Origin: Promethearchaeota archaeon | GTDB lineage: Archaea > Asgardarchaeota > Lokiarchaeia > Sigyniarchaeales > SOKP01 | Assembly: GCA_030599585.1 (NCBI GenBank) | Contig: JAUVNS010000020.1 | Span: forward strand, 1 to 64,000 | Reading direction: 5' to 3' | DNA: 64,000 bases | Shown: piece by piece, positions 1-64,000 of the stretch | Position numbering within the stretch: position 1 is the stretch's first letter | How the letters are laid out: each line of letters starts with the position of its first letter | The notes under the pieces: generated by a model | Told to the model about the DNA's origin: nothing | Databases searched by the model: none | Seen by the model: the letters and a program-made list of their open reading frames with translations, nothing else | Position numbers and translations under genes: made by a program

Positions 1-372
1 AACCAGATCACGGAAGAGTTAAGCGTGTGTACCAGGTGTTACGCGTGTCGAGAAGCTTGTCCTATGTGCTACTGTAACCTTTGTTTTGTTGATCAAAATA
101 AACCGGTTTGGTTCGGGAAGACAACTGATTTACCGGATGTATTCGTCTATCACTTGATCCGGGCAATGCACATGGCGGGAAGATGCGTTGCGTGCGGTGC
201 GTGCTCACTTGTTTGCCCCATGGGCATTGATTTAAATAAAATTAATAGAAAATTAGAAAAAATCGTTAAAGAACGATTTGATTTCACTTCAGGGCTCGAT
301 CCAGACGTGCTACCACCTATGGTAGATTTCAAGATGGATGACGCCCAAGAATTTATGTTAGAAGAGGATTAA
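1..372 (+). CDS. 5'-truncated 2x[4Fe-4S] protein of an Hdr/Flx (Mvh/Asr-like) cluster, FlxD/FdhB-like C-terminus
   Basis: Frame is open from base 1 (NQITEELSV...). Motifs CTRCYACREACPMCYC and HMAGRCVACGACSLVCP. Lies directly upstream of AsrA/AsrB-like genes. Confidence 0.75.
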   Translation, partial: NQITEELSVCTRCYACREACPMCYCNLCFVDQNKPVWFGKTTDLPDVFVYHLIRAMHMAGRCVACGACSLVCPMGIDLNKINRKLEKIVKERFDFTSGLDPDVLPPMVDFKMDDAQEFMLEED

Positions 373-388
373 GATAAGTGTTTAAGAT

Positions 389-1447
389 ATGGCCGAAAAA
401 ATATTGAAAAAAGATGACATTAGTAAGCTCTATAGCGAGCTAGAAAAAGACTACAAATTTTACGCTCCTACTAAAGTAAAAGGTAATATTGCTTTCAAGC
501 AGATTTCGAATGCTGAAGAAATCGAATTAGACTACTTGAATTCAAAGGTTCCTCCGAAAGAAGTATTATTTCCACAAAAAGAAACTATTTTTGAGTATAG
601 ATACGAAGGGAAAGAAGTAATTATAGAAGAGAGAAAAGATCTCGAGGATAAAATACTAATTTTTGGAGTTAGACCTTGCGATGCGTATAGTTTTAAGCTT
701 TTAGAAGATTTCTTTGCGTCTGGCGACTTTCAAGACGATGTATTTCTAAAAAAACAAGAAAACGCAACAATTATCGGTATTGGTTGTAGTAGTCCCAGAC
801 AATCCTGTTTTTGTACATCTGTAGGAGGACATCCCTTTCAAAAAGAAAGCACCGATGTGTTCTTATCAGATTTAGGAGATAAATTCTTAGTTGAAGGTAT
901 CAGTGATAAAGGAAAAAACCTTGTTAAAAAATTAACTTGGCTTTCTGACGCTAAAAAAGCAGATGTTGATAAAGCAAAGGATTTAGCAAAGCAAGCAGAA
1001 GAATTGATTACAACTAAGTTTAATTTTGATTTAGTAACAAAAGTATTGGACGAAAACTTCGAACATCCAGTCTGGCAAGAAATTAGCGAAAGTTGCATCG
1101 GGTGTAGTTCTTGTACTTTTCTGTGCCCTACTTGTACCTGTTTTGATGTTATCGACGAAAACGACGAATATAATAACCGAGGTAGACGAATTAGGATTTG
1201 GGACACCTGTCAATCGTGTCTTTATACGCTTGAAACGAGCGGTCATAACCCTCGCCCAGCTAAGATACAAAGGTGTAGAAATCGAATAATGCACAAGTTT
1301 AGTTATTATCCCTCGAACTACGATTGTTTAGGGTGTGTGGGGTGCGGAAGATGCATTACTGCTTGTCCCGTTAATAACGAGCTCAGACTAATAATTGATA
1401 AAATACTGGAAATTGAAGAAAAAAGTGGTGAGAAAGTAAGTGCCTAA
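389..1447 (+). CDS. AsrA/sulfhydrogenase beta-like (FlxB-type) 4Fe-4S protein
   Basis: Motifs GVRPCD, CFCTSVG, CIGCSSCTFLCPTCTCF, R-x-WDTC, HKF and CVGCGRCITACP. Confidence 0.85.
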   Translation: MAEKILKKDDISKLYSELEKDYKFYAPTKVKGNIAFKQISNAEEIELDYLNSKVPPKEVLFPQKETIFEYRYEGKEVIIEERKDLEDKILIFGVRPCDAYSFKLLEDFFASGDFQDDVFLKKQENATIIGIGCSSPRQSCFCTSVGGHPFQKESTDVFLSDLGDKFLVEGISDKGKNLVKKLTWLSDAKKADVDKAKDLAKQAEELITTKFNFDLVTKVLDENFEHPVWQEISESCIGCSSCTFLCPTCTCFDVIDENDEYNNRGRRIRIWDTCQSCLYTLETSGHNPRPAKIQRCRNRIMHKFSYYPSNYDCLGCVGCGRCITACPVNNELRLIIDKILEIEEKSGEKVSA

Positions 1448-2279
1448 TCCATACATCCCTATACTAACAAAAATTAAATCGATGGTCTCAGAAAACGAAG
1501 TTAACGATATTAAAACCTTCGAACTTGAATTCAATAATAATGAAGATTACAAAGCTTTTGATTATATTCCAGGACAATTTGCCGAAATCAGTATTATCGG
1601 AAAGGGGGAATGCCCAATAGGTATAGCCTCTTCTCCAACTGAAGAAGGAACGATTAAATTCACGATTAAAAAAATGGGAACCGTTACCTCAGCATTTCAT
1701 AATTGTGAGATTGGAGACACTATTGGGATTAGAGGCCCTTTAGGAAACGGTTGGCCAATGGAAGAACTAAAAGGAAAGAATATCGTCGTAATTGGCGGTG
1801 GATTTGCATTCTCAACTTTACGATCATTGATTTTGTATGTCTTAGATGACAAATATAGAAAAGATTATGGGAAAATTACTGTTATATATGGAAATCGTAA
1901 TTCAGGAGAACTTCTCTATCGAGATGTTCTTGATGAATGGGAAAAACGAGACGATATTGATATAGTTTTGACAATTGATAGCGAAGAGGAAAGCTGGACT
2001 CGAAAAGTAGGCTATGTTGCTGCAGTTGTTAAAGAAGTCGCTCCATCTTCAGAAAATGCAGTTGCAGTTGTCTGTGGTCCGCCTATTATGATTAAAACAG
2101 CTCAAAGCGAGCTTGAAAAATTGAATTGGAAGGATGAACAGATTCTTAATTCTTTAGAAATGCGAATGAAATGCGGAATCGGGAAATGCGGAAGATGCAA
2201 TATCGGTGATAAATTTGTGTGCATAGATGGACCTGTCTTCTCTTTAGCAGAATTAAAGAATATGCCAAAAGAGCATTAA
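1440..2279 (+). CDS. AsrB/sulfhydrogenase gamma-like (FlxA-type) FAD/NAD(P)-binding oxidoreductase with [2Fe-2S]
   Basis: Motifs PGQF, RGPLGNGW, GGG, CGPPIM and MKCGIGKCGRC...CIDGPVF. Confidence 0.88.
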   Translation: MPNPYIPILTKIKSMVSENEVNDIKTFELEFNNNEDYKAFDYIPGQFAEISIIGKGECPIGIASSPTEEGTIKFTIKKMGTVTSAFHNCEIGDTIGIRGPLGNGWPMEELKGKNIVVIGGGFAFSTLRSLILYVLDDKYRKDYGKITVIYGNRNSGELLYRDVLDEWEKRDDIDIVLTIDSEEESWTRKVGYVAAVVKEVAPSSENAVAVVCGPPIMIKTAQSELEKLNWKDEQILNSLEMRMKCGIGKCGRCNIGDKFVCIDGPVFSLAELKNMPKEH

Positions 2280-2305
2280 CATCTTTATATAAACATAACC
2301 ATCGA

Positions 2306-3601
2306 TTAAAGGCTTTTTTTTACTTCTTTTTTAAATGTATAAGTTTCAGCTAAATGCGGTATTAAGTAATACACTACCAGTAGATAGAGAGGAATTAGCG
2401 ATAATTCAACAAATATTGAAATAATGAAGGGATAGTTTGGACCGTAAAAATCCCAAACAACGCCTCCTAAAATTGGACCTATGACGCTTCCTAAAAACTG
2501 AAAAAACTCACCAGACCCTAACATTTTTCCACGATTCTTTAACGATATTCTACTTAACAAGTTTTGAAAAATCAGTCCAGAAGCAATCATTATAGTCATA
2601 TCTATCAATAGAAGCAATGAAAAAACCCAAATATTTGCCGAATTTATTAAAAACCATGTGACCAGTGCTCCAAGTGTACTTGTAACTGTTATACCTATAG
2701 CAGGGCGAAATTTATCTACAAGTTTTCCCAATTTTGGAGCTAAAAGCGTTGCGACAATTCCCGCAGGTAAATATGCCCAAGTAACTAATTGGATGTTACT
2801 TTCTATAGTTTCAATCACATAAATATTTAAAAAAGGTTTTGCAATTGAACCGTTAATATTACTTAGAAATAAAACGGACATCAAGAAAAATGATCCTAAT
2901 ATTAAAGGTCCAGCGAGTTTGGCGCGTTTTTCCTTATTTTTTTTAATAAGCGGATTAGTCAAGTTATCTGAGGGGTCATTAAATTTAATTGATTCATCCA
3001 CCTCTCGATTGAATTTAAAACCCGCATAAAAGTTAGCAATTCCAAAAATTGGAATACTAGCGTATAAAAGAAAGGGATTACTAGTGAAAAACTCAAGTAT
3101 CATTAGAAGAATAAAACCTATAACACCTCCAATCATTTGGCCTATGGCATTAGAAGAATTTCGCTTTCCATAGGCTTCAGAACGGTTGTCTTTATTTGAT
3201 TTTTCTGCTATTAGGGTATTAAATGGAACCCAAAAAACGCCCGCCATAAAACCTAGAGCAAATGTCCCTATTCCTAACAGTATTATTGAATTTAAAATTA
3301 TCGCGGTATAGATTATGAAATAAGAGGTCCCTCTACCAATCGATCCTATTAACACGAGTTTCTTCCTTGATTTCATCCGATCAGTTAGAAACCCTGTAAT
3401 TGTACCGCTAATAGTTCGACCTAATACTTGAAAAGAAACAATCAGACTTATTTGTATAGCAGTTGCGGACATATTATATCTAGCAATAATTGGGACTAAA
3501 AAACCTATAAAAAAGAAGCCTAAGCTATTTAGAATAACGATTTTTAACATATGATTAAAATCTGGTGTGAAACGATTCGAATCAATTTCTTTGTTTAACA
3601 T
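2306..3601 (-). CDS. MFS transporter
   Basis: About 12 hydrophobic segments. Motif-A-like GFLTDRMKSRK and GKLVDKF. Confidence 0.85.
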   Translation of the reverse strand: MLNKEIDSNRFTPDFNHMLKIVILNSLGFFFIGFLVPIIARYNMSATAIQISLIVSFQVLGRTISGTITGFLTDRMKSRKKLVLIGSIGRGTSYFIIYTAIILNSIILLGIGTFALGFMAGVFWVPFNTLIAEKSNKDNRSEAYGKRNSSNAIGQMIGGVIGFILLMILEFFTSNPFLLYASIPIFGIANFYAGFKFNREVDESIKFNDPSDNLTNPLIKKNKEKRAKLAGPLILGSFFLMSVLFLSNINGSIAKPFLNIYVIETIESNIQLVTWAYLPAGIVATLLAPKLGKLVDKFRPAIGITVTSTLGALVTWFLINSANIWVFSLLLLIDMTIMIASGLIFQNLLSRISLKNRGKMLGSGEFFQFLGSVIGPILGGVVWDFYGPNYPFIISIFVELSLIPLYLLVVYYLIPHLAETYTFKKEVKKSL

Positions 3602-3728
3602 GGATCTTTGAAAAGTGTGTATTCTTGCATTCTGAAATAATTTATCTAATTTATTTTTTAAGGTTTCTTCAAATGCATTAAAAAAGAATGAGTAGGCAAC
3701 AAAAATAGGGATTTTTCAATATTATTGG

Positions 3729-4703
3729 TTAGATGTCGAAAATATTACCGGAGCTGTATATTGTATCATCTAATTCTAAAAGGATTTGCCCACCGGATGC
3801 GATTTTGATAGCGTAATTAATACCCTCTAATACTCTTTTCATCATAAATCCATATGCTCGAAATAAATCTTCGAGTTGAGCCTGATTACTACCAGAATAA
3901 GCGTTTGATATTGCGGGGATTAATACTGGAATAAAATCTTGGTTTAGCATAAATTCTTCGGCATCAATCATGACTTCTTTTCCTTCAGAAAACGGATCAA
4001 ACACATCAATCTGTGCGAACATTACTTTACATACGAAAATTGAAGCTTTAATCTCTCTCATTATGAATTTTATTCGATTATTATCATCTAAATATTTCTT
4101 AAAAGTTATTGCATTAATTATATCCTCGTTAGTTACGATGTCCTTAAGGTCTATTAGATTTCTAACTCTGTTTGAAACTCTTTTAGAGGAAAGCATTAGT
4201 TTAAGATTCATCTTATTTTTATGAGTATAGTCCTTATAGAAAGAAGAGATAAACATGTGAGGTGCTAAATCTTCTTGCTCTTCCGGTATATTTAATTTAA
4301 AATCGTTATCTTTAAAATTTTCCATAAAATACTTGATGAACAGAAATTTTAACTTTAATCTATGTAAAGCTAAATAAAGACAAACGCGTGTTTTCGTATA
4401 AGCCACAACTTTTCCCATTCTAAAGCGATCGTGATGATCTCTTGCATACATTACTATGGGTTTGAGTTTTTGAACAACACCATCTATAAAATATCTAATG
4501 ATATTTTCAAGAGGTTGACAATCTAAAATTCGGAAAGTTTCAATGACTTTTTGACTTGAAGGTTGACTTCTTGGTATTTCTTTAATATGATCATAATTAT
4601 AGTATTCTAAGAACAAGGAAGTTAATGCCTCCATCTCCAAAACCGTTCTGCAAGGTATAAAAACTTTGTTAAGATCGTTTAAAATAATACTACTTTCAGG
4701 CAT
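3729..4703 (-). CDS. Hypothetical protein immediately downstream of actin
   Basis: 324-aa ORF with GTGAT SD 6 nt before the ATG. No recognisable motif. Confidence 0.7.
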   Translation of the reverse strand: MPESSIILNDLNKVFIPCRTVLEMEALTSLFLEYYNYDHIKEIPRSQPSSQKVIETFRILDCQPLENIIRYFIDGVVQKLKPIVMYARDHHDRFRMGKVVAYTKTRVCLYLALHRLKLKFLFIKYFMENFKDNDFKLNIPEEQEDLAPHMFISSFYKDYTHKNKMNLKLMLSSKRVSNRVRNLIDLKDIVTNEDIINAITFKKYLDDNNRIKFIMREIKASIFVCKVMFAQIDVFDPFSEGKEVMIDAEEFMLNQDFIPVLIPAISNAYSGSNQAQLEDLFRAYGFMMKRVLEGINYAIKIASGGQILLELDDTIYSSGNIFDI

Positions 4704-4842
4704 ATTATTATCACTTCATTGTTGTTGCTGGAAAATCCTTTGGACCAAACCCTAAAATATCCTTAGAGATATTTTAAATTCAATAACTAAATCAAATTTA
4801 TGATTATATTTTATTTAAAAGTTATTGTTTAAAACGAGTAGT

Positions 4843-4902
4843 AAAAATTAAAAAAATAAAAATAAAAAAATTCAAAAAATTTAGGAATTTGCCCTAAAGG
4901 GC
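4843..4902 (-). terminator. Probable terminator of the actin gene (short GC hairpin plus oligo-T tracts)
   Basis: GCCCT-TT-AGGGC hairpin (4891-4902) directly after the stop codon, followed by several T5-T7 runs on the minus strand. Confidence 0.5.
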
Positions 4903-6048
4903 TTAGAAGCATCTGTGAATGACTTGTGGTCCCATTTCTTTATATTCCCTTCTAGTTACCCACATTCTGTGGAAGGTTTTCAAGGAACTTAAGATTGAAC
5001 CACCAATCCATACGGAATACATACGCTCTGGAGGTGCTATAATCTTTACATCAACTGATTCTGGAATCTGTTCTTTAATTTCTTTTGTTAATCTTTCCTT
5101 GATTCCAGGGAACATTGTTGAGCCACCAGAAAGCACAATATTGCCATAGAGGTCTCTACGAAGGTCGACATCACATTCAGAAATAGCACCGACAATTACA
5201 TCATCGAGAGGTTCTAATTCTTTCCCGATTACTGATGGATTGAAGAAGCATTCAGGTGCTAAAAATCGTTCGACACCTACATTAATAGTTTCTCCGTCAG
5301 GAAGCATGTAGCTTTTTTCCATTCCAGCAACTTTCTTTGAAAGCATCATCTCTTTCTCTGGATCAATTGCTACATAGCAGAGTTTTTCTTTTATATCTCT
5401 AACAATTTCTTTCTCTGCAGATGTTGTAAATGAGTATCCTTTTTGTCGGAGTAATCTTTGTAGGTACGTTGTGATATCACGGCCAGCAAGATCGATTCTT
5501 TGGATTGCATGACTTAGAGCAAAGCCTTCGAAAATAGGTACTACGTGAGAAACTCCATCCCCAATATCTATGACGCATCCGGTCGTTCGACCTGAAGCGT
5601 ATAATGATAAAACTGCCTGCATTGCTACATAAAGGGCTGGAACATTAAAGGTTTCAAACATAATCTCAGCCATTTTTTCTCGGTTTGGTCTAGGGTTTAA
5701 TGGAGCCTCAGTTAATAGAACTGGGTGTTCGCTAGGATCGATTCTCAAGTCAGTATAAAAAGTGTAATGCCAAATCTTTTCCATTGCGGTCCAATCTTCG
5801 ATAATACCATGTTCTACTGGAAACATTAGCTTCAGAACACCTTTCAATTGCATTGCTTCTTCTCCAATATAGTATTCACGAGTGTAATGCTCTACATCAG
5901 TCATTATCGATTCATATTTAGGATAGCCAATAAGAGTTGGAAATACAGAACGAGGTTGGTCTTCACCAGCGAAGCCATTCTTGGAAATTCCTGTCCCATT
6001 ATCGACTACTAAGGCTTTCGCGTTTAAAAAACTGTCTTCTTCTGCCAT
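4903..6048 (-). CDS. Actin (Lokiactin, eukaryote-like)
   Basis: Motifs LVVDNGTG...[92 protein letters not shown] and C-terminal IHRCF. Confidence 0.98.
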
Positions 6049-6431
6049 AATATTCAGCTTGTTTATCTTTTTTATTAAAACGGTTTTTAAATTTTTTAAT
6101 ATTTGTCCATATTATTTTTTTTTATAGGTATAATAATATCGATAAATTATAACAAATTCAAATTTAATAATTTAATAAATTTCGTCTATATAAATTTTTT
6201 TTATTACAAAAAAAATGAGATGTCTTAGAGTGTTTCTTTCGACTAATTAATTTTTTATCTATAAGATCGAAGTAAATAAATGCCCATATTGATTTCTTTT
6301 TTATTTTTTTACATTAATTTGTGTAAACAAAATATTTACTTTTGAGACCTCAAAAAACCATTTGTGTATACAGAATATCTTAATTAAAGGGAATAATGGA
6401 TAACCACGAATTTTTAGAATGATTCCAATCA

Positions 6432-6995
6432 TCAAGGATTCTTAGATAGGTAATCATCTATCCAAAGTTCCATCAAAACTTCATCGTAGTAATTCGTATC
6501 TATGTAAAATTGCTTTTTCCTTATCCCAGCCGTTTTAAACCCAATTTTCTTGTATAGATAGAGAGCTCTTTCATTATCTAGAAAAGTGCTTAGAACGATT
6601 TTTTCTTTATTTAATCTTTTTGATTCACGGATAGCTATATCGATTAAATTAAAGCCTATGCCTAAGTCCCTGAATTTTTTCTGAACAATTATGCCTAGGC
6701 TACCAACATGAGTAGCCGCATCCCATTCGAGATTCGAAATCTCACATTGGCCTAAAATATTGTATGGACTTGCCATAGTTGGATGAATTGCTACGATACA
6801 TATTTCTCTTTCTTTTTGAATGTTATGAAACCATGATTGTTTTTCGAATTTAGATCTAACAGGAAATAACACCGGAAGATAGATTTTTTCATCAACGACT
6901 TCATTAAAATTGTTCCAAACGCCATCAATATCGGATTCAATGACGTGTCTGATGAGAATTTTTTCTCCGTTCCTTAGCTTGACAACTTCTTTCAT
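6432..6995 (-). CDS. GNAT-family N-acetyltransferase (RimJ/RimL/YhhY-like)
   Basis: Acetyl-CoA motif FRDLGIG, NERALYLYKKIGF, C-terminal YYDEVLMEL. Confidence 0.88.
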   Translation of the reverse strand: MKEVVKLRNGEKILIRHVIESDIDGVWNNFNEVVDEKIYLPVLFPVRSKFEKQSWFHNIQKEREICIVAIHPTMASPYNILGQCEISNLEWDAATHVGSLGIIVQKKFRDLGIGFNLIDIAIRESKRLNKEKIVLSTFLDNERALYLYKKIGFKTAGIRKKQFYIDTNYYDEVLMELWIDDYLSKNP

Positions 6996-7040
6996 TAATT
7001 AAATATAAATTTTTATAATTAAATTCCTTATCGTATTATT

Positions 7041-7502
7041 ATGGAAAATAAAAACGAACGCGATAAGGTGAAAAAAGATTCAGATGATAAAGAAAAAATT
7101 CGGGGTTACATCGAACTAATGGCTCAGTCTAAGAAAACTCCAGTTGCAAAAGACCTCGTCCAATTAAAGCATGTCGAAGTAAAGAAACAAGAAATAAGTC
7201 CTGCAACTCAAAACTTAGCAAACGCCCTTAAAGAACGATATATAGAACACGATCAGTTTGAACGCCTTACAAATGATGAACTTACGGTGCTTGAATCTTT
7301 TACTAGTAAAAGAATGTTCTTAACGCGAATCGCGATTATCGCTAATCAGAGTAGACTTCCTTTAGGTATCGAACCATTCAATAAAGCAGATTTGGAAAAA
7401 ATTTTAAATACTTTAATATCGAAAGATTATTTAGAAGTTGAACCGGTTGGGGGGAAAAACGTATACATTTTAACGGAGAGAGGGAAATATAGGCTTCAAT
7501 AG
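7041..7502 (+). CDS. Hypothetical protein with C-terminal winged-helix domain
   Basis: LEKILNTLISKDYLEV...YILTERGK is a typical wHTH recognition helix plus wing. Confidence 0.65.
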   Translation: MENKNERDKVKKDSDDKEKIRGYIELMAQSKKTPVAKDLVQLKHVEVKKQEISPATQNLANALKERYIEHDQFERLTNDELTVLESFTSKRMFLTRIAIIANQSRLPLGIEPFNKADLEKILNTLISKDYLEVEPVGGKNVYILTERGKYRLQ

Positions 7503-7512
7503 AACGTAACCC

Positions 7513-7815
7513 TTAATCTTTCTTAAGAATCAACTTATTAATAGAAATATCTTGGTATTCTCCACTTGGATATTTCCGCCTTATAGTTAAAGGTAAGATT
7601 TTTGCTTTTAATTCTAATAGAGCGATTTTAATTGGATCGATGACATTTTTGGGCTTGTGTATTAGGATGGGAGCTCCGAACGAGATTTGTAAAGCCCTAG
7701 CGCCAGTAATTCGCGCTTTTTCATATCTTGTAAGAAAGATTGAACCAACCTTAATCGTTTTTCGAACTTCTTTATATAACTTCCTCAATTCACGAGATTC
7801 TAAAAAAGAAGACAT
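7513..7815 (-). CDS. rpo6: DNA-directed RNA polymerase subunit K (Rpo6/RPB6)
   Basis: LTRYEKARITGARALQISFGAP...DPIKIALLEL...LPLTIRR signature. Confidence 0.96.
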   Translation of the reverse strand: MSSFLESRELRKLYKEVRKTIKVGSIFLTRYEKARITGARALQISFGAPILIHKPKNVIDPIKIALLELKAKILPLTIRRKYPSGEYQDISINKLILKKD

Positions 7816-7924
7816 AGTATTAACCTAAGAATTAGTAACTGTCTTTTCAAATGTATTTTAAAATAAAACTTTTATGGTTTTCTTCCGATATCAATTAGAA
7901 CGATTGTTTTTACGTGGTTAGAGA

Positions 7925-8093
7925 TGGTGCGCAAGGGGGGAATTTTTCAGTCTAAAAGAATTTTTCAGACTTTTGAACCCCCGACCGTCGAGATTAACGC
8001 CATGAATTAGCGAAAATTTACACGGTGTGAGCGTTTAACGCTTTCCAAAATATAGCTTTAGAAAGTGTCGTTATACGTCTAAACCACTCGCGC
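7925..8093 (-). tRNA. tRNA-Val(CAC) with three non-canonical introns (approx. 28/29, 44/45, 59/60) and encoded CCA
   Basis: Acceptor stem GCGCGAG/CTTGCGC plus A-CCA. Removing 8035-8066, 7987-8018 and 7942-7971 gives anticodon arm ACACG-CT-CAC-AC-CGTGT, variable loop AGGTC and T arm GGGGG-TTCAAAT-CCCCC (75 nt). Confidence 0.8.
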
Positions 8094-8259
8094 AACCTAT
8101 TGTGAATAAATATTATAGATTAATTATTAAAAAGGTATTAATATAATTTAAGAGATTCTATAGACTCTGTAACTTTAATAAATTTCTAAGCTATATCTCT
8201 TTGAAAGAGTTTCGTTATGATATTTACTGGTGATTTGAGTATCAAATAAGGAAGACTTT

Positions 8260-10575
8260 ATATCGCACCCGCTTTTAAAGGAAAACATTGTTCTGAGGAG
8301 AGCATATCAAGAAAATATTTTTATAAATTGCCTTAATGCAAACTGCTTAGTTGTCATTCCAACGGGATTAGGAAAAACAATAATTGCTTTAATGTTAGCT
8401 ATACACAAATTGTCAGAAACGCCTAATTCTAAAATAATCTTCTTAGCTCCAACTAAGCCTCTTGTAAATCAACATTATAAATCTTTTTTAGATTTAACGG
8501 TTATTCCTGAAGAGAACTTAAAAGTAATTACTGGAACTACATCACCAGAGAAAAGGAAGGATATTTGGAAGGATTTAGAAATTGCTTTTATGACACCTCA
8601 GGTACTTCAAAATGATATTATCTCTAATCTTTACTCGTTAGAGAATGTACCGTTAATAATTTTTGATGAATGTCATCGAAGTGTAGGTGATTACGCGTAT
8701 TGTTTTATTGCTAAGAAATATGTCGAATCCGCTAAGAATTTTCAAATTTTAGGTCTTACCGCAAGTCCAGGATCTACGGAAGAGAAGATTAACGAAATAA
8801 AAAAGAATTTATATATCGACCATGTCGAAATCAGAACAGAACAAGATTCGGATGTGAAACCTTACATCTTTAAGGTTGAGAACGAGTGGATTAAGGTTAA
8901 ACTTCCAAGTGAATTTATGGATATTAAAAAAATAATAACCGAGAAATTAAGAACAATTTATAAATGGTTAAAGCAACAAGAATTACTAAATTCGTCAGAT
9001 ATTACTAAGGTTACTAGAAAAGATTTGCTTGCGTTAGATAGAGTAATTAATGGAAGAATTTCCTCTGCAAGAACAGATGAGGAGAAGTTTAGATTATTTA
9101 CTGCGAAAAAATCTATGGCAAATGCGATAAGATTGTCCCACATGGATGAACTTATCGAGACTCAAGGAGTTAGCGCATTAGATGATTACATGAGAAAAAA
9201 TATTAAAAAGATAAAACAAAACACTGCAAATAAATCACTAAAAGAACTTTTTAGAGATTCTGACATAAAGCGCGCTCTTAGGTTAATAGGAACTAGCAAA
9301 CAAAAAGGTATTGTTCATCCTAAACTTGAAAAACTTGCGGAAATTTTACATAATCAGATCATTGAAAATAGAGACTCGAGAATATTAGTATTTTGTCATT
9401 TTAGAGACTCTGTCAACAATATAGTTAAATTTATTGAAAGAGATGAAGTGGTTAAGGCTCACAAATTCGTAGGACAAGCTAACAAAGCTCTAGATAAAGG
9501 TCTAACTCAAAAAAAGCAAATTCAATTACTAGAAGAGTTCAAAGAAGGAATATATAACACATTAATAGCTACAAGTGTTGGAGAAGAAGGTTTAGATATA
9601 GCGGAATGTGATTTAGTAATATTTTATGACATAGTACCAAGTGCTGTGCGTTCTATTCAACGCCGAGGAAGAACTGGGAGAAAAAAGGAAGGAAAAGTTC
9701 TCTTATTAATGGCTGAAGGTACTCGTGATGAAGGATATTTTTGGGCTGAAAAAGCTAAGGAACGGGTTATGCATCAAAGCTTAAAAAACATGAAAGAAAA
9801 TGATTCAAGCTCGAAAGCAGGACAATCAAACCTTTTAAATTTTATAAAAGAAGAAGAAGACAATAAGGATTCTAGTAATTTAAAAAATATTTCAGATTTA
9901 TCGTCTATCCAGAAGATTGAGGGTGCTCAGGATTACACAATAATTTGTGATAATAGAGAGACAGCCTCTGCTGTTGTTAGAGCATTATCCCTTATGGGAG
10001 TTAGTTTAGAACTAAAACAATTACCCGTCGCAGACTATATACTCTCAGAAAGAGTTGGGATCGAAAGAAAATCAGCACCAGATTTTAACGATTCCGTTAA
10101 GGATGGGAGACTGTTTAATGAACTCTTTGAGTTAAAAAACAATTTTGTCAGGCCCATTTTAATATTAGAAGGGGACCCTTTTTTAAATTCAAACATTAAC
10201 CAAAACGCCCTCTACGGTGCGATTACTTCAATAATTTTGAATTTAGGAATTACAATATATAAAACAAACAATCCGTCTGACTCTGCCATGTTTATTTATC
10301 AGCTAGCTAAAAAAGAACAGTCAGATACTAAAAAGGAATTTAAATTAAGATTTGACAAGAAACCAATAGAAATTACTAGTTTATTAGAATACATCGTTGC
10401 AGGTATACCAGGTATAAACGCTCTTAGAGCTAAAAACTTACTTAGAGAATTGAAATCGCTTCAAAAGATTTTTAACGCTGATATTGGGGATTTAATGAGT
10501 GTTGAAAATATTGGAAAGAAAATTGCTCAAGAAATATATAAACTAAGCAGATTTAAATATCAAGATAAAACCTAA
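8260..10575 (+). CDS. hef: Hef / FANCM-like DEAH helicase-ERCC4 nuclease (N-terminus extends upstream of the ATG at 8392)
   Basis: The in-frame upstream sequence SHPLLKENIVLRRAYQ...IPTGLGKT (Q motif and Walker A) precedes the ATG. Also DECH, LTASPG, QRRGRTGR, ERCC4 DNRE...ADYI...ERK and a C-terminal HhH. Start is inferred at ATA 8260. Confidence 0.93.
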   Translation: MSHPLLKENIVLRRAYQENIFINCLNANCLVVIPTGLGKTIIALMLAIHKLSETPNSKIIFLAPTKPLVNQHYKSFLDLTVIPEENLKVITGTTSPEKRKDIWKDLEIAFMTPQVLQNDIISNLYSLENVPLIIFDECHRSVGDYAYCFIAKKYVESAKNFQILGLTASPGSTEEKINEIKKNLYIDHVEIRTEQDSDVKPYIFKVENEWIKVKLPSEFMDIKKIITEKLRTIYKWLKQQELLNSSDITKVTRKDLLALDRVINGRISSARTDEEKFRLFTAKKSMANAIRLSHMDELIETQGVSALDDYMRKNIKKIKQNTANKSLKELFRDSDIKRALRLIGTSKQKGIVHPKLEKLAEILHNQIIENRDSRILVFCHFRDSVNNIVKFIERDEVVKAHKFVGQANKALDKGLTQKKQIQLLEEFKEGIYNTLIATSVGEEGLDIAECDLVIFYDIVPSAVRSIQRRGRTGRKKEGKVLLLMAEGTRDEGYFWAEKAKERVMHQSLKNMKENDSSSKAGQSNLLNFIKEEEDNKDSSNLKNISDLSSIQKIEGAQDYTIICDNRETASAVVRALSLMGVSLELKQLPVADYILSERVGIERKSAPDFNDSVKDGRLFNELFELKNNFVRPILILEGDPFLNSNINQNALYGAITSIILNLGITIYKTNNPSDSAMFIYQLAKKEQSDTKKEFKLRFDKKPIEITSLLEYIVAGIPGINALRAKNLLRELKSLQKIFNADIGDLMSVENIGKKIAQEIYKLSRFKYQDKT

Positions 10576-10593
10576 ATTGTGTAAGATTAGTGT

Positions 10594-11901
10594 TTACGCT
10601 AAATTTTTAATCTTTTTAACGCCTTCACCGATTCTTTTTAATATCTCTTCGATTTCTTTTTCTTTCACGATTAAGGGTGGCATCATTATGATCGTGTCCT
10701 TTTTATTTCCACAGTAATTTTGTAGAACGCCTTCTTTTATTATGGAAAGCATAGCTAATTGCCCTAGTGTTTCGCTATTAAACTCCATGCCCCACATAAG
10801 TCCCCTCCCTCTCACTTCATTTATTATTTCAGAATTATCGTCTGCAATTTCCTCCAAACCCTTCTTAAAAAGTTTCCCCATCTCCTTTACATGATTCAAA
10901 AATTTTGGATCAGATTGGATATCTAGCATTTCACATGCAACGACACAACCTAAGTCAGAACCTCCTGTTGTAGAAATGTGTATGAATGGGTCGTCTTTAA
11001 AAACTGCTTTCTCTATGAATGGTTTATAACTGCAAGTAGTGATCGGATAAATTCCAGCACTCATACCCTTACCTAATACCATAAAATCAGGTATAACCTT
11101 TTCGCGTTCATAAAGTCCTCCATAGATTGCCCAAAAATGACCAGTTCGCCCAAGTCCTGTTTGAACTTCGTCGATTATCATCATAACACCAAAATCATCG
11201 CATAATTCTCGAACTTCTGAAAAATAGCCCTCTTGAGCAATTAATACACCTGCTGATGCTGGGATTGTTTCCAGGATGATGCAAGCAACATCATCCGAAA
11301 TGCTCTTTTTTAATGCATCAATATCGCCAAATGGTACTTGCGTAAAATCCGAAAGATTCCAAAGGAAATTTTCTTTAAAGTCAGGATCTCCAGCTGCTAA
11401 CGCAAAACCAGTATGACCATGAAATCCTCCAATTGCAGATAAGCATTTTTTACGTTTCGTATATGCCCTTGAAAATTTAATAGCTGAATCTACTGACTCA
11501 CCACCACTAACTCCAAATGTAGTTTTTGTAATCCCGGGTGGCATAAGCTTTGCTATCTTTTCCCCTAACAAAGCTCTCCATTCTGACAATAATAGATGAT
11601 CACCTATATCTAATCCGCTATCTAAAGCGTCCTTAAGGATTTGGACAATTTTTTGGTTACCATGCCCTAAATTATAAACACCGCCACATGTGTGGCAATT
11701 AAAAAGTTCCAATGGTGGATCATTGGGTCTTGGTCCAGCCAAAGTTTTAATCTTAATGCCCTTCCTCTCCCCAGGAATAATTCCAAGACCAAATCCTTTA
11801 AATACACGAACTTTTGGTGAATTTACATACTTTGCGTATAACTTCAATAGCTCTTTCTGAGATAAAGTTCCAAAAAATCTATTATTTGAACCTTCTTTCA
11901 T
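10594..11901 (-). CDS. Class III PLP aminotransferase (putrescine/acetylornithine-type)
   Basis: Motifs SGGESVDSAIK, FHGHT, IIDEVQTGLGRTG, LGKGM and VRGRGLMWG. Confidence 0.92.
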   Translation of the reverse strand: MKEGSNNRFFGTLSQKELLKLYAKYVNSPKVRVFKGFGLGIIPGERKGIKIKTLAGPRPNDPPLELFNCHTCGGVYNLGHGNQKIVQILKDALDSGLDIGDHLLLSEWRALLGEKIAKLMPPGITKTTFGVSGGESVDSAIKFSRAYTKRKKCLSAIGGFHGHTGFALAAGDPDFKENFLWNLSDFTQVPFGDIDALKKSISDDVACIILETIPASAGVLIAQEGYFSEVRELCDDFGVMMIIDEVQTGLGRTGHFWAIYGGLYEREKVIPDFMVLGKGMSAGIYPITTCSYKPFIEKAVFKDDPFIHISTTGGSDLGCVVACEMLDIQSDPKFLNHVKEMGKLFKKGLEEIADDNSEIINEVRGRGLMWGMEFNSETLGQLAMLSIIKEGVLQNYCGNKKDTIIMMPPLIVKEKEIEEILKRIGEGVKKIKNLA

Positions 11902-12114
11902 AATTCATCAGCGTTATTTTTAAGTTAATGTATAATACTTGATTATTGATTTAAGATCATAGTCTTTAATAGAATTTACAGATAAAAGTTATGAAATAAA
12001 TGAAAAATCAAACTGTTAATATTAATAACAAAAATTTTATGATTAAAGATTAATCTTTTTATTGTAGTAGTAATATAATTAGAATGTTATTAAAAAAACT
12101 TGATGTGATTTACC

Positions 12115-12705
12115 ATAATCAAATTTAAAGTAATTGTAGCTGGGGCTAAAAATGTCGGAAAAACATCTCTCATAAGGCGTTATGCAACAGGCAAATTTGA
12201 TAAATCAACTTTATCAACGATTGGAGTAGATTTTGAAACAAAGAAGGTAGTTGTTGATGATACTGAGATTCTCTTAAATATTTGGGATTTCGCTGGAGAG
12301 AAAAAGTTTCGACTTCTACTTCCCTCATATGTATCGGGAGCTTCTGGGGCTTTAATGCTTTACGATATAACAAATAAAGATTCTTTAGGAGATCTTCACG
12401 ATTGGGTGAAAACTATTAGTTCAGTTCCAAATTATCCAAAAACTAAGCTACTAATTGAGGCAAAAATTGATTTAGAAAACCAGAGAGAAGTAACTCATGA
12501 TGATGCTAAGGCACTATTTGACAAATACAAATTTCAAGGAGACATCCATGGTGTGTCCTCAAAGACGGGAGAAAATGTCGAAAATGTTTTTGAGACGCTC
12601 GGAAGAGAGATTATCAAGAATTCTTTAAAAAAATGCACGAGCTGCGACAAATTTTACCCTTTAGAACTTAAATATTGTCAATATTGCGGTCAGAAAACAC
12701 GGTAA
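12115..12705 (+). CDS. Rab/Ras-like small GTPase with C-terminal zinc ribbon
   Basis: In frame upstream of ATG 12355: G1 GAKNVGKTS, STIGVDF and G3 WDFAGE. Downstream: G4-like EAKID, G5 SSKTG, and CTSC...CQYC. Start is inferred at ATA 12115. Confidence 0.92.
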   Translation: MIKFKVIVAGAKNVGKTSLIRRYATGKFDKSTLSTIGVDFETKKVVVDDTEILLNIWDFAGEKKFRLLLPSYVSGASGALMLYDITNKDSLGDLHDWVKTISSVPNYPKTKLLIEAKIDLENQREVTHDDAKALFDKYKFQGDIHGVSSKTGENVENVFETLGREIIKNSLKKCTSCDKFYPLELKYCQYCGQKTR

Positions 12706-12810
12706 TTCTGTTAATTGCTTATTTTCAATCATTAGGATTAAAGAATCTATATCTTTTTAAAAAATAAAACGCTTATCAAAAATAATATTCTAAAAAATAG
12801 GTAATTTAAC

Positions 12811-13881
12811 TTGAAATACGATTTAAATGATGACCTCAACGAAATTTTAAAGCGTTTAAAAGACGATGAAATTTCTTTTCGTGGTAAGACAATTTTAGTT
12901 ACAGGAGGAGCAGGCTTCTTAGGTTCGTGGATTTGTGATGTACTAGTAAAACAGGGAGCGTATTGCATTTGTTTAGACAATCTATCTTCAGGAAGATTTG
13001 AAAATATTTCACATTTAATGGATAAAGATAATTTCCGCTTCATAAATCACGACATTTCTAAATCAATATTTTTTGGATTCACCCATCATCCAAATGGAAT
13101 ATGTATCGGCGATATTAAAAAAATCGACATCGTGATGCATATGGCAAGTAGAGCGTCTCCGTTTGAGTTTAGTAAATTTCCAATCCCTATATTAAAAAGT
13201 AATACTTTAGGGACGATGAATGCTCTGGGAATTGCAAAAGCTCATAATGCTATATTTTTTTATACGAGCACCTCTGAGGTTTATGGGAATCCTCCCGACG
13301 ATGTTATCCCAACATCTGAAGAATATTTTGGACATGTTAATCCTGTAGGGCCCAGAAGTTGCTACGACGAATCTAAAAGAGCTGGAGAAGCTTTCGTTAA
13401 AGCTTACGAACTCCAACATGGAATTAAAACAAAAATTGTTCGAATTTTTAATACATCTGGCCCCAGGATTCGATTCGGTCCGGAATTTGGTAGAGTTATC
13501 CCTAACTTTATAAAACAGGCTTTAAACAACGAAGAGATAACTATCTTTGGTGATGGGTCACAAACAAGATCATTTATTTACGTAGTTGATGAAATTGAAG
13601 GTCTTTTAAAAATTGTTTATAAAGACGAAGCGATTGGAGAAGTTATTAATTTAGGTAATAATAAGGAACATACTATCTTAGAATTGGCAAAAATTATCAA
13701 AGAATTATCCAATTCAGAATCAGTAATTACATTTAAACCTTTACCTATTGACGATCCAACAAGAAGATGTGCTGATTTAAAAAAAGCAAACAGAATCTTA
13801 AATTGGCGACCCACGACACCTCTAAAAGAAGGTTTGTCGAAAACTATAGCCTGGTTTAAAGAAAATGTCCCGATTGAATGA
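12811..13881 (+). CDS. NAD-dependent epimerase/dehydratase, UDP-glucuronate decarboxylase (UXS)-like
   Basis: Motifs TGGAGFLGS, ASRASP, STSEVYG, GPRSCYDESKR, RIFNT-GPR, GDGSQTRSF and DDPTRR. Confidence 0.9.
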   Translation: MKYDLNDDLNEILKRLKDDEISFRGKTILVTGGAGFLGSWICDVLVKQGAYCICLDNLSSGRFENISHLMDKDNFRFINHDISKSIFFGFTHHPNGICIGDIKKIDIVMHMASRASPFEFSKFPIPILKSNTLGTMNALGIAKAHNAIFFYTSTSEVYGNPPDDVIPTSEEYFGHVNPVGPRSCYDESKRAGEAFVKAYELQHGIKTKIVRIFNTSGPRIRFGPEFGRVIPNFIKQALNNEEITIFGDGSQTRSFIYVVDEIEGLLKIVYKDEAIGEVINLGNNKEHTILELAKIIKELSNSESVITFKPLPIDDPTRRCADLKKANRILNWRPTTPLKEGLSKTIAWFKENVPIE

Positions 13882-14389
13882 AAAACAAGATTCAAGTAAA
13901 CTTAACAGAAATTATAAAGAGTTTGATAAACTTCTCAAATTGCTCCTCATAATTGGTATCATTATTATATCGGGGTTTATAATTTACGCCTTTTTAACTC
14001 CTAAACCGGGTTATTGGTATCTTGGTATTTTGAATTCTGACAAAAAAGCAGAAAATTACCCTACAGAAGCTGCTGTTGATGTAAATATTACTTTTTATAT
14101 TTCTGTTGGAAATTATTTAAATCGGGATTTTTCATTCCGTATAGAAATTTTGAAGGGAGATAACGAAACTGTACTAGGGCCATCACCTTCTTTAAACGCA
14201 ACCTCGTTCGTAAATTCGTCAACAATTACTTTACTACATGGAGCAGAATGGATTTCAAGTGCATTTAATATTTCTTTTTCGCAGCGGGGGAATAACCAAT
14301 CAATCATTGCAGAACTGTGGGAAATCCCTTCCGTAGGTGTTAGAAGATTTTATGACGTAGTATATATAAGATTAAATATTACTTTCTAA
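13865..14389 (+). CDS. DUF1616-like membrane-anchored protein
   Basis: Single N-terminal TM followed by ILNSDKKAENYPT and a beta-rich domain with several NxT/S sequons. Confidence 0.6.
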   Translation: MSRLNEKQDSSKLNRNYKEFDKLLKLLLIIGIIIISGFIIYAFLTPKPGYWYLGILNSDKKAENYPTEAAVDVNITFYISVGNYLNRDFSFRIEILKGDNETVLGPSPSLNATSFVNSSTITLLHGAEWISSAFNISFSQRGNNQSIIAELWEIPSVGVRRFYDVVYIRLNITF

Positions 14390-15762
14390 CTCTGAGCACC
14401 TATTATTTGAACATTATCAATTTTTACATAGGGTGCGGAGTAAGATCCGTAAACCTTATATTCTTTTGATATAGAAGTAATGTTTTCAAACAAATCTAAT
14501 AGATTTATACCGAACATAGTTTCATTTAAAGCATGCTTTATTTGACCATTTTGTATCAAATTTCCTTGTGAAATCAAGCCTGAAAAATCACCAGTTGCAA
14601 TATTTGGAGAATCTGCGGTTGAATTTAACAAAATACCTTCTTTTACATTTTGTATTAATTCTTCTTTTTGAGCTGTTCCAGGTTGTAAAATTAAATTCGA
14701 TATTCCTATTGAAGGAATGGAGCTAAATGATCTTCTTGATGCGTTTCCTGTGCTTTCGACACCCTCTTTTCCAGCAGTATAACTGTTGTGCAACAATCCT
14801 GATTGCAGAAATTGTCCATGTTCGATAATTTTTTTATTTCTACAAGGAAACCCTTCACCATCAAAAATATTAGAGCCAACTCTACCATTAATTAAAGCGT
14901 TGTCATCCATATTTATCAAATCTGAACCGATCTTTTTTCCTCTTTTGCCAACTAAAAAACTTCGTTTATATTGATATGTTTCTGCATTAATTGCAGATGC
15001 GATAGGATTTAATATTAGATTTATTGTCCCCTTCGGAGAAAGTATCACTTGCATTTTTTTTGTTTTAATTTTTTTTCTATGTAGATTTCTCTTAGCATTT
15101 TTTAGTGCTTCCTCTGCAGTTTTTGTTGCATCGATATCAATTAGCTTTCTTTTCATTTGAGATTCGTATCCATTTGAAACTTCTCCATTAATCGTATCTT
15201 TCACTATCATATTTGACGATGTATTAAAATAGGTCTCCTCTCCACTTACCTCTATGCCGTTCGAGTTGAAAATATAAGAAAAATTGCTATTAGCTGTAAA
15301 ATCTCCTGATTGTGATATTGCTTGGTCATCCTCAGCACAAACTTTAATCAGATCTTTAACATATTCTATTGCATCCTCGATTGATAAGTTCTTTATGCTT
15401 TTATCGTATAAATCTTCAACCACTGCATAGGACTTTAATTTTTCAGGCAAATTTTTAAAGTTAGGATCGGGAGTTCCGACACGCATCATTTTGATGGCAT
15501 TTTTAACAATTTTTTCTACAACATTTTTTTTCATTATGTTTGTAAATGCGAACCCAATGGACCCATTTGTTTGATAAATTCTGATTGAAATTCCATGATT
15601 TCTCCCAGTTTCGCTGGATTTTACCGAATTTTCCTCTACTTCGATATTAAGATATTGACTTTTTCCGATAAAAATTTCAGCACATTTATAATTTGAAAAA
15701 TTTTTTTCGGCAATTTTAATAGCAAATTTAGCAAGCTCAAATACATCTATATCCTCATACAT
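14386..15762 (-). CDS. pmbA: TldE/PmbA family protein
   Basis: Motifs FDGEG, STGNASR and GDFS. No HExxxH. Paired with TldD. Confidence 0.88.
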   Translation of the reverse strand: MYEDIDVFELAKFAIKIAEKNFSNYKCAEIFIGKSQYLNIEVEENSVKSSETGRNHGISIRIYQTNGSIGFAFTNIMKKNVVEKIVKNAIKMMRVGTPDPNFKNLPEKLKSYAVVEDLYDKSIKNLSIEDAIEYVKDLIKVCAEDDQAISQSGDFTANSNFSYIFNSNGIEVSGEETYFNTSSNMIVKDTINGEVSNGYESQMKRKLIDIDATKTAEEALKNAKRNLHRKKIKTKKMQVILSPKGTINLILNPIASAINAETYQYKRSFLVGKRGKKIGSDLINMDDNALINGRVGSNIFDGEGFPCRNKKIIEHGQFLQSGLLHNSYTAGKEGVESTGNASRRSFSSIPSIGISNLILQPGTAQKEELIQNVKEGILLNSTADSPNIATGDFSGLISQGNLIQNGQIKHALNETMFGINLLDLFENITSISKEYKVYGSYSAPYVKIDNVQIIGAQS

Positions 15763-17226
15763 TTAATTCAATCCTCCCACCGTGATGTCATCAACTCTGA
15801 TATATGGTCCACCATCGCAAACCCTAATGCTTTGGCCTCCCTTTCCGCAAACACCGTCACTGTAGCTAAACGATTTTTGATCACCAATCGCTGAAACTTT
15901 TTTTAACACCTCAAGAATCATTCCCGACAACGCAACATCCCTCATTAATTCTTTTTTCTCTCCATTTTCGATTTTATACGAGAACTTACACTTAAATTGA
16001 AAGTTTCCAGTAGTTGGATTAGTATAACCGTACAAAAAATCTTCGCAAAGAATTCCATTTTTTGTGTCTTGTATTAATTCTTCGATGTTCCAATCTTTTG
16101 GTTCAATGTAAGTGAACCCCATTCGGACTTGAGGTTTAGCGGAACTAGATGAAGCTCTTCCGTGACCGTTTGGGGGTAAATTCATTCTTGATGATGTTTC
16201 TAAATTATGCAGGTAATTTTTCAGTACGCCATTTTCAATAATTGTTGTTTTTTGGGATGGAATTCCTTCGTCATCTATAAAATAGCTCCCAAATAACTCA
16301 TAAGGAAGTCCAAGTTTTTTACCTTGCCCCATTGAAGGATCATCGATCACATTGATATCTGGTAAAGCTATTTTTTTTCCTATTTTTTCTTTCAAAATAC
16401 TTTCTTTACTTAAAACCAAATCAGCCTCGCATGCATGTCCAAGAGCTTCGTGAATTAAGGTTCCGGCTAATTTAGGATCAGCAATAATAGTAAATTGTCC
16501 ACCTATAGGAGATTTCGCGTCTAGTAATTTAATCGACTCTTGGGCTGTTTTTTCGCTTAATTTTTCTGCCTTTTCTGTTGATACTATCTCAAATCCACCT
16601 AAGCCCCCTACAGAATTAATAGATTTCTGGGTTACTCCTGCTTTTCGGGAATATACCATGTTTAATAATCGCAAATACGAAAGCTTTTGTTTAATTTTAC
16701 TTCCAAATGAACTGATAAAGATGTAATTGCTAACGCCATCCATATAAATTGTTCGCGTATTTGTTACTAACTTAGAAGAATCTATGGCAATTTTTTCATG
16801 AGATTTTACTAATTTTATTTTTTCTTCAATATTTACATCCGATAAGGGTATTTTGCTATCAATTTTGAAGCTTTTCTCTAAAGGATCCCTTTCAATTATT
16901 TTAAACTCATTTTTTATTAACGATCGTGTTAATTTCGCTAGCTTTATTGATTTTAAGAAGCTCGATCTAATGCTATCCTTATTAAGATCCTTGAGAACAC
17001 TAAAACCCCATCCTCCATTTATAAAAGCTCTTATTCCACAATTTGTCATCTCATATGAAGAAATCTCCGTACTCCTTTGATCTGTGAAATCTAAAGTCGT
17101 TCCTTCGCTGACCGTTGCTCTAATATCCCAATATTCGACTTTATTCCCCGCTTCTCGCAACAAGTCTGCTATGAAAGCATTGTCAAATAGGCTTAATTCA
17201 TTATCTGTCTCCATAAAACTCGTCAA
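15763..17226 (-). CDS. tldD: TldD family metalloprotease
   Basis: Motifs HEALGHACEAD, DDEG, GHGRA...PQVRM and CGKGGQ...GGP. Confidence 0.92.
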   Translation of the reverse strand: MTSFMETDNELSLFDNAFIADLLREAGNKVEYWDIRATVSEGTTLDFTDQRSTEISSYEMTNCGIRAFINGGWGFSVLKDLNKDSIRSSFLKSIKLAKLTRSLIKNEFKIIERDPLEKSFKIDSKIPLSDVNIEEKIKLVKSHEKIAIDSSKLVTNTRTIYMDGVSNYIFISSFGSKIKQKLSYLRLLNMVYSRKAGVTQKSINSVGGLGGFEIVSTEKAEKLSEKTAQESIKLLDAKSPIGGQFTIIADPKLAGTLIHEALGHACEADLVLSKESILKEKIGKKIALPDINVIDDPSMGQGKKLGLPYELFGSYFIDDEGIPSQKTTIIENGVLKNYLHNLETSSRMNLPPNGHGRASSSSAKPQVRMGFTYIEPKDWNIEELIQDTKNGILCEDFLYGYTNPTTGNFQFKCKFSYKIENGEKKELMRDVALSGMILEVLKKVSAIGDQKSFSYSDGVCGKGGQSIRVCDGGPYIRVDDITVGGLN

Positions 17227-17324
17227 ATCACAATATAAACATAAAACTTCTTGATAAATAATAATAAGAGTCTTAAGAAAGTGAAGAATAGAGATTTAAA
17301 TAATTTTTTTCTTTAGAGGATTTT

Positions 17325-17570
17325 TTAATTCAAATTTTTTTCATAATCAAGAAATTTAAAAAGAGTTTCTTTTTCTCCTTTCATTTTTATTTTCTTGATA
17401 ATTTTAATAGCGTCCGCTAAAGTTACCGTTCTTGTAACCTTAAATGAGTTCTTAAACTGAAAAGATCGATTACACTTCCAACATTTTTTCGTTTTTAAAA
17501 TTTTATTGCTATAATACCACTCTCCACAATGATAACAACGAAAAAAGTAGAATTTCTGAACATTGCGCAT
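17325..17570 (-). CDS. Small zinc-ribbon protein (DUF1922-like)
   Basis: Motif FRCYHCG...KKCWKCNR. Confidence 0.7.
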   Translation of the reverse strand: MRNVQKFYFFRCYHCGEWYYSNKILKTKKCWKCNRSFQFKNSFKVTRTVTLADAIKIIKKIKMKGEKETLFKFLDYEKNLN

Positions 17571-17736
17571 TATATAGATATAGCAAAAATTTTAGCATTT
17601 ATGGAAAATAAGGCTACAAGTTTTCTAACATACAATAAATATATTTGATAGTTAATATATAGAATATATAAAAAAAAGTTAAATTTACCAGAGACGTTAT
17701 TATTCCTAGATAGAATCATAAAAAGTTGGGGATATT

Positions 17737-18399
17737 ATGAAGGAGATAACTGAGAAAGAATTAAAAAAGCTAAATATCGACGAATTAACGCACTTGTTTG
17801 TGGATAATATAAATGAACAAAATTTGAAATTAATTAAAGGGATAGAATTTCTGGTCGAGGAAAAATTTGATGATTTTACGAAAAATTTAAATTACGTTAT
17901 AGAGACTAATACCGAAGTACAAATCAAGAAAGTTTTTGAGGGTAAAATCTTCAAATCTAAATTAATGTTCTCAAAAGCAGACAGGTTAAAGCTATTCACT
18001 AAAATTAATGATATCAAAGGTATTGGAGAATTCATTGCCAATAAAATGCTTCTCTACAAAGTAGTATTTCCAGATAATGAATTTAAAACCCAACTCATTA
18101 ACATTTTAAAATCATTAAAATCGATTTCTAATGGTTTAACTGAAGCGGTAAAAGCCATTGGCTCGGATTTGAGTAAAGCTCATAGTATTTGTGAAGATGT
18201 GAAAGATGAAAGAAGAAAAATGAGAAAAGAAGAGTGGCAATTACTGAACCGTTTGTATAATTATGACATGGATTACCTATCAAGAACTTTTCTTTACTTG
18301 AAAGAACTAGTAGAAGATATTATGATGTTGGCTGACCATATTAAAAGTTTTTCAGAGTATATTCAATTTTTAGCAACAAAATATTTAATCTTTGATTAA
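17737..18399 (+). CDS. DUF47/PhoU-like phosphate-transport regulator
   Basis: All-helical protein upstream of a PiT gene. Resembles the downstream DUF47 paralog. Confidence 0.65.
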   Translation: MKEITEKELKKLNIDELTHLFVDNINEQNLKLIKGIEFLVEEKFDDFTKNLNYVIETNTEVQIKKVFEGKIFKSKLMFSKADRLKLFTKINDIKGIGEFIANKMLLYKVVFPDNEFKTQLINILKSLKSISNGLTEAVKAIGSDLSKAHSICEDVKDERRKMRKEEWQLLNRLYNYDMDYLSRTFLYLKELVEDIMMLADHIKSFSEYIQFLATKYLIFD

Positions 18400-18413
18400 A
18401 AAAACTGATTGTT

Positions 18414-19445
18414 ATGGCAGTTGACATAATTTCAATTGTAGTAGTAGTTTTAATTGCCTTGGCAATCGCCCTCGCATTTTCTATAGGCGCAAACGATGAA
18501 ACTCTATCCACTTTAGTGGGAGCTGGAGTTATTAAATTCAAGGTAGCCTTATTGATTGGTGGCATAGCAGTTGGAGTAGGGATGTTCTCCTTTAGCTTTG
18601 CGTTTGTAGCAAAAACCGTTGGTGCTGATTTATTAGGTGAGGCGGTAACGTATACAGAATTTATGTTGTTAGCGGTATTAATAAGTAGTATTTTGTGGTT
18701 AGTAATTGGCAGTTTCGCAGGAATTCCCTTAAGTAGCACCCATTCATTAGTAGGAAGTATATTTGGAGTTGTAATTGTATATGCATTAACACATGGAAAT
18801 GTTAATATGGAAACTGCATTTGATTGGGAAAAATTAAGTAATGTAATTCTTGGTTGGTTCATTTCTCCATTATTTGGATTGATCATTACATATGTTCTTT
18901 TCAAAATACTTGCAAAAGTATATCTCTCCAAATTAAAAGGTTTAAATCAAATCGAGAAATCTGAGAAAAATTTCAAGTGGTTATTATTAATTGCAGTAAT
19001 TTTTGCTGAGATATGGGTGGGAGCAAATTCTGGCGAGGCGTTAGGGATTCTTTATGGATTATTGGATGGAGGTACGTTGAACTTGGAGCAATATATATTT
19101 TTTGCATTTATTTGTGGTGTTTTCTCTTGTCTGGGGATATATATTGCAGCACGGTATGTAATTAGAAATTTAGCTTCTCAAATGATGGATTCTCGACCGA
19201 GCGAAAGCCTCATTACTCAAATTAGTTCCGGCTTGATTCTCATGATCGCTACTTTATTAACTTTGCCAATATCTCATAGCCATGTAATAGTATTTTGCAT
19301 AATTGGAATGAGCGTGGCGCAAAGAAAAGAAGTTGACTACAAAGGTTTAGGAAAAATGGCGATATACTGGGTTCTCACTTTTCCAGTTGCTGCGATTCTT
19401 GCAGGGTTGATTTATTATGGATTTAATTTATTTGGATTAGGCTAA
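18414..19445 (+). CDS. pit: PiT family inorganic phosphate/anion transporter
   Basis: Motifs GANDE, GIPLSSTHSLVGSIFG and LPISHSH; multiple TM helices. Confidence 0.88.
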   Translation: MAVDIISIVVVVLIALAIALAFSIGANDETLSTLVGAGVIKFKVALLIGGIAVGVGMFSFSFAFVAKTVGADLLGEAVTYTEFMLLAVLISSILWLVIGSFAGIPLSSTHSLVGSIFGVVIVYALTHGNVNMETAFDWEKLSNVILGWFISPLFGLIITYVLFKILAKVYLSKLKGLNQIEKSEKNFKWLLLIAVIFAEIWVGANSGEALGILYGLLDGGTLNLEQYIFFAFICGVFSCLGIYIAARYVIRNLASQMMDSRPSESLITQISSGLILMIATLLTLPISHSHVIVFCIIGMSVAQRKEVDYKGLGKMAIYWVLTFPVAAILAGLIYYGFNLFGLG

Positions 19446-19505
19446 TAAACTATAAAAAATACTTTGTAATAGTAAAATATAGCACTAATAAAGAAATGAA
19501 AATAT

Positions 19506-20198
19506 GTGATAAAAATGGGTTCATTAATAGAATTTCTTAAAAGAGAAACGGCATTGAATGTTCTAGAAAAAACAATCAAACATGCCCAAATTGTTCAACA
19601 ATGTGTAAGAGAATTAGAAGTAGGGCTTAAAGTATTGCTTAAGGAAGAGAATTTTGAAAAAGCTCGCGAAAACTTTAACAAAGTTGATCTTTTAGAAGAC
19701 GAAGCAGACAAGATAAGGAGAGAAATATTAAAAGATGTTTCGAAAGGAGAATTAAATCCAAGTATCAGACAGAATTTATCACATCTTATAAAAAGATTAG
19801 ATGATGTAGCAAATTGTAGTACGGGAGTTGCTCGTAGAATTACTACCATACCCACCAAATTTTGGGAGCAGAGTAGTGAAGAAACTATAAAACTAATATT
19901 AGAAATAATTGAAACAACCGTAGAAGCGGTAAGTAATTTAGATAAGCTTGTTATTGATTTAGTGGGCGAAAGGAAAAATGTGAAAGACTATGCCCAAAAG
20001 ATAAATCAATTGGAACATGATGTAGACCTCTTAAATATTAAACTAAGAGAAAGTCTTCAGAAAACAGAGTACGATGTAAATTTCTTTACAATTTTCACTG
20101 TTGGCAACATTTTTGACATTTTGGAAGCAATATCCGATTCTATTGAAGGCGTTGCCGATTATATAATAGTACTCCTCACAAGCTCCCGCGTTCTTTAG
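19506..20198 (+). CDS. DUF47/PhoU-like phosphate-transport regulator
   Basis: Motifs LEDEADKIRR, LDDVAN, LEHDVD and LEAISDSIEGVAD. Confidence 0.88.
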   Translation: MIKMGSLIEFLKRETALNVLEKTIKHAQIVQQCVRELEVGLKVLLKEENFEKARENFNKVDLLEDEADKIRREILKDVSKGELNPSIRQNLSHLIKRLDDVANCSTGVARRITTIPTKFWEQSSEETIKLILEIIETTVEAVSNLDKLVIDLVGERKNVKDYAQKINQLEHDVDLLNIKLRESLQKTEYDVNFFTIFTVGNIFDILEAISDSIEGVADYIIVLLTSSRVL

Positions 20199-20295
20199 AG
20201 TGGAATGTTTAACAAATGTAGTTTATTTAAATTAATTGATATTTAAGTAAAACAAGTTATAGTTCTCTTTAAAAAATAAAGAAAATTTGAATATT

Positions 20296-21189
20296 TTAAT
20301 TCAAAGAATTAAAATTAATACTAATATTGGCTAGAAGTTCTTTGTACCTTGAGCGTAGGGTGACCTCTGTAACCGATATTACCTTGGAAATGTCTTTTTG
20401 GCTCACTTTAACATTACGGAGTTTGGAAACCAAATAAATTGCTCCAGCGCAGAGTCCTTTAGGATCTTTTCCAGAAATAGAGGTTTTTAATATAAAGTTG
20501 CGAAGCACTTTCATTGCTTCTTTTTCTACCTCAATTCCTAAACTTAGATCAGCACAATAACGCGGTATAAGAGTTACTGGATCAATATGTGATATCTTTA
20601 AATTCAACTCCCGAACTAATATCTTATAGCATTTCTTTACGATATTGTCGTTAATGGAAGCTTCTGATAGTATTTCTTGAAGCGTAATAGGTACTTTTTC
20701 GTCTTTACACGCATAGTACGCACAGGCTGCAACCATTCCGTTTATCGATCTTCCTCGCAAAAGTTGTCTTTTAAAAACTTCTTTATACAGTCTAACGGCA
20801 GATTTTTTCACTCTTTCAGGAAAATTTAGATTACCCCCTATTCTTTTCAGCTCGGTAATTGCCATTAACATGTTTCTCTTTTCCCAAGACAGATGCGTAT
20901 TCCATTTAGCAGCTCTTCGTAAATCAGGATTTTTGATTTTGGTCCTATCGATAACGGTACTCAGACCTATATCTGGCATCAAGATAGACATAGGAGACCC
21001 TGTCCGCTCCTTTCTATCTTTTTCGTGTTTCGAATAAGCCCTTATCCCACTATGACCAATATCCAAACATCTCTCGTTAACTACTAGTCCACACTGTTGA
21101 CAGACCGTTTCTCCTCTTTCTTGTATGATAAGAGTACTTCCCCCACATTCGGGGCATAAATTTGATGATACATCTAATTCAACAACCAT
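20296..21189 (-). CDS. tfb: Transcription initiation factor IIB (TFB) paralog
   Basis: CPECG...CQQCG Zn ribbon, B-reader ERTGSP, RGRSING-VAAC-Y, GKDPKGLCAGAIY and VTEVTLRSRYKEL. Confidence 0.95.
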   Translation of the reverse strand: MVVELDVSSNLCPECGGSTLIIQERGETVCQQCGLVVNERCLDIGHSGIRAYSKHEKDRKERTGSPMSILMPDIGLSTVIDRTKIKNPDLRRAAKWNTHLSWEKRNMLMAITELKRIGGNLNFPERVKKSAVRLYKEVFKRQLLRGRSINGMVAACAYYACKDEKVPITLQEILSEASINDNIVKKCYKILVRELNLKISHIDPVTLIPRYCADLSLGIEVEKEAMKVLRNFILKTSISGKDPKGLCAGAIYLVSKLRNVKVSQKDISKVISVTEVTLRSRYKELLANISINFNSLN

Positions 21190-21740
21190 ATTAAAATACC
21201 ACTTTACTTATAGTTTATTTATTTTTTTTGTCGTTCCTTTTTTTTACTATTCTCGTTTTTCAAGGGAATAGTAGGACAAATATTTATACTTTTGAACACA
21301 CATAAATTTTGTTTGTTATCTCAATCAATGATAAATTTATATTTAAATATTATGCTTTTGTAATACAAATTTTGTTTTTAGTAGTACTTTTTTTTTTTTT
21401 TACCCTAATTTCCCGTGAACAATAGGAATTTATATAATTTGAATATAAATATTTATTTTTGAATTAATAATAGATATATCATTAGGGTATATATTTTGAT
21501 TAAAAAATGTCTTATCTTGAACCTTGGGTGAAACGATGTCCTTGATTTTGCTTCTTGAAAATTAAGATATCTCATTTTTCATGCAAAGAAAATTACGGCT
21601 TTATTCTTTATCGAGTTAAAATAAGTAAATAGTTATCGTCTTATCTTTTTACATAATATTAAATAAAACTTTTAACACTAATTTTTTGATCTTATTTTCG
21701 TCTTTTTAAAAATAAAGTTTTCTTTTAAGGTGAAAAACAG

Positions 21741-22745
21741 ATATCGCAAGAACCGGAAAAATCAAATAAGAAAGAAAATCCATCCACGATGAATGACAAG
21801 AGTTCGAGTAAGGATAAATCAGAAGATAAACCTAATATGACCGAAAAAGAAATAGAAAATATTAATCTTAACGACGAAAAGATAAAGCGGTATATGAAAC
21901 AGTACAAAGAAGAGAACGATAAATACGCAATTTGGAGAGGCGCGATAACTGAAGGTTTTAAAAAGTGGTTAAAAGGCGAAAAAATCTATACGCGCGACAA
22001 GGAAAGAATATCCTTATATGTTGACGATAAGATTAAGGGAAATTGGCAAAAATTTATAAATAAAAACAAGGAATCCTTTCCTACTTTTTCAGAGCTAATA
22101 AGACAGAGCGTTAAGTCATTTATGGAAGATTCGAGTAGGGTGTCGAGCGAGTTATCTAAACTTAACCCTAGTACCCTATCTAACATCTCTCACGCTTTAA
22201 AGGAACCTCTCACATCTATTAAAGGCTATTCTCAGTTACTTCTTGAAAGCGAAGAATTCAAGGGTAAATTAAGTGAGCATGTTGAGGAAACAATAAAAAA
22301 TATTTTTGATCAGAGCAATTTACTAGAAAACATTATAAAGAATTTCCTAGACAACATTGAACCTGAAAGTACTCCGTACGACATTTTATTAATTGAAGAT
22401 GATTTGGCAACAATTCGGCTAATAACTAGCTATTTTGAAAGTAAGCATTACATCTGTAAGGGAGTTGTAAGTGGGACAAAGGGTTTAGAAGAATTAAGAA
22501 GGGTGGTTCCAAAAGTTATACTGTTAGACATTATATTGCCTGATTTAAGTGGGTATGATATATGTCAGACAATAAAAACCGATAACACTTACAAAAAAAT
22601 ACCTGTTTACTTTCTAACAGCGATATCCGCATCAGAAATAAAAAAACGTTTAAATGAAACGCTAGCTGATGGATACATCCTTAAGCCATTTAACTTTTCT
22701 GATTTTAATGTTATATTTGAGATTTTAAATGGAAAAGCGGATTAA
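21741..22745 (+). CDS. RHH-HisKA(DHp)-REC hybrid regulator, copy 1 (start ATA 21741 or ATG 21789)
   Basis: ERISLYV...FSELIRQSV (RHH); SHALKEPLTSIKG (H-box); LLIEDD...LLDIILPD...KPF (receiver). No HATPase domain. Confidence 0.85.
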   Translation: MSQEPEKSNKKENPSTMNDKSSSKDKSEDKPNMTEKEIENINLNDEKIKRYMKQYKEENDKYAIWRGAITEGFKKWLKGEKIYTRDKERISLYVDDKIKGNWQKFINKNKESFPTFSELIRQSVKSFMEDSSRVSSELSKLNPSTLSNISHALKEPLTSIKGYSQLLLESEEFKGKLSEHVEETIKNIFDQSNLLENIIKNFLDNIEPESTPYDILLIEDDLATIRLITSYFESKHYICKGVVSGTKGLEELRRVVPKVILLDIILPDLSGYDICQTIKTDNTYKKIPVYFLTAISASEIKKRLNETLADGYILKPFNFSDFNVIFEILNGKAD

Positions 22746-22995
22746 TCTGAGTATATATAACTGAATGATCTCCATCAAGAGAAAAATGGTGATTTTTCTT
22801 TGGGTTTGTTAACTTTTAAATAAATACGATATAACTTAATTGGGTTAAATTTATTTTTTGTGAAGAATTACTTTTAAGTAAAAAATTAGTTTACAAAAAA
22901 TAAAAATTTTTATAATAAGCACTATATTAATTTTAGATTTTTAAGCGTAAAATTACTCAGAAATATAATAAATGAAAAAATCATAGGTGTAAAAA

Positions 22996-23949
22996 ATTCC
23001 TAACGAAAAGAAGAACGATAGTAATTCAAGTGGTAAGGAAGATGACACAAGTCCAAAAATGACCGACGAAGAAATAAATAATCTGGATTTGAATAGCGAA
23101 CAAGCGAAAAAGTTGATGAGAGTATATGAAGAGACCACTGATAAGTATGCTAATTGGCGTGGAAACATAACAGAAGGTTTTATGAAATGGCTTAAGGGAG
23201 AAAAAATATACGACAGAGAAAAGGAACGTATTTCCTTGTATGTAGCTGATAAAACCAAAGAAGAGTGGAGCGAGTTTATAAAAACTCATAAAGATAAATA
23301 TAACACCATTTCCAAACTTATAAGAGAGAGTGTTAATTATTTTATTAAGCAAGAATCCACTCTAATCAGCGAAGACTTACATAAAATAGACAACCAAACT
23401 CTTACAAACATATCGCATGCGCTAAAGGAACCGTTAACGTCAATCAAAGGATTTTCTCAACTATTAATTGAAAATTATCGCGATGAGATGGAAGAAAATG
23501 TTTTTAACACCATTCAAAATATATTCAATCAATCTTTACTTTTAGAAAACAAAATTATCAGCATTCTGGACAACATAAAAACAGAAACTTCTCAATACGA
23601 CATATTACTTATTGAAGATGATTTAGCTACTATTCGTTTGTTAACAAGCTATTTTGAAAGCAAGGGTGTTTCCTGTAAGGGCGTAGTTAGTGGAACAAAA
23701 GGATTGGAAGAGCTAGCGAATAATCCACCTAAGTTGGTATTGCTGGATATTATTTTACCCGATTTTAGTGGTTATGACATCTGTAAGCGAATTAAAGCAA
23801 GTAAAGAGCTTCAAAACATTTCGGTTTATTTGTTAACTGCCATACCAGGATCAGAAGTAGAAAAGAATCTCGAAGATAGCAATGCTGACGGTTACATTCT
23901 AAAGCCTTTTGATTTCTCTGATTTTGAAGTAATATTTCAATATTTGTAA
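22996..23949 (+). CDS. RHH-HisKA(DHp)-REC hybrid regulator, copy 2 (start ATT 22996 or ATG 23059)
   Basis: Same architecture as copy 1: ERISLYV...ISKLIRESV, SHALKEPLTSIKG, LLIEDD/LLDIILPD/KPF. Confidence 0.85.
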   Translation: MPNEKKNDSNSSGKEDDTSPKMTDEEINNLDLNSEQAKKLMRVYEETTDKYANWRGNITEGFMKWLKGEKIYDREKERISLYVADKTKEEWSEFIKTHKDKYNTISKLIRESVNYFIKQESTLISEDLHKIDNQTLTNISHALKEPLTSIKGFSQLLIENYRDEMEENVFNTIQNIFNQSLLLENKIISILDNIKTETSQYDILLIEDDLATIRLLTSYFESKGVSCKGVVSGTKGLEELANNPPKLVLLDIILPDFSGYDICKRIKASKELQNISVYLLTAIPGSEVEKNLEDSNADGYILKPFDFSDFEVIFQYL

Positions 23950-23981
23950 TAAGATAATAGCACTTTTTATTAAAAAATAAG

Positions 23982-24055
23982 CGGGCTATGAGGGAATCGA
24001 ACCCCCGACCTGCCGGTTAAGAGCCGGATGCGCTACCTGACTGCGCTAATAGCCC
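23982..24055 (-). tRNA. tRNA-Lys(CTT), intron-less
   Basis: GGGCTAT/ATAGCCC acceptor, CCGG-CT-CTT-AA-CCGG anticodon arm, TTCGATT T loop. Confidence 0.93.
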
Positions 24056-24080
24056 ATTTTGTATTCCTTGCCATTGAAAA

Positions 24081-24181
24081 CGCACCTGGAGGGATTTGAA
24101 CCCCCGAGCGCTTACGCGCACTGGCTTACTTGATCGTATAATTTACTCAAGGCCAGCGTCTTACCACTAGGCTACAGGTGC
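24081..24181 (-). tRNA. tRNA-Ser(TGA) with canonical 37/38 intron (24127-24145, 19 nt)
   Basis: GCACCTG/CAGGTGC plus G73; CTGGC-CT-TGA-G[intron]A-GCCAG; long variable arm; BHB central helix CTTG/CAAG. Confidence 0.9.
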
Positions 24182-24429
24182 TCCAATTATTTTGATTCTA
24201 GGCAGAATAATAATAGAAAAATATTCCTGATTATTATCTGCTTGATACATTCAACCTATATTTGAAAAATTTTTATTCTAAATATTGTGATATAGATATT
24301 AAAATAGTTTATTTTTAATAAAATAAAATTCTTTTTATTTTAATCTCGTAATTCCTAACCTTCATGAGAACAGTAAAGAAAAAATATAAATTTTAAGCAA
24401 CATTGACTCATAATTGAGATGATGTAAAA

Positions 24430-24912
24430 ATGAGTGGGGCAAAAAATTTTAGGTATTTGATACCAGATCGATTATTTAAAGAACTTACTAAGAAAGCCGC
24501 AGATGTTCATCCAAATATCGAACACTATTGGATTTTTGCTGATCGTAAAGAAAACTTTGGAATTGTTAATAAATTTATCGTTAACCCCGATTTAAGGAAG
24601 TCTAAGACTCATGTAAAGCCTAGGTCATGGATGCGTTATAAAAAATCGAAGATTTACAACATGCGTAAGTTTAAACAGGAACTTAACGTAGATATAGTCT
24701 GGCAAGCACACACGCATCCATCAGGAAACGATAAACTACACCAAATTGATAAAAGGATACTTAAATATCTTTCAAACGGTGTTATGATTATCATTATTCC
24801 TCACATTCCGGAAAAAGACTTAGAAGGGCATATGGTGGGTTGGTATTACGATAAGCGGTATACAAAAAAACCGATGATTGAGAAAATGGTATTTGAGATC
24901 ATCCAAGAATAA
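24430..24912 (+). CDS. JAB/MPN (JAMM) domain protein
   Basis: N-terminal E (NIEHY) and the motif AHTHPSGNDKLHQID. Confidence 0.75.
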   Translation: MSGAKNFRYLIPDRLFKELTKKAADVHPNIEHYWIFADRKENFGIVNKFIVNPDLRKSKTHVKPRSWMRYKKSKIYNMRKFKQELNVDIVWQAHTHPSGNDKLHQIDKRILKYLSNGVMIIIIPHIPEKDLEGHMVGWYYDKRYTKKPMIEKMVFEIIQE

Positions 24913-25232
24913 ATATATTTCTGGTTAGCGACTTTCCTTTTTCTTTTTTTCCTTCTAGTAGTAGGTTTGAGAAAAGCTTATATTGATACATGCTCTGAAC
25001 AACATAAGTTTTTTGGTATTTTGTTGATGAGGAGTTATTAAAATGCATCAAATTTAGAATTAATCTATAGTCAAAGGAGAATTAGTCTTTTAATAGGGAA
25101 TTATCTCAGCTTTTTTTTTATTCATATTGAATTAATTTTCTTTCGCTTAATCCACTCTATACAATGACAAAGTATTAAAATTTTAAATTTTTATATACAA
25201 AATATACCACTTGAAGATTATATCAACATTAA

Positions 25233-25334
25233 GCAAATGTCGCTTAGCTTGGTAGAACGCTTAAGCGTGCTAAAAGCGCTGGATTGCTAATCCAGTGTCC
25301 AACGGACTCGAGGGTTCGAATCCCTCCATTTGCG
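25233..25334 (+). tRNA. tRNA-Ser(GCT) with non-canonical D-arm intron (approx. 25256-25274)
   Basis: GCAAATG/CATTTGC plus G; CTGGA-TT-GCT-AA-TCCAG; long variable arm; ACGCT-TA-AGCGT intron hairpin inside the D arm. Confidence 0.88.
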
Positions 25335-25357
25335 CTCTAATAGTCTTCAAATAGTAA

Positions 25358-25460
25358 GGGCCCATGGTCTAGTGGTTATGACGTCTCGCTTACACCGAGA
25401 AGGTCGGGAGTTCGATTTTATAGCGAACTTATCGCTCTTACGAAAACCTCCCTGGGCCCA
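25358..25460 (+). tRNA. tRNA-Val(TAC) with 59/60 T-loop intron (25417-25446, 30 nt)
   Basis: GGGCCCA/TGGGCCC plus A; TCTCG-CT-TAC-AC-CGAGA; GGGAG-TTCGAT[intron]C-CTCCC; BHB helix TTCG/CGAA. Confidence 0.9.
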
Positions 25461-25464
25461 CTAT

Positions 25465-26271
25465 TTATAATTTCGATTTATATAATTTCTTAATTCTTTC
25501 GGGCCGAATTGCATTTAATTTGCAGTTTTTAAGATATTTTCCTATATCTGCGATAATTCCTGGAGCTGTAGTAGATTCTCTTAATATTACAATGTTTTCT
25601 AAAAATCCGAATCGTTCTATTGAAACAATGTCTCGGTAATGTCCGGTTTTCACAAGTGCTTTTTTAAATTGACCTTTAGTTTCACCACTTAAAAACACCG
25701 CCTCGAGATTCTCTGAAATTAGTTTTTCGTAAATATCTAACGTTTTTTTATCCAAAATGCCTTGAATTTGTTTTTTTTCTTTATCTACCGTAACAATTTT
25801 AACATAAACAGGGAATTTATTAATAAAATCGTAAGTTTTGATAATTTCTGTCAATGAAACAGTTTTTCCATTACACAGTTGAGTTCTCAAGTCATGCAGA
25901 GTTATTAATACATCTACTTTAGGATTTACAATGGCACAATCTGCAAAAATTCCAAAACCTACTTTTCCTACGTCCAATAAGACTCCTTTAAAGACGTCGT
26001 TTGTCTTAACATCTTCAAATTCATGTATAGCACCAATCTTTTTCTTTAGTAAATTTAAAATGAATACTTCTTCAGCCCCTGAAATCAGAATTTCAAACCT
26101 ATTATCAAACTTCCTTAATTTCTTAATACGTATTTTCGTGCCCGGAAAGCTCTGGCTTACTTCTTTTAAGTATTTAAGGTACCTAATCGAAATATCTTTG
26201 ACATTGCCTTTTTTTGGGATATTATATATTTGATCGTAAAGAACTAGTGTTTTTACCATAAAAATTCTCAA
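25465..26271 (-). CDS. DUF2110-family (S1/OB-fold) protein
   Basis: DVGKVGFGIFAD...GHYRDIVSIERFGFLE...TAPGIIADIG pattern. Confidence 0.8.
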   Translation of the reverse strand: MRIFMVKTLVLYDQIYNIPKKGNVKDISIRYLKYLKEVSQSFPGTKIRIKKLRKFDNRFEILISGAEEVFILNLLKKKIGAIHEFEDVKTNDVFKGVLLDVGKVGFGIFADCAIVNPKVDVLITLHDLRTQLCNGKTVSLTEIIKTYDFINKFPVYVKIVTVDKEKKQIQGILDKKTLDIYEKLISENLEAVFLSGETKGQFKKALVKTGHYRDIVSIERFGFLENIVILRESTTAPGIIADIGKYLKNCKLNAIRPERIKKLYKSKL

Positions 26272-26427
26272 AAATTAGTGTTATGAATAATGTTATAAAG
26301 AATTGCTTAAATCTAAAATTTCCCTTTTTATCACACCGTATCAAGATTTTCTTTCGTTCTAACAAAATTTATATTCTTGTGGTTTTATGATTCATTAAAT
26401 ACAATATTAGAGAATTATGGTGGAGAT

Positions 26428-26799
26428 ATGGAACTACAACGGTTTAATTATTTAGTAGAAGAATTAAGGGAATATAACGGGATGGAAGAGATTTTCGTGT
26501 TGAGTCCTGAAGGTGAAATCCTTTTTAAATCTGAAGAATTCCAATTATCAAATGAAGAAGCGAAAGCCATCTTAAAAGCGTGGAAAGAACATGAACAAGC
26601 TTTAATGTTCCAGAGCTTTAGATATGCCATTTTAAAAAACGATGAGATACAACTAGCAGCAAAAAATATTGTTGGAGGAAAGGGCAATATAGTTGGATCT
26701 ATTACGAGAGAAGGAGATTACATCATAGCCCATACGCAAGATGAGGGTCTTATTGTGCTTGAATGGTCAATTTTTATCAATAAGATTGCTTGGAGTTAG
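26428..26799 (+). CDS. Profilin-like protein
   Basis: 123 aa from an ATG preceded by GGAG. The pattern IFVLSPEGEILFKSEEFQLSNEEAKAILKAW...FRYAILKND...KNIVGGKGNIV...YIIAH follows the profilin fold order. Confidence 0.78.
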   Translation: MELQRFNYLVEELREYNGMEEIFVLSPEGEILFKSEEFQLSNEEAKAILKAWKEHEQALMFQSFRYAILKNDEIQLAAKNIVGGKGNIVGSITREGDYIIAHTQDEGLIVLEWSIFINKIAWS

Positions 26800-27056
26800 T
26801 TGAAAACAACTTTTTTTTTATATTTTAAAATCGATCAAAATTTAATAAATATTAATTATTGATCAAAAAAGTTCAAATTTTGATTAAATTTTATAAAAAT
26901 AAAACATTCAATTAATTCTAATATAAATATTATAATAAGTTTCAGAGATTGATATAGAAATTACTAACTATTTTAAATCAAGTGTAATCTACATACAAAA
27001 GAATCTCTGGGATTTTCAAATTGATGCTAAAAATAAAATTTAAAGGATAGAACAAG

Positions 27057-28250
27057 ATGGAAACTAAAGCAAATAAAATATACATGCTGTTAATATATAC
27101 AATTTTCCCTACTGTTGCTTCAATAATCTATTTAATTGAAGAACCAATACCTTATCTAGGATTCGATGATTTAATTCATAGAACGAGTAGTATATTTGGT
27201 ATTTTCGCTTTTATTTGGATGTGTTTTAACATCATCATCATGACAAAGATTAAAGTCATAGAAACAAATTATAGCTTGGATTGGTTAAACAAATTTCATA
27301 TGTGGACAGCGGTTATTGCAATAATACTTGGCTCCCTCCATTATCCATTAATGCGTATAGGAGGAGCTATGGATCCAATTCAATTACGTACGGGAAATTT
27401 TGGATGGGCTTCTTTTGTTATTCTATTGGTATTGGCAAAAATCTTCATGTCAAATAATCTAGTGAAGTACAAAGCAATCGGAAAATTAAGATTGTCTGCA
27501 TACATTATGAGATTTAACTATGGCATCAATAAAATCCTTCATAATGTTATGTTGGTAGGATTGGCTCTCATTTTTTACCACTCGATAATATCGTTCACAT
27601 CCATAAGTTCGTTGTACATGCTTGGCGTATATTACTTTTTCTTTGGCATTACGATTATCGGATGGTTTTATCACAAGTTGATTCGAATGTTTCGATCTAC
27701 AAGTGACCCCTATGCGTATCGTAAAAGTTCTTGGGACGATGTAGGCTTGGATGGCATCTCAAAAACGTATAAAAAGTGGGCTTATCGTTCAATAAAGCAA
27801 AACCCTTCCCTCTATCCGTGTTTGCAATGTGGAACGTGTACGTCTGAATGTCCTGTTTCCATTGTTACTAAGGGAAGCTATAACCCAAGAAGGAATATCT
27901 TAGCCACTCTTTTAGGGTATAAAGATTTGCTTCTAAATGGGGACGATTTAGTCATTTGGGGTTGTACCGATTGTCATACTTGTGTAGAAGTATGTCCTCA
28001 AGGTATCGAACTGACAGATTTATTCGCATCCTTGAAGAACCAGAGTATTGCTTTAGGTAAAGGACCAGATTATATTATCGAACAAGCCAAAACAATTTTT
28101 GACAATGCGAAAGCTATTCCCTCTCAGCCAGCTATCGAACGAAGGCGACAAGAATTAGGGTTACCAGCAGTTTCTGAACCAGATATCAGTGAAGTGCAAA
28201 CTTTACTAACTAACTTAGGAATTAAAGATAAATTTGAATTGAGAACTTAA
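27057..28250 (+). CDS. Fusion of a ferric-reductase-like cytochrome b TM domain with an HdrC-like 2x[4Fe-4S] domain
   Basis: About 6 TMs with His pairs FHMW...LHY and LHNV...YH, then CLQCGTCTSECP...YNPR...IWGCTDCHTCVEVCPQG and an HdrC-type tail RRQELGLP. Confidence 0.8.
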   Translation: METKANKIYMLLIYTIFPTVASIIYLIEEPIPYLGFDDLIHRTSSIFGIFAFIWMCFNIIIMTKIKVIETNYSLDWLNKFHMWTAVIAIILGSLHYPLMRIGGAMDPIQLRTGNFGWASFVILLVLAKIFMSNNLVKYKAIGKLRLSAYIMRFNYGINKILHNVMLVGLALIFYHSIISFTSISSLYMLGVYYFFFGITIIGWFYHKLIRMFRSTSDPYAYRKSSWDDVGLDGISKTYKKWAYRSIKQNPSLYPCLQCGTCTSECPVSIVTKGSYNPRRNILATLLGYKDLLLNGDDLVIWGCTDCHTCVEVCPQGIELTDLFASLKNQSIALGKGPDYIIEQAKTIFDNAKAIPSQPAIERRRQELGLPAVSEPDISEVQTLLTNLGIKDKFELRT

Positions 28251-28486
28251 CTCAATAAAAAGTAAAAAATTAAAGAATAAAGGTTCAAAAAAATTAAATG
28301 AATTGAGATTTCATATTTTTTTCTTGTTTTCTTTTAAGATTTTTATCTGTATTTTCAGATACAAATATACAATAAAGGTTATAGTTTATTTAGACAAATT
28401 ATAAATTTTATTGATTATTTGATTATTCAAATAGTAAAAAAAAATTTGTAATAAAAATTATTTAAAAATTCTATTAGGAGAGATTC

Positions 28487-29203
28487 ATGTTCCAGCAAGC
28501 AGGAAGGGGCTATGATATGGCTATAACTCAGTTTTCCCCTGAGGGTCGTCTTTTTCAGGTTGAGTACGCCATAGAAGCTGTGAGAAGAGGAACAACATCT
28601 ATTGTATGCAGAAATAAAAATTCTGTTGTATTTACAGTAGAGAAAAAGAGTTCCGAGCTTCAAGAGATTATTGGCTCTGAGAAAATTTTTAAAGTTGACG
28701 ACCATATTGGAGTAGCCATTGCCGGTTTAACAGCTGACGCAAGAGTTTTAGTTGATAGAGCTCGCGTCCAAGCACAGGTTAATATTTTAAATTATGATGA
28801 AACAATTTCTGTAAAAGATAGCACTTTAAACATTTGCGAATACCTCCAAATGTTTACTCAGAATGCGGGCGTAAGGCCTTTTGGAGTAAGTTTCCTTATA
28901 GCCGGAATTGATTCCAATGGAGAAGCTTCCTTGTATTTAACTGATCCCTCTGGCGCTATGTGGGGCTATAAAGCCTTTGCGATTGGGTCAGGAGCGACTG
29001 AAGCAAGAGCTTACCTTGAAGAAAATTATATAGAAGATATAAGTGATGAGGACCTAAAGTTGTTACCTTTAAGGACCTTGAAGGAATTAATGGGTGAAAA
29101 TTTAAACAAAGATACTTGTGATGTAGCTTTTATTATGAAAGACGATTTAAAATTTAAGCTATTAAATGACCAAGAAAAGGAAGAATTATTAACAAAAATA
29201 TAA
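28487..29203 (+). CDS. psmA: Proteasome alpha subunit
   Basis: Motifs GYDMAITQFSPEGRLFQVEYA, GVRPFGVS and TDPSG. Confidence 0.97.
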   Translation: MFQQAGRGYDMAITQFSPEGRLFQVEYAIEAVRRGTTSIVCRNKNSVVFTVEKKSSELQEIIGSEKIFKVDDHIGVAIAGLTADARVLVDRARVQAQVNILNYDETISVKDSTLNICEYLQMFTQNAGVRPFGVSFLIAGIDSNGEASLYLTDPSGAMWGYKAFAIGSGATEARAYLEENYIEDISDEDLKLLPLRTLKELMGENLNKDTCDVAFIMKDDLKFKLLNDQEKEELLTKI

Positions 29204-29320
29204 TCTTCTTACAGTTATATCTGATTCAAGGTTATCTCAAATTAACGTTTATCTAATAATAGAAGGCAAAAAACAAACAGTAACGAGATATTTCCACAAA
29301 TTAAATAGAGTTAAGTTTCA

Positions 29321-30112
29321 ATGATTGGCAGAGCGCGGATAGATTTAGGTGGTTTTATAATCGGACGCATTGCAAAAGAGGGTCGAACATTTGAAATGCT
29401 ACTATCCCCAGATCAGGCTTGGGAAGCAAAAAAAATGATTCGAGACGAAATCAATAAGCGTCTTGTGGAGGGAAAGGATAAATCTCGTTTTTCAGTTGAC
29501 GAACTTCTAAAAAATCCTAAAATATCAGTTGAATTAATTTTCGAAAGTTTTATTGTATTTGAGGATTTAAGACGAGGAAAAAAAGCTACAGATGGTGATA
29601 TGGAGGCTGTATTTAACACTTCAGAAGGGAGAATTATAGCGGGCCATATTTTACTTGATGGGGAGATTCAATGGACACGCTCTCAAAGAGATGAAGAGAG
29701 GGATAAGAAATTAAAACAAATTATAACGATAATTACTAAAAATGCGATAAATCCCCAAAATAAGAAGCCACATCCTTATCAAAGAATTGAGAAAGCAATA
29801 GAAGAAGCCAAAGTTAAAGTTGACTTGATGAGAAGCGCAGAAGAACAGGTAGATGATGTTATTAAACAGTTACGGGCAATCATACCTATTCGAATGGAAC
29901 AGGTAGAACTCGCTCTTAAAATACCCTCAGCATTTACAGCGAAAGGTTATAATGTTGTAGCGCAATTAGCACAAATTAAGAAAGAGGAGTGGCAATCGGA
30001 TGGTTCGTGGGTATCTGTTGTTAGTTTGCCAGCAGGGTTGCAGATGGAATTAGTAGATAAGTTAAATAAACTTACTCATGGAAGAGTTCAAACTAAAATT
30101 ATAAAATCTTAA
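29321..30112 (+). CDS. sdo1: Ribosome maturation factor SBDS/Sdo1
   Basis: Motifs INPQNKKPHP-RIEKA, AEEQV...IPIR and EEWQSDGSW; located between psmA and rrp4. Confidence 0.93.
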   Translation: MIGRARIDLGGFIIGRIAKEGRTFEMLLSPDQAWEAKKMIRDEINKRLVEGKDKSRFSVDELLKNPKISVELIFESFIVFEDLRRGKKATDGDMEAVFNTSEGRIIAGHILLDGEIQWTRSQRDEERDKKLKQIITIITKNAINPQNKKPHPYQRIEKAIEEAKVKVDLMRSAEEQVDDVIKQLRAIIPIRMEQVELALKIPSAFTAKGYNVVAQLAQIKKEEWQSDGSWVSVVSLPAGLQMELVDKLNKLTHGRVQTKIIKS

Positions 30113-30204
30113 CTGAATAATTGTTGACTAATTTTTGTATAGATTTTTTTTTACGACATTGGTTAAGTTAAAACATAATTAATAAGAAGAAGTGAGTTTA
30201 AGAA

Positions 30205-31023
30205 ATGGACGACGAGAAAAATGAAGTTAATGAAGAACCTACAACGGACAATTCTGAAGATGTAGATGCTGATGAGTTTGATGACGAGGAAACTTCCCGC
30301 GATCTTGTAGTACCTGGAGAAACTTTAACAGAAGACACAAAAACTTATCTACCAGGACGTGGAACTATATTTAATAAAGATAGAACTAAGATTATTTCCC
30401 TAAATATTGGATTAAAACAAGTTAAGAGAAATTACATAAATGTAATTCCCCTTAGAGGGTTTTATACACCCCGTCCAGGAGACAAAGTAATTGCGTTAGT
30501 TACAGATAAAAATCCTGTTAAATACATCTGTGATATAAATGCGAAAGACAGAGGTATTTTAAAACCTAAAAACACCGTAGCAAGAGGAAAACCGAGAGGA
30601 TACAGAGGTGGAGCACCTGATCGACATGATCGTCAGGATAATTCTACAGAAAAGTATAAAATCGGAGATATTTTAATAGTTAAAGTACTTTCAGCAGATA
30701 GGTTAAATAAACCGGAATTAACAACTGTTGGTAAATATTTAGGTAAAAGAAGGGATGGATTAGTAATCACAATTGACACTCCAAAAATACCCCGAGTTAT
30801 AGGCCGTAGTGGTTCGATGATTAAAATGTTAAAAGATCTAACTAAAAGTAATATATTTGTGACCCAAAATGGTCGTATCTGGTTAAAAGGCGAAAATTTG
30901 GCTCATGAAAGATTATTAATAGATGCAATACGAAAAATAGAAAAAGAAGCTCATACAGTTGGGCTAACAGACCGAATGTCTGAATATATTGAAAATGAAA
31001 AAAAGATAAGAGGTATGAATTAA
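30205..31023 (+). CDS. rrp4: Exosome RNA-binding subunit Rrp4
   Basis: LVVPGE, S1 domain, KH motif PRVIGRSGSMI, QNGRIW. Confidence 0.93.
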   Translation: MDDEKNEVNEEPTTDNSEDVDADEFDDEETSRDLVVPGETLTEDTKTYLPGRGTIFNKDRTKIISLNIGLKQVKRNYINVIPLRGFYTPRPGDKVIALVTDKNPVKYICDINAKDRGILKPKNTVARGKPRGYRGGAPDRHDRQDNSTEKYKIGDILIVKVLSADRLNKPELTTVGKYLGKRRDGLVITIDTPKIPRVIGRSGSMIKMLKDLTKSNIFVTQNGRIWLKGENLAHERLLIDAIRKIEKEAHTVGLTDRMSEYIENEKKIRGMN

Positions 31024-31785
31024 ATGCCGTTAATTATTAAAGATGAGTATCCGGAGAAGTTATTTCGTGAAGATGGTAAGAGACTAGACGGTCGAGATAA
31101 GAACGAGTTGAGACCTATTAAAATGGAGGTAGGAGTGTTAGAAAATGCTGACGGTTCGGCTTACTTGGAATGGGGTAACAACAAAATCTATTGTGCCGTT
31201 TATGGACCCAGAGAAGTTCACCCTCACCATTTAGCAAAACCGGACAGAGGAATCTTACGCGTTTTTTATCGGATGGCAACTTTTTCGGTATTTGAAAGAA
31301 AACGACCTGCTCCTGGGCGCCGAGAAAAAGAAGTTTCAATGGTAATAAGGGACTGCTTGAAACCCGTTCTCTTTTTAGAACTTTATCCTGGAACATCCTT
31401 TGAAGTTTTTATCAACGTTTTAGATGCAGATGGTGGAACACGATGTGCTTGTACGACTGTTGCAGCATTAGCACTTGCAGATGCAGGTATTCCTATGAGA
31501 AGTTTAGTAACCGCAGTTGCTATAGGTAAAATTGATGGAGAATTAATTACTGATCTATCAGGAATAGAAGATAAAGCAGGTGAGGCGGATTTACCTTGCG
31601 CAATGACTTGGTTTAACGAAGAACTGTCGTTACTTCAATTCGATGGTAGTATGGACTTAGATGAATTTAGCAAAAGTTTAACCCTTGCTAAAGAGGCAAT
31701 CTCTAAAATCTATGAAATTCAGTTGAATGCGTTGAAAAAGAAATATATTGATATTCAAGAAGAATACAGCGGAGGAAAGAAATAA
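31024..31785 (+). CDS. rrp41: Exosome catalytic subunit Rrp41
   Basis: Motifs RLDGR...ELRP, ADGSAY, VYGPRE, ADGGTR and EDKAGEADLP. Confidence 0.96.
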   Translation: MPLIIKDEYPEKLFREDGKRLDGRDKNELRPIKMEVGVLENADGSAYLEWGNNKIYCAVYGPREVHPHHLAKPDRGILRVFYRMATFSVFERKRPAPGRREKEVSMVIRDCLKPVLFLELYPGTSFEVFINVLDADGGTRCACTTVAALALADAGIPMRSLVTAVAIGKIDGELITDLSGIEDKAGEADLPCAMTWFNEELSLLQFDGSMDLDEFSKSLTLAKEAISKIYEIQLNALKKKYIDIQEEYSGGKK

Positions 31786-31786
31786 A

Positions 31787-32605
31787 ATGATGAATATTAA
31801 GCGAGTAATATCGACTATAGAAAAGAATTATATTCTTTCTAATCTAAAAAAAGGAGAAAGAATCGATGGCAGAGATCTTTGGCAATACAGAGACTGGAAT
31901 GTTAAAAGTAATGTAATCGCTTCAGCGGAGGGATCTGCTGAAGTCTCTTTAGGAAAAACAAAGGTGATCACTGGAGTGAAGTACGATGTAGGTACACCAT
32001 TTCCAGATCTTCCTAACGAGGGAGTTTGTACATTTATGGCCGAACTATTACCTTTAGCATCTCCTTTGTTTGAAAGAGGGCCACCTAACGAACAAGCTAT
32101 AGAATTAGCACGCGTTGTGGATAGGGGAATTCGTCATGCAGATTGTGTACAGACTAAAAAGCTTTGTATAAAGGAAAAGAAAGCAGTCTATATTATATTC
32201 GTGGATATTTATGTAATTAGTTATTCAGGAAATTTAATTGATGCTAGTGGTATTAGTTCTTTAGCTGCGTTAATTTCAAGCAAAATCCCCGAAGGAAAAT
32301 GGGAGAACGATGAAGTTGTATGGACGGGAAAATATTTGACAGGAAAAACACTTGTGAACGAATTACCTATAGTTTCAACGTATGGAAAGATTGGAGATAT
32401 TATTTTTTCAGATCCGAGTTTACCAGAAGAATTAGTATGCGATGGAAGAATTTCAATTTCGGTAACTGAAGATAAGATAACATCTATTCAAAAAAGTGGA
32501 TTTGCTACTTTTTCTGTAGAAGAAGTTGAGATGTTAGGTAAAAAATCTATGGAGTTTGGTAAGAAGACCAGAAAAGATTTAAATCTATGGCAGTACAAGC
32601 TTTAG
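31787..32605 (+). CDS. rrp42: Exosome subunit Rrp42
   Basis: Motifs RIDGR, AEGSA, PFPDLPNEG, ELARVVDRGIR and GNLIDA. Confidence 0.95.
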   Translation: MMNIKRVISTIEKNYILSNLKKGERIDGRDLWQYRDWNVKSNVIASAEGSAEVSLGKTKVITGVKYDVGTPFPDLPNEGVCTFMAELLPLASPLFERGPPNEQAIELARVVDRGIRHADCVQTKKLCIKEKKAVYIIFVDIYVISYSGNLIDASGISSLAALISSKIPEGKWENDEVVWTGKYLTGKTLVNELPIVSTYGKIGDIIFSDPSLPEELVCDGRISISVTEDKITSIQKSGFATFSVEEVEMLGKKSMEFGKKTRKDLNLWQYKL

Positions 32606-32685
32606 GACTAAGCTTTTTAAATAATCTAAATTTTTTTATATTTTATTTTTAATTTATAGGAAACATGACCAATTCATTTTTTAAT

Positions 32686-33660
32686 TTAAGTTAGTTTTCT
32701 TACTTTTCTCAGAGTTTCAAAAGTACCATATCCTCCTTTTATTCCATCGAGCTCAAATGTTCCAAAGGATTGAACTAAAATCGAGTGGTTTCCTTCACTA
32801 TCCTGAAAATGGATAGGAATAATTGGTCCTACTTTCGCCTTAAGTATGTGGCGATTATTTTGAGCATCTATTAATTCTAACTCAGAACTTACAGGGAAAA
32901 CATTATCATCCTGAAATGTTTGGTTTAGTATTCGAAGCGTCTTCAGAGGAATATTTTTTCCATCTTTAAACAAAAAACCTCCAGTAGAAACTCGGCCATC
33001 GTTTGTAATTATTGCTGCGGGATTAATTGCTAGATTTTCATTAAACCATACCACGTAATAAAACCAATCTCCAACTCCGGTCCAGTCTCTCACGCCATAA
33101 GTGTGATCCCTTTGCGCCATAACTTGTTTTAATAGATATTCTTTGTTATTGAAATTTAATTTTCCTGAAACGACTCCTATTTGTTCCCAATGTTTATCTC
33201 CGGATTTTTTACCAATTTCCAGTGATTCTGGAGTCATAAATTCGCTGTATTCATATGGATCATTTATAGGTTCATACGACAAGTCCATACTTACAGACTG
33301 AATATCCATAATCAGTTTTGAGTCTTCCTTTACTTTCGCTATGTCTAGAGAATTCTTTACGAAAATCATTTTTCCATTAAATTTGTACATCCATTTGCCA
33401 CTAGGCTTCCAACCATGCTCCATACCCTTTACTTTAATATCGTTGGTGAAATTCTTTTGTTTAATTTGTTGATGATATCCTGCCGCAGATCCATCGGGAA
33501 GAAAGAGAAAAAAAAAGGTCATTGCTTCCTGTTTATTAGGCTTGAAACCAATTCTAGACATCCCTCCCAATTTATCATGTTTACTATAAAAAACGAAATA
33601 ATAACTCTCATTCCATTCTAAATGATTTGTAATGTTTTCGTTATGTGTTATCTTTTCCAT
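32686..33660 (-). CDS. Hypothetical beta-barrel protein (tocopherol-cyclase/lipocalin-like, WNES...RDH-GxRDW family)
   Basis: Motifs WNESYYF, HWEQIG and QRDHTYGVRDW. Confidence 0.6.
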   Translation of the reverse strand: MEKITHNENITNHLEWNESYYFVFYSKHDKLGGMSRIGFKPNKQEAMTFFFLFLPDGSAAGYHQQIKQKNFTNDIKVKGMEHGWKPSGKWMYKFNGKMIFVKNSLDIAKVKEDSKLIMDIQSVSMDLSYEPINDPYEYSEFMTPESLEIGKKSGDKHWEQIGVVSGKLNFNNKEYLLKQVMAQRDHTYGVRDWTGVGDWFYYVVWFNENLAINPAAIITNDGRVSTGGFLFKDGKNIPLKTLRILNQTFQDDNVFPVSSELELIDAQNNRHILKAKVGPIIPIHFQDSEGNHSILVQSFGTFELDGIKGGYGTFETLRKVRKLT

Positions 33661-33677
33661 TATATAGCACTACTCCG

Positions 33678-36398
33678 TTATTTTTTAATGGTTATTATTC
33701 CATCATATCCATTAATTGTTACTATTTGATTATTGTTGAATAATTTACACGCATTTGGAATATTAGTAACCGCAGGGATTCCATATTCTCGAGATACAAC
33801 TGCCCCATGAGATAGAATTCCTCCTGTTTCAGTAATCAGACCTCCAATTTTTGAAAAAACGGGTGTCCATCCGGGATCTGTTCGAGGAACTACAAGGATC
33901 TCGTTTGTTTGAACGGTAGAGATTTGATCAATTGTATTAATGATATGAATTTTACCAGTAAATAACCCTTGACTTGCTGGAATCCCTCGAAAGTTTTCAC
34001 TATTTTTAGAAAATTTAAGTACATCATTATATTCTTGAGAGCCTAAAAGAAATTTTGGAGGAAGCTCGTTCTCGAATTTAAGAAACTCATCTTTTCTTTT
34101 ATTAACTTCAGCTTTCAGCTTTAAAATTTCCTCATCTTTGTATTTATTGCGTAATAAATTTTCAACTTCTTTTTTTTTAAGGAAGAACACATCATTTTCT
34201 TCCTTTAAAAAATCCTCATTTTTCAATAATTTTCCTATCTTCAGGTAAACGATTCTGTTTCGAGTTATCCAACGATCCAAGATGAACCTCTGGTTTTCTC
34301 GAAAAATAATATAAACTCTACTTATTTTTAGAATAGTATTATAAATCTTCCATTTAATAAATCCAAAATGTAGTGCCCGAATTTTACTTGCAACGATACT
34401 CTCTATTTTTTTTCGATAATTTTGATTTGCAAATTTGTTCCTTTCTTGTTTGACGTCATCAACCATTATTAACGATTTCAAAATGTTGAAAATATGTATC
34501 ATTGGTTTTTCTTTCCAACGCGGGTAAAAGGGTTCCCTCGTGAATCCACGATCTCCGAAGTTTTTTAAAAATTTGTTTAGCTCAGTTAAAAAATATTGAA
34601 TCGAATCATCATTGTGAGGAATTAAAAGATTGTATATACTATCCGAAGGATTATCTTCGACTAGAGATTTAAGAACAGGAGTTTTTTGGATTATGCGAGC
34701 TAATAAATGAATTTCTTCGTTAGTTTCAGTTAGTTTGTGTCTTAATCCAGAGATTAAAATAGGATAATATTTATGCGTTGCTTCTTCGCCTAGAAAACGA
34801 GTAAGAAGGTATTGCGTTAACAAGTTCATCCCGATATTGTGAACAGGTATTCCATACCTAACCAATCGGAAGTGTGGAATCATTATGCGATCAAGTTGAT
34901 CAATTAGAGATAAAAAATCATCACGTTTTAATTGATTTTCAGTTAATTTGTCAAATTTATTACAAAAGGGTACGAAAGTTCCGGTTGTCCATTCTTCGTA
35001 TTTATTAGCTGTTTTAGTAATACTTCCATCAGGATCGTGAAACATTATTCGAAGTTCTGCGATTATACGACTTTTCGTGCGAAAAGGTAGGTTTTTTATA
35101 GTTTCCTTACCGTAATGACCGTAACCCGTTGGAAAATAGTTTAAAATATCTTCATTTCGCATTATTGATGGTATTTCATTTTCAACTTTTTGCCTTAGAA
35201 CTTTTAAATTAAAATAAACATGGCCATTGTGAAGTTTAAGAAGTTTTTTGTCCATGCTTGTGTAGCCCATTATGCTATTGAGTTCGATATTAACAATGTT
35301 TGTTAAATGACTACCTAGTAAGTCAAAAAAAAGAGGAGTAACAGGATCATTCCAATAATCATCGCTATAGCCTCGAGTCCAAAGTACATCGTGGTCTTCT
35401 GTTTTGTTTTCTAAGGTTGTTATAGGCCGAGTTTGAAGCAGCCAAATTTGGTCGTCTGAATTTATAGCCCATTCAATATCTTGGGGCTTATTACCAAATA
35501 GATTTTCAACAGTCCCCCCAATTTTAGCTAGCTTAAAAATAATATCGTCTGAGAGTGAAGCCTCTGACCTCTTTTGTTCAGCCAGAAGAACAGAGTTAAC
35601 ACCACCACCCTTCTGGCGATCTTTGGGATATGTTGCATAAAGTTTGTTGCCGATTTTCTTACTAATTATTTTAAATCGTTCTATCCCTTTTTTAATAAAG
35701 GTTTGAACGATGTATTGATCGGGGTTAATCTGACCCGATACTAAGGATTCTCCTAATCCGAAATTTGATTCTATAAGACATTCCGTATAGTTATTTGTTA
35801 TCGGATTGGCTGTAAATAAAACACCAGAAGACTTCACTTCAATCATTTTCTGAATTAAAACTGCGATATTTACGCTGCTGTGAGGGATTTTATTTTTCTC
35901 TCTATAAGAAATTGCTCTTTCAGTCCAGAGTGATGCGTAACATTTTTTTATATTAAGTGTAATATTTTCAAGACCGATTATGTTTAAAAACGTATCATAT
36001 TGTCCCGCAAACGAACTTGCGGGTAAATCTTCAGCTGTAGCAGATGATCTCACTGCAAAACTAAAGTTATTGTATAAATTATGGTTGATTGATAACTCTT
36101 TAATTAACTCGTCAGGGAGTGGGCTCTCAAGGATTTTTTTTCTGATAAATTCTGATTTTTCTACAATTGAGCTGTAGATATTATAATTAATGGTTTCCAA
36201 CGATTTTTGGATTAATTTATCGATCCCATTATGATTTAGAAATAGTTTATAACCTGAAGTTTTAATTACATGCCCATCTGGTATGCTGAAATTATTTTTT
36301 AATAAAATATTAAGATTCAGAGCCTTGTTCCCAATATCGACTGCGTCCTCTTCTTTTACATGAGTTATGTCTATAATAAAAGGATAATCTACTTTCAA
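33678..36398 (-). CDS. PEP-utilising phosphotransferase with PPDK_N / central / C-terminal His-swivel domains (rifampicin-phosphotransferase-like architecture)
   Basis: Motifs GNKA, AVRSSATAED...SFAGQYDT, QDIEWA, LQTRPIT and C-terminal TDPGWTP...GGILSHGAVVSREYGIPAV. Confidence 0.88.
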   Translation of the reverse strand: MKVDYPFIIDITHVKEEDAVDIGNKALNLNILLKNNFSIPDGHVIKTSGYKLFLNHNGIDKLIQKSLETINYNIYSSIVEKSEFIRKKILESPLPDELIKELSINHNLYNNFSFAVRSSATAEDLPASSFAGQYDTFLNIIGLENITLNIKKCYASLWTERAISYREKNKIPHSSVNIAVLIQKMIEVKSSGVLFTANPITNNYTECLIESNFGLGESLVSGQINPDQYIVQTFIKKGIERFKIISKKIGNKLYATYPKDRQKGGGVNSVLLAEQKRSEASLSDDIIFKLAKIGGTVENLFGNKPQDIEWAINSDDQIWLLQTRPITTLENKTEDHDVLWTRGYSDDYWNDPVTPLFFDLLGSHLTNIVNIELNSIMGYTSMDKKLLKLHNGHVYFNLKVLRQKVENEIPSIMRNEDILNYFPTGYGHYGKETIKNLPFRTKSRIIAELRIMFHDPDGSITKTANKYEEWTTGTFVPFCNKFDKLTENQLKRDDFLSLIDQLDRIMIPHFRLVRYGIPVHNIGMNLLTQYLLTRFLGEEATHKYYPILISGLRHKLTETNEEIHLLARIIQKTPVLKSLVEDNPSDSIYNLLIPHNDDSIQYFLTELNKFLKNFGDRGFTREPFYPRWKEKPMIHIFNILKSLIMVDDVKQERNKFANQNYRKKIESIVASKIRALHFGFIKWKIYNTILKISRVYIIFRENQRFILDRWITRNRIVYLKIGKLLKNEDFLKEENDVFFLKKKEVENLLRNKYKDEEILKLKAEVNKRKDEFLKFENELPPKFLLGSQEYNDVLKFSKNSENFRGIPASQGLFTGKIHIINTIDQISTVQTNEILVVPRTDPGWTPVFSKIGGLITETGGILSHGAVVSREYGIPAVTNIPNACKLFNNNQIVTINGYDGIITIKK

Positions 36399-36610
36399 TT
36401 GAAACGCCTAAAATTCTTGAATTATAATTGAAAAATTTTGATGATAAAAATGTTACTATATCTTTGTTTAAAGCTTTTTTTAAAGGTTAATTAAGATAAT
36501 AGGGTTGACAATTGGTTTCAAGAGGAATTCTTATCTCCTCATTAGAAAAATTTAAAGTTTATAATAGTTTTTATTTAAATACAATATTATTAAAGAAACT
36601 AGTGAACGAT

Positions 36611-36901
36611 ATGGGTAAAACTAAAAAAACTGGGATATCCGCAAGGTTTGGAGCGCGTTATGGTTCTAATGTAAGAAAAAAATGGCGCTTGGTAATGGAG
36701 AAACAAAAAAGTGGTAATTTAAAATGCCCCCGATGCGAAACAAGAGGATCTATTAATAGAGTCTCGACGGGTATATGGCATTGTAAAAAATGCAATGCTA
36801 AGTTTACTGGTGGTGCTTATAACACCCAAACTCCTCGTGGAGCGGAATCATTTAGAATAGCGAAGCGAAAACAACGAGAGTTAGAAGTTGTAGAAGAATA
36901 A
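36611..36901 (+). CDS. rpl37ae: 50S ribosomal protein L37ae (eL43)
   Basis: Motif TKKTGISARFGARYG...CPRC...STGIWHCKKC...GGAY. Confidence 0.96.
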   Translation: MGKTKKTGISARFGARYGSNVRKKWRLVMEKQKSGNLKCPRCETRGSINRVSTGIWHCKKCNAKFTGGAYNTQTPRGAESFRIAKRKQRELEVVEE

Positions 36902-37170
36902 TGAATAAAAATAGCTTACTTATTATTAAATCCACTTTAGAGTTTCAATTTAAAACGCCGGAATTATGTAATTATTCTTATAACTCTATTTTACCTGAAT
37001 TTAAAGTTCAAAAATCAAAACGATCTACAATATCTTTAAAAAAAGAAGAAAATTCTTTGATCTTTTCAATAGAAAGTAAAGATATTACTGCGTTCAGGGC
37101 AACAGTTAATGATATTATCAGTTTTGGTCGGATATTTGAAGGCGTTATGAATATTGTAAATAGCACGTAA
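36901..37170 (+). CDS. pcc1: KEOPS subunit Pcc1
   Basis: Motif KRSTI...IESKDITAFRATVN; conserved position after rpl37ae. Confidence 0.82.
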   Translation: MNKNSLLIIKSTLEFQFKTPELCNYSYNSILPEFKVQKSKRSTISLKKEENSLIFSIESKDITAFRATVNDIISFGRIFEGVMNIVNST

Positions 37171-37256
37171 TAAGCCTCAGATTAATTTATTCATAAATTT
37201 CTTATTCCACATTTCATTTAATATTATTATTAAAAAAACAAATGTTGTGATTTTCG

Positions 37257-37613
37257 TTGACAATAAACTTGGACCAATTAGATGAGGAAACAAAAAAAAA
37301 ATTTCAAAATTTAACTCAAGTTGGGCAGACTTTAGAACTCCTTACACAACAAAAGATGCAAATTGATAGTTCTATCAGAGAAACAGAACTTGCACTGGGA
37401 GAGTTAGAAAAAGCAAGCCCCGATACAATAGTTTATAAACAAATCGGTGGGATATTGGTTAGAAGCGAAAGAGATAAACTTCTGGCTGAAAAAACCTCTA
37501 ATAAAGAAACTTTAAATATGCGTTCGACCACACTTGCTCAAAAAATAGAAAGAACAAAGAGCACTTTTGAAAATATGCAGAAATCTTTGCAAGCTGACCT
37601 TCAAAACCAATAA
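37257..37613 (+). CDS. pfdB: Prefoldin beta subunit
   Basis: Coiled coils flanking ALGELE...VYKQIGGILV. Confidence 0.92.
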   Translation: MTINLDQLDEETKKKFQNLTQVGQTLELLTQQKMQIDSSIRETELALGELEKASPDTIVYKQIGGILVRSERDKLLAEKTSNKETLNMRSTTLAQKIERTKSTFENMQKSLQADLQNQ

Positions 37614-37628
37614 TTTAATGAAATATTC

Positions 37629-38624
37629 ATGCGTAATTCTAAAAAAGAGGATTTTTTAAACTTTTTAAAAGAAAAAAATCTCTTAATTACCACTCATGAT
37701 TTAGCAGACCTTGATGGATTTATCTCAGGAATTGCCTTAAAATATTATTTTGAAACTCATTTTCCTAACCAAAACATACAATTAATGTTTTCAGGACTAT
37801 CTAGGCATACAAAAAGTTTTGTTAACCAATTTAGTATAAAATTTCCAAACTTTAAGTTTACTTTTCAAGAACATATTCAATTATCAGATATTGATGTTAT
37901 CGTAATAGTAGACTCCAATAATCTCGACCAGATAAAATTATTTAATAATTCAGATTTGGATATTCCTTTTATCTTTATAGATCATCATTTAAATTTGCAG
38001 AAAAATTATCCAGGCAATGTTTTTTCGTTTAATTTAATTTATGATAATTATTCTTCGACATCCGAGATGGTGTTAGAATTATTTAATGATTCCGACATAA
38101 AGCTTCCACTCCCATACAAATATCTCCTTACATCGGCAATATTGACCGATTCTGGATTTCTCAAGTATGGAAATACCGGAACCGTAAAAAATTTATATAA
38201 TATTTTACAGGATCAGATAGAAATTCAAGATGTATTACCCTTATTAGAAAGAGAAATAGATATCTCAGAGAAAATTGCACGAATTAAAGCTCTTCAAAGA
38301 GTTAAATTAATTCGAATTAACAATTGGTTAATAGGATTATCACATCTTAGTAGCTTTAGCGCTTCTGCTGCTTCAATCTTAACAAAAGTGGGTTTTGACA
38401 TTGGAATTGTCGTATCTGAAGATAAATCTGATTATAGAATCACCACTCGAGCAAAAAAACAAGTTTGCCTAAAAACAGGCTTACATCTCGGGAAAATTAT
38501 TAGTGAAATAAATAACGTGAATGGTGGTGGACATGATGGTGCAGCTACTTTGAATGGTAAGAATGATGTAGAAGAAATTCTTAATCAATTAATCGATAAA
38601 ATAAAAGAAACTTTAATTAATTAA
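37629..38624 (+). CDS. DHH-family phosphoesterase (DHH/DHHA1)
   Basis: Motifs THDLADLDG, IVD, IDHH, TDSG and GGGHDGAA. Confidence 0.92.
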   Translation: MRNSKKEDFLNFLKEKNLLITTHDLADLDGFISGIALKYYFETHFPNQNIQLMFSGLSRHTKSFVNQFSIKFPNFKFTFQEHIQLSDIDVIVIVDSNNLDQIKLFNNSDLDIPFIFIDHHLNLQKNYPGNVFSFNLIYDNYSSTSEMVLELFNDSDIKLPLPYKYLLTSAILTDSGFLKYGNTGTVKNLYNILQDQIEIQDVLPLLEREIDISEKIARIKALQRVKLIRINNWLIGLSHLSSFSASAASILTKVGFDIGIVVSEDKSDYRITTRAKKQVCLKTGLHLGKIISEINNVNGGGHDGAATLNGKNDVEEILNQLIDKIKETLIN

Positions 38625-38665
38625 TTATCCTTATAAAGTAAAAAGAACTATGGATATCCCCTTTC

Positions 38666-39505
38666 ATGAGCTTAATTAAATTTAATAATTTTCATTTTCG
38701 ATATAAAGGAAACGATGAGTATGCACTTAAAAAAATTAATTTGGAATTAGAATCAAATAGATTTATTTTGTTAGCTGGGGAGACGGGATCTGGGAAAACT
38801 TCATTAATTAGATGTATGAATGGATTAATACCCCAATTTTATGCCGGTTATTATAAAGGATATGCAGAAATTTCAGGAAAAAACACCACTGAAACAACAA
38901 TATCTGAATTATCAACTGAAGTTGGAATCGTATTCCAAAATCCTGAAAATCAACTAATTGCAATGAATGTAGAACATGAGATAGCTTTCGGTTTGGAAAA
39001 TTTAGGAATTCCAAGAGAAGAAATTAAAGAAAAAATTAAGGAAGTTGTAGCGATAACTGAAATCGAAAGTATAATAGATAAAGCACCTTTCGAAATAAGT
39101 GGTGGTGAGCAACAACGAGTTGCCATTGCTTCAATTTTAGTATTAGAACCTAGAGTTATCGTTTTGGACGAACCCACGGCAAATTTGGACCCATTATTTG
39201 CCAGAAAAATTTTAAACCTATTAAAAAAAATTCAAGTCGAAAAGAAGATGACTGTTATAATTAGTGAACACCGAATGGATTTAATCCTCCCGTTAGTAGA
39301 CGACATAATTTTAATGAAAGAAAGTGAGATAATAGCTCATGGCGCTAAGGATAAAATTATAAATTCTAACACATTTGAGAATTTGAATATTAACAAGCCA
39401 AAAATATATTCAATTTTCAATGAATTAAAAAATAGAAATAAATTTAAGCACGATATTCCAGTTTCTATTCAAGATGCCGTAAGTTCATTAAAAATGATTA
39501 AATAA
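38666..39505 (+). CDS. ecfA1: ECF transporter ATPase A1
   Basis: Motifs GETGSGKT, FQNPENQ, SGGEQQR and LDEPT. Confidence 0.9.
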   Translation: MSLIKFNNFHFRYKGNDEYALKKINLELESNRFILLAGETGSGKTSLIRCMNGLIPQFYAGYYKGYAEISGKNTTETTISELSTEVGIVFQNPENQLIAMNVEHEIAFGLENLGIPREEIKEKIKEVVAITEIESIIDKAPFEISGGEQQRVAIASILVLEPRVIVLDEPTANLDPLFARKILNLLKKIQVEKKMTVIISEHRMDLILPLVDDIILMKESEIIAHGAKDKIINSNTFENLNINKPKIYSIFNELKNRNKFKHDIPVSIQDAVSSLKMIK

Positions 39506-39511
39506 TTCGAA

Positions 39512-40375
39512 ATGATTATGAAGGATAAAATTTTGCACCCTTTAATAATGGTACACGATGTTGATTATGTGTACTCAAACGGAACAATTGCGTTAAAGCA
39601 AATTTCACTAAATATTAAGAAAGGCGAATTTATTGCAATAATGGGGCAAAATGGAGCAGGAAAAACGACTTTGATCCGCACTTTTAATGGTTTAATCCGA
39701 CCAACAAAAGGTAGTATTTTTTTAGAAGGAGAAAATATTGATTCAAAAACTATTGCGACAATATCGAAAAAAGTTGGAGTTATCTTCCAAAATCCTATGC
39801 ATCAACTATTTTCTACTACATTAGAGGACGAAATTAAATTTTCCTTGAAAAGTCTAAATTTAAATAAAGAAGAAATTCAAATAAAAGTCGATCAAATACT
39901 TGAAGAATTTGATCTCGAAAAATATCGAAAAAGATCCCCCTTTAATTTATCTGGGGGAGAATCAAAAAAATTAGCTACAGCATCTATTCTATGTCGTGAC
40001 CCTGACGTTCTAGTTTTTGATGAACCAACATTAGGACAAGACGCAAAAGAAATTAATTTCTTTCTTGGATTAATAAAAAGCGAGTTAGAAAGAGGAAAAA
40101 CAATAATAATGGTTACACATAACATAGAGTTTACCGTAGAACATGTTCCAAGGACAATCTTGATGAGTGGAGGACAGATCATTGCGGATGGTCCAACGCA
40201 GAGTATTTTTACGAACGAGTTTTTAATATCAAAATCATCATTAATTATGCCACAAATATATCTATTCAAAAAAGAACTTCGAAAAATAGGAATTACTATT
40301 CCTAAAGAAGTTATTAGAGAAAGCGAAATAATTAATTTTCTGGATAATTATTTGGATAACAAAACCACAATTTAA
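39512..40375 (+). CDS. ecfA2: ECF transporter ATPase A2
   Basis: Motifs GQNGAGKT, FQNPMHQLF, SPFNLSGGE and DEPT-GQD. Confidence 0.9.
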   Translation: MIMKDKILHPLIMVHDVDYVYSNGTIALKQISLNIKKGEFIAIMGQNGAGKTTLIRTFNGLIRPTKGSIFLEGENIDSKTIATISKKVGVIFQNPMHQLFSTTLEDEIKFSLKSLNLNKEEIQIKVDQILEEFDLEKYRKRSPFNLSGGESKKLATASILCRDPDVLVFDEPTLGQDAKEINFFLGLIKSELERGKTIIMVTHNIEFTVEHVPRTILMSGGQIIADGPTQSIFTNEFLISKSSLIMPQIYLFKKELRKIGITIPKEVIRESEIINFLDNYLDNKTTI

Positions 40376-40392
40376 AAGAGGAAAATTGTTAA

Positions 40393-41169
40393 ATGTCTTT
40401 AGAGTTTCTGAGTGCGTTCAAATTCTTGAAAAAAGAGACTTTCCTCCACAGGTTAGATCCAAGAACTAAATTATTACTAGCGATAACGTACACCATTAGC
40501 GCTCTATTATTTCAAGAAATAATCCCCCTATTGCTAATTTTAATAACCCTACTCCCTGTAATAATCGTAGGAAAATTGTTTAAAAGATGGTTGAAGAGCG
40601 TCAAAGGAATGTCTTTCCTCTATATTTTTATTATTGTTCTTAATACGCTATTTATTGATGAAAATGGATTAACATTCGCCATTGCTATGATCTTAAGGAT
40701 TTCTATAATGATTTCAGCATTCTCCTTGTTTTTTTTAACTGTAGATCCAAACGATTTAGCCCTTTCCTTAATAACTATGAAAATACCATACGAATATGCG
40801 TTTTCTTTCTCGTTGGCATTTAGATTTGTTCCAACTATTGCTATAGAAACACAAAATATCATCGACGCTCAGCAGAGTCGAGGGTATGAAATGCAAAAAA
40901 AAGGGATTATAAATCAAATAAAAAACCTATTTCCTCTCTTAATTCCTCTTATAGTTAGTTCTATAAAAAGAGCCTTTAACGTAGCAGAAGCCTTAGAATC
41001 ACGATCTTTTGGTAATAAAAAAGATCGGACATTTTATTATACGATTAGATATTCCTTAAAAGATTGGATATTTTCGCTATACTTAATTCTTTTATTGACT
41101 TTTTTAATATTTATTAGAATTAACTTCATGATAATGCCATTATGGTTTAGATGGAGTTTACCTTTATGA
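40393..41169 (+). CDS. ecfT: ECF transporter transmembrane subunit T
   Basis: Motifs LHRLDPRTKL, LAFRFVP, AQQSRG and ALESRS. Confidence 0.92.
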   Translation: MSLEFLSAFKFLKKETFLHRLDPRTKLLLAITYTISALLFQEIIPLLLILITLLPVIIVGKLFKRWLKSVKGMSFLYIFIIVLNTLFIDENGLTFAIAMILRISIMISAFSLFFLTVDPNDLALSLITMKIPYEYAFSFSLAFRFVPTIAIETQNIIDAQQSRGYEMQKKGIINQIKNLFPLLIPLIVSSIKRAFNVAEALESRSFGNKKDRTFYYTIRYSLKDWIFSLYLILLLTFLIFIRINFMIMPLWFRWSLPL

Positions 41170-41822
41170 GAATCTATTCTATTAAGAATTTAAATGGAGT
41201 TTCTAACTATCACATTGGAATTAACCAGATTGAGATTGATCCCGAAGAAATTCAAATAAAAGAATTAGTAGAATTAATTGAGGTTATCCAAAGTCAGCAT
41301 GAAGATACTATTTTACAATTCTTCAACGATAAATATATTCTAAACCCAGATCATGTATTACATGCTTGTTATTTCGTCCAAAAAGCCTTCTATACTAAAA
41401 GTAATATTTCAAATAAAAAGAATCTTGAACTACTTCTATATTTAGCTACTAAAAGACAAATAAAGCTAAGCCTCGAATGTTTTGGGGTAAATAGTTATAA
41501 TTTACACAATAAGAGAATAAGTTTTTGTATCATCTCTCAAAAGGATAATATTCAGCAAGTAAATATCGAAATTAATAGTTATTTGCATTCCAAGGATATT
41601 GGTCTAAATTTAGGAAATTTATCTATTGATAAGTTTAAAATCGTCAAAAAGTATTTTGAATTTTCTGACAACCAGATTTTAACCGTTTTGAAGGCTTATG
41701 GATATAAAAACGATGTATTAGATATAAATTCTTTAAATTTAGAAAGCTTATATGAAGTACTGACTGACTTATTATGTGAAAAAATGGCCTTATTAAGCTT
41801 AGAGAAAAGGAGATATATTTAG
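41151..41822 (+). CDS. cgi121: KEOPS subunit Cgi121
   Basis: Motif QFFN...HVLHA...AF...NISN...ELLLYLATKRQI. Confidence 0.85.
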   Translation: MEFTFMRIYSIKNLNGVSNYHIGINQIEIDPEEIQIKELVELIEVIQSQHEDTILQFFNDKYILNPDHVLHACYFVQKAFYTKSNISNKKNLELLLYLATKRQIKLSLECFGVNSYNLHNKRISFCIISQKDNIQQVNIEINSYLHSKDIGLNLGNLSIDKFKIVKKYFEFSDNQILTVLKAYGYKNDVLDINSLNLESLYEVLTDLLCEKMALLSLEKRRYI

Positions 41823-42361
41823 AACTTATTATACTTATTGTGGATAATAAAAATATCATCGGGATTTAGAAACGATATCCCACTAACATTTCCGAGCAGT
41901 TCAATTTTTATAATTTTATCTGGATTTTCCAAATCGACTCTATTAGGAATAATTTTTGCTACTGATTCAATAATGGCATTTCTTTCTATAATCTCATTTT
42001 TTCTGCGTTTCAATTCAATCTTAAAAGAATCTTCTTTGTTTAAATAAAGAGGGTAATATTTTTCTACAAAATTTTTTATTACCTTTAATTTAGTTTCACA
42101 CACATAATCAATAGGAACAATTTTAAGTATGAATTGAAAAAAATTGGAATCTCTCTCTAAGATTTCTTTAATTTTTCGTATTACTTCTTTAGTATCCATG
42201 TTGGTTGCAGCGGTTATTAATCCAGGATATTTGATCCCTTGAATTATGGGATAAGTATCGCCACACATTAACAGAGTAAACCAAATTTCTGCTTTTGCAT
42301 TTACTTCGTTATATCTCGAAGTTGAGACTAATAAATTAAAGTTATTCAATATTTGCTCCAA
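41819..42361 (-). CDS. Stand-alone THUMP-domain protein (Tan1-like)
   Basis: Motif KIVPIDY...SFKIELKRR...VDLENPDKIIKIE. Confidence 0.88.
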   Translation of the reverse strand: MEQILNNFNLLVSTSRYNEVNAKAEIWFTLLMCGDTYPIIQGIKYPGLITAATNMDTKEVIRKIKEILERDSNFFQFILKIVPIDYVCETKLKVIKNFVEKYYPLYLNKEDSFKIELKRRKNEIIERNAIIESVAKIIPNRVDLENPDKIIKIELLGNVSGISFLNPDDIFIIHNKYNKF

Positions 42362-42365
42362 ATAG

Positions 42366-43034
42366 TTAATCTTTATTTAATCTAATAAAATCTTCAATTT
42401 CCTCTTCTTTTACGACCCCAATCCGCAATATCCTTAACTCTTCTGAAGTACAATCAAGGATTGTTGTGGGAACTTTCGTTTTGGTTTTTCCCCCATCAAG
42501 TATTAAATCTATTGGTGTTAAAAATTTTTTCGCTACTTGGTCTCCACTTATAGATGGAGGTTCTCCAGAATAATTAGCCGAAGTTCCTATTATTCCACCA
42601 AAATATCCGTTTACTTTTAATCTTTTCAAAATAGTTAGAACGATTTCGTTTTCTGGTATGCGAATACCAATCGTATTTTTACCAGCCGTAACTTCGGGAG
42701 GAATAATATTTGGTTCCTTCTTATTTAATATTAAAGTCAGTTGACCGGGCCAGAAGCGTTCAGCTAATTTATAACCTATTTTGTTAAATTCCGCGACTTT
42801 TTCTGCTTCTTCAATATCTGCAACTAATAGTAATAATCCTTTTGAACGATCTCGATACTTGATATCATAAATCCTATTTATTACTTCAAGATTGAGGGGA
42901 TCTCCCCCTAAACCATAAACCGAATTAGTTGGAAAAGCAATTACGCCTCCGTCGTTTATGACTTCGACCGCTTTTTCGAGAAACATATCGATCTCTTCCA
43001 ATTTCTTACCCGCAATTTTCACTAGTAATCCCAT
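42366..43034 (-). CDS. sua5: L-threonylcarbamoyladenylate synthase (TsaC/Sua5, YrdC domain only)
   Basis: Motifs FPTNSVYGL, IKYR...K, FWPGQLT, GIRIP and TSANYSG. Confidence 0.92.
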   Translation of the reverse strand: MGLLVKIAGKKLEEIDMFLEKAVEVINDGGVIAFPTNSVYGLGGDPLNLEVINRIYDIKYRDRSKGLLLLVADIEEAEKVAEFNKIGYKLAERFWPGQLTLILNKKEPNIIPPEVTAGKNTIGIRIPENEIVLTILKRLKVNGYFGGIIGTSANYSGEPPSISGDQVAKKFLTPIDLILDGGKTKTKVPTTILDCTSEELRILRIGVVKEEEIEDFIRLNKD

Positions 43035-43186
43035 ATAAAGTAAAAAATGATGATTAAGATAAAAAATTCTTCTAAATTTTTTTCCGTTAGTAATAAAATC
43101 TATTCGTTGTTATACGAAAGTGTGTGTAGTTGTTATTTTAAGATTATCGTTATTTCTTCTCAATATGAGTTTAAAAAATACATGGT

Positions 43187-43546
43187 TTAATTTCGGGTAA
43201 TTTCCACAATTCTTTCGTCTATTAATTTTAACAAAATCCAATCCTCGTCGTGAAAGAGAAATTGTTCAATAAGTTTGGTAAAACCTTTCATATGGTCGCG
43301 AATTATCATTTTTTGAGTTCTATCTAAATTATCATGTTTCATACCTTCTTTACGAATTACATTTTCAATAAATAATGCTATTCTACCCAGGATTAGGTCG
43401 CTTGTTGGTTCCAACAATACTCCAATGATAAGATACGTTGTTTTTTTTTTCTTAAGAAAAAAACTTTTCGAAAACTTCACGGTTATTTTGCGCACCACGC
43501 TGTCGTGATATCCGTTCCCGTGCGATCTTCCAACTTTTATTGACAT
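43187..43546 (-). CDS. Hypothetical protein
   Basis: 119-aa ORF divergent from the AbrB-like gene. No motif recognised. Confidence 0.5.
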   Translation of the reverse strand: MSIKVGRSHGNGYHDSVVRKITVKFSKSFFLKKKKTTYLIIGVLLEPTSDLILGRIALFIENVIRKEGMKHDNLDRTQKMIIRDHMKGFTKLIEQFLFHDEDWILLKLIDERIVEITRN

Positions 43547-43567
43547 TTTTTTATCATCATCTCATAT

Positions 43568-43601
43568 AGTATTATACTTAGTGTATACTTAATATTATAC
43601 T
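43568..43601. promoter_or_regulatory. Imperfect inverted repeat between divergent island genes (operator or recombinase-type site)
   Basis: AGTATTATACTTAG-TGTATA-CTTAATATTATACT: 14-bp arms, 11/14 complementary, 6-bp spacer. Confidence 0.4.
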
Positions 43602-43685
43602 GACTCTAGTTAAATAACAAAGGGGGGCGTGGATTTTTTGTATTACACCTAAAGTTATAAATAGTATAATAGTTTATGTATACCT

Positions 43686-43838
43686 ATGGAAAAAGAATTA
43701 ATTACCATTCTCGTAAAAAAACCCTCAAAAAAAGGAAAGAACTACTATTTTAGCATACCAATCGAATTTATTCGCACAAAAAAAATTGACCCTGAGAAAG
43801 ACTACGAACTTCACATTTTCTCTATTGCTCACGAATAA
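43686..43838 (+). CDS. Small AbrB/MazE-like (swapped-hairpin) DNA-binding protein, absent from the ORF track
   Basis: MEKELITILVKKPSKKGKNYYFSIPIEFIRTKKIDPEKDYELHIFSIAHE (50 aa). The KxG...xIP...xxIxPxxxxxL pattern is AbrB-like. Confidence 0.72.
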   Translation: MEKELITILVKKPSKKGKNYYFSIPIEFIRTKKIDPEKDYELHIFSIAHE

Positions 43839-43928
43839 GGTAAACGTAATTATACATAGAAAATAAGTCTGTAAAAGCTTCAAGTTCGCGTTCAGATAAA
43901 GTAAACATAGAAACAAAAAGTTCAAAAG

Positions 43929-44005
43929 GCTTGGAGCGACCCGTTAGCCCTTGATGGTTGCGGAGCGAAGCGGAGCAAGGTCGCGACAGCGAAGCGAAGC
44001 GAAGC
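43929..44005 (+). other. GC-rich folded element with GCGAAGC mini-hairpins
   Basis: GCGACC/GGTCGC stem enclosing CCGTTA/TGATGG and TTGC-GGA-GCGAAGC-GGA-GCAA, followed by GCGAAGCGAAGCGAAGC. Confidence 0.55.
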
Positions 44006-44323
44006 TAAATACTAATTTTTTTAGATGTAACGAGAGTCCTCAAATGTTCAAATGTTCAGATGCTGAAGAATTATCCAACCATATCTTTAAATTTCTAGAT
44101 TTTTCTTCGATATTGAGACTTAACTTAGCTTGTTTTCTTAATCCTCATAGCTTTAAATAGAATTGGTTTCATATACCCCGTTTATTCACATTTACGTAAA
44201 TAATTATAAGCTTGATTATTATCTTGTATCTTATAAACTCTAATAAAAAAAATGTAAATCCAATTCAATTAAGATTAAATATCCTAATAAAAAAGGAACA
44301 AATGAAAAGATTAGGTGTTGTCT

Positions 44324-46330
44324 ATGCGCGTAAATGATAATGATGTCGATATTACCGAAATAGAAGCATCAGCAATTAAAGATTTGGAAAAATTAATAGG
44401 AGAATATCCTACAGTGGAAATAGAAGATACGCGAGTTATAAGTCTTGATATTTCCAACCTTCAGCTTAAGGAATTGCCACAATCTATTGGAAACCTTTCT
44501 AACTTACAAACACTTAATATTAGCAGTAATCAGCTTGATGAATTACCAGAATCCATCGGGAAGCTCTCAAACTTACAAACACTTAATATTTCCTACAATC
44601 AGCTTGATGAATTGCCAGAATCCATTGGAAACCTATCTAACTTACAAACACTTTATATTTCCTACAATCAGCTTAAAGAGTTGCCAGAATTCATTGGAAA
44701 CCTATCTAACTTACAAACACTTAATATTCCCAGTAATCAGCTTGATGAATTACCAGAATCCATCGGGAAGCTCTCAAACTTACAAACACTTAGTATTTCC
44801 TACAATCAGCTTAAAGAGTTGCCAGAATCCATTGGAAACCTATCTAACTTACAAAGACTTAATATTTCCTACAATCAGCTTAAAGAGTTGCCAGAATCCA
44901 TTGGAAACCTATCTAACTTACAAACACTTGTTATGTTCAATATTCATCTTAAGGAATTACCAGAATCCATTGGAAACCTATCTAACTTACAAATGCTTGA
45001 TATTTCCAATAATCAGCTTAAAGAGTTGCCAGAATCCATTGGAAACCTATCTAACTTACAAACACTTGATATTAATAAGAATTATATATCCACATTTCCA
45101 GATTCAATTCTAAAAATGGAAAACATTAAGGTTCAGCTTGAAAAATCATTTAATTTTCTACTTGCTCTTAATTATTTTCCAAAGAAATATTCGGTTAAAG
45201 AGGGTGATACAAAAGAAAAAATAAACAAAAAAGATCGATCAAATATTACTGTACAAAAACATCTATTCTCTAAATTAGCCAAAAGCACTATGAAATCATA
45301 TTATTGGAATTTCATTACGGGATTTTCCGAATGGATTTCTTTTATTTTTCGAATTTCTCAATGGAAATTTTCACTATACCAAATAAATTCTAGCACAGAC
45401 AAAAAACAGCGGGAATTAATTGATCTTAAGGAGGGAGAAAACACAAAACATTTAGATCATCCAAATAGAAAAAATAATTTCATAGAACTTCAGATGGTTA
45501 TAGAATTAGAAATTCCTCCCATTTATTCCTCTATGTTCCAAGATTTGACTCAACAATTTATATTTTTGACTCCACTTATTCGTAGCATAACTTTAACGGC
45601 TGAGACAGATAGAGGTGACTCAATTCCATTGGTTTTTACAGATTTTTATTTTATGTGGAATAAGGAGACTCAAGAAAATGAATTTCAGAAAACTTTAATG
45701 CTCAAATTTGATCCAGGTTACGCAATTGAACCTTTTGTTAGAATCGACTTTACAGATGTTAAAGTTGAGTATGAATCCACACTTCTGCCTGATTCCCATC
45801 GGGAATCTCCAGAATTAGCTGTACTTCGTTCTGAAATCGGAAGAATTAATAAAAACTTTGATTTTATAAGGGAATTTATTGAGAAAAAAGAGAATTTTAA
45901 ATTTCCTTCTGATAAAGAACTTAAAACTTATGAAGAAAGAGAAAATTCCGATTTAAAGATTAAGGAATCTAAAGAAATTTTTGAAGCATTTGAGAACGCT
46001 TGGCGTGAGCCAATTCTTCCGACTGTCATCCTTGAAATAGGTAGGAGAGCAGGCAAAGTAGGCAAGAAATGGGGCAGTTGGTTGGGTAAATATGCAGATT
46101 ATTTGGCTGCGGGTGTTATTGTCGCGGGTGTAATCCCTTCACTTTTACAGTTCTTGTATAAATTCTTTGCCAGTATCGGAAAATGGGGGCTTATTGATTG
46201 GGTCACTTGGGATTTAAATCAAATATCCGTCCCTGCAATTTTCGAAATTTTGACCTATAGTCCATTGTTTATACTTTTCGTTTATTTAACAATCAAATTT
46301 TTACTCAGACAAAGAATACCTAAGGAATAA
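44324..46330 (+). CDS. Leucine-rich-repeat protein with C-terminal transmembrane anchor
   Basis: Nine full plus one degenerate 23-aa LxIxxNQLxELPESIGNLSNLQ repeats; two C-terminal hydrophobic helices; AGGTG SD before ATG 44324. Confidence 0.9.
   Translation: MRVNDNDVDITEIEASAIKDLEKLIGEYPTVEIEDTRVISLDISNLQLKELPQSIGNLSNLQTLNISSNQLDELPESIGKLSNLQTLNISYNQLDELPESIGNLSNLQTLYISYNQLKELPEFIGNLSNLQTLNIPSNQLDELPESIGKLSNLQTLSISYNQLKELPESIGNLSNLQRLNISYNQLKELPESIGNLSNLQTLVMFNIHLKELPESIGNLSNLQMLDISNNQLKELPESIGNLSNLQTLDINKNYISTFPDSILKMENIKVQLEKSFNFLLALNYFPKKYSVKEGDTKEKINKKDRSNITVQKHLFSKLAKSTMKSYYWNFITGFSEWISFIFRISQWKFSLYQINSSTDKKQRELIDLKEGENTKHLDHPNRKNNFIELQMVIELEIPPIYSSMFQDLTQQFIFLTPLIRSITLTAETDRGDSIPLVFTDFYFMWNKETQENEFQKTLMLKFDPGYAIEPFVRIDFTDVKVEYESTLLPDSHRESPELAVLRSEIGRINKNFDFIREFIEKKENFKFPSDKELKTYEERENSDLKIKESKEIFEAFENAWREPILPTVILEIGRRAGKVGKKWGSWLGKYADYLAAGVIVAGVIPSLLQFLYKFFASIGKWGLIDWVTWDLNQISVPAIFEILTYSPLFILFVYLTIKFLLRQRIPKE
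44441..45130 (+). repeat. 69-bp tandem coding repeat (LRR units)
   Basis: Near-identical units such as ...aatcagcttaaagagttgccagaatccattggaaacctatctaacttacaa. Confidence 0.95.
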
Positions 46331-46415
46331 TATAAGTTAACTTTGCATTTTGTTTAATAGCATAAAACTTGACTCAAAAAAATGCACTCCCACCGTGGCG
46401 ACTCGGGCGCGTCCG

Positions 46416-46971
46416 CTCCGAAGGGGCAGTAGGACGCCAAGCCACGCAATAAGCGAAAATGGAGTTTAAAAAGAATGTTACTCCTGCGAAAGAAGATATC
46501 GTTTTTCTCGACTCAATTAAGGAAAGAATTGATTCGTTCGACTCTTACAGAAAAAATTTACGATTAGAAATATAAATCCAATTCACTTATAGGTCGTTGG
46601 TTTCCGTTTGTTCTTAGAAGATCGGGGTTGATGTGGGCTTAATCGCATCTTAGCCAAACTTAATAATTCAAAAGAGCCAATAGGCTCTAAGAATTACAAA
46701 AGTTAAAACGCTATAAACCCCCCATGTTTTAAAGGGGCTAATACATTAAAAAAATAAGTCTATAAGACGCTAATATCGATATAAAATCAGACAAGGGCAA
46801 TCGAACCTCTTAGGGTTCGTATCTTTTGCCCAATCTCTATAAAACCTAACGCCTAAGGCGTAAAAAGGTTTCCATGAATTTATTTTAGGTTTTATGGGTT
46901 ATGTTCTCTTTATTTAGAACCTTTGTCTCCTCCGAAGAAGCAGTAGGACGCCAAACCATGCACTAAGCGAA
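46416..46971 (+). repeat. 42-bp direct repeat pair (46416-46457 and 46930-46971) flanking a structured non-coding segment
   Basis: CTCCGAAGGGGCAGTAGGACGCCAAGCCACGCAATAAGCGAA vs CTCCGAAGAAGCAGTAGGACGCCAAACCATGCACTAAGCGAA (37/42 identical). Confidence 0.85.
46626..46928 (+). ncRNA. Candidate multi-stem structured RNA (or ssDNA) of unknown class
   Basis: Many nested stems, e.g. AACTT/TAATTC/AGAGCC pairing with GGCTCT/GAATTA/AAGTT, and AGACAA...TTGTCT enclosing GGGCAA/TTGCCC and TATAAAACCTAA/TTAGGTTTTATG. G-U pairs favour the + strand. Confidence 0.4.
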
Positions 46972-47304
46972 GCGACAATACCAAAGTAGCGCGAAGAGTT
47001 CGTAGAAGTTTAAGTAATTGGCGTTCCGAAGGTTTTAAAATAAAGGGCGAATATCGTGTAGTTAATACTGATTACTTTGGGCATTACTGGAAATTGTTGT
47101 TTTTTTTATCTCTGCCAACTCAATCATTTCATTCCTCAAATTGTCGTTCCACTCTTACCTATTTTATCCTTTTCTTAAGCGATTACGAACATATCGCAAT
47201 GTTGAGAATAGAACGTAGCATTAATACACTTCTCCCGTGGGATCGTTGTTCTCTTCGACTTTAACGATCGTTCTCTCCTTAAACAAAACTGTTATTTTTT
47301 ATCA

Positions 47305-47580
47305 TTATGTTAAATTCGCTACTATAATCGCTACTGAAATCCAAATAATGCAACATAATCCTGCCAAAATTCTTTGTGACTTGGTAGCTCGTGTAGCTTC
47401 TCCACAGTCTGGGCATCGCTTTGGGTAACTATAAACCTGACCTCCGAAAGTAATAATAGCAAAAAAATTAGCTACTTGTTTTCCTGGAGTTTTTGGTTCT
47501 TTTATAGCCATTACTTCTTTTCCGCATTTTTTACAATATCTTCTTTTAACTTTTCTTATATCACTATTTTGCTCGTTCAT
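47305..47580 (-). CDS. Small zinc-ribbon membrane protein
   Basis: YCKKCG...RCPDCG flanking a hydrophobic stretch, plus a C-terminal TM. Confidence 0.7.
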   Translation of the reverse strand: MNEQNSDIRKVKRRYCKKCGKEVMAIKEPKTPGKQVANFFAIITFGGQVYSYPKRCPDCGEATRATKSQRILAGLCCIIWISVAIIVANLT

Positions 47581-47909
47581 CTTCGTTCCTTGGTTTTAAT
47601 TTTGATTTAGTTGTCTTACTAATCTATATTACTTTTTTAGTATTAAATAGTTTTAAGAATATTACCAGCAAAAAGCGAGAAAATACGGTAAAAGTAATAA
47701 AAAAAAAAAATAGAACCTTTCAGTAGTTACTATCGAATTTTTAAAGGAGCGACGGTTGCGACGCGATCTTTAGGAGCAAAACAACCGAGACCCTTTGAAA
47801 ATGAGCGGGATGGTTCGCGAAGGAAACCGAAGGGGTTTCCTTGCAAAATTACTTCTTAACGTTGCGAGATAAACACCTACAAAAAGAAAAAAACTCCCTA
47901 AATAGTCCC

Positions 47910-48239
47910 TTACCCGTCGTCCTCTCCGACCTTGCCCTCTAACTCTCTGCCAAACTCCACCAAGTTCGCAAAACCAATCGATCCCGCTCCCGAACCCGTA
48001 CCACCGTCTTCTGCAACTTTTTCTTCTACAAACCGCTTCACCGCTTCCCTGTACTCCCCAACCCTCTCCTTCGGCACGAATACCGTAATTAGCGCCCATT
48101 CCCCGTCCGAAGACACTTCCATCGCAAACTTATCAGTAACGCACCACTTCAACGCCTCCCGATACTCTTTAACCTTGCTCTTGGGGACTCGAACGCTCAC
48201 GAACGCCGATTCCTCTCCAAACTTCAACCTACGACCCAT
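47910..48239 (-). CDS. Tandem ribbon-helix-helix (CopG-like) DNA-binding protein
   Basis: Two similar units, VSVRVPKSKVKEYREALK and ITVFVPKERVGEYREAVK. TATA-like TTTATATA upstream. Markedly G-rich coding strand. Confidence 0.65.
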   Translation of the reverse strand: MGRRLKFGEESAFVSVRVPKSKVKEYREALKWCVTDKFAMEVSSDGEWALITVFVPKERVGEYREAVKRFVEEKVAEDGGTGSGAGSIGFANLVEFGRELEGKVGEDDG

Positions 48240-48301
48240 AAATGACCCCTACCCGACGCTACCCCAAACTCAAAGCTCATACTTACCTATATAAACGCAA
48301 C

Positions 48302-49295
48302 TATTTAATGCCCAACCTAAATTCCGTGACACGAAATTACTTCTATTACAACAGTACAAGAACTATTAGCTATCTAAAGACACTTTTTTTAATCAAAATT
48401 AAATAGGAAAAGTCTTATTCTCTATGTATGATCCCTAAATCGATAGAAGAATATATTAATCTTGGCGGGCAATTAAGTTACCTTAGATCTGCTAACGAAA
48501 ATAATATGGTTCACGGAGATATCAATATTTTAGGTAATATTAACACATTCCTTAAGAGCATTGAAAATTCAGAATTTAAAGTAACTCAAAATGCTTTATC
48601 AGAGCTTATTAAATATAAGGAAACATTGGAAAAAATGGATAGCGATGCTTATATTAGTAAAGAAGAAGCAAGACAACTTTACAAAATTATGGATAGAATA
48701 TTGCTTGTTTTAAGAGCTGAAACAAGAAACTTCTTCACGTTTTCTATTTCCGAAAAAAGAATAGATAGCACTAAATTAATTTTCAAGATTGATTTGCTTT
48801 TAGCAAAAGACGTATTTAATTCTCTTCCCGATTCAATTCAATACGATTTTAGCGAGGGGGGAAAATGTATTGCTTTCGAATGTGCAACAGCTTCAGCTTT
48901 CCATGTGTTAAGAGGGGTTGAAGGGTTATTAAGACTTCTACTAAAAAAACTTTCACCCTCAGTAGATGTCTCGAAAATGGTCTGGGGCAAAGTTGTCGAG
49001 GAACTAAAAAATCTTAACGTCGCAGCTCTTAGTGTTCTATTAGATAATTGTGATAGAATCAGAGATAATTATAGAAATCCTACTGACCATCCAGAAAAAA
49101 TATATGATATTGAAAAAGCGCAAGATTTGTTTAATCTATGTGTTGGTGTGGTAAACGATATTGTTGATTATATGAAAACTAACAATTTGTTGTAAGAGAG
49201 AAGTATTTATCTCATAACCTTTTTGATTTTAAAATTTATTCAATTAAAAGAACTTCATTATTTAATGCCCAACCTAAATTCCGTGCCACGAAATT
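48302..49295 (+). repeat. 37-bp direct repeats (48302-48338 and 49259-49295) with internal palindrome, flanking the HEPN gene
   Basis: TATTTAATGCCCAACCTAAATTCCGTG(A/C)CACGAAATT, 36/37 identical. Confidence 0.9.
48428..49195 (+). CDS. HEPN-domain protein (DUF4145-like), putative defence RNase
   Basis: ASAFHVLRGVEGLLR followed by an R-x4-H motif, RNPTDH. Confidence 0.75.
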   Translation: MIPKSIEEYINLGGQLSYLRSANENNMVHGDINILGNINTFLKSIENSEFKVTQNALSELIKYKETLEKMDSDAYISKEEARQLYKIMDRILLVLRAETRNFFTFSISEKRIDSTKLIFKIDLLLAKDVFNSLPDSIQYDFSEGGKCIAFECATASAFHVLRGVEGLLRLLLKKLSPSVDVSKMVWGKVVEELKNLNVAALSVLLDNCDRIRDNYRNPTDHPEKIYDIEKAQDLFNLCVGVVNDIVDYMKTNNLL

Positions 49296-49565
49296 CTTCT
49301 CGTAGCATTATTTAATAGCCTATATCAATATTAACCAGTAATCTAATTCAATTCAACCAGTAATTATTTTCGTCGTGTGTTCGTAAAACCCAACCTTATT
49401 CTATAAAACGAGCCTTCCCGTTATTTTCCAATTAATACTAATTATAAATAATCATAAAATAAAAATCATAAAAGATATGATTTAAAACTAGAAGAGCGGA
49501 CGAAACGCGATGTTCATCTCCTAAGAAGAACCACCTTTTCGTTTATAAAAATCGATCGTTTTTAG

Positions 49566-50456
49566 CTAACGAATATAATAAAATATTTCATTTTTTTTTA
49601 CTTCCAGCCCGATTTTGCCTAAAAAGTTTAAATCCTTCGAGATACCTTCGATCTCATCAATTTCAAGGCCCAATTGTTGAAGTTCAAGACATTTTTTGTT
49701 TAAAGAATGTGTTGTGAAAGCTTTTCCTTTGTTTTTCATAAGAAAATTACGAATTATTTGCTCTGCTTCCCTTCTCTTCTCTGGTTTCATGATTTCTTTA
49801 TTTTCTGCAGATTTCGGAATTCTTTGTCGTTTTCCAAGTTCAGAGTAAATTTCAAAAAGGCGGATAAACATCACTCGTTTAATAGCTCTCCCAGAAGGAA
49901 ATTCTTTCTTTCTGTATTGTCCTGAATCAAAACGTAATTTTCTTTTTTTTAATCTTTCTTTACCAGGGAATATGATTTCTACTCGACCAAGTGTCACTGA
50001 TGGTCTTCTATATCCTGGTTTTGTAGTATGGATACTTGCTTGAGCAAGAATTACTTCTTTCCAATGAAAGCAACCTTTTTTAAAAACTTTTCGATAATAG
50101 AATCCTGAAGGACCAATAACAACAAAGTGCCTTATATGGGTAATGCAGATAGGAAAAAATATTAAAAATCCTATGACAGGAATTTCGATTGAAGTTGATA
50201 TTAACATGATCTCAAAATAACTTTCCCCCGAGTAGGGCAGCATTACTGACATAAATATAGCATATAAAATTGGTATAATTACAAAAAGGGAAAAAATTAT
50301 CTTACCTCCCTTCAGCACAAATGTTTTTCCTTCCACAAACGCTCTCTCAATTTGCTCTCCTGTCCCGTATTTTCCAAATGTATATTTTCCTTTTTTATAG
50401 TTTCTGTAGGTCTCTCTCAATTCTTTTAAAATATTATGATTATCCATGTTTTTCAC
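49566..50456 (-). CDS. Two-TM membrane protein with PH-like domain and C-terminal wHTH-like segment
   Basis: Two TMs; FVVIGPSGFYYRK...FHWKEV; IIRNFLMKNKGKAFT. Paralogous to 50469-51119. Confidence 0.6.
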   Translation of the reverse strand: MKNMDNHNILKELRETYRNYKKGKYTFGKYGTGEQIERAFVEGKTFVLKGGKIIFSLFVIIPILYAIFMSVMLPYSGESYFEIMLISTSIEIPVIGFLIFFPICITHIRHFVVIGPSGFYYRKVFKKGCFHWKEVILAQASIHTTKPGYRRPSVTLGRVEIIFPGKERLKKRKLRFDSGQYRKKEFPSGRAIKRVMFIRLFEIYSELGKRQRIPKSAENKEIMKPEKRREAEQIIRNFLMKNKGKAFTTHSLNKKCLELQQLGLEIDEIEGISKDLNFLGKIGLEVKKNEIFYYIR

Positions 50457-50468
50457 ATCTCAATTAAT

Positions 50469-51119
50469 TCAAAACTTAGGTGGTTCGAATGTTCCTAGTT
50501 TACCGTAATTATAATAATTCAAAAATGCATAAAAACTCAAAATATGAATTTGCCTCCCCCGAATCGTTTTGGGGAATTCTTTCGTGGTATAATCGACATT
50601 GTTGAAAAAATCTCCGTTTGGTGTTGAAATATACATAGTTTGAACAATATCGAGATATGCTCTTGATAATTCTCTTGTTTCTTCAACAAATTCTATACCA
50701 ATGTCTTTCCACTTACAAGATTTTATAGCCCCTCTCTTCTTATAGACTATTCCTTCTGCGCCGAGAACCATAAAATTTGTAACATTCCATAATCCAGCAA
50801 TCAAAAATGGAAGACCAAGTAGAGCAAAGCCAAAGATTGGTAGAAGACTCGTCATAAAAATAGATAAGCTAGAAGTAAAAACTTCTATACCAAAGACAAC
50901 ATAAAGACTAAGTGTAAATATTAATCCAATAGAAATAAAAATTATTCCTAATATAATTGCTATTTTTATACCTGGTGTAGTAAACACAATTTTCTTTCCA
51001 TTCCTTACTGCGTTCCTAATATCATTTACTGAAGCTATGGTCTCATACTCGTATTTGCCTTCTTTATAGTTCTGAAAGCTTAAAACATAGTCATCTATAT
51101 TGTTGTGAAAAGGACTCAC
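50469..51119 (-). CDS. Two-TM membrane protein with PH-like domain
   Basis: NYKEGKY N-terminus, two TMs, FMVLGAEGIVYKK...CKWKDI, and a KEFP motif shared with its neighbour. Confidence 0.6.
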   Translation of the reverse strand: MSPFHNNIDDYVLSFQNYKEGKYEYETIASVNDIRNAVRNGKKIVFTTPGIKIAIILGIIFISIGLIFTLSLYVVFGIEVFTSSLSIFMTSLLPIFGFALLGLPFLIAGLWNVTNFMVLGAEGIVYKKRGAIKSCKWKDIGIEFVEETRELSRAYLDIVQTMYISTPNGDFFNNVDYTTKEFPKTIRGRQIHILSFYAFLNYYNYGKLGTFEPPKF

Positions 51120-51200
51120 CCATTTTTAATTATCATAATAATTATTAATTTCATTAATATAAAAGCTTTGACTGAAATGTTAAAAAATAAAACTTAAATC

Positions 51201-51260
51201 GTTTCGTATCACGCTATTTCCCAATCGTGACACGCTATTACCTATAATGTGCCACGAAAT
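51201..51260. repeat. Three phased copies of the CGTG(A/C)CACG-type motif at 21-22 bp spacing
   Basis: CGTATCACG (51205), CGTGACACG (51226), TGTGCCACG (51248). Confidence 0.7.
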
Positions 51261-51433
51261 ATTCACGTCTTGTATCTTGATATATTATACGAAAGTATAA
51301 AACCCTCGATAATATTCTCTACTGCGGTTTCGAAAACAAATTCTAAATCTTGAATTTTTTTTCCTTTAAGTTTTATTAAAAAACCCATTTGGATTCATTT
51401 AGATTATAAGTTTATTGTCTAATAAAAAAGCCT

Positions 51434-52372
51434 TCACTGATGATTTTCTTGGCAGGATAATTCATCAGCGAGATTAGCCCACTGAAGATCGATTCTTTCT
51501 TGAAGTTCAACTAATTCTTTTTCAGATAATTTTGAAAATCGTTTCTGTCTTGATAAGTAATCGATTAGTGGAGTTCTTTTTGAGGGATCTAATAATGGTT
51601 TGCTTTTTTTTGATAAAGTTAAAACACCATTTTCGATTTCGTATAAAATCCAAGAACCTGTTTTAACTGCTAAGCGAGGAATTTCAATGGCGTCCTCGGA
51701 TGCAATACCCCATCCCGGCGGACAAGAAGCTAAAATGTGAATGTATTTGCATCCTTCAATTGATTTTGCTTTTTTAAATTTCTCATAAAGATCGAGAGGT
51801 TCGCTTACAGAACAAGTAGCAACATAAGGGATATCATGTGCCGCCATTATCCTTGGTAGATTTTTCTTATATCGTTCTTTTCCTAATGTGGTTGTAGTTG
51901 TTATTGCTCCATGTGGTGTGCTAGATGATCGTTGAACTCCAGTATTCATATATGCTTCGTTATCGTAACAGCAATAAATGATATTAGAATTTCTTTCAGC
52001 GGCACCGCTTAAGCCTTGAATCCCAATATCCGTTGTTCCTCCATCGCCAGCAAAAACTAAAGTCGTCATTTTTTCCCACACTTTGCCTGGAAATCTATAC
52101 GATTTTGCTTTAAAAGCTGCAGAAACTCCTGTTGCTGCTGCCGCTCCGGCAGCAAATGCCATATTCATAAACGGAAAATTTGGTGCTGTCTTTGGCCATA
52201 ATCCAACAACGACATTTAAACAACTAGCAGGAGTAACTAACGATGTATTTGGACCAAGAGCTTTCATAGCCCACCTTAAAGCAATTTCAAGACCGCAACC
52301 AGCACATGTGGAATTTCCTGCTAAAAAATATTCTTCTTGTCCAATTTCTAATGCTTCCTTTATGGATACCAT
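51434..52372 (-). CDS. porB: Pyruvate/2-oxoacid:ferredoxin oxidoreductase beta subunit
   Basis: Motifs CAGCG, GDGG-DIG-Q-LSGA-ER, YDNEAYMNTG-QRS and CPPGW. Confidence 0.92.
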   Translation of the reverse strand: MVSIKEALEIGQEEYFLAGNSTCAGCGLEIALRWAMKALGPNTSLVTPASCLNVVVGLWPKTAPNFPFMNMAFAAGAAAATGVSAAFKAKSYRFPGKVWEKMTTLVFAGDGGTTDIGIQGLSGAAERNSNIIYCCYDNEAYMNTGVQRSSSTPHGAITTTTTLGKERYKKNLPRIMAAHDIPYVATCSVSEPLDLYEKFKKAKSIEGCKYIHILASCPPGWGIASEDAIEIPRLAVKTGSWILYEIENGVLTLSKKSKPLLDPSKRTPLIDYLSRQKRFSKLSEKELVELQERIDLQWANLADELSCQENHQ

Positions 52373-52374
52373 AT

Positions 52375-53631
52375 CTAATCTACCTCCAATAATCCATCCC
52401 AGAAAGTCCCTTCAATCATATCTTTTGGTAACTCTCCAGTTTCATTTAATTTGTTCAATACTTTTAATTGATCTTTCTGTTGTTCTAATGAAACTTCTCT
52501 TCCACCTAAACCCATTATAATAGGTAGAATTTTTGTAGATGCTCCAGAACCATATAAGGCTGCTTTCACTTCACTGCTTACTGGACCTCCAGTCGGAGAT
52601 CCAAATGCAGTAGCTCTGTCAGCTACACCAAGAACCTTAACTTTATTTGCAATTTGTATAATATCTTCTACGGGAAACGGTCGAAGATATCTTAATTTTA
52701 CACATCCTACTTTGTAGCCTTCATTCCTAAGATCGTCGACAGCGTCTTCCATCTGCATGGCAAGTTCACCGTAGTTAAGTATAGCAATTTCTGCATCTTT
52801 CATTTGATATTCTTCAATTAATCCATTACCGTAAGATCTACCAAACTTTTTCTCGAACTCTGCGGTAACCTCCTTGATTTTTTTCTTTGCAAGAATATGA
52901 GTATAGTGAATTTTTAACCTAAATTCATTGTAGAAACCGGATGGCATGATAAGATTCCCGTGCATCATTGGTCTTTCAGGATCGAGAAAAATATGAGGCC
53001 ATCCTCTTTCTCCTGGAAGTGGTGGTAAAAAATCATCTACATCATCTTGGTCCTCGATGGTTACAGGTTTAGATGTATGAGATAAGGTAAATCCACCGTA
53101 TGCTACGAATTTAGGCAATAGAATTTCGTGATCTTCGCAAATTTTATATGACATTAAAACATCATCATAAATCTCTTGATGACTCGATGCAAATGAAATT
53201 ATCCAACCTGTATCTCTACAACTTATTATATCTGTAAAATCCGCCCAAATATTCCATGGAGGGGCAGGACCTCTCGAAGCAATTGTCGTTACTATAGGTA
53301 AACGAGCTCCTGCGGCCCAATGAACCATTTCATACATGTAAAATAAACCTTGTCCAGAGGTAGCAGTGAAAGTACGAGTCCCTGCAGTGCTTGCCCCTAT
53401 TATCGATGCCATTACTGAGTGTTCTGATTCGAATTTAATATATTGAGTTCCAGGCATCTCGCCGTTATCTGCGAACTCTGATAGTTTTTCTACTACAGTT
53501 GTTTGAGGAGTAATTGGATAAGCGCTTATCACTTGAACGCGTGCTGATTTCGCAGCGTAAGCTGCTGCTACATTTCCCTTTATTATTTTAGTTTCTCTTT
53601 CCTGCGTAAAATCTTCTTGTGCTTCAACCAT
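52375..53631 (-). CDS. porA: Pyruvate/2-oxoacid:ferredoxin oxidoreductase alpha subunit
   Basis: Motifs AYPITPQT, ESEHS, TATSGQG, RPFP and GLGGRE. Confidence 0.93.
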   Translation of the reverse strand: MVEAQEDFTQERETKIIKGNVAAAYAAKSARVQVISAYPITPQTTVVEKLSEFADNGEMPGTQYIKFESEHSVMASIIGASTAGTRTFTATSGQGLFYMYEMVHWAAGARLPIVTTIASRGPAPPWNIWADFTDIISCRDTGWIISFASSHQEIYDDVLMSYKICEDHEILLPKFVAYGGFTLSHTSKPVTIEDQDDVDDFLPPLPGERGWPHIFLDPERPMMHGNLIMPSGFYNEFRLKIHYTHILAKKKIKEVTAEFEKKFGRSYGNGLIEEYQMKDAEIAILNYGELAMQMEDAVDDLRNEGYKVGCVKLRYLRPFPVEDIIQIANKVKVLGVADRATAFGSPTGGPVSSEVKAALYGSGASTKILPIIMGLGGREVSLEQQKDQLKVLNKLNETGELPKDMIEGTFWDGLLEVD

Positions 53632-53632
53632 A

Positions 53633-53971
53633 TTAAACTTCACTCTCTCTAACCATTTCTATACTTTTTGTAGGGCATTCTTTAGCACATATGCCACAAC
53701 CTTTACAATACACATAATCAACTTCAAATTCTCCTTCTTCATTTCTGATTATTGTACCTTCGGGGCAATACATCCAGCAAATACCACATTTAGTACATGT
53801 ATCCCGATCAACAACAGGTTTAAACGTTCTCCAATCTCCTGTTGTCCCAATGCTTCCTTTAATAGGAAGTGAGATGGGTATTGGGGGCAATTCTTTCCAA
53901 TTTTTATATTCTTGAACTTCAGGTCGCTTGTCTTTGTCTTCACATATATTCTTCCATTTCTCCTTATTCAT
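53633..53971 (-). CDS. porD: 2-oxoacid:ferredoxin oxidoreductase delta subunit
   Basis: Motif TGDWRTFKP...CTKCGICWMYCP...YCKGCGICAKECP. Confidence 0.93.
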   Translation of the reverse strand: MNKEKWKNICEDKDKRPEVQEYKNWKELPPIPISLPIKGSIGTTGDWRTFKPVVDRDTCTKCGICWMYCPEGTIIRNEEGEFEVDYVYCKGCGICAKECPTKSIEMVRESEV

Positions 53972-54552
53972 TCAAATTCGACCTCCTTAACGCTATTATA
54001 GGCTTCGACAGCAACCTCTAAATTTTTTTTGCCTTTAGCTTCTCCAAATTCGCTATAGATCACTTTTTTCATAGTGTCTAAATTATAAAAGCCAGTTAAT
54101 TGCCCAAATGCCCCCAGCATTGGAATGTTCAAAATTGGTCCACTTGAATGCATAAATCCTAATTTTATGCAGATTCCCGTGGCATCAACAATAAAAATCT
54201 TAATGTTTTCAGGAAATTCGCAAGTATCTATCTGGTTTTTTGTATTAATTAATAATGTGACTCCACTTTTTATCGAATCGAGAATTCTCTGAATATCTAA
54301 AAGGGAGGGATCAAAAATTAACATGTAATCTGGATCTATTACACTATCGTAAGTTTTTATCGTTTTGTCCCTTGATAACTTAGTGAATGCTTGAATTGGT
54401 GCCCCTCTCCGCTCTGCTCCAATAATCGGAATAGCAATAGCATCTTTAAAACTTTCTTCGTAAGCTAATTGAGCCAATAGCTGGCTAGCAGTTATTGCGG
54501 TTTGACCTCCTCGACCATGAAAGGTAATTTCTATTATTCCATTATCCGTCAA
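53968..54552 (-). CDS. porG: 2-oxoacid:ferredoxin oxidoreductase gamma subunit
   Basis: Motifs HGRGGQ, GAERRGAP, VDAT and N-PMLGA. Confidence 0.93.
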   Translation of the reverse strand: MTDNGIIEITFHGRGGQTAITASQLLAQLAYEESFKDAIAIPIIGAERRGAPIQAFTKLSRDKTIKTYDSVIDPDYMLIFDPSLLDIQRILDSIKSGVTLLINTKNQIDTCEFPENIKIFIVDATGICIKLGFMHSSGPILNIPMLGAFGQLTGFYNLDTMKKVIYSEFGEAKGKKNLEVAVEAYNSVKEVEFE

Positions 54553-54788
54553 TTTTTTCCATCCTTTTAATTAATCGATCTTATAAATTTGATAATAGTA
54601 AAAGCCGTAAAACAACATTATAGTTATTTTTTTGGAAAACTTATATAATTATCTTAAATAGAACTACTAAGGTAAATTAACTAGCAAGAAATTAAAAATT
54701 TCTGGAAAAAATTTATAAGGTAGACACTGAAATTGTTGAAAATTAATAATAACCTTGACCAATTTTCCTAAACTATAGAAAGTGATTA

Positions 54789-55361
54789 ATGTTGTCAGAA
54801 AAGTCAAAAATTAATGAAGTAAATTATTCATTCAAATGTCCTTCGTGTGATAAAGGTATGATAAAAATACTTAAAACTACGTATGATGTCCCTGACGGAG
54901 ATAAAATGTTACTTATCAAATTTGAATGTAACATTTGTAATTTTTCTAATAATGATGTAATTCCTTTGACTACCAACAATACTCCAGGAATTATGACTTT
55001 AAGAGTTTCAAATGAAAATGATTTAAAATCAAAAATCTATCGTTCCCCCGTTGGAAAATTAGAAATTCCAGAGTTGGAATTATTCGTCGTGCCTGGTCCA
55101 CGCGCCGATTTTTACTATACAAATGTTGAAGGGATATTGTTTAGGTTTGAGAATGCTGTATCCATATATCGTAAAAATCTCGAAAAAGATGACGATGAAT
55201 TAGAAGATATTGATAAAATTTTACACGATCTACATAAGGCGATGAAGGGAGAATTTAAATTTACTTTAATAATAACGGACACAGGAGGAGGAAGTTATAT
55301 CATTCCTAAAGATGAATCAAAATACTCGTTTCAAAAATTCGAACAGAAAGAATTAAATTAA
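54789..55361 (+). CDS. ZPR1-type zinc finger protein
   Basis: Motif CPSC...CNICNF...LEIPELEL...PGP...TNVEG...D-GG-SYI. Confidence 0.9.
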   Translation: MLSEKSKINEVNYSFKCPSCDKGMIKILKTTYDVPDGDKMLLIKFECNICNFSNNDVIPLTTNNTPGIMTLRVSNENDLKSKIYRSPVGKLEIPELELFVVPGPRADFYYTNVEGILFRFENAVSIYRKNLEKDDDELEDIDKILHDLHKAMKGEFKFTLIITDTGGGSYIIPKDESKYSFQKFEQKELN

Positions 55362-55439
55362 AAGTAATAAGTGTAATTATCATAATTTCTAAATAGGTAT
55401 TTATTTTTAAAAATTGAATTAGATGAAGTGCGAAATCAA

Positions 55440-56588
55440 ATGACAATTAAAAAAATCGGAATCCTCACAGGAGGCGGCGATTGCCCAGGTTTAAACTCAG
55501 TCATTTACGGAATTATGCTAAAAGCTTACGATGCAGGTGTAGAATGTGTTGGGATTCTTAAAGGTTGGAAAGGCCTTATGGAAAATCTAACGATTCCTCT
55601 TAAAATAGCAGAACATGATGATTTACATACGATTGGAGGGACAATTTTATACACAAGTAGAACTAATCCATTCAAGGGAGCTAAATCTAAAGAAGAAGTT
55701 GCAAAGTTTTTGGTAAATAAATTAGATGAATTAGGTATTGACGCGTTGATTGCGATTGGAGGGGACGATACCCTGAGCGTAGCAGATGCCATGTGCAAAT
55801 ACTCAAAAGCGAATGTAATCGGCTGTCCAAAAACGATAGATAATGACTTGCAAGGAACTCACTATACGTTTGGATTCTGGAGCGCTGTGCAATTAGCATC
55901 AAACGCGATGGATAATCTTACAACAACGGCCCGGTCTCACCAAAGAGTATTTGTTGTAGAAGTTATGGGTAGAGACGCAGGTTTTCTTACGATGTATAGT
56001 GGAATTTCTGCTGGTGCAGACATAATATTAATTCCTGAAACTCCATTTGATTTTCAGAGGGATATAGTTGATGTTCTCAGAAAAAGAGCAAAAGCAGGAT
56101 ATAAATATCATATAATAGCAACTTCTGAAGGTGCTTATCCCAAGATGGAATCATTAGAACGAGATTTTAAAACGATTTCAAAGGAAACCATTGATAAATT
56201 GCCTAAAGACACTTATGGTAATCCTCTCCTCGCGAAATTGAATATGTCGAAAATAATTGTCGATGAATTAAATCTGAGAGATGATCTTAAAGAAGTATTT
56301 CACAATAATGGTGTAGATTTTGAATGTAGGAGCGTAGTTCTAGGCCATACCATGCGAGCTGGGACGCCGAATTCGTTCGATCGAATTTTAGGTTTACGAT
56401 TTGGTCTAGCAGCTATGAAACTCGTTTTAGAAGGCAAATTTGGAAACATGGTTTCGCTTCAAGGAAATAAAATAGAAACGATCCCGCTTTCTAAAGGGGT
56501 TAAAAAGAAATATATTACTACTGATAGCGATAAAATGGAATTAAGAGACCTTCTTGTAAAAATCAGGTATTTATCAAAACAAAATTAA
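55440..56588 (+). CDS. pfp: 6-phosphofructokinase, PfkA family, PPi-type signature
   Basis: Motifs TGGGDCPGLN, GGDDT (Asp), PKTIDND (Lys), EVMGR and LGH-R. Confidence 0.85.
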   Translation: MTIKKIGILTGGGDCPGLNSVIYGIMLKAYDAGVECVGILKGWKGLMENLTIPLKIAEHDDLHTIGGTILYTSRTNPFKGAKSKEEVAKFLVNKLDELGIDALIAIGGDDTLSVADAMCKYSKANVIGCPKTIDNDLQGTHYTFGFWSAVQLASNAMDNLTTTARSHQRVFVVEVMGRDAGFLTMYSGISAGADIILIPETPFDFQRDIVDVLRKRAKAGYKYHIIATSEGAYPKMESLERDFKTISKETIDKLPKDTYGNPLLAKLNMSKIIVDELNLRDDLKEVFHNNGVDFECRSVVLGHTMRAGTPNSFDRILGLRFGLAAMKLVLEGKFGNMVSLQGNKIETIPLSKGVKKKYITTDSDKMELRDLLVKIRYLSKQN

Positions 56589-56636
56589 TTTCAATCTTAT
56601 TGTTATTTGTAATGTTTTTAAAAAAGGAGATATAAA

Positions 56637-57875
56637 CTATCCATAATGTTTTTCTTCCTCGTGTTCAGCGTCTAAAGCATCTAGTTCCACATCGCGACCG
56701 ATCCATTTTTCGCTTAATACTTCCTTATAATATTCGTGCTGGATAATTAAATTCATTATTTCTGTGGTACCAGTCCAAATTTCGCCTAAACGGGCGTCCC
56801 TCATTAATCTTTCAATAGGATAGACGGTTGTGTATCCGATTCCCCCCATGATTTGCATCGATTTATTGATTACTTTCCAGCATGCTTTAGTCGAAAATTT
56901 CTTGGATTCAGAAACTAATCTTCTTTGAAGAGCGGGTGGTGCTCCTGCATCTATAGATTTCGCAGTGTTAAATACGATTGCTCTTGTAGCATCTAAGTAA
57001 GTAATGCAATCCGCTAACATAAAGTTTACTGCTTGAAAATTCTTTATTACCTGCCCAAACGCTTTTCTTTTGGTGCTATATTTGGTAGCAATATGTAAAC
57101 AAGCACGTGCTAATCCAATAAAGCCAGAAGCTGTAGATAACCTCTCTGGGACCATCATTTGATAGAATATTTTACCTCCCTTTCCCTCTCCCATTATTAC
57201 ATTTTCTTTTGGGACTTCTACATCTTTAAAAATTATTCTTCCTGCTCCTCCCCCTCTAGTGCCCAATAAACCGTATATATATGCTGCTTCTACTGCTTCA
57301 CTTTTGTCTACTATAAACAAACTTAAAGCATCGCGAGGTTGTGCGTTTGGATTTGTTTTAGCGTAAACTAAGAAAAAATCAGCGCCTTCAGCTCCGACTA
57401 CAAATCGCTTTTCTCCGTTTAATATGTAATAATCTCCTTCTTTCACAGCTGTAGATGTAGCTCCAAAAAAATCAGACCCGCCTCTTGGTTCAGTTAGTGC
57501 TTCGGCAGTAAATTTTTTGCCCTCACACATGGGTTTAAGGTAATTAAGCTTTTGTTCTTCGGTACCAAATTTATTAAGAGCTTCTCCACAGATGCTTGGT
57601 AATGAAAATAAACAAGCTAAAGAACTTCCTAATACACCTATTTCTTCTTGAGCAATTATTTCACTTTCCCAATTCAATCCACGGCCGCCATATTCTTTTG
57701 GAAACCTTATCCCTATTAAATTTTGTTTGGCTAGGGCGTGTAACCATTCACTTGGGTATTGTACTTCGTCTTTATCCATTTTTTTTAATAAAGAAGGAGG
57801 AATAGCGTTCTTTACAAACTCTCGAACTTCCTCTCTAAATTCCTTATTTTCTTCGCTTAATAAATAATCATACAA
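56637..57875 (-). CDS. Acyl-CoA dehydrogenase
   Basis: Motifs ALTEPRGGSD, LNGEKRF, RKAFGQ...FQAV and QIMGGIGY...ERLMRDAR...GTTEI. Confidence 0.94.
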   Translation of the reverse strand: MYDYLLSEENKEFREEVREFVKNAIPPSLLKKMDKDEVQYPSEWLHALAKQNLIGIRFPKEYGGRGLNWESEIIAQEEIGVLGSSLACLFSLPSICGEALNKFGTEEQKLNYLKPMCEGKKFTAEALTEPRGGSDFFGATSTAVKEGDYYILNGEKRFVVGAEGADFFLVYAKTNPNAQPRDALSLFIVDKSEAVEAAYIYGLLGTRGGGAGRIIFKDVEVPKENVIMGEGKGGKIFYQMMVPERLSTASGFIGLARACLHIATKYSTKRKAFGQVIKNFQAVNFMLADCITYLDATRAIVFNTAKSIDAGAPPALQRRLVSESKKFSTKACWKVINKSMQIMGGIGYTTVYPIERLMRDARLGEIWTGTTEIMNLIIQHEYYKEVLSEKWIGRDVELDALDAEHEEEKHYG

Positions 57876-58065
57876 TTTTGTTCCACCTTAGTTGATTAAT
57901 ACCACTAATAATTAATGATGGATATGTTTATTAAATATACTAAATAGCTCTAGGTTTATTAGTTGACAGTAATTAGAATTTAATATAATCTTTTGTTGAT
58001 TATTCTTTTTACATATTTTATGATTAATTCTTTTTTAAAATAAATTCAAATAAAGATGACAATTC

Positions 58066-59316
58066 ATGTTCAAAAAAATTAAAAAGGGATATAATGAATA
58101 CCCAAAACCATTTAAAGTGCTGGTTTTCGCCACTTTCATTGATAGGTTAGGAGGTTTCTTATTATTTCCATTTTTTGCAGTATATATTATAGAGCGTTTT
58201 GGGGTAGGGATGACTCAAGTAGGATTTTTATTTTCGATGTTTGCGGGTGGAAGTATAATAGGTAGTACGTTAGGAGGTGCGTTAGCTGATAAATATGGGC
58301 GTCGTTCGATGGTTCTTTTAGGTTTAATTTCAAGCGGCATAGGAAGCATCTTGATGGGATTAGTTGATGACCTATTTATTTTTTTTATAGTAGCAGCAAT
58401 TTTAGGCGTTTTAGGAGATTTGGGAGGTCCTGCAAGACAAGCAATGGTAGTAGATTTACTCCCCAAAGATTTACAGACAGAAGGATTTGGATTATTGCGG
58501 GTAGCTGTAAATGTTTCAGCAACAATTGGTCCTATCTTCGGTGGATTTTTAGCAAGCGAATCTTATATGTTGTTATTTATAGCGGACGCTATGAGTAGCT
58601 TAATTACGGCTTTAATCGTATTCATTACTATTCCAGAGACGAAACCGGAAAAACGAGATGATAAACCAGAAGAATCAGTTATGAAAACCATTATAGGATA
58701 TAAAGAGGTTTTAAAAGATTCAGTTTATATAATGTTTCTTGGTGTGTCTATAATAACGGTGTTAGTTTACATGCAATTGTATAGTACTTTATCGGTATTT
58801 CTTCTGACGGTATACGAGTTCCCAAAGGAGAGTTTCGGCATATTGGTAAGTATGAATGCGTTGATGGTAGTACTATTTCAATTCTGGATAACTAAAAGAA
58901 CTTCAAAGTACGCACCTATGAAAATGATGGCTTTTGGAACGCTACTTTATATGATTGGTTTCGGGATGTATGGCTTTATCTCCGAAGTATACCTGTTTTT
59001 CGTAGCCATGTTTATCCTAACAGTGGGGGAGATGATTGTTTTACCAGTCGCCCAAGCTGCAGTTTCCTTATTTGCTCCTGAAGATAAACGAGGGCGATAT
59101 ATGGCAATATATGGATTCAGTTGGTCGATTCCGAACCTTTTTGGAGTTGTCATCGCGGGTTTAATTATGGATTATATTGGCCCAAATTGGGTATGGTATA
59201 TAGCGGGAATTTTGAGCATGATTGCAATTATTGGATTTTTGTTACTTCAGGGCTCTGTAAAAGCTCGATTTTTAAAAGAGAAGGAATTACTCGTTGATGA
59301 AGCGCAAAAGATATGA
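58066..59316 (+). CDS. MFS transporter (MdtH-like), tandem copy 1
   Basis: GGALADKYGRR, APEDKRGRY, about 12 TMs. Confidence 0.92.
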   Translation: MFKKIKKGYNEYPKPFKVLVFATFIDRLGGFLLFPFFAVYIIERFGVGMTQVGFLFSMFAGGSIIGSTLGGALADKYGRRSMVLLGLISSGIGSILMGLVDDLFIFFIVAAILGVLGDLGGPARQAMVVDLLPKDLQTEGFGLLRVAVNVSATIGPIFGGFLASESYMLLFIADAMSSLITALIVFITIPETKPEKRDDKPEESVMKTIIGYKEVLKDSVYIMFLGVSIITVLVYMQLYSTLSVFLLTVYEFPKESFGILVSMNALMVVLFQFWITKRTSKYAPMKMMAFGTLLYMIGFGMYGFISEVYLFFVAMFILTVGEMIVLPVAQAAVSLFAPEDKRGRYMAIYGFSWSIPNLFGVVIAGLIMDYIGPNWVWYIAGILSMIAIIGFLLLQGSVKARFLKEKELLVDEAQKI

Positions 59317-59450
59317 TTTTTTCATCAAATTTACAAAAAAGATCCTGATTTATAGAAAAGGTATTTTGGATAACTTTTTTGGATGTGCTACTTTTAAAAT
59401 CTAACCAAGTGTGTCATAGAAAATTACACAATTAAGAGTATGAAATAACT

Positions 59451-60722
59451 ATGCTGGAAAAAATAAAGATTGCCTATAAAGTATATCCCAGTGCATTCAA
59501 AGTGCTAGTTCTCGCCTCTTTCATAGATATGGTTGGAGGAGCCTTATTGTTTCCTTTTTTTGCACTCTATATCACCGAACGATTTGGGGTAGGGATGACT
59601 CAAGTGGGATTCCTATTTGCATTCTTCTCTGCAGGAGGTATAATCAGTGGCGTGGTTGGAGGCGCTTTAGCGGATAAGTATGGGCGTCGCGTAATACTGC
59701 TTATTGGTTTAGTCATAAGTGGGGTAGGAAGTATCTTTATGGGATTAGTTGATAATTTGAACGTTTTTTACATTCTAGCAGCAATTTTAGGTTTAGTAGG
59801 CGATCTTGGAGGTCCAGCGCGACAGGCAATGGTTGTAGATTTACTTCCGAAAGAAAAACAAACAGAAGGTTTTGGAATTATGCGAGTTGCAATGAACCTT
59901 GCAGTGACAGTCGGTCCAATTCTAGGGGGTTTCTTAGCTACACAGTCTTATATGTTATTGTTCATAGCTGATGCCGTAAGCAGTCTAATTACCGCGGTTA
60001 TTGTATTTATTGTCATTCCAGAAACAAAACCGGAAAAATCTGAGGATGAACCTGAAGAAACTGTAGTAAAAACGATTATTGGATACAAAGAGGTTCTGAA
60101 AGATGGAGTTTTTATCCTTTTTCTTTCCGTTTCTGTCATAATGGTCATAGTTTATATGCAAATGAATAGTACTCTATCAGTATTCCTACGGGATGTTCAT
60201 GGATTCTCACCTCAGAGTTTTGGGTTATTATTGAGTATGAACGCATTAATGGTTGTACTATTTCAATTTTGGATAGCTAAAAAGATTTCAAAGTATGCTC
60301 CCATGAAGGTAATAGCGATAGGAACGCTGTTTTATATGTTAGGATTTGGCATGTACGGTTTTATTTCTGCTGTTTACCTATTTTTTATTGCTATGATAAT
60401 TATTACTATAGGAGAAATGATTGTTACACCTATTCAACAAACTGTAGTGGCAAACTTTGCTCCTGAAGATAAGAGAGGTCGGTATATGGCGATATTTGGT
60501 TTCCACTGGGCGATTCCTAATTTATTTGGGGTTTTACTCGCGGGATTAGTGATGGAACATATTGGACCAAATTGGGTTTGGTATTTCGCAGGGATTTTGT
60601 CTTTCTTTTCAGCGGTAGGATTTTGGTCTCTTCATGGAGTAACAAAGAAACGGTTTTCAAAAGAAGAAGAAACTTCGATTGAAGAAGTAAGTATAGAATT
60701 GGGAGAAGAAATGAGTGAATGA
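59451..60722 (+). CDS. MFS transporter (MdtH-like), tandem copy 2
   Basis: Highly similar to 58066-59316 along its whole length. Confidence 0.92.
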   Translation: MLEKIKIAYKVYPSAFKVLVLASFIDMVGGALLFPFFALYITERFGVGMTQVGFLFAFFSAGGIISGVVGGALADKYGRRVILLIGLVISGVGSIFMGLVDNLNVFYILAAILGLVGDLGGPARQAMVVDLLPKEKQTEGFGIMRVAMNLAVTVGPILGGFLATQSYMLLFIADAVSSLITAVIVFIVIPETKPEKSEDEPEETVVKTIIGYKEVLKDGVFILFLSVSVIMVIVYMQMNSTLSVFLRDVHGFSPQSFGLLLSMNALMVVLFQFWIAKKISKYAPMKVIAIGTLFYMLGFGMYGFISAVYLFFIAMIIITIGEMIVTPIQQTVVANFAPEDKRGRYMAIFGFHWAIPNLFGVLLAGLVMEHIGPNWVWYFAGILSFFSAVGFWSLHGVTKKRFSKEEETSIEEVSIELGEEMSE

Positions 60723-60951
60723 ACGACTGTTAAACGATTTCTAATGCACTTTAAATATATTAAGGAGCTGAGATTCATTGGTTCACAATAATTATTTGAA
60801 ATTCCTGCTTCCTTCACATTCAACCTAAATTTTTCTTTCATAAAATAATAGCTTCGCAAATATCCAAATAAGTAATTTGCTATATTTGATGGAAATTAGA
60901 AAAAACAATACACTGTATTAGTTTAGATGCAACGATTTAATTTAAAATGTA

Positions 60952-61449
60952 ATGAAAGATGAGAATTTGAATGGTTTTAGAAATTTTATAATTAACTTGG
61001 ACAATAAAGATATTTTTAAAAAATGTTCTAAATGTAAACAAGTTTATCCAGCAGAATCTAAATTCTTTTATAGAAATAGAAATAGAAAAGATGGTTTTGA
61101 CTCATGGTGTAAAGAATGTAAGAAAGATTATGATAAAATAAGACATAAAATGAAGAATTTTAATATCTCATTAAAACAATATAAGAAAATGTTAAAAGAA
61201 CAAAGCGGTCGTTGTCTAATATGTGGAAGAGATTTCAACGATATTTATGGAAATCCAAAACAAAACCATATCTATTATACTCCCAGAATTGATCACGATC
61301 ACAAAACTGGAAAAGTTAGAGGTATATTATGTCATCATTGCAATATTGCTTTAGGAAGCTTCAATGAAAATCCACTTATTTTAGTTAGAGCAATTAAGTA
61401 CCTAAAGGAAAATAAAAATTCTAGAATTAGATTTCAAAAATCTCTTTAG
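60952..61449 (+). CDS. Endonuclease VII-like HNH nuclease with N-terminal zinc finger
   Basis: CSKC...F...DG...WCKEC, then QSGRCLICG...IDHDHKTGKVRGILCHHCNIALG. Confidence 0.88.
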   Translation: MKDENLNGFRNFIINLDNKDIFKKCSKCKQVYPAESKFFYRNRNRKDGFDSWCKECKKDYDKIRHKMKNFNISLKQYKKMLKEQSGRCLICGRDFNDIYGNPKQNHIYYTPRIDHDHKTGKVRGILCHHCNIALGSFNENPLILVRAIKYLKENKNSRIRFQKSL

Positions 61450-61723
61450 CTTTCTCGTTTACGATAGTGTTGTTTACTAAATCCCATAGTTCGCTATAGA
61501 AGAACTCTTTGTCGTTTTTCACTACTAGAGGTAAGCTTTCAACACAGGCACTCATATCACAATAAAGGCTATTAAACGTAGGATTTTTCATTAAAGGATC
61601 GTTAAAATCTTTAGGATTTTGGTAGTCTAATACTTTGTAATCAACATTTTTATCTTCGAGCCAAGTCAATAGCTTTTCACAGAAAAAGCAACTTTTTTTA
61701 ATAACAATTTTAAATTGAGTCAT
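61427..61723 (-). CDS. Glutaredoxin-like protein
   Basis: Motif CFFC...L...V-Y...cis-Pro SLPLV. Confidence 0.75.
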   Translation of the reverse strand: MTQFKIVIKKSCFFCEKLLTWLEDKNVDYKVLDYQNPKDFNDPLMKNPTFNSLYCDMSACVESLPLVVKNDKEFFYSELWDLVNNTIVNEKAKEIFEI

Positions 61724-61775
61724 AATTGAAAAATTAAAACACAAATTATTAAATTTTTATTTTATAATTTGAAAA

Positions 61776-62927
61776 TTAATGCTCAATTTCGAATGTAACC
61801 TTGAGATATTCGTATTTGGAATTAAGTAATATTAATATTTTTTTCGCAAGTATTCTTAGATTTTGTGCATGAAATGGTTTCTCTTCTGCTTGTTCATCAT
61901 AAAAATCATGAATCTTCTTTCTTGTTTCATCTACTCCGTTAGTAACATAAAATTTTTCCCAATGAGTAGAGATTTTACAGAGCGATTTTATCTTCTCGTT
62001 TGTATATTTAGAGTTATCTAAAATAATATCTTTATGTTTTTTAATAGCTTCGCCAACTTTTTCAAGGTGGTCTGCGATGGTAAAGGAATAACGACAAATA
62101 CTTATTAGATTAGATGTAGTCCTAGTGTTTCGTGTATTGGCGGCCTGTTCAAAAGAATTCCATGCATCTAACCACTCATCTTTGTGAATCCCATCAACAC
62201 CATTATTCATCATTGCTACATTAATAATATCGCTTAAATCTACATCGTGTCCTCTTTTAATTTTTTTAACAAAAATTTCTTTTAAACTTGAACCTTCGAG
62301 ATTACTACCTGCTCCAAAATCAAGTAGCTGATTAAGATTATTTGCAGCAAATAAAGTTTCGCGCCTATTTTCTTTAGTTTCAAATTTCTTCCATTCAACA
62401 GTTTTTTCCCATTCTCCTGTTTCTTTATTTTTTAAAAAACTGCATTCTTTCAAAGACGAATCTAAAAGGTTCGTGTGAAACATCCAGAAATCTATATCGT
62501 CTGTGAATCTCTTCCTTCTCCAATCTCTAGTTGTGTATTTACCTAAATAGAGTTTTAACGTCCCTCTTACTGACGAGAATTTCCCTTTTTTTAATACTTC
62601 GCGAGCTACTTCACAGTAATGATGATTAGGATCTAGGGAACATAATTCTATTTTATTCAGAACTTTTCTTGCTTCTCTAGCTACTATATCACATGGAATG
62701 CTACCATCAGAAGGGTATGCTCTAGAGCCGCCTTCTATAAAGTTTTCGAAGAGTTTGAAATCTTCTTCTGGAATTGTATACCATGGATTAGAAAAATTCG
62801 CTTTACTGAAGATATAGTGAGTGAAATCATTTTCATCTTTCCAAATTTTTTCTGTAATGGGGGAAACATCTCTAAGTTTATCGCCTTTGGTTATAACATC
62901 GGTTTTTATATCCCAAATACCATTCAT
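61776..62927 (-). CDS. Nucleotidyltransferase-fold protein (AbiEii/MenT-like)
   Basis: Motifs RGTLKLYL...RRKRFTDDIDF and KKIKRGHDVDLSDI. Confidence 0.6.
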   Translation of the reverse strand: MNGIWDIKTDVITKGDKLRDVSPITEKIWKDENDFTHYIFSKANFSNPWYTIPEEDFKLFENFIEGGSRAYPSDGSIPCDIVAREARKVLNKIELCSLDPNHHYCEVAREVLKKGKFSSVRGTLKLYLGKYTTRDWRRKRFTDDIDFWMFHTNLLDSSLKECSFLKNKETGEWEKTVEWKKFETKENRRETLFAANNLNQLLDFGAGSNLEGSSLKEIFVKKIKRGHDVDLSDIINVAMMNNGVDGIHKDEWLDAWNSFEQAANTRNTRTTSNLISICRYSFTIADHLEKVGEAIKKHKDIILDNSKYTNEKIKSLCKISTHWEKFYVTNGVDETRKKIHDFYDEQAEEKPFHAQNLRILAKKILILLNSKYEYLKVTFEIEH

Positions 62928-63049
62928 TTGAAAAACTCTACATATAATTAATAAAATTATATGAAAAAATCAAACTTAAATCTTTTTTCTATAATATATA
63001 GAAATGATCAGGCACATAGTATAAATAGAATATCTATTTCTTTCTCATT

Positions 63050-63733
63050 ATGAAAGAACTCTTTTCAGTTTTTGTTAATGCACCATGGAATAAGGTAAAA
63101 ACAAAAAAACTAACTGAAATTAGATTATTGTCACTCAAAAGCGTATTTGAGAAATATCCAGTAGTTGAACCAAAATTTTTTGAAGATCTATCAGAAAATA
63201 TTAGCAAAAATTTGCATTATTCTTGGTTCGAATGTATTAGAAGAATAGTAGGACCAGATAAAGAAGATTACGAAATTCAAAATTGGAATATTATATGGGC
63301 AATGGATTTGGATAATAGAATATATCAATTCTTATTCCAGAAAGTAGGAAAGTCTGATGAGTCTCAGGCAGTAATGGTCGGATTGGCTCCACCAGAGCTT
63401 AGTAAGCTATTTTCTGAATATAAAAATGATGCAATTCTAAGGATATTATCAGTATTGAATAATCCGAAAAAAATAAAATTCTTGATGGGATTAGCTCCAA
63501 AAGGGATATCATTGGCTGTAGAACAGCAACTAATTCAAGCTAATAAAAACGATTTTGACAAGCTAAAATTTGTAAACTCGCTAAAAGAAATGCCAAACAT
63601 CCAAGGACAATGGTTTTTTCCACGTAATCCTATGTGCCCAGATTGTAAAGGACTGCTGATTGAGAAAATGGATGATGTTAAAGGGTTTCAGAAGTTAGAG
63701 TGTCCTCAATGTGGTTACGAGAGAAAAAAGTAA
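63050..63733 (+). CDS. Hypothetical protein with C-terminal zinc ribbon
   Basis: Motif CPDCKG...CPQCGY. Confidence 0.7.
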   Translation: MKELFSVFVNAPWNKVKTKKLTEIRLLSLKSVFEKYPVVEPKFFEDLSENISKNLHYSWFECIRRIVGPDKEDYEIQNWNIIWAMDLDNRIYQFLFQKVGKSDESQAVMVGLAPPELSKLFSEYKNDAILRILSVLNNPKKIKFLMGLAPKGISLAVEQQLIQANKNDFDKLKFVNSLKEMPNIQGQWFFPRNPMCPDCKGLLIEKMDDVKGFQKLECPQCGYERKK

Positions 63734-63916
63734 TTTATAATGGCCCCCTCACTCAATTTTTATAGTCCTGAAGTAGGATTAAAGTGTAAAACATGTGGGT
63801 TTAATAAAGTGAAATAAAAGTAAGACTTTTCTTATAATTGTTAATAATAGTTTTTATTTTATAGCACAATCTATACATTACTACTAAAACTAATTATTCA
63901 AAGAATTTTCTTAACT

Positions 63917-64000
63917 ATGTTTGTTGCCGCACTCGACCTTGGAACTACAGGATGTAGAACTTTTATTTTTGATATGACGGGTACTATAATATCAAGCGCG
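63917..64000 (+). CDS. FGGY-family carbohydrate kinase (5' part, truncated by the window end)
   Basis: MFVAALDLGTTGCRTFIFDMTG matches the FGGY N-terminal DxGTT motif. Confidence 0.85.
   Translation, partial: MFVAALDLGTTGCRTFIFDMTGTIISSA

Follow-up and report, generated by a model that had tools for sequence, protein, structure and literature searches.

We analysed a 64,000-nt stretch of archaeal DNA (the window) and found on its minus strand a 169-nt valine tRNA gene, which is split into four pieces by three short introns (Table 1). The initial annotation had proposed a tRNA-Val(CAC) with three non-canonical introns of the bulge-helix-bulge (BHB) type here, and comparative and structural evidence back this assignment. 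The gene is very probably functional in its host, a Lokiarchaeia-type Asgard archaeon. Support for the locus is comparative or predicted throughout, and the assembly is a metagenome-assembled genome with an estimated contamination of 8.9%. The neighbours of the gene are rpoK/Rpb6 and a gene for a Hef-like helicase-nuclease.

Table 1. Features at the tRNA-Val(CAC) locus (window coordinates; Sprinzl numbers are based on a 7-nt D loop with position 17 absent)
Feature	Coordinates	Strand	Remarks
rpoK/Rpb6	7513..7815	-	neighbouring gene
Whole tRNA-Val(CAC) gene	7925..8093	-	72 nt exon + 94 nt intron + encoded CCA
Exon 1	8067..8093	-	Sprinzl 1-28
Intron 1	8035..8066	-	32 nt, site 28/29; alternative register 8034-8065 gives an identical product
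Exon 2	8019..8034	-	Sprinzl 29-44
Intron 2	7987..8018	-	32 nt, site 44/45
Exon 3	7972..7986	-	Sprinzl 45-59; end at 7973 if the cut is at 58/59
Intron 3	7942..7971	-	30 nt, T loop, site 59/60; alternative register 7943-7972 (site 58/59) equally possible
Exon 4 + CCA	7925..7941	-	Sprinzl 60-73; exon 7941-7928, CCA 7927-7925
A/T-rich box CCTTTTTAATAAT	8123..8135	-	-42 to -30 of the gene; putative promoter element
Hef-like helicase-nuclease gene	8392..10575	+	neighbouring gene

Read on the minus strand, the locus starts with GCGCGAG-U-G and finishes with CUUGCGC-A-CCA, which gives a 7-bp acceptor stem, a discriminator A and CCA. Exon 1 contains the 5′ strand of the acceptor stem, U8, the D arm, position 26 and anticodon-stem positions 27 and 28. 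Exon 2 continues the anticodon stem (29-31) and carries the loop CUCACAC with the anticodon CAC, the stem positions 39-43 and A44. Variable-loop positions 45-48, the T-stem 5′ strand GGGGG and the T-loop bases UUCAAA make up exon 3; exon 4 supplies U60, the 3′ strands of the T and acceptor stems and the discriminator A73 (A7928). When the three introns of 32, 32 and 30 nt are removed in silico at the borders in Table 1, the remaining 75 nt fold into a proper cloverleaf, as the initial annotation had expected, and ARAGORN calls this 75-mer tRNA-Val(CAC). The product has the features of a class I tRNA: the 7-bp acceptor stem, D, anticodon and T arms (the last reading GGGGG-UUCAAAU-CCCCC), a 5-nt variable loop, U33, a purine at position 37 and A73. 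The identity elements for ValRS are A35, C36 and A73. Exons are 57% GC and introns 31%, with the genome at 32.6%. CCA is encoded at 9 of 35 orthologous loci.

The D loop is atypical. It is a 7-nt loop, AGACGUA (AGACGTA in the DNA), with a single G; the initial annotation had already noted that the usual GG is lacking. The missing G18G19 is unusual for a working tRNA and does not by itself exclude function. The same form, AG-N-CG-UA, is common to 14 of the 33 aligned species described below, and the remaining congeners keep GG. Across these 33 species we saw no strict association between the GG-less D loop and the presence of intron 1. As a separate observation, C17 G18 U19 of this loop (8074-8080) can pair in the precursor with A29 C30 G31 of exon 2, forming an outer helix that adjoins intron 1.

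A BLAST search of 60 relatives with the locus as query found orthologues throughout the genus. In several of the matches, query positions 1-29 directly abut positions 60-169, so that intron 1 is missing. We aligned 33 congeneric loci with MAFFT, following a spliced alignment, and the gaps fall exactly at the three introns, at the sites 28/29, 44/45 and 59/60 that had been proposed from the sequence of the locus. Scored as presence (1) or absence (0) of introns 1, 2 and 3, the 33 species comprise 111 (15 species), 011 (8), 110 (3), 010 (3), 001 (2) and 000 (2). Intron 1 is absent with exact borders in 15 of the 33, intron 2 in 4 and intron 3 in 8; each insert is precisely missing from orthologues, and an intact mature sequence is left behind. 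The species without intron 2 also place its junction at A44|...|G45, because three of them read GUGUA-GGUC and one GUGUA-GCUC across this point, with variable loops AGGUC and AGCUC, respectively. A search with the unspliced locus gave no convincing match beyond the genus. When we used an intronless orthologue as BLAST query, we retrieved the gene from other genera of the family, in which it is intronless or has introns at 28/29 alone, at 44/45, at 59/60 or at the canonical site 37/38.

The same comparison bears on whether the locus is a decaying pseudogene whose inserts are neutral junk, with GUG codons read by tRNA-Val(UAC). The D loop without G18G19 would fit such decay, neither ARAGORN nor Rfam detects the gene, and a Val(UAC) gene lies 17 kb away at 25358-25460. 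This reading is, however, highly improbable. Across the 33 species the exons are invariant or show only compensatory changes in pairs (in exon 2, 14 of 16 columns are invariant), while the introns fall to about 45-50% identity between clades. The intron helices covary, as detailed below, and therefore splicing must be under selection. The GG-less D loop is itself conserved in 14 of the 33 species, and so is a box upstream of the gene. Another intact Val(CAC) gene had been named as a finding that would speak against the locus; short-word BLAST of the mature sequence found a single copy in the 4.85-Mb assembly, with all four exons matching at 8093-7925 only. Genes for tRNA-Val(GAC), which is intronless, and tRNA-Val(UAC) are also present in the genome.

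One congener, the bin G015, has two different Val(CAC) loci. One (L030, on C2) has intron 3 only; the other (L031, C41:1-120) is G006-like, carries introns 1 and 2 and lies at the start of its contig. Either this reflects a second strain or contamination of the bin, or the two are true paralogues.

The borders of the three introns lie in BHB-type motifs. At 28/29 we find the central helix AACG/CGUU that the initial annotation had described, with the 5′ bulge ACA cut as AC|A and an inner stem of 9-10 bp. The 3′ site of intron 1, AA|A, lies opposite UAU in a 3x3 internal loop closed by pairs between the D loop and exon 2, and because of this position the motif counts as relaxed (HBh′-like). Intron 2 shows the full hBHBh′ geometry: a 2-bp outer helix, 3-nt bulges UA|A and AC|G, the central helix CGUG/CUCG and an inner stem AUU..CGC/GCG..AAU. 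Its central helix has one U-U mismatch, noted earlier together with the 3-nt bulges at 44/45; the mismatch occurs in 17 of the 29 orthologues that have this intron, and the other 12 have a perfect CACG. For intron 3, two registers can be drawn. At 59/60 all four pairs of UUCA/UGAA form, with a 5-nt 3′ bulge, and this is the site and helix first described for the locus; at 58/59 the geometry is a canonical 3-4-3, and the helix GUUC/GAAA contains a single G-A mismatch. The inner stem measures 8-9 bp. In roughly half of the relatives the last pair of the 58/59 helix is G-U or G-C, and six of these can form the 58/59 helix only. We infer that the T-loop cut falls at 58/59 or 59/60; the two registers change the mature tRNA at position 59 only, giving the T loop UUCAAUU or UUCAAAU, respectively. 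All three motifs fall short of a perfect hBHBh′ and count as relaxed forms.

We then turned to covariation across the 33 orthologues (alignment A1). In the spliced cloverleaf, 95.1% of cells are paired and 100% in four helices, with complete pairing in the acceptor, anticodon and T stems. The sole unpaired position is U13-U22, the usual mismatch, which is also found in the tRNA-Val of Haloferax. Nine cloverleaf pairs change on both sides, a number that none of 500 shuffles reached. In the intron helices, 86.5% of cells are paired, compared with 33-48% in slid controls, and both partners have changed in 18 pairs. For the introns, the covariation score is 0.140, against 0.067 in shuffles and at most 0.051 in slid controls. 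Pairing in the central helices reaches 100% for intron 1, 83% for intron 2 and 94% for intron 3, and the inner stem of intron 3 shows covariation; the motif helices have been kept by compensatory change. In intron 1 this extends across the splice border. The pair formed by exon position 23 (alignment column 24, precursor position 22) and its partner in the intron changes from A-U to G-C or G-U, along with a change of the D-stem pair U12-A23 to C-G. This is direct compensation between exon and intron.

Folding of the precursor gave a minimum-free-energy structure of -58.3 kcal/mol (z = -6.4), in which the acceptor stem closes three hairpin domains. This fold is without the canonical bulges of introns 2 and 3, and for this reason we relied on covariation rather than on thermodynamics. 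Conformers with the canonical motifs are predicted to lie 2.7 to 7.2 kcal/mol above this minimum for a single motif and 14 kcal/mol above it for all three together; enforced jointly, the three motifs coexist in one nested structure at a predicted -44.1 kcal/mol.

The initial annotation had concluded that alternative pairings imply ordered splicing. The central helices do each take a strand of a mature stem, which means that the precursor cannot be a cloverleaf, and the minimum-free-energy fold is without the canonical motifs of introns 2 and 3; cases in which one intron must go first are documented (tRNAscan-SE 2.0, PMC8450103). We nevertheless find the inference unsupported and consider an obligatory order unlikely. 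The motifs occupy separate precursor segments (22-60, 68-110 and 112-158). Deleting the other introns leaves the predicted penalty for forming a motif as it was: for intron 2 it stays at 7.2 kcal/mol in all three contexts tested and for intron 1 at 4.3 kcal/mol in the two contexts tested; for intron 3 it is 2.7 kcal/mol. Among the relatives, introns 1, 2 and 3 are each found alone, and the mismatched version of intron 2 occurs in genes that have no intron 1. The only competitors of the three motifs are the D and anticodon stems of the mature tRNA, which arise once splicing is complete. Unlike in Thermoproteales, moreover, the introns are neither nested nor abutting, so no order is implied by their arrangement, and we infer that the three splicing events are independent.

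The genome encodes two paralogues of the splicing endonuclease EndA, of 200 and 201 residues (G000 C24:165434-166036 and C35:67190-67795), which are 28% identical to each other. The best PDB match of the paralogue on contig C24 is the alpha subunit of the Aeropyrum pernix enzyme (3P1Z chain B; E 1.4e-33 over 172 residues). It keeps the catalytic Tyr/His/Lys, and its SKPR stretch aligns with K44/R46 of the specificity loop; in A. pernix the loop lysine confers cleavage of non-canonical, relaxed motifs (PMC3241643). The paralogue on C35 has Ser in place of the catalytic His. Judging by these residues, the pair appears to fit the two-subunit (alpha/beta) enzyme type of broad specificity. The heterotetrameric EndA of A. 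pernix, which has the Crenarchaea-specific loop (PDB 3P1Z/3AJV; PMC3241643), resembles it in the alignment of the alpha subunit, the catalytic triad, the K-P-R stretch and a second paralogue without the catalytic His, and differs in that the Asgard enzyme is known here from its sequence. An RtcB ligase is also encoded.

These enzymes bear on a further alternative, that the gene is real and one or more of the inserts is retained or removed by a route other than EndA. In its favour, introns 1 and 3 have relaxed motifs, and a 2026 preprint notes that canonical motifs are missing from some intervening sequences in Asgard tRNA genes and that splicing had been shown for none (10.64898/2026.10.13.758758). 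Each of the three inserts, however, interrupts a stem or loop that the L-shape requires, and all three have a 4-bp helix, a 3-nt 5′ bulge, an inner stem and covariation; the alpha subunit, in turn, carries the loop lysine tied to cleavage of relaxed motifs in the A. pernix enzyme (PMC3241643). We therefore judge such a route very unlikely. Taken together, it is very likely that the locus is a single functional Val(CAC) gene with three BHB-type introns that are cut by EndA and joined by RtcB.

Maturation along this route would begin with transcription from the conserved A/T box about 35 nt upstream, yielding a precursor at least about 170 nt long. In this precursor the acceptor stem would close three independent hairpin domains, each with a BHB-type motif. 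Exon sequence would supply half of each 4-bp central helix: intron 1 would use positions 23-26, intron 2 positions 39-42 and intron 3 the T loop. The alpha/beta EndA would cut within the bulges, and RtcB would join the four exons; the D and anticodon stems would form only after joining.

The box that would drive transcription, CCTTTTTAATAAT, is probably a TATA/BRE promoter element of the Val(CAC) gene. The form CTTTTTAATAA is found 41-59 nt upstream at 25 of 34 orthologous loci despite diverged flanks. We also tried CTTTTTAATAA as a general tRNA promoter and rejected it: a looser set of motifs occurred at 2 of 30 tRNA genes, one of them Val(CAC) itself, with a background of 2%. Since the box is not a general tRNA motif here, its reading as TATA/BRE draws on conservation among the orthologues.

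It had been predicted that standard scanners would miss this gene, and this holds for ARAGORN with and without intron search (-i) and also for the tRNA model of Rfam, even with the cutoff relaxed to E<=10. In the 64-kb window, ARAGORN finds one tRNA and an Rfam search at gathering score three, none of them at 7925-8093. ARAGORN with intron search of the whole genome did not report the Val(CAC) locus, and a permissive Rfam search of 7700-8350 (E<=10) gave no tRNA match and only two chance sRNA matches. The orthologues show how the introns affect detection. Intronless orthologues, whose exons depart from those of this gene mainly at the D loop, reach 67.2 and 63.8 bits with the Rfam tRNA model (gathering score 29); a copy with intron 2 alone reaches 50.5 bits, and no match is returned for copies that have only intron 3 or that have two or three introns. 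In default mode ARAGORN reports only 17 intronless tRNAs in the 4.85-Mb genome. Annotation of this and related Loki-type genomes with ARAGORN or Infernal would list the Val(CAC) isoacceptor as missing.

The initial annotation had called triple-intron tRNAs best documented in Thermoproteales. Thermoproteales tRNAs with up to three introns are indeed textbook knowledge (PMC4390854, PMC8450103), among them tRNA-Glu(UUC) of P. calidifontis and tRNA-Pro(UGG) of P. islandicum (PMC4390854, citing Sugahara 2008 and Fujishima 2010; PMC8450103). That view is out of date, and Asgard archaea are now the best-documented case. In three complete genomes of Atabeyarchaeia and Freyarchaeia, 92-95% of tRNA genes have introns, and over half have several (PMC11291895). 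A census of Asgard archaea counted 2.2 intervening sequences per gene in its focal families and 0.9 in other Asgard families; misses by tRNAscan-SE were common, gains had occurred repeatedly, and EndA was usually present as two paralogues (10.64898/2026.10.13.758758).

Asgard tRNA genes with several introns have therefore been published already, and Val(CAC) is a clear further example that does not reveal a new mechanism. The gene is like those described (Valentin-Alvarado 2024; Goswami 2026) in belonging to the same phylum-level group, in its BHB-type motifs and in having several short introns (about 20-35 nt) at non-canonical sites that include the T arm and variable region. It also shares with them the failure of automated annotation, the repeated lineage-specific gains and a pair of EndA paralogues that would fit an (alpha-beta)2 enzyme. 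The published genes come from Atabeyarchaeia, Freyarchaeia/Jordiarchaeia and others, whereas the present Lokiarchaeia-type genus is named in neither text; our results add a Promethearchaeota genus to the Asgard lineages known for heavily interrupted tRNA genes. As in the three-intron pre-tRNAs of Thermoproteales, a single gene can hold as many as three BHB introns, located at non-canonical sites, and related introns recur in different tRNA genes (here Arg(GCG) and intron 3, see below). Processing in Thermoproteales relies on an (alpha-beta)2 EndA of broad specificity that has a specificity loop, and an enzyme of this type is predicted here. Unlike the Thermoproteales genes, this one comes from another phylum and from an AT-rich genome of the mesophile type (32.6% GC).

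A series of sister species with zero to three introns in one gene is unusually clean. It may serve for dating gains and losses, for working out what the endonuclease requires of a motif and for studying how introns arrive. Neither this series among the 33 congeners nor the mosaic described next was found in PMC11291895 or 10.64898/2026.10.13.758758. The allele of G022 (L015, G022:C121, 1496-1662) is a mosaic when compared with those of G010 (L005) and G006 (L026). Its intron 1 is identical to that of the G010 lineage at 32 of 32 positions and, with flanking exon bases, forms an identical patch of 57 nt; its intron 2 is identical to the G006 lineage at 31 of 31 positions. The remaining segments differ from both lineages. 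Intron 3 is closest to that of G032 (22 of 30), and exon 1, like the flanks, is similar to G006 and G035. A chimeric assembly seems an unlikely cause, as the shared exon stretches of 10-16 nt are too short. The mosaic suggests recombination or exchange of introns between lineages. One could go further and regard Val(CAC) as a live record of intron turnover and exchange, in which introns, or gene segments that carry them, pass from one lineage to another through recombination across the conserved exons; we offer this tentatively and hold it to be possible rather than probable. If true, recombination would be a concrete route of intron arrival, a matter that the 2026 Asgard census left open (10.64898/2026.10.13.758758).

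We also scanned the genome for other interrupted tRNA genes with a scanner of our own, which anchors on the acceptor stem and the T arm and deletes BHB-like segments. It yields a partial inventory, since it requires a GTTCRA T arm and misses several known tRNAs. The anchors gave 67 loci in the real genome, mostly tRNAs, against 8 in a dinucleotide-matched random genome. The scanner recovered the Val(CAC) gene with the same borders and found intron 1 independently; its top-scored solution for this locus, with a long variable arm, was wrong, and the correct one ranked fourth. Several two-intron tRNA genes were found as well.

Other tRNA genes in the window and elsewhere in the genome appear similarly interrupted. 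The tRNA-Val(UAC) gene, on the plus strand, has a single 30-nt intron in the T loop (59/60) and only a partial Rfam match (22.8 bits at 25365-25421). Directly before it, a tRNA-Ser(GCU)-like gene (25233-25334) appears to carry a 19-nt intron in the D arm. At 24081-24181 (-), an intron-containing tRNA (Rfam 47 bits) adjoins tRNA-Lys(CUU); ARAGORN reads it as Ile(UAU) with an intron of 8 nt, apparently a mis-parsed non-canonical intron. A tRNA-Asn(GUU) at G000 C3:23918-24110 (+) requires four deletions (39, 22, 28 and 30 nt) to give a cloverleaf in our scanner, and tRNA-Glu(UUC), just upstream at C3:23745-23873, has two introns. Finally, the tRNA-Arg(GCG) gene at G000 C9:92030-92132 (-), with counterparts in congeners (L036-L040), carries in its T loop a 30-nt intron with about 70% identity to intron 3 of Val(CAC), the same loop, AAAAnUUCUUU, and a compensating stem. 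This likeness reflects either common origin or convergence under the same motif constraints.

Follow-up and report, generated by a model that had tools for sequence, protein, structure and literature searches.

Probable Shine-Dalgarno-guided starts at ATA, ATT and ATC codons in a lokiarchaeial genome

The window under study, a stretch of 64,000 nucleotides, belongs to a lokiarchaeial genome known from a metagenome-type assembly (52 contigs, contamination 8.9%). A first-pass annotation had singled out four of its genes, encoding a Hef helicase-nuclease, a Rab/Ras-family GTPase and two regulators, as candidates for initiation at ATA or ATT codons behind Shine-Dalgarno (SD) motifs, and the coordinates and sequence facts that it gave hold for all four. 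The genes were compared codon by codon with same-genus orthologs, the genus comprising 42 genomes, and with outgroup loci. Below, ATH denotes ATA, ATT or ATC, and NTG denotes ATG, GTG or TTG. The features are listed by their position in the window.

8229-8238, + strand: 5' element of Hef, GGTGAT (8229-8234) with in-frame GTG 8230, ATT and TGA 8236; invariant in seven genomes
8239-10575, + strand: Hef, stop-to-stop frame (Pfam); candidate starts GTA 8239, GTG 8230 by read-through, and ATA 8260
12105-12109, + strand: SD motif of the Rab-type GTPase, GTGAT, complementary to the 16S 3' end GGATCACCTCCT
12115-12705, + strand: Rab/Ras-family GTPase, 196 aa, most likely start ATA 12115 (Pfam Ras, ortholog codon exchange)
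21727-21733, + strand: SD motif of Regulator 1, AAGGTGA; TAA-GGTGA kept in nearly all of about 28 orthologs
21741-22745, + strand: Regulator 1, HisKA plus receiver, 334 aa, most likely start ATA 21741 (Pfam HisKA and Response_reg; orthologs)
22985-22989, + strand: SD motif of Regulator 2, AGGTG, with an in-frame TAA at 22990 directly after it
22996-23949, + strand: Regulator 2, HisKA plus receiver, 317 aa, most likely start ATT 22996 (Pfam; ortholog codon exchange)

In the GTPase gene the in-frame TGA (12106-12108) is the one contained within the SD motif GTGAT itself, and ATA 12115 comes 5 nt after that motif. The same spacing separates GTGAT from TTG 37257 in pfdB, a parallel already drawn in the first-pass annotation, and the SD motifs are the true complement of the anti-SD at the 16S 3' end of this genome. 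The first in-frame NTG (ATG 12355, codon 80) lies downstream of the G1-G3 motifs, and position 1 of the Pfam Ras model falls on residue 5. At the position of ATA 12115, ATG (M-I-K-F-K) is found in five species of the genus and at four outgroup loci (L056-58 and L060), and ATA or ATT in approximately 15; about 15 orthologs carry an SD-like GGTGA, GTGAT or GGTGG 5-7 nt ahead of the ATH codon. ATA 12115 is thus most likely the real start of the GTPase.

The two regulators follow a comparable pattern. In Regulator 1, AAGGTGA is followed by 7 nt and ATA 21741, with an ordinary ATG at 21789. GGTGA is kept in nearly all of approximately 28 orthologs and always stands 7 nt before ATA, ATC or ATT, with ATG found once (L084); the first in-frame NTG shifts between codons 0 and 67, and the frame is open from the ATH codon on. 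ATA 21741 is most likely the start of Regulator 1, with ATG 21789 as a possible secondary start. In Regulator 2 the first ATG (23059) follows ATT 22996, and the start codon is ATT in four genomes, ATA in one and ATG in three close relatives (L066-68), all behind an identical GGTGT plus 5 nt. The added N-terminal peptide aligns with that of the paralogue, as had been claimed, and ATT 22996 is most likely the real start.

Two components of the translation apparatus outside this set appear to be started in a similar manner. Ribosomal protein uS4 (MGDPRR) begins with ATC in this genome, and its first codon is ATC in 10, ATA in 2 and ATG in 6 of 18 same-genus loci, compared with ATG in 12 of 12 outgroup loci. 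A GGTGA-type SD precedes the start within the genus, and the ATC is likely an SD-guided near-cognate start. The gene for initiation factor aIF1 contains no in-frame NTG for 109 codons in this genome, such that the zinc knuckle and the entire SUI1 domain precede the first one. All 17 same-genus genomes share a conserved ATT, with no NTG there for 18-109 codons, and this ATT is probably the start of aIF1. Its SD (GGTTGTGA) is imperfect and the ATT lies 9 nt away, a looser spacing. In other families the codon before CCA-AAA is ATG, TTG, GTG or ATA, in an alignment less exact than those of the GTPase, the regulators and uS4.

The pattern extends across the genome. A count of ATH codons placed 8 or more codons ahead of the first NTG, in ORFs of at least 100 codons and with an SD 5-mer at an aligned spacing of 5-7 nt, gave 86 sites against 30.8 expected (Poisson P about 3e-16). 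About one third of the 86 are expected by chance, and in some candidates, such as the MKAAVY dehydrogenase and one GTPase, an ordinary ATG plainly follows a short way downstream. The excess likely represents approximately 55 further genes with ATA, ATT or ATC starts. Spacing peaks at 6 nt (49 sites), followed by 7 nt (26), as for TTG, with no excess at 9-10 nt; the aligned spacings of the Rab-type GTPase and of Regulators 1 and 2 are 6, 7 and 5. At 6 nt past GGTGA the codon is ATG in 15 cases, TTG in 14, ATT in 13, ATA in 9 and ATC in 6, compared with 3 for AAA and 2 for AAT. Among other codons at the same spacings, ACG (7 vs 1.7 expected) and CTG (4 vs 1.2) were also counted, and genome-wide there was no clear enrichment of GTA (7 vs 4.0), GTT (4 vs 4.5) or TTA (12 vs 12.9) as SD-led starts. 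Among first ATGs, just about 7% have an SD at spacing 5-7. Initiation in most genes of this genome is SD-independent, and SD-led ATH starts are a minority class. When the start of the Pfam model was set against the first in-frame NTG in 12 candidate proteins (AOR, Response_reg, two Ras, Gtr1/RagA, GFO, Rpp14, DeoC, CobA, HGD-D, PALP and DsrE), model position 1-2 lay ahead of the first NTG in all 12, the Rab-type GTPase among them. The proposal of the first-pass annotation that such initiation recurs in this lineage and shortens annotated proteins is borne out by these domains, by the spacing optimum, by the genome-wide count that it had called for, and by the alignments that it had likewise called for, in which ATG, ATA, ATT and ATC replace one another at the homologous codon of the GTPase, both regulators and uS4.

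Several more conventional accounts of these open frames may be considered. Common gene finders use ATG, GTG and TTG, and standard callers accordingly yield first-NTG starts; some public calls of the Rab ortholog begin inside the P-loop. If such calls were correct, the open stretches upstream would be untranslated leaders. This is very improbable, as first-NTG starts would cost the GTPase its G1-G3, uS4 its MGDPRR, aIF1 most of its length and many Pfam domains their initial 10-80 residues, and as the frames ahead of the first NTG run for as many as 67 codons without a stop despite an AT-rich genome. Gene finders most likely truncate the genes that have ATH starts. Two other public Rab calls ('MW…') rescue the protein by reading TGA as tryptophan, and an NTG followed by a stop does occur upstream of the GTPase, Regulator 2 and Hef, which would allow an upstream ATG or GTG start (ATG 12103 before the TGA in the GTPase) if the stop were decoded as Trp or Sec or read through; one ARAGORN run also predicted a tRNA-Sec. 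The NTG and TGA are nevertheless the SD sequence itself (G-GTG-A or GA-TG-TGA), Rab orthologs L035-L042 lack the upstream NTG, and the stop ahead of Regulator 2 is TAA rather than TGA. Moreover, TGA ends 222 of 1937 long ORFs, with the next in-frame stop a median of 6 codons on, as with TAA and TAG. No in-frame stops lie within the G000 matches to Hef, the GTPase and uS4, which gives no sign of TGA recoding, and no match to the SECIS family was found in the 64,000-nt window, which gives none of selenocysteine at Hef TGA 8236. Decoding of the preceding stop is therefore also very unlikely.

The least probable account, and a remote one, is that assembly or sequencing errors mask a canonical start. 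A contaminated assembly in many contigs would make such errors conceivable, but the same ATH and TGA states recur, with substitutions in their flanks, in 4-17 independently assembled species genomes, and because identical states are found in so many independent species-level assemblies they are not assembly errors. Contigs of three other metagenome studies span both starts, with no change there among the differences listed, which speaks weakly in the same direction. With high probability, then, SD-guided ATH starts account for the GTPase, Regulator 2, most likely Regulator 1, and the approximately 55 further genes; Hef is the exception.

The Hef protein has the Pfam domains of a Hef/XPF-type helicase-nuclease, namely DEAD (DEAD/ResIII helicase), Helicase_C, the ERCC4 nuclease and HHH_5. 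The first in-frame ATG, GTG or TTG after the in-frame TGA (8236-8238) is ATG 8392, a start that would leave out the Q motif (about 8302-8310) and Walker A (about 8359-8379), both encoded further upstream. A codon absent from the first-pass annotation, GTG 8230, stands in the Hef frame two codons ahead of the TGA, inside the perfect GGTGAT. In most other species of the genus the homologous GTG leads an uninterrupted frame, the third codon being TTC, TCT, CTT or the like, and the codon homologous to TGA 8236 specifies Phe, Ser, Leu, Ile or Thr, which likewise gives no support to selenocysteine at this site. Comparison of these sequences indicates that an ancestral GTG start now precedes an in-frame TGA in a clade of seven genomes; no further members were found among the 42 genomes of the genus.

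For Hef, the first-pass annotation had placed initiation at ATA 8260, 7 nt past AAGGA (8248-8252). This ATA is invariant in the seven-genome clade and is the sole conserved in-frame ATH ahead of the Q motif, and near-cognate starts are most likely in use in this genome. Against it, AAGGA has become AAAGA in five of the seven genomes and its aligned spacing to ATA is approximately 2 nt, not 6. In addition, variation within 8239-8259 is confined to three sites (8244, 8250 and 8256), each a synonymous third position, and the 14 first and second positions are constant; the likelihood ratio calculated from these substitution counts is about 7 in favor of translation. Initiation at AAGGA plus ATA 8260 is consequently doubtful and probably not the start of Hef, and the four-gene claim stands for the GTPase and both regulators, by their orthologs, and not for Hef.

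The synonymous changes hint that 8239-8259 is translated, either from GTA 8239, 5 nt past the invariant GGTGA, or from GTG 8230 with read-through or re-initiation at TGA 8236; the chances of this are roughly even. Consistent with it, GGTGATTTGA is invariant in the seven genomes compared with about 11% variable sites in the Hef leader. ATA occupies the position homologous to 8239 in about 16 species, ATT does so in one, and GTG in G054, where the upstream GTG is lost. In two further genomes (G007 and G049) an ATG lies one codon before the homologous position. On the other hand, GTA mismatches AUG at two positions, it is not clearly enriched behind an SD genome-wide, and the GTA cases inspected individually included no convincing second example. 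Read-through would be hypothetical, TGA is a normal stop elsewhere, and the coding signal in this interval comes from three substitutions. A frameshift into Hef from a short ORF at ATG 8217 was rejected, the frame right after the TGA matching orthologs codon for codon. Starts at CTG 8293 and ATT 8287 were rejected as well, the conserved HPLLK motif upstream being kept with synonymous changes and the ATT codon itself being variable. Minimal 'start-stop' upstream ORFs and termination-reinitiation are known systems. GTG-ATT-TGA resembles them as a two-codon ORF abutting the main frame, but Hef has no canonical restart codon after the stop.

A mechanism for the ATH starts can be proposed from these features. 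The 3' end of the 16S rRNA (…GGAUCACCUCCU) in the small ribosomal subunit would pair with a GGTGA-type SD, placing the P site approximately 6 nt past the A of GGTGA, where the initiator tRNA, presumably inserting methionine as the first residue, would accept AUA, AUU or AUC (rarely CUG or ACG) with only the first two codon positions paired. The weak codon would be offset by a strong SD at optimal spacing. Such starts would probably be of low efficiency and sensitive to the level of aIF1, and an ATT-started aIF1 could thereby come under negative feedback, as at bacterial infC; the weak start codon on aIF1 itself suggests such a loop. No credible tRNAi-Met emerged from ARAGORN, whether introns were allowed or not and also when the threshold was lowered, or from searches for anticodon-stem patterns.

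NCBI translation table 11 permits ATT, ATC, ATA and CTG as initiators, which are regarded as rare exceptions; the codon set is the one seen here, but there it is merely permitted. Among bacteria, pcnB is one case of a near-cognate start. Another is infC, encoding IF3, which is initiated at AUU and under translational autocontrol (PMC4705826). As in infC, an AUH start here lies behind an SD, and aIF1, the factor acting against near-cognate codons, is apparently encoded by a gene with such a start. Unlike in infC, the factors are archaeal aIF1 and aIF2 rather than IF3, the genes concerned in one genome number in the tens instead of one or two, uS4 and eukaryote-signature GTPases are among them, and the feedback is hypothetical. 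Sulfolobus aIF1 is reported to discriminate against AUU in vitro, and eukaryotic eIF1 (SUI1) autoregulates via a poor AUG context (PMC4705826). The two factors aIF1 and eIF1 are homologues and apparently both have a weak start site of their own, although for aIF1 it is the codon (ATT) that would be weak and not the context, and the start would be reached via an SD and not by scanning. Within the Asgard archaea, a 'rare ATT start codon' with a ribosome binding site (RBS) was proposed for the tubulin AtubA in a methods-section remark; the deposited protein lacked its first beta-strand, and an upstream ATT at RBS distance restored the start (PMC13394414). It resembles the present cases as a truncated Asgard protein with an ATT start behind an RBS, but concerns a single gene in a different Asgard family, without genome-wide or comparative analysis (PMC13394414). 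Apart from this anecdote, searches of the full-text literature brought up no systematic account of AUH starts for the Asgard archaea.

A broader reading has somewhat better than even prospects: that start selection in this lokiarchaeial lineage is systematically relaxed or tunable, with at least 1% of genes using SD-anchored AUA, AUU or AUC codons that are exchanged with AUG, in either direction, among close relatives. Small GTPases of the eukaryote-signature kind, one universal ribosomal protein and probably aIF1 would be among the products of such genes, with Hef perhaps added through its GTG-ATT-TGA 'start-stop', by read-through or at a doubly mismatched GTA. The near-cognate starts of uS4 and apparently of aIF1 suggest that these archaea regulate how stringent initiation is, in parallel with control by bacterial IF3 and eukaryotic eIF1, and they connect SD-guided with eukaryote-type start selection in a concrete way that can be tested. 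Ideas on how eukaryotic cell biology arose are drawn from Asgard proteomes. Should 1% or more of genes begin at codons that gene finders pass over, their deposited proteins would be truncated, as in the Rab calls that lack the P-loop, and catalogues of domains, predicted structures and expression constructs would all be distorted. Some truncated proteins have been rescued with the wrong genetic code, and one such start was already mended by hand in the tubulin study (PMC13394414). As a minor observation, two runs marked 'RNA?' had small shares and are probably DNA.

The genome of this Promethearchaeota archaeon (G000) amounts to 4.85 Mb, spread over 52 contigs, and has a G+C content of 32.6%. 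Its 16S rRNA has the 3' end GGATCACCTCCT, which makes genuine Shine-Dalgarno (SD) words of GGTGA, GTGAT and AGGTG. Genome-wide, an SD 5-mer at a spacing of 5-7 nt precedes only ~7% of first ATGs, and most genes apparently start without an SD; ~300 canonical starts are SD-led at this spacing. The first-pass annotation proposed SD-guided starts at ATA or ATT (with ATC, collectively ATH) in four genes, encoding the helicase-nuclease Hef, a Rab-type GTPase and Regulators 1 and 2, and suggested that such starts may be common in the lineage. All four loci read as described there.

The Rab frame opens after TGA 12106-12108, which is merely a TGA within the SD word, and its first ATG, GTG or TTG (NTG) is codon 80. 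Orthologues were compared across several outgroups and 24 genomes of the genus. Five same-genus species have ATG ahead of I-K-F-K, as do four outgroup loci (L056-58, L060), and ~15 same-genus species have ATA or ATT there. Every ATA/ATT orthologue carries GGTGA, GTGAT or GGTGG 5-7 nt upstream, and none of them has an in-frame NTG upstream of the P-loop. Counted from ATA, position 1 of the Pfam Ras model falls on residue 5, and public gene calls in close relatives begin within the P-loop or render ATG-TGA as 'MW'. Given the codon exchange, the SD, the Ras coverage and the cut or 'MW' calls, the Rab start is ATA 12115, as proposed, by all comparative criteria available. The 'MW' calls, which imply that a TGA=W table was applied, and those beginning within the P-loop are represented by public proteins P0005 and P0010 versus P0006, P0014 and P0016, respectively.

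Regulators 1 and 2 each contain HisKA and receiver domains (Pfam). In Regulator 2, AGGTG is followed by TAA, AAA and ATT 22996, with the first ATG 21 codons downstream. At codon 22996, four genomes carry ATT and one carries ATA, while three close relatives, 88-92% identical, carry ATG. GGTGT + 5 nt always precedes this codon, and the exchange behind a constant leader supports the proposed start at ATT 22996. In Regulator 1, AAGGTGA + 7 nt leads to ATA 21741, and an ATG lies 16 codons downstream (21789). The arrangement TAA-GGTGA + 7 nt + ATA/ATC/ATT is conserved over ~28 orthologues, with ATG at the exact ATH position in one species, and the first in-frame NTG varies in place between codon 0 and codon 67. 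The frame is open throughout, though the sequence is fast-evolving and of low complexity. ATA 21741, also proposed earlier, is most likely the conserved start; ATG 21789, found in some close relatives only, may give a second product in G000.

In G000, codons were counted behind each GGTGA that leads into an open frame at least 100 codons long and itself preceded by a stop; at 6 nt these are ATG (15), TTG (14), ATT (13), ATA (9), ATC (6), AAA (3) and AAT (2). A stricter count covered every one of the 4,997 stop-to-stop frames that reach 100 codons.

Codons at least 8 codons ahead of the first NTG, behind any 5-mer complementary to the anti-SD at an aligned spacing of 5-7
ATH: observed 86, expected 30.8 (Poisson P 3e-16)
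ACG: observed 7, expected 1.7
CTG: observed 4, expected 1.2
GTA: observed 7, expected 4.0
TTA: observed 12, expected 12.9

ATH sites are most frequent at spacings of 6 nt (49) and 7 nt (26), a profile like that of TTG, with no excess at 9-10 nt across the genome. Because 86 sites are observed against 30.8 expected, ~55 genes of G000 likely start at SD+ATH; chance accounts for roughly a third of the 86, and some of the candidates listed have an ordinary ATG clearly just downstream. The recurrence suspected from four genes is thus found genome-wide. In 12 candidate proteins, position 1-2 of a Pfam model lies upstream of the first NTG.

Candidates with Pfam coverage upstream of the first NTG
aldehyde:ferredoxin oxidoreductase
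receiver domain
Ras-type GTPase (two)
RagA-type GTPase (one)
GFO/IDH/MocA
Rpp14/Pop5
DeoC
CobA
HGD-D
PALP
DsrE

Other unusual frames of G000 were noted as follows.
C1:50528-51028 (+) and C45:22134-22604 (-), two paralogues lacking a Pfam match whose starts share a residue position, ATA in one and CTG in the other, each 6 nt behind GGTGA
C40:106973-110467 (-), a 1164-codon frame whose first 99 codons include no NTG; behind its AGGTGA SD, AAG and ACA stand at 5-8 nt, with no ATH within range
C34:37764-39644 (+), a UvrB-like frame opening mid-Walker A (T-G-K-T), flagged as an ACG candidate; a split or frameshift of the gene is likelier here than near-cognate initiation

Outside the window, such starts probably extend to the translation apparatus.
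C24:248181-248684 (-), ribosomal protein uS4 (L126)
C3:26012-26362 (+), the start-codon proofreading factor aIF1 (SUI1; L095/L096)

The universal N-terminus of uS4 is MGDPRR, and the G000 gene has ATC first (I-G-D-P-R-R) behind AAGGTGAT. The first codon is ATC in 10 of 18 same-genus loci (G000 among them), ATA in 2 and ATG in 6, lying 5-6 nt downstream of a GGTGA-type SD within the genus; each of the 12 outgroup loci has ATG. The aIF1 gene of G000, 116 codons long, lacks an in-frame ATG, GTG or TTG over 109 of them. Upstream of its zinc knuckle, GGTTGTGA, three codons and then ATT are found in 17/17 same-genus genomes, and in other families the first codon ahead of CCA-AAA is ATG, TTG, GTG or ATA. 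Translation of aIF1 probably begins at the conserved ATT, which lies 9 nt behind an imperfect SD (GGTTGTGA).

The classic case of near-cognate initiation, at an AUU led by an SD, is E. coli infC, where it yields IF3 autocontrol; eIF1 is autoregulated via a weak start context, and Sulfolobus aIF1 rejects AUU in vitro (PMC4705826). By analogy, an ATT-started aIF1 suggests possible infC-like feedback. One paper repaired an Asgard tubulin using a 'rare ATT start codon' (PMC13394414), and a full-text literature search found no systematic account of AUH starts in Asgard archaea. The mechanism of an SD-led near-cognate start is known; what is unfamiliar is the scale, the lineage and the genes concerned (uS4, apparently aIF1, and signature GTPases).

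Hef differs from the other three genes. Its frame opens after TGA 8236-8238, the first ATG, GTG or TTG is ATG 8392, and the Q motif and Walker A both lie upstream of it. The AAGGA ahead of ATA 8260, read as its SD, is AAAGA in 5/7 genomes of the TGA clade and so is not a conserved SD, which makes a start at ATA 8260 rather doubtful. In most other genus species the GTG at window position 8230 starts an uninterrupted frame (M-I-x-[VIL]-S … F-I-S-H-P-L-L-K) with a sense codon in place of the TGA; codon 3 from this GTG is TGA in seven genomes (G000, G002, G004, G010, G046, G047 and G050), in which GGTGATTTGA is invariant. Window 8229-8241 reads GGTGAT-TTGA-GTA, so that an in-frame 'start-stop', GTG-ATT-TGA, stands ahead of Hef, constant in these seven species-level genomes. 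Between TGA and ATA 8260 the clade varies at 8244, 8250 and 8256, 3/3 synonymous third positions. By comparison, ~11% of leader sites are variable, and in the downstream gene 56% of third codon positions are, against 12% of the first two; computed from these site counts, with three variable sites, a likelihood ratio near 7 favors translation of the stretch. At codon 8239, ~16 species have ATA and a single one has ATT; G054, where the upstream GTG is lost, has GTG at this codon, and G007 and G049 have ATG one codon upstream. There is about an even chance that Hef starts either at GTA 8239 or at GTG 8230, the TGA then being read through or serving as a site of re-initiation; ATA 8260, lacking a conserved SD, is a less likely third candidate. 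GTA 8239 lies 5 nt downstream of GGTGA; it is mismatched at two positions, and the genome-wide counts lend it no support. For GTG 8230, the TGA would have to be passed or restarted at, and it is otherwise an ordinary stop. No SECIS match was found in the 64-kb window.

Explanations covering several loci were rejected. Assembly error is ruled out, as the same ATH and TGA states recur in numerous assemblies built independently of one another; weak support comes from the contigs of further metagenome studies, with no difference at either start among those listed. A TGA-sense code is ruled out: TGA terminates 222/1937 long ORFs, and a further stop follows at a median distance of 6 codons; the stop ahead of Regulator 2 is TAA, not TGA. 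Initiation at the canonical codons downstream would strip the proteins of conserved domains.

HdrA-like (heterodisulfide-reductase-like) frames on C26 (-) and C24 (-) have an in-frame TGA upstream with coding-like sequence on either side, and these TGAs are possible candidate selenocysteine sites; a tRNA-Sec was predicted in one ARAGORN run. An Rfam tRNA call (47 bits) at window 24081-24181 (-) receives no call from default ARAGORN, and in intron mode is read as an intron-containing tRNA with anticodon TAT (Ile), unusual for archaea.

Follow-up and report, generated by a model that had tools for sequence, protein, structure and literature searches.

Response regulators that bind DNA are rare in archaea (Galperin, Makarova, Wolf, and Koonin 2018, J Bacteriol, PMC5847659), as had also been stated in a sequence-only reading of the DNA analyzed here. 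Since archaeal response regulators almost never carry a recognizable DNA-binding output, the two-component route to transcription is largely obscure in these organisms. Known cases are LtrR of Methanococcoides burtonii, with the HTH-REC architecture, and FilR1 of Methanosaeta, with the wHTH-DUF1724-REC architecture (PMC5847659). The closest described relatives of the proteins considered below are the uncharacterized "Arc-type RHH-HisKA-REC" regulators of Lokiarchaeum GC14_75, four per genome, to which one sentence was devoted, without analysis and with contamination left possible (PMC5847659). For HisKA-only proteins, phosphotransfer was considered possible, and phosphatase activity was also raised (PMC5847659).

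Two neighboring genes of a Promethearchaeota genome, denoted A and B, encode proteins of this type. They agree with the Lokiarchaeum regulators in domain order, phylum, and the number of copies per genome (four). Similar to LtrR and FilR1, they combine a predicted N-terminal DNA-binding output with a C-terminal receiver and would belong to the rare archaeal response regulators that are transcription factors; unlike LtrR and FilR1, they have a ribbon-helix-helix (RHH) segment in place of an HTH output, and their middle domain is a kinase-derived DHp hairpin. The architecture itself is not new: it was already listed in 2018, though never characterized, which partly counts against the sequence-only reading, for which an already characterized architecture would have been a refutation. 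The additions made here are the N-terminal motif, the variable DHp histidine, the link to a TFB gene, and the start codons. The features of the locus in the window (the whole stretch of DNA that was analyzed, 64,000 nucleotides) are as follows, with residues of A counted from its first ATG.

20296-21189, minus strand: TFB paralog (Zn ribbon and two cyclin repeats), divergent from A (Pfam)
21190-21740: TFB-A intergenic region (alignments of orthologous intergenic regions)
21741-22745, plus strand: RHH-DHp-REC response regulator A, 334 amino acids from the probable ATA start codon at 21741
21876-21992, plus strand: N-terminal motif of A (motif HMM, 68.8 bits)
21999-22139, plus strand: RHH of A, ribbon ERISLYV (alignment to B)
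22176-22352, plus strand: DHp of A, H-box SHALKEP, His135 (Pfam HisKA, 47.4 bits)
22383-22703, plus strand: receiver of A, phospho-acceptor Asp247 (Pfam Response_reg, 67.4 bits)
22746-22995: A-B intergenic region (ortholog alignment)
22996-23949, plus strand: RHH-DHp-REC response regulator B, 317 amino acids from the probable ATT start codon at 22996
23098-23214, plus strand: N-terminal motif of B (motif HMM, 70.5 bits)
23221-23361, plus strand: RHH of B, residues 55-101, ribbon ERISLYV, helices 64-76 and 84-101 (AF2 model)
23392-23571, plus strand: DHp of B, helices 112-143 and 146-171, His120 (Pfam HisKA, 31.9 bits, and model)
23602-23937, plus strand: receiver of B, D187, D230, T260, Y279, K282 (Pfam, 65.2 bits)

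The products of A and B, encoded on the same strand, are 62% identical over 298 residues. The sequence-only reading had described both as an N-terminal module, an RHH, a DHp hairpin with a histidine and Ala at H+1, and an intact receiver, with no kinase ATPase (CA) domain. This observation is confirmed, and the domain order is real according to Pfam and the structural model. The genes are native to the lineage, as shown by synteny with the TFB and profilin genes in more than 20 genomes. The RHH-DHp module occurs in 64 of the 68 genomes of family f1, throughout which the tandem pair is conserved, and the homologs come from sources named Lokiarchaeota or Promethearchaeota.

Judging by ortholog alignments, both genes probably start at codons other than ATG, ATA in A and ATT in B, which is a new observation. 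The first ATG codons, 21789 in A and 23059 in B, would yield proteins of 318 amino acids (P0001; ORF 21789-22745) and 296 amino acids (P0002; ORF 23059-23949), respectively. The ATA codon at 21741 sits 7 nt behind a GGTGA sequence, and in this column of the alignment the orthologs of A have ATC, ATT, or ATA, at a distance of 6-7 nt from GGTGA, in a frame that is open throughout and encodes the conserved peptide I-[TS]-x-x-P-x-K-S-N; the ATG at 21789 is itself replaced by AAG in a 93%-identical ortholog. In the column of the B start, the orthologs have ATG (the 93%-identical one included), TTG, ATC, or ATT, and the ATG at 23059 corresponds to GTA, CTC, TTA, or TTG in several of them. The ortholog comparison thus agrees with position 21741, from which A had been counted originally, and given this start the TFB-A intergenic region, first estimated at about 550 bp, is 551 bp long. 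Two metagenome runs labelled "RNA-Seq" probably consist of DNA; what they contain from relatives is limited to short contigs.

The RHH fold is supported by the AF2 model of B (pLDDT 90), residues 55-112 of which match almost only RHH proteins. The best matches of the segment are MazE-mt9, PrpA, ParD2, TacA1, NikR, and DNA-bound PutA with VIA-align (Z 5.0-6.1), and ParD2, NikR, CopA, and PutA with Foldseek; the VIA-align superposition on the PutA RHH bound to DNA has an rmsd of 0.9 A over 44 residues. Among sequence profiles, a search against PDB yielded CopG, ParD-like proteins, and ORF56 with weak scores (E 0.3-0.5), Pfam RHH_1 matched three of the 23 relatives (best E 6e-4), and the Pfam RHH models did not match A and B themselves. 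The ribbon ERISLYV is identical between A-type and B-type orthologs, which has not been described before; with the same ribbon, A and B probably read the same half-site. Residues R57, S59, and Y61 of the ribbon point to one side, R57 and Y61 being at least 90% conserved, and a Ser at the start of RHH helix 2 is conserved along with the R-x-S-x-Y ribbon. At the level of sequence comparison, this conservation is consistent with DNA reading.

The RHH-like segment might instead not bind DNA but serve in protein-protein contacts, like its counterparts in some antitoxin or partition proteins, and A and B might then have a role other than transcription, for example, one in concert with the small-GTPase proteins carrying the N-terminal motif. 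Its mostly antitoxin structural neighbors, the Pfam RHH scores below threshold, and the presence of the motif in an ABC ATPase as well as in GTPases and membrane proteins would all fit this possibility. We nevertheless hold it to be very improbable. Antitoxin RHH domains themselves bind operators, and no toxin gene adjoins A or B; moreover, the ribbon and the Ser of helix 2 are conserved, and the same motif is also found on the RNA polymerase subunit A'.

The DHp hairpins of A and B both exceed the cut-off of the Pfam HisKA model (PF00512, 26.9 bits), and HATPase_c is absent from both proteins at E<=1. The hairpin aligns to the kinase HK853 of Thermotoga maritima (PDB 2c2a, 3dge) over 66 residues (E 1e-6 to 2e-7; 2e-7 for A), with the histidine in register and P-L-T-x-I-K common to both. 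The H-box is ISHELRTPLT in HK853 and ISHALKEPLT in A and B, so the H+1 residue is Ala instead of Glu and the H+4 residue is Glu instead of Thr; A and B therefore lack the acid/base residue of HisKA as well as the phosphatase T/N. Compared to HK853, which has a CA domain, A and B have the receiver in the CA position and the RHH in the sensor position. The protein thus resembles a histidine kinase wired backwards, in which the receiver would be the input and the N-terminal RHH the output.

The DHp histidine is variable. It is present in 25 of 35 family members and in 15 of 25 divergent representatives, the other ten having F, Y, V, L, R, K, N, or E with the receiver Asp and Lys unchanged. In the tandem clade (64 distinct sequences), the H-box ISHALKEPLT is nearly invariant: the histidine is kept in 63 sequences, with Tyr in the one remaining ortholog, and Ala at H+1, with the box reading H-A-L-K-E-P as in A and B, in 57. 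Such conservation exceeds the need of a purely structural role and counts against the explanation that we favor below. Spo0B and ChpT also have a HisKA-like hairpin with a histidine and no kinase activity; they have kept a degenerate CA-like domain, and their histidine is essential, whereas in A and B the receiver replaces CA, and a large part of their family seems able to do without the histidine. The ChpT-receiver complex (PDB 4qpj) was among the Foldseek matches of the whole-protein model.

The receivers are intact, well above the Pfam Response_reg (PF00072) cut-off of 30.2 bits, with the acidic pair, the phospho-acceptor Asp, T/S, and Lys all present in A and B. In B the acidic pair is E186/D187 and the aromatic switch residue is Y279. 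D187, D230, and K282 are invariant in all 35 family members, and T/S260 is found in 34. Foldseek matched the B receiver to RR468, DivK, and PhoB at E 1e-9, and a fold search with the whole protein yielded receivers only. In the monomer model the receiver begins about 10 residues after DHp helix 2; the pTM of this model is 0.48, a score that does not fix the mutual arrangement of the domains.

Besides CheA, the genome encodes 12 HisKA+HATPase kinases. Of its 15 REC domains, none lies within a long kinase frame. About eight receivers stand alone. Four proteins are RHH-DHp-REC (A, B, and the paralogs G000:C41 and G000:C8), and among the REC proteins of the genome a DNA-binding domain was recognized only in these four. 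No hybrid kinase was found across the genome, the sole HPt being that of CheA. The 64-kb window contains no kinase gene, nor does one adjoin the single-copy homologs in family f4, which are flanked by rhamnosidase and semialdehyde dehydrogenase genes.

We propose, with a probability of roughly 0.55, that A and B function as orphan response regulators and RHH transcription factors controlled by phosphorylation, in which the DHp hairpin mainly dimerizes the protein and transmits the signal. Two chains would associate via a DHp-like four-helix bundle, so that their ribbon strands come to lie next to each other and make up the sheet that reads DNA, and the receiver would hang from DHp helix 2 at its end, the site of the ATPase domain in kinases. 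Among the 12 unlinked HisKA kinases, at least one would phosphorylate the receiver Asp; a resulting change in the receiver-DHp packing could alter how the RHH dimer is shaped or oligomerizes and hence operator binding. The DHp histidine would then be for the most part a remnant or a site for docking, not an obligatory phosphoryl carrier. The two paralogs might form heterodimers, as the sequence-only reading had suggested, and may combine two inputs at common targets. Comparable regulators are NikR, which joins an RHH to an ACT-like nickel domain, and the RHH of PutA; both are close structural matches (PDB 1q5v and 2rbf; rmsd 0.9-1.1 A over 43-44 residues). In proteins of this type a C-terminal sensing and oligomerizing domain governs DNA binding by the N-terminal RHH, as suggested here for A and B; the signal in A and B would be Asp phosphorylation, passed on through the DHp bundle.

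The sequence-only reading had proposed a one-protein phosphorelay, in which the DHp histidine would act in genuine phosphotransfer, like that of Spo0B or ChpT, feeding the protein's own receiver and thereby controlling the RHH, the donors being stand-alone receivers or the CA domain of a kinase acting in trans. The exact HK853 register of the histidine and its retention in the tandem clade speak for such a relay, as does the availability of stand-alone receivers as possible donors, and known kinase structures suggest that a receiver attached in the place of CA, through a linker some 10 residues long, could reach the histidine. Phosphotransfer by HisKA-only proteins was likewise considered possible by Galperin et al. 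(PMC5847659). However, the histidine is gone from the ten divergent members with a perfect receiver, as well as from the tandem-clade ortholog with Tyr, and, given the lack of hybrid kinases and the sole HPt in CheA, nothing in the genome hints at multistep relays. No relay is required, given that kinases can phosphorylate receivers directly. Thus we consider the phosphorelay unlikely.

A few positions are fixed differently in A and B, namely, 132 and 169 in DHp and 195 in receiver helix 1; the latter corresponds to I17 of RR468, one of the substituted residues at the interface that was rewired in PDB 4ja2. These differences could point to a receiver-docking decoy or phosphatase, whose DHp would sequester or dephosphorylate other regulators or the partner's receiver, leaving the RHH as a dimerizer or autoregulator. 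The HisKA DHp is indeed a natural receiver-docking surface, and phosphatase activity is among the functions raised for HisKA-only proteins (PMC5847659). Yet the T/N at H+4 is replaced by Glu, Gln, or Asp in 32 of 35 family members, the ribbon residues are conserved as DNA reading would predict, and the protein's own receiver has kept all catalytic and switch residues, which marks this receiver as an input rather than a bystander. We therefore consider a decoy or phosphatase highly unlikely. The family also offers a natural experiment on the role of the DHp hairpin without the ATPase domain.

The N-terminal motif of about 30 residues, with the consensus Y-x-x-E-x-x-K-Y-A-I-W-R-G-x-I-T-E-G-F-K-K-W-L-K-G-E-K in A, was modeled by structure prediction as a helix, a beta-hairpin, and a helix. 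The same motif is present on the C-terminal tail of RNA polymerase A' in 39 of 40 family genomes, as well as in small GTPases, an ABC ATPase, and the tails of membrane proteins. It is a mobile module, newly recognized here: Pfam has no match for it, an ESM Atlas search gave no usable match, and we found no paper on the motif or on a C-terminal extension of A' in Lokiarchaeota. An assignment to the RNase H1 N-terminal domain (PF01693) was rejected, as it came from one metagenomic protein (18.3 bits, cut-off 21) and was not reproduced in the genome that encodes A and B. Speculatively, the motif could tie the regulator to the transcription machinery, and its occurrence on A' newly points to a docking module that may be tethered to the polymerase.

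The TFB gene divergent from A (Pfam TFIIB, 136 bits; Zn_Ribbon_TF, 31.6 bits) is one of about 10 paralogs, as the genome has 20 TFIIB-repeat matches, that is, 10 genes. Its orthologs, with 77-94% identity, adjoin the A/B pair in six genera, so the divergent arrangement noted at the outset is kept. The adjacency belongs to a larger syntenic block (orf160, DUF2110, and profilin), and genus g14 and family f4 no longer have it, which counts against the explanation favored above. Based on this conserved adjacency, the most plausible targets of A and B would be their own promoters and the divergent TFB gene. The family would supply Loki-type Asgard archaea with four predicted regulators of the DNA-binding type per genome, with one pair beside an alternative TFB. 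A bolder scenario, which we think quite unlikely, is that A and B are the output of a route switching a lineage-specific alternative TFB, in a sigma-factor-like choice among about 10, and that the motif is an undescribed Asgard docking domain; if so, this domain would couple two-component and GTPase signaling directly to the transcription machinery.

Alignments of the orthologous TFB-A intergenic regions contain the following conserved elements.

21297-21302: CACACA, conserved block
21340-21349: palindromic TATA-like TATTTAAATA, conserved across six genera
21659-21665: TATA-like TTAAATA
21676-21688: CACTAATTTTTTG, conserved block
21729-21733: Shine-Dalgarno (SD)-like GGTGA upstream of A

Direct and inverted repeats in 21150-24450 that could serve as operators do not exceed AT-rich noise, and phylogenetic footprinting of both intergenic regions gave TATA-like and SD-like blocks only, with no repeated half-site. 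The A-B intergenic region has its own conserved promoter-like block at 22847-22880, followed by GGTG at 22986-22989.

The window (contig C4 of a Loki-type Asgard archaeal genome of 4.85 Mb, GC content about 32%) carries two tandem genes, A and B, whose products are 62% identical, and the names of their homologs are Lokiarchaeota or Promethearchaeota. Pfam searches placed HisKA and Response_reg over threshold in both proteins, HATPase_c in neither, and a divergently transcribed transcription factor gene (TFB) beside them. The feature described in the sequence-only reading, a tandem of ribbon-helix-helix (RHH), HisKA and receiver proteins without HATPase and with a divergent TFB, is real and correctly described. 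The main genes of the locus are as follows.

20296-21189, divergent to A and B: TFB gene
21741-22745, same strand as B: A with the adopted start; 21789-22745 (318 aa) from the first ATG
22996-23949, same strand as A: B with the adopted start; 23059-23949 (296 aa) from the first ATG
26377-26799: profilin-like gene

An Arc-type RHH-HisKA-REC architecture was listed in Lokiarchaeum by Galperin et al. 2018 (PMC5847659), which goes no further than the listing and leaves contamination as a possible origin for such regulators; a survey of Asgard kinases published in 2023 does not cover them. A and B therefore belong to an architecture that was catalogued earlier but never studied, so that the refuting condition named in the initial description, an architecture already characterised, applies in part.

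For both genes the start codon seems to be non-AUG and to follow a Shine-Dalgarno-like GGTG(A) box. Position 21741, the A start proposed initially, is an ATA codon 7 nt past GGTGA (box and start span 21729-21743), and it agrees with the ortholog data: ATC, ATT or ATA occupies this column in 13 of 15 A orthologs, often straight after a stop codon, the frame is uninterrupted from there to the conserved domains, and the peptide encoded there, I-[TS]-x-x-P-x-K-S-N, is conserved. The first ATG of A (21789) is replaced by AAG in a 93%-identical ortholog. In B, ATT 22996 lies 6 nt past GGTG (box and start span 22986-22998); its column holds ATG, TTG, ATC or ATT in orthologs, ATG being found in the 93%-identical one, and several orthologs have no start codon at the position of ATG 23059.

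An AlphaFold model of residues 1-112 of B (counted from the first ATG) has a pLDDT of 90; that of the whole protein has a pLDDT of 88 but a pTM of 0.48. The modelled elements of B are listed below.

14-45: helix, beta-hairpin and helix of the N-terminal motif
RHH: extended ERISLYV, then helices 64-76 and 84-101
after the RHH helices: linker of low confidence
112-143 and 146-171: helical hairpin (DHp)
182-296: receiver

When the N-terminal model was searched against about 48,000 solved chains, residues 55-112 matched RHH proteins almost exclusively, including MazE-mt9 (Z 6.1), PrpA, ParD2, TacA1 and NikR, which upholds the proposed RHH segment and agrees with the literature. The model superimposes on the DNA-bound RHH of PutA with an rmsd of 0.9 A over 44 residues; ribbon side chains R57, S59 and Y61 face the same way, R57 and Y61 being conserved at 90% or more. 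Foldseek again ranked RHH-type proteins on top with non-significant E-values, the family profile matched CopG, ParD-like antidote and ORF56 weakly (E 0.3-0.5), and Pfam RHH_1 matched 3 of 23 relatives; at the sequence level, support for the assignment is weak but consistent. A non-DNA role for this RHH seems very improbable.

The DHp of A aligns with that of the Thermotoga maritima histidine kinase HK853 over 66 residues with the histidine in register. Whereas the H-box of HK853 reads H-E-L-R-T-P, that of A reads H-A-L-K-E-P and thus has neither an acidic residue at H+1 nor T/N at H+4. With a probability of roughly 0.55, we suggest that A and B are orphan phosphorylation-controlled RHH transcription factors, in which the DHp serves for dimerisation and couples the receiver to the RHH. 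The kinase-derived hairpin would form the dimer; the receiver sits where a kinase has its HATPase_c (CA) domain, and the RHH, which would be coupled to it via the hairpin and presumably bind putative target sites, takes the sensor position. Domains, fold, pattern of conservation, gene inventory and synteny are observed here, and dimerisation, DNA binding, signalling direction, targets and the part played by the N-terminal motif are inferred.

Across 35 aligned members the receiver keeps D187, D230 and K282 without exception and T/S260 in 34, and the DHp histidine is kept in 25. Among divergent representatives, 10 of 25 have F, Y, V, L, R, K, N or E in its place with the receiver residues intact, which argues that the family as a whole functions without it. 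In the tandem clade this histidine may still have a role, as there the ISHALKEPLT box is nearly frozen (His in 63 and H+1 Ala in 57 of 64 distinct sequences). This conservation would fit a true His-Asp relay; however, the losses in divergent members, the absence of any receiver inside a kinase frame among the 15 receivers of the genome, and the location of its sole HPt in CheA weaken the one-protein phosphorelay proposed earlier and make it unlikely. The inventory, which comprises 12 HisKA+HATPase kinases and CheA besides the receivers, contains no pointer to multistep relays. Still less probable is a DHp that acts as a receiver-docking or phosphatase element.

Only four positions are fixed differently between A and B in 24 genomes.

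Y/F132: DHp
F/I169: DHp
I/L195: receiver helix 1, counterpart of RR468 I17, which belongs to the interface rewired in PDB 4ja2
N/D285

The ribbon is identical in both, which suggests that A and B would read the same DNA half-site and differ slightly in their bundle or docking surfaces. Each gene is preceded by a conserved promoter-like block of its own.

Most worth following are the motif common to A, B and RNA polymerase, and the family-wide adjacency to TFB. Residues 1-110 of B matched 91 clusters among 1.84 billion representative proteins. The motif of about 30 residues, YExETGKxAIWRGxITxxFKKWxKGEK, has several occurrences without RHH, some of them as tandem repeats: in related metagenomes (P0168, P0170, P0179, P0201, P0204, P0205) it is found in fusions with Arf- and Ras-family GTPases, one also with gelsolin and one with a receiver, and on the tail of a NosD-type beta-helix surface protein. 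When the six-frame ORFs of the genome under study were searched with an HMM of the motif, a match emerged at the very C-terminal end of RNA polymerase subunit A' (E 9e-8).

G000:C34:6390-9344 (locus L052): A' gene with Rpb1 domains 1-5; motif at frame residues 953-981
L050, L051, L053, L054, L055: other loci with the motif

The A' motif follows a Lys/Pro/Ala-rich linker (...MYHAETDKNAEWRGKLTKGYLEWKK), and this tail is present in 39 of 40 genomes from 13 genera of the family. An ABC ATPase bears a further match at its N-terminus, and others lie within a repeat protein of 459 aa, on the tails of two membrane proteins and, weakly (E 0.007), on an LRR protein. Judged by these occurrences, the motif is a mobile terminal module, and comparison with known families assigned it no family or fold.

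TFB followed by the divergent pair is the order in each of the 16 genomes sampled from the genus, with 3 kb inserted between TFB and A in one of them. Five other genera keep this order too, and TFB there is 77-94% identical. In genus g14 the pair lies opposite a stand-alone receiver gene instead, and no TFB matches better than 57%; in the sister family a single homolog adjoins genes of sugar and amino-acid metabolism. About 10 TFB paralogs are encoded in the genome, and another of them (293 aa) is followed after 3 nt by the gene of a stand-alone receiver (123 aa).

G000:C8:145031-146287 (locus L049:1532-2788): second TFB and receiver, within a kinase/chemotaxis cluster

On the grounds of these adjacencies, two-component signalling and alternative TFBs may plausibly be linked in function. 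A palindromic TATA-like element, TATTTAAATA (21340-21349), is conserved in six genera at a distance of 120-170 nt from the start codon of TFB, and in most of these genera a CACACA box is located about 45 nt nearer TFB. With the element in this position, the TFB transcript would have a long leader, or a further transcript would arise within the intergenic region.

Two further RHH-DHp-REC paralogs, both without the N-terminal motif, are encoded in the genome.

contig C41: 249 aa
contig C8: 234 aa, adjoining a kinase and CheC/CheD cluster

Of the 68 genomes sampled from the own family, 64 contain the RHH-DHp module, with up to 14 matches per genome. The rest of the phylum sample gave weak matches alone (E 1e-5 to 1e-8), in 5 of 232 genomes, and a separate draw from the sister family yielded 45-50%-identical homologs in 4 of 4. 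A HAD-family hydrolase (363 aa; G000:C26:19483-20574, minus strand; locus L002:2483-3574) has an RHH-like segment at its C-terminal end, KEKISFYVSKDVKDSWLNFAKTKDYSTLPDFIIKSIEFYI, which belongs to one family with the RHH of the regulators.

Immediately past B is a tRNA-Lys(CTT) gene (23981-24055, minus strand). A second T-arm-like copy, GAGGGATTTGAACCCCCGA (24089-24107), lies 99 nt beyond, where ARAGORN makes no call; it may be part of an intron-containing tRNA. Downstream, the pair is adjoined by a 160-aa ORF (24430-24912) without a Pfam family, which is kept at 77-95% identity in nearly all genomes carrying the pair.

Follow-up and report, generated by a model that had tools for sequence, protein, structure and literature searches.

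An Asgard archaeal gene joining a ferric-reductase-type membrane domain to an HdrC-type domain, a probable membrane anchor for HdrB-type enzymes

The fusion gene, its neighbors, and its relatives

The window (the whole stretch of DNA analyzed, 64,000 nucleotides from a genome of the Lokiarchaeia) carries a complete open reading frame of 397 amino acids plus a stop codon, which exists as the preliminary description had it, a cytochrome b-like membrane half followed by an HdrC-like half. Table 1 lists its domains, motifs, and flanking signals. The gene is flanked by a profilin-like gene (upstream) and a proteasome alpha gene, with AT-rich spacers of 257 bp and 236 bp on either side. The T9 run in the upstream spacer is likely an archaeal terminator that separates the profilin-like gene from the fusion gene, and the T-rich tract downstream is likely the terminator of the fusion gene itself. 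The window copy thus looks monocistronic, in agreement with the earlier description. No redox gene adjoins it, and no conserved neighbors were found; the order profilin-like gene, fusion gene, proteasome alpha gene, which recurs within the genus, reflects close kinship only. The genes at positions 1 to 2279, 25 kb away from the fusion gene, encode Fe-S and FAD/NAD proteins that are only Flx/sulfhydrogenase-like. RNA matches came from one metatranscriptome, as four short contigs on 27115-27517 with 90 to 99% identity, which are too few to claim expression; that no contigs cover the gene further downstream carries no meaning.

Table 1. Features of the fusion gene and its flanks, with positions in the window
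Feature	Position	Strand	Evidence or remark
T9 run	26811..26819	+	just beyond the stop codon of the profilin-like gene upstream; sequence read directly
ORF, FRD-HdrC fusion	27057..28250	+	162 full-length homologues
Ferric-reductase/NOX-type six-helix membrane domain, residues 1-212	27057..27692	+	AF2 helices, loop charges, SpNOX Z, PF01794, P0270
His81 codon	27297..27299	+	putative axial ligand of inner heme b, on the cytoplasmic side of TM3; invariant in 45
His95 codon	27339..27341	+	TM3, outer side; putative outer heme b ligand; invariant
His162 codon	27540..27542	+	TM5, cytoplasmic side; putative inner heme b ligand; invariant
His175 codon	27579..27581	+	TM5, outer side; putative outer heme b ligand; invariant
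His206 codon, W203-x2-H-K-x2-R210 motif	27672..27674	+	cytoplasmic end of TM6
Linker, residues 213-249	27693..27803	+	conserved D217, P218, R222, W226, D227; low pLDDT
HdrC-type domain, residues 250-397	27804..28247	+	TIGR03290, 5odc_C, Foldseek, VIA, 65% identity to own soluble HdrC
First [4Fe-4S] motif, C255-x2-C258-x2-C261-x3-C265	27819..27851	+	four Cys invariant
Second [4Fe-4S] motif, C303-x2-C306-x2-C309-x3-C313-P314	27963..27998	+	invariant
C-terminal arm, residues 351-392, AKAIPSQPAIERRR..LGLP..E	28107..28232	+	predicted HdrB clasp; predicted interface, conservation
T-rich tract	28316..28335	+	about 65 nt beyond the fusion-gene stop; sequence read directly

The full-length homologues number 162, all from Asgard metagenome-assembled genomes (MAGs) and from many samples, and the same architecture was present at 17 loci in independent MAGs, one of them a closed chromosome. 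Likewise, when 185,579 species genomes were scanned for the pattern, only MAGs came up; this query gave no match in a cultured strain, a result short of proof that cultured strains lack the gene. Its distribution is that of an accessory gene, patchy even within the genus (11 of 42 genomes), and it is also monocistronic at loci L001, L005, and L036. Since the homologues are this numerous and their His and Cys residues are invariant, both sequence-based grounds for doubt named at the outset, a fusion unique to this assembly and unconserved His residues, fall away; the fusion is real and conserved. A literature search outside subscription journals returned no published account of a ferric-reductase/HdrC fusion, an architecture that appears to be undescribed.

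Two domains and their predicted cofactors

The AF2 model of the protein, which has moderate overall confidence (pLDDT 72) and values of 50 to 65 in the linker and in some of the C-terminal domain, places six transmembrane (TM) helices at residues 2-28, 36-62, 74-102, 107-131, 157-178, and 186-212. The seven His residues lie at positions 41, 81, 95, 162, 175, 206, and 307, and four of them form the pairs that had been noticed from the sequence: predicted TM3 carries H81-x13-H95, and predicted TM5 carries H162-x12-H175. To score conservation, we used an alignment of 45 sequences with 41 to 89% identity to the query and a mean column identity of 58%. All four paired His residues were invariant (45/45), while H206 and H41 were conserved in at least 90% of the sequences. 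Ferric-reductase domains (FRDs) are recognized by bis-histidyl motifs on helices 3 and 5, with four His for two hemes (Hajjar 2017, PMC5676040); the fusion protein has both these motifs and the six TM helices, and its membrane domain would thus hold two b-type hemes. Three further invariant residues, W203, K207, and R210, surround H206, which is a candidate contact from the inner heme to the Fe-S domain. The N terminus, the loop between TM4 and TM5, and the segment after TM6 are rich in Lys and Arg, a distribution that predicts an N-in/C-in topology and a cytoplasmic HdrC domain, in keeping with NOX enzymes; the pattern of hydropathy and charge also fits six TM helices.

Structural comparison gave SpNOX (8qt6) as the best match of the membrane domain, with a Z score of 15.9 and an rmsd of 3.7 Å over 178 residues, followed by human NOX5 (8u86; 13.8), the TM domain of csNOX5 (5o0t; 12.7), and 6hcy (12.2), a fold like that of solved NOX/STEAP membrane domains, while unrelated helical proteins scored at most 7.2. 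The b561/Dcytb helical fold scored 14, similar to the NOX matches, so fold alone cannot tell these families from FRDs. At the sequence level, Pfam Ferric_reduct (PF01794) aligned over profile positions 1-119 of 121 with E = 6e-4 and 20.3 bits against a gathering score of 28, and PF01794 is carried by some of the full-length homologues. Furthermore, phmmer matched the membrane domain to the prokaryotic NOX-like protein P0270 (FRD, FAD_binding_8, and NAD_binding_1), a bona fide PF01794 protein, with E = 2.7e-14 and 27% identity. The NarI-like family PF02665 had no match in the fusion protein or anywhere in the genome. Altogether, sequence and model identify the membrane domain as a six-helix domain of the NOX type.

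The Pfam matches of the fusion protein included no family that binds FAD or NAD, and the protein lacks the dehydrogenase domain of NOX and FRE proteins. In its place stands the HdrC-type domain. Its match to TIGR03290 (HdrC) spanned positions 4-135 of the 144 in the profile (E = 4e-22), at 78.6 bits against an equivalog cutoff of 160; neither NCBIfam HdrC equivalog cutoff (TIGR03290 or NF041779) was reached by the fusion protein. The match to HdrC of PDB entry 5ODC (5odc_C) covered residues 30-170 of 184 (E = 1e-18), the fold was recovered by Foldseek with a probability of 1.0 and by VIA with Z scores of 9 to 10.6, and the domain is 65% identical to a soluble HdrC of the same genome, whose gene is followed by hdrB and also adjoins a [NiFe]-hydrogenase large-subunit gene. 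The QmoC profile matched only the HdrC-like part (positions 16-98 of 360). All eight Cys of the two CxxCxxCxxxCP motifs were invariant in 45/45 homologues, and the domain would accordingly carry two loaded [4Fe-4S] clusters. By sequence and predicted fold, the C-terminal half is a near-complete HdrC domain; the proposed replacement of the FAD/NAD domains by HdrC holds, with "near-complete" in place of "full."

The C-terminal arm of this domain matches the cluster ligands in conservation, and its motif recurs in the soluble HdrC P0129, whose gene precedes hdrB. In the predicted complex with HdrB described below, 12 of the 14 conserved residues within 320-397 fall in the interface (P = 0.01). 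Over the whole HdrC domain, conserved residues were not enriched there (P = 0.2 to 0.3), the enrichment being confined to the arm.

A putative anchor and electron wire for HdrB-type enzymes

To evaluate the suggested pairing with HdrB, we predicted the complex of the HdrC domain with the orphan HdrB of the genome (C26:271578-272483). The ipSAE was 0.92, compared to 0.41 for the best control. Among solved complexes, 58 of 80 attained that mark, as did 2 of 110 mismatched pairs; at least 97% of contacts were common to the runs, and the partner pLDDT was 92. Because HdrB-HdrC complexes have been solved (5ODC), this prediction may reflect likeness only. Gene order points to the same partner. In five other Asgard genomes (G137, G228, G230 with two copies, G245, and G189), hdrB (two CCG domains) lies directly downstream of the fusion gene, with an overlap or a gap of a few nucleotides, an arrangement in which the two genes are translationally coupled as judged from their spacing. 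A gene for an exported Cys-His membrane protein precedes the fusion gene in four of these five (all except G137). Moreover, the fusion gene directly follows FAD_binding_4 (GlcD-like) and HdrD-like genes in G203 and G197, and it lies 306 bp upstream of hdrCBA in G265. We infer that the HdrC domain of the window copy binds HdrB as well. The earlier proposal of a membrane tether for Hdr chemistry therefore gains support as far as HdrB is concerned, from the coupling, the conserved arm, and the predicted complex; its extension to HdrA and to the Flx-like genes at the start of the window found no link. Of two other candidate components, the exported Cys-His protein (comp12) has transmembrane His residues that we do not put forward as heme ligands, given that they are not invariant, and the small His-rich membrane module comp25 gave no match of at least 0.9 in a protein-atlas search, with a weak DUF420 lead only.

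Taken together, we put a probability of roughly 0.6 on the fusion protein anchoring HdrB-type enzymes to the membrane and serving as their electron wire. The NOX-type domain would stack two b hemes across the membrane, with H81 and H162 holding the inner and H95 and H175 the outer one, and the cytoplasmic HdrC domain, with its two [4Fe-4S] clusters, would stand where the FAD/NADPH dehydrogenase module usually sits. Its arm would recruit an HdrB-type (CCG-domain) catalytic subunit, giving an HdrA-independent, membrane-bound complex resembling heterodisulfide reductase, in which the wire would run from the noncubane clusters of HdrB through the two [4Fe-4S] clusters to the inner and then the outer heme. 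Such a complex would link a cytoplasmic couple with a redox partner on the outer face; as its substrate we infer a thiol/disulfide, or another CCG-enzyme, couple. Outward flow, which would dispose of cytoplasmic reducing equivalents, is slightly favored by analogy, since every characterized FRD protein works in that direction (Zhang 2013, PMC3591440) and the archaea in question live by fermentation.

The same outward habit would suit a stand-alone exporter, in which the HdrC domain serves, without HdrB, as a ferredoxin-like entry module in place of FAD/NADPH. Its donor would be ferredoxin in the reduced state or some other soluble Fe-S protein, and the hemes would pass the electrons on to an outside acceptor, such as Fe(III), humics, sulfur, or a partner cell. 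The monocistronic copies here and at the three other loci fit this arrangement, as do the patchy distribution and the lack of covariation between the orphan HdrB and the fusion within the genus; HdrB orthologues occur in about 35 of 42 genomes and the fusion in 11, and because the orphan HdrB is near-universal, covariation cannot name the partner. Nonetheless, a plain ferredoxin would have no use for the arm, which is conserved like the ligands and sits in the interface predicted for HdrB. This, with the tight hdrB coupling in five genomes and the HdrD-like genes alongside in two, makes an exporter of this kind doubtful.

A NOX-like enzyme of an anaerobe, whose outer heme reduces O2 or a small oxidant outside the cell at the expense of the cytoplasmic thiol/Fe-S pool and so protects it on exposure to oxygen, is improbable. 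The nearest structural relatives are indeed O2-reducing NADPH oxidases, and classical NOX-like proteins with FRD, FAD, and NAD domains also occur in Asgard genomes (L046/G170). However, no copy is flanked by oxidative-stress genes, and the operon partners, HdrB and the exported Cys-His protein, point to electron transfer from protein to protein.

Heme supply bears on a further alternative. HemB and HemC were not found in the genome, the estimated completeness of which is 100%, and HemB is present in only 1 of 17 fusion-bearing genomes; nor were other classical b-cytochromes (NarI, Ni_hydr_CYTB, and cytochrome bd) found in this genome. These absences would fit a relic in a lineage auxotrophic for heme, in which the membrane domain has stopped binding heme and only anchors an HdrC/HdrB module. 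We consider this very improbable, as the four His residues keep the NOX spacing exactly and are invariant in a membrane domain that otherwise diverges down to 41% identity, and as the genome keeps a CcmF-like gene (E = 7e-28), CcmE (32.7 bits), and an EB_dh heme-domain protein; two fusion operons, in addition, end in a CcmB-like ABC transporter gene. Thus, of the heme-synthesis genes that had been asked after, HemB and HemC are missing here, and since CcmF and CcmE are present, the heme is probably scavenged.

Finally, an assembly chimera, or a frameshift joining two genes, can be dismissed, since the architecture recurs in the 162 homologues and at the 17 independent loci and every bin of the junction (27686-27839) is covered by DNA contigs from two other studies, as the preliminary description had hoped to see; nothing was found in its favor, the break of Logan contigs of one run at 27697/27699 being of a kind that happens with strain variation.

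Lokiarchaeia are modeled as syntrophic fermenters with soluble complexes of the Hdr/Mvh type. To our knowledge, these models include no membrane-bound Hdr or cytochromes. In a transporter census, too, their Hdr homologues were without an integral membrane subunit (PMC7997004). If true, a di-heme anchor for HdrC/HdrB would give them a route for transmembrane electrons and bear on the disposal of reducing equivalents, the Hdr substrate, and syntrophy models of eukaryogenesis; the wiring probably holds HdrB at the membrane and conducts electrons from one side to the other. The combination of heme proteins with a Ccm system in genomes that lack HemB and HemC points to scavenging of heme in sediments. 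More tentatively, and with the odds against it, the complex may be a conduit of scavenged heme, from HdrB through the HdrC clusters and the two b hemes to an exported single-Cys heme protein, that connects the thiol/disulfide pool to extracellular electron transfer. Heme-auxotrophic Lokiarchaeia, regarded as cytochrome-free fermenters, might then exchange electrons directly with syntrophic partners or minerals, beside H2/formate transfer.

Comparison with known systems

SpNOX-type prokaryotic NADPH oxidases (8qt6 and 8qq7) and the membrane domain of csNOX5 (5o0t) have the same six-helix fold, with His pairs spaced x13 on TM3 and x12 on TM5, and SpNOX-type enzymes, like the fusion, carry their electron-input module after TM6, in the cytoplasm. 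That module binds FAD and NADPH, whereas the fusion has an HdrC domain with two [4Fe-4S] motifs; the donor or acceptor should therefore be an Fe-S protein, not NADPH, and nothing here suggests O2 as the substrate. The catalogued partners of the ferric-reductase superfamily comprise FAD/NAD, FMN, Fer2, Rieske, DOMON, and others (PMC3591440), to which the fusion adds a 4Fe-4S/HdrC input module.

MsrQ/YedZ-MsrP and the MsrQ-like flavinylation-associated systems (PMC8238504) likewise use an FRD protein to feed an extracytoplasmic redox partner, and in relatives of the fusion an exported protein is encoded directly upstream. In contrast, MsrQ lacks a fused Fe-S domain and is supplied with electrons by quinol or a flavin reductase, and the partner of the fusion is neither a molybdoenzyme nor an FMN-binding protein.

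The HdrC subunits of soluble HdrABC-MvhAGD (5ODC, 8RVU, and 7BKB) and of the Asgard Vhu-HdrCB cassette share with the fusion the two CxxCxxCxxxCP clusters and the arm that clasps HdrB. The fusion differs in its covalent link to a di-heme membrane domain, presumably at the end where HdrA delivers electrons, and neither hdrA nor mvhD lies beside the window copy.

The logic of a di-heme b subunit joined via HdrC-type clusters to a CCG-domain catalytic site is that of HdrED (Methanosarcina), DsrMK(JOP), QmoC, and GlpC-type anchors, and the fusion with its HdrB would play the part of HdrE plus HdrD, DsrMK, or QmoC. The cytochrome of these systems is of the NarI type (PF02665), whereas that of the fusion is of the ferric-reductase type, and HdrC precedes the membrane domain in QmoC but follows it in the fusion. 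The likeness is one of analogy by convergent domain recruitment, not of homology in the membrane part, and the fusion would represent an independent second way of wiring cytochrome b, HdrC, and CCG together, beside that of HdrED, DsrMK, and QmoC.

Domain organization and proposed redox partners

The fusion protein joins a NOX-type (ferric-reductase, FRD) membrane domain to an HdrC domain. Its histidines lie at positions 41, 81, 95, 162, 175, 206, and 307; thus, the H-x13-H and H-x12-H pairs of the preliminary description are exact, at 81/95 and 162/175. Pfam placed a 4Fe-4S dicluster domain at residues 252 to 317 and an end-to-end, sub-threshold Ferric_reduct match at residues 47 to 171 (E = 6e-4, 20.3 versus 28 bits). 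The NCBIfam HdrC model TIGR03290 matched residues 255 to 384 over profile positions 4 to 135 of 144 (E = 4e-22, under the equivalog cut-off). Family profile matches included no FAD/NAD domain in the protein, and an HdrC-like domain does stand in its place. AT-rich spacers of 257 and 236 bp flank the gene, with a T9 run 3' of the upstream gene and a T-rich tract 3' of its own stop, which makes the claimed monocistronic transcription plausible. The suggested tie to the Flx/Hdr genes at the window start was not borne out: no link to the fusion gene was found, and the two lie 25 kb apart.

The gene next to it on the upstream side encodes a profilin-like protein of 140 aa (Pfam Profilin, E = 6e-4, under the cut-off), and the synteny of this pair is kept within the genus. 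Directly downstream is an archaeal proteasome-exosome gene row, in which the four ORFs after proteasome alpha resemble SBDS, Rrp4, Rrp41, and Rrp42, judged from translations alone.

We compared 24 loci and clustered all neighbouring ORFs. Within the genus, the fusion gene always lies between the profilin-like gene and proteasome alpha, an order that reflects kinship only. Among other Asgard genomes, one base is common to the fusion stop and the hdrB start in G137. In four more (G228, G230, G245, and G189), the gene of comp12, an exported membrane protein of 293-371 aa with a Cys-His pair, directly precedes the fusion gene with a 6-17 nt gap, and an overlapping hdrB follows; G230 has two tandem copies. 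In G245 and G189, the operon is followed by an ABC ATPase and a CcmB-like permease, which hints at heme trafficking. The order in G203 and G197 is a small His-rich membrane protein, an FAD_binding_4 dehydrogenase, an HdrD-like protein, and the fusion, while hdrC-hdrB-hdrA lies 306 bp downstream of the fusion gene in G265. This recurrent translational coupling, in several lineages, to genes with the CCG domain (the catalytic domain type of HdrB/HdrD) is the strongest argument that the fusion family works with HdrB/HdrD-type partners.

A cassette of a His-rich small membrane (or comp12-like) protein, an FAD_binding_4 (GlcD/D-LDH-like) dehydrogenase, and an HdrD-like Fe-S/CCG protein recurs, also in the window's own genome, where the copy on contig C20 is adjoined by a UbiA-family prenyltransferase gene, a possible heme O synthase. 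On one Asgard contig (L003), a convergent Oxidored_q6 gene is inserted between the fusion gene and hdrCBA; L037, in other respects syntenic, lacks it.

The fusion's C-terminal motif AKAIPSQPAIERRR-x-LGLP recurs almost unchanged in a soluble HdrC (P0129) whose gene has hdrB downstream. Complex prediction with HdrB, as the preliminary description had proposed, paired fusion residues 236 to 397 with the orphan HdrB of the own genome, which has no adjoining hdrC. The ipSAE was 0.92 versus 0.41 for the best control, but HdrB-HdrC complexes have been solved (5ODC), so that the score may reflect the predictor's familiarity with such complexes and shows likeness, not binding. Among solved complexes, 58 of 80 attained the ipSAE mark, as did 2 of 110 mismatched pairs. 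Contacts agreed between runs to at least 97%, with a partner pLDDT of 92. The predicted interface (residues 351 to 392) holds 12 of the 14 conserved residues of 320 to 397 (Fisher P = 0.01). The orphan HdrB is near-universal in the genus, whereas the fusion is not; this HdrB is thus a candidate partner only.

We favor, at a probability of about 0.6, a fusion protein that acts as membrane anchor and wire for HdrB-type enzymes. Electrons would pass between the HdrB clusters and the two [4Fe-4S] clusters of the HdrC domain, and from these to the inner and then the outer heme; the last step would lead to a partner on the outer face, which in the operonic subfamilies would be comp12. Outward flow would be slightly favored, on precedent and physiology only. 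The foremost alternative, a stand-alone exporter with the HdrC domain as a ferredoxin-like entry module, is less likely; the lack of redox neighbours at three loci (L001, L005, and L036) speaks for it, and the CCG-gene coupling at others against it.

Coordinates of the features discussed
Feature	Location	Strand	Remarks
Fusion gene	window 27057-28250	+	397 aa
Sulfhydrogenase beta-gamma/AsrAB/FlxABC-like module	window 1-2279	+	three co-oriented genes: partial Fer4 dicluster; Fer4_22 (352 aa); FAD_binding_6/NAD_binding_1/DHODB_Fe-S (279 aa)
Profilin-like gene	window 26377-26799	+	
Proteasome-exosome row	window 28487-32605	+	proteasome alpha 28487-29203 (Pfam)
Orphan soluble hdrC	C11:92020-92448 (L010:1408-1947)		
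Orphan hdrB	C26:271578-272483 (L048)		
Classical NOX-like, G170	L046:5998-7350		450 aa; FRD + FAD_binding_8 + NAD_binding_1 (Pfam)
NOX-like, G207	L047:5998-7320		440 aa; clusters and trees with L046
CcmF-like	C21:199841-201553		PF01578, E 7e-28
CcmE	C21:207957-208205		PF03100, 32.7 bits, over cut-off
EB_dh heme-domain protein	C21:193132-194316		
comp12	L041:5062-5976; L042:4873-5802 and 8867-9748; L045:4783-5898		
comp12	L043:6750-7865; L044:6772-7887	-	
comp12-like, own genome	C21:198605-199636	-	
ABC ATPase + CcmB-like ABC-2 permease	L043:2817-4243 (-); L045:8387-9691 (+)		PF03379, 26.8 bits
FAD_binding_4/HdrD-like cassette (G203, G197)	L038:2-3434; L039:2373-5787		fusion directly after
FAD_binding_4/HdrD-like cassette, own genome	C21:195541-199636; C20:32452-35916	-	
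Oxidored_q6 (hydrogenase small-subunit-like)	L003:7203-8603	-	466 aa

Fold, proposed heme ligands, and heme supply

The AlphaFold2 model (pLDDT 72, pTM 0.67) shows six long helices followed by the Fe-S domain. In Foldseek searches, the top matches were HdrC (5ODC) for the C-domain and NOX proteins for the membrane domain (probability 0.9-0.98). With VIA-align, where unrelated helical proteins scored at most 7.2, the membrane domain best matched SpNOX (8qt6; Z = 15.9, RMSD 3.7 A, 178 aligned), then Dcytb and b561 (~14), human NOX5 (13.8), DUOX1 (13.2), the csNOX5 membrane domain (12.7), and STEAP4 (12.2); residues 230 to 396 scored 9-10.6 against HdrC chains. K/R residues number 2 at the N-terminus, 6 in the TM4-5 loop, and 5 in the post-TM6 segment, with 0 in the 29-38 and 179-186 loops, a distribution that indicates an N-in/C-in topology. 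In the model, H81 and H162 would lie near the cytoplasmic ends of TM3/TM5 and H95 and H175 near the outer ends, as in the NOX arrangement of one inner and one outer heme. An alignment of 45 sequences (41-89% identical to the query) shows no variation at these four histidines or at any of the eight cluster Cys, and H206 and H41 are kept in at least 90%. A role of the protein as an O2/ROS-directed NOX analogue is improbable.

A suggested check for heme synthesis or uptake genes came back negative for HemB (PF00490) and HemC (PF01379) in the own genome; CcmF-like, CcmE, and EB_dh genes are present. The genome likewise has no member of the NarI-type, Ni_hydr_CYTB, or cytochrome bd families. HemB occurs in 20 of 400 phylum genomes and in 1 of the 17 with the fusion, a rarity that fits reports of heme biosynthesis as a Heimdallarchaeia trait among Asgards (10.1101/2024.07.04.601786). 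Thus, the organism handles heme without a way to make it and probably obtains it by scavenging. Contig C21 encodes machinery for cytochrome c maturation, although the organism is apparently auxotrophic for heme. Its CcmF-like gene is divergent from that of a comp12-like exported protein, followed by FAD_binding_4 and HdrD-like genes. The comp12 family (55 homologues, Asgard-only, all annotated hypothetical) comprises a signal or anchor, an exported domain of ~150 aa, and 3-4 TM helices. Within the exported domain, one Cys-His pair is invariant (GCHPGGYT, or HDICH in the copy of the own genome), while the transmembrane His are not invariant; comp12 is possibly a single-cysteine covalent (c-type) heme protein. 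A heme-free membrane anchor is quite improbable; the lack of HemB and HemC speaks for it, and the invariant paired histidines against it.

Distribution and origin of the two modules

A word-indexed search returned 162 homologues, nearly all of 393-415 aa with ~100% coverage and 46-95% identity, from Loki/Promethearchaeota, "Hermod-", "Hod-", and "Thorarchaeota" MAGs where named. Exhaustive phmmer against 1.84 billion representatives gave only about five full-length fusion clusters (50% level), followed by hundreds of HdrCs that stand alone. One informative match was to the membrane half by itself: P0270, a 445-aa protein of FRD + FAD_binding_8 + NAD_binding_1, which shares 27% identity with residues 4 to 232 (E = 2.7e-14). 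Scanning 185,579 species genomes for the pattern of an alignment of the membrane domain alone yielded 17 fusion-family loci, all in Asgard MAGs. Two of them share the closed chromosome CP070831.1; one further match, weak and partial (21% over residues 4-87), was in a Clostridia MAG. Of 400 species genomes from the phylum, 17 have the fusion, the window's own included (11 of 42 in its genus, five in a sister genus, and one from a different family of the order), and five more have NOX-like proteins only (21-29% identity). Thus, it is a patchy accessory gene of Lokiarchaeia-type Asgards. The stretch is present in sediment and cold-seep metagenomes from 11 studies. In two independent studies, the DNA contigs leave no bin of the domain junction uncovered, the support asked of it; with the homologues and independent loci, this refutes a chimera, and an assembly artefact is scarcely conceivable.

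Besides a single fusion gene, the own genome (4.85 Mb, 52 contigs, completeness 100%, contamination 8.9%) carries several soluble paralogues of hdrC. The nearest of these (C20, 65% identity) is flanked by a [NiFe]-hydrogenase large-subunit gene and hdrB, the second (C11, 52%) is an orphan between gelsolin-like and TIM (triose-phosphate isomerase) genes, and the third (C9, 41%) is upstream of hdrB and an FrhB-like gene. The C11 orphan and the C26 orphan hdrB may be a split pair, or the latter may be shared with the fusion protein. In quick domain trees (147 columns), fused HdrC domains fell into at least four groups, each adjoining a different soluble lineage, with at least four changes forced by well-supported branches, whereas the membrane domains formed one clade against three NOX-like outgroups (SH-aLRT 99). 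This contrast suggests repeated domain exchange or fission; as a lead rather than a result, the membrane module may have recombined several times with resident hdrC paralogues, or been lost several times. The L046 and L047 membrane domains are 23-29% identical to that of the fusion, and proteins of this type are possible donors.

Comparison with known systems

In a survey of the FRD superfamily, the partner domains are FAD/NAD, FMN, Fer2, Rieske, DOMON, peroxidase, EF-hand, SH3, and MFS; Fer4/HdrC is not among them, and members from archaea number only four (PMC3591440). A NOX census has one archaeal sequence (PMC5676040), and an Asgard transporter census reports Loki and Thor Hdr homologues without a membrane subunit (PMC7997004). 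Full-text literature searches retrieved no account of a ferric-reductase/HdrC fusion. The architecture is real, conserved, and undescribed, a combination of two modules that are each known; the function proposed for it is no more than plausible. New here are the linkage to hdrB/hdrD-like genes in operons, a candidate exported partner, the differing trees of the two domains, an HdrB arm that is conserved, and heme auxotrophy combined with Ccm genes. Like HdrED, DsrMK, and QmoC, the fusion would wire HdrB-type chemistry to the membrane; unlike their NarI-type cytochromes, its own is of the ferric-reductase type, and its domain order is the reverse of that in QmoC.
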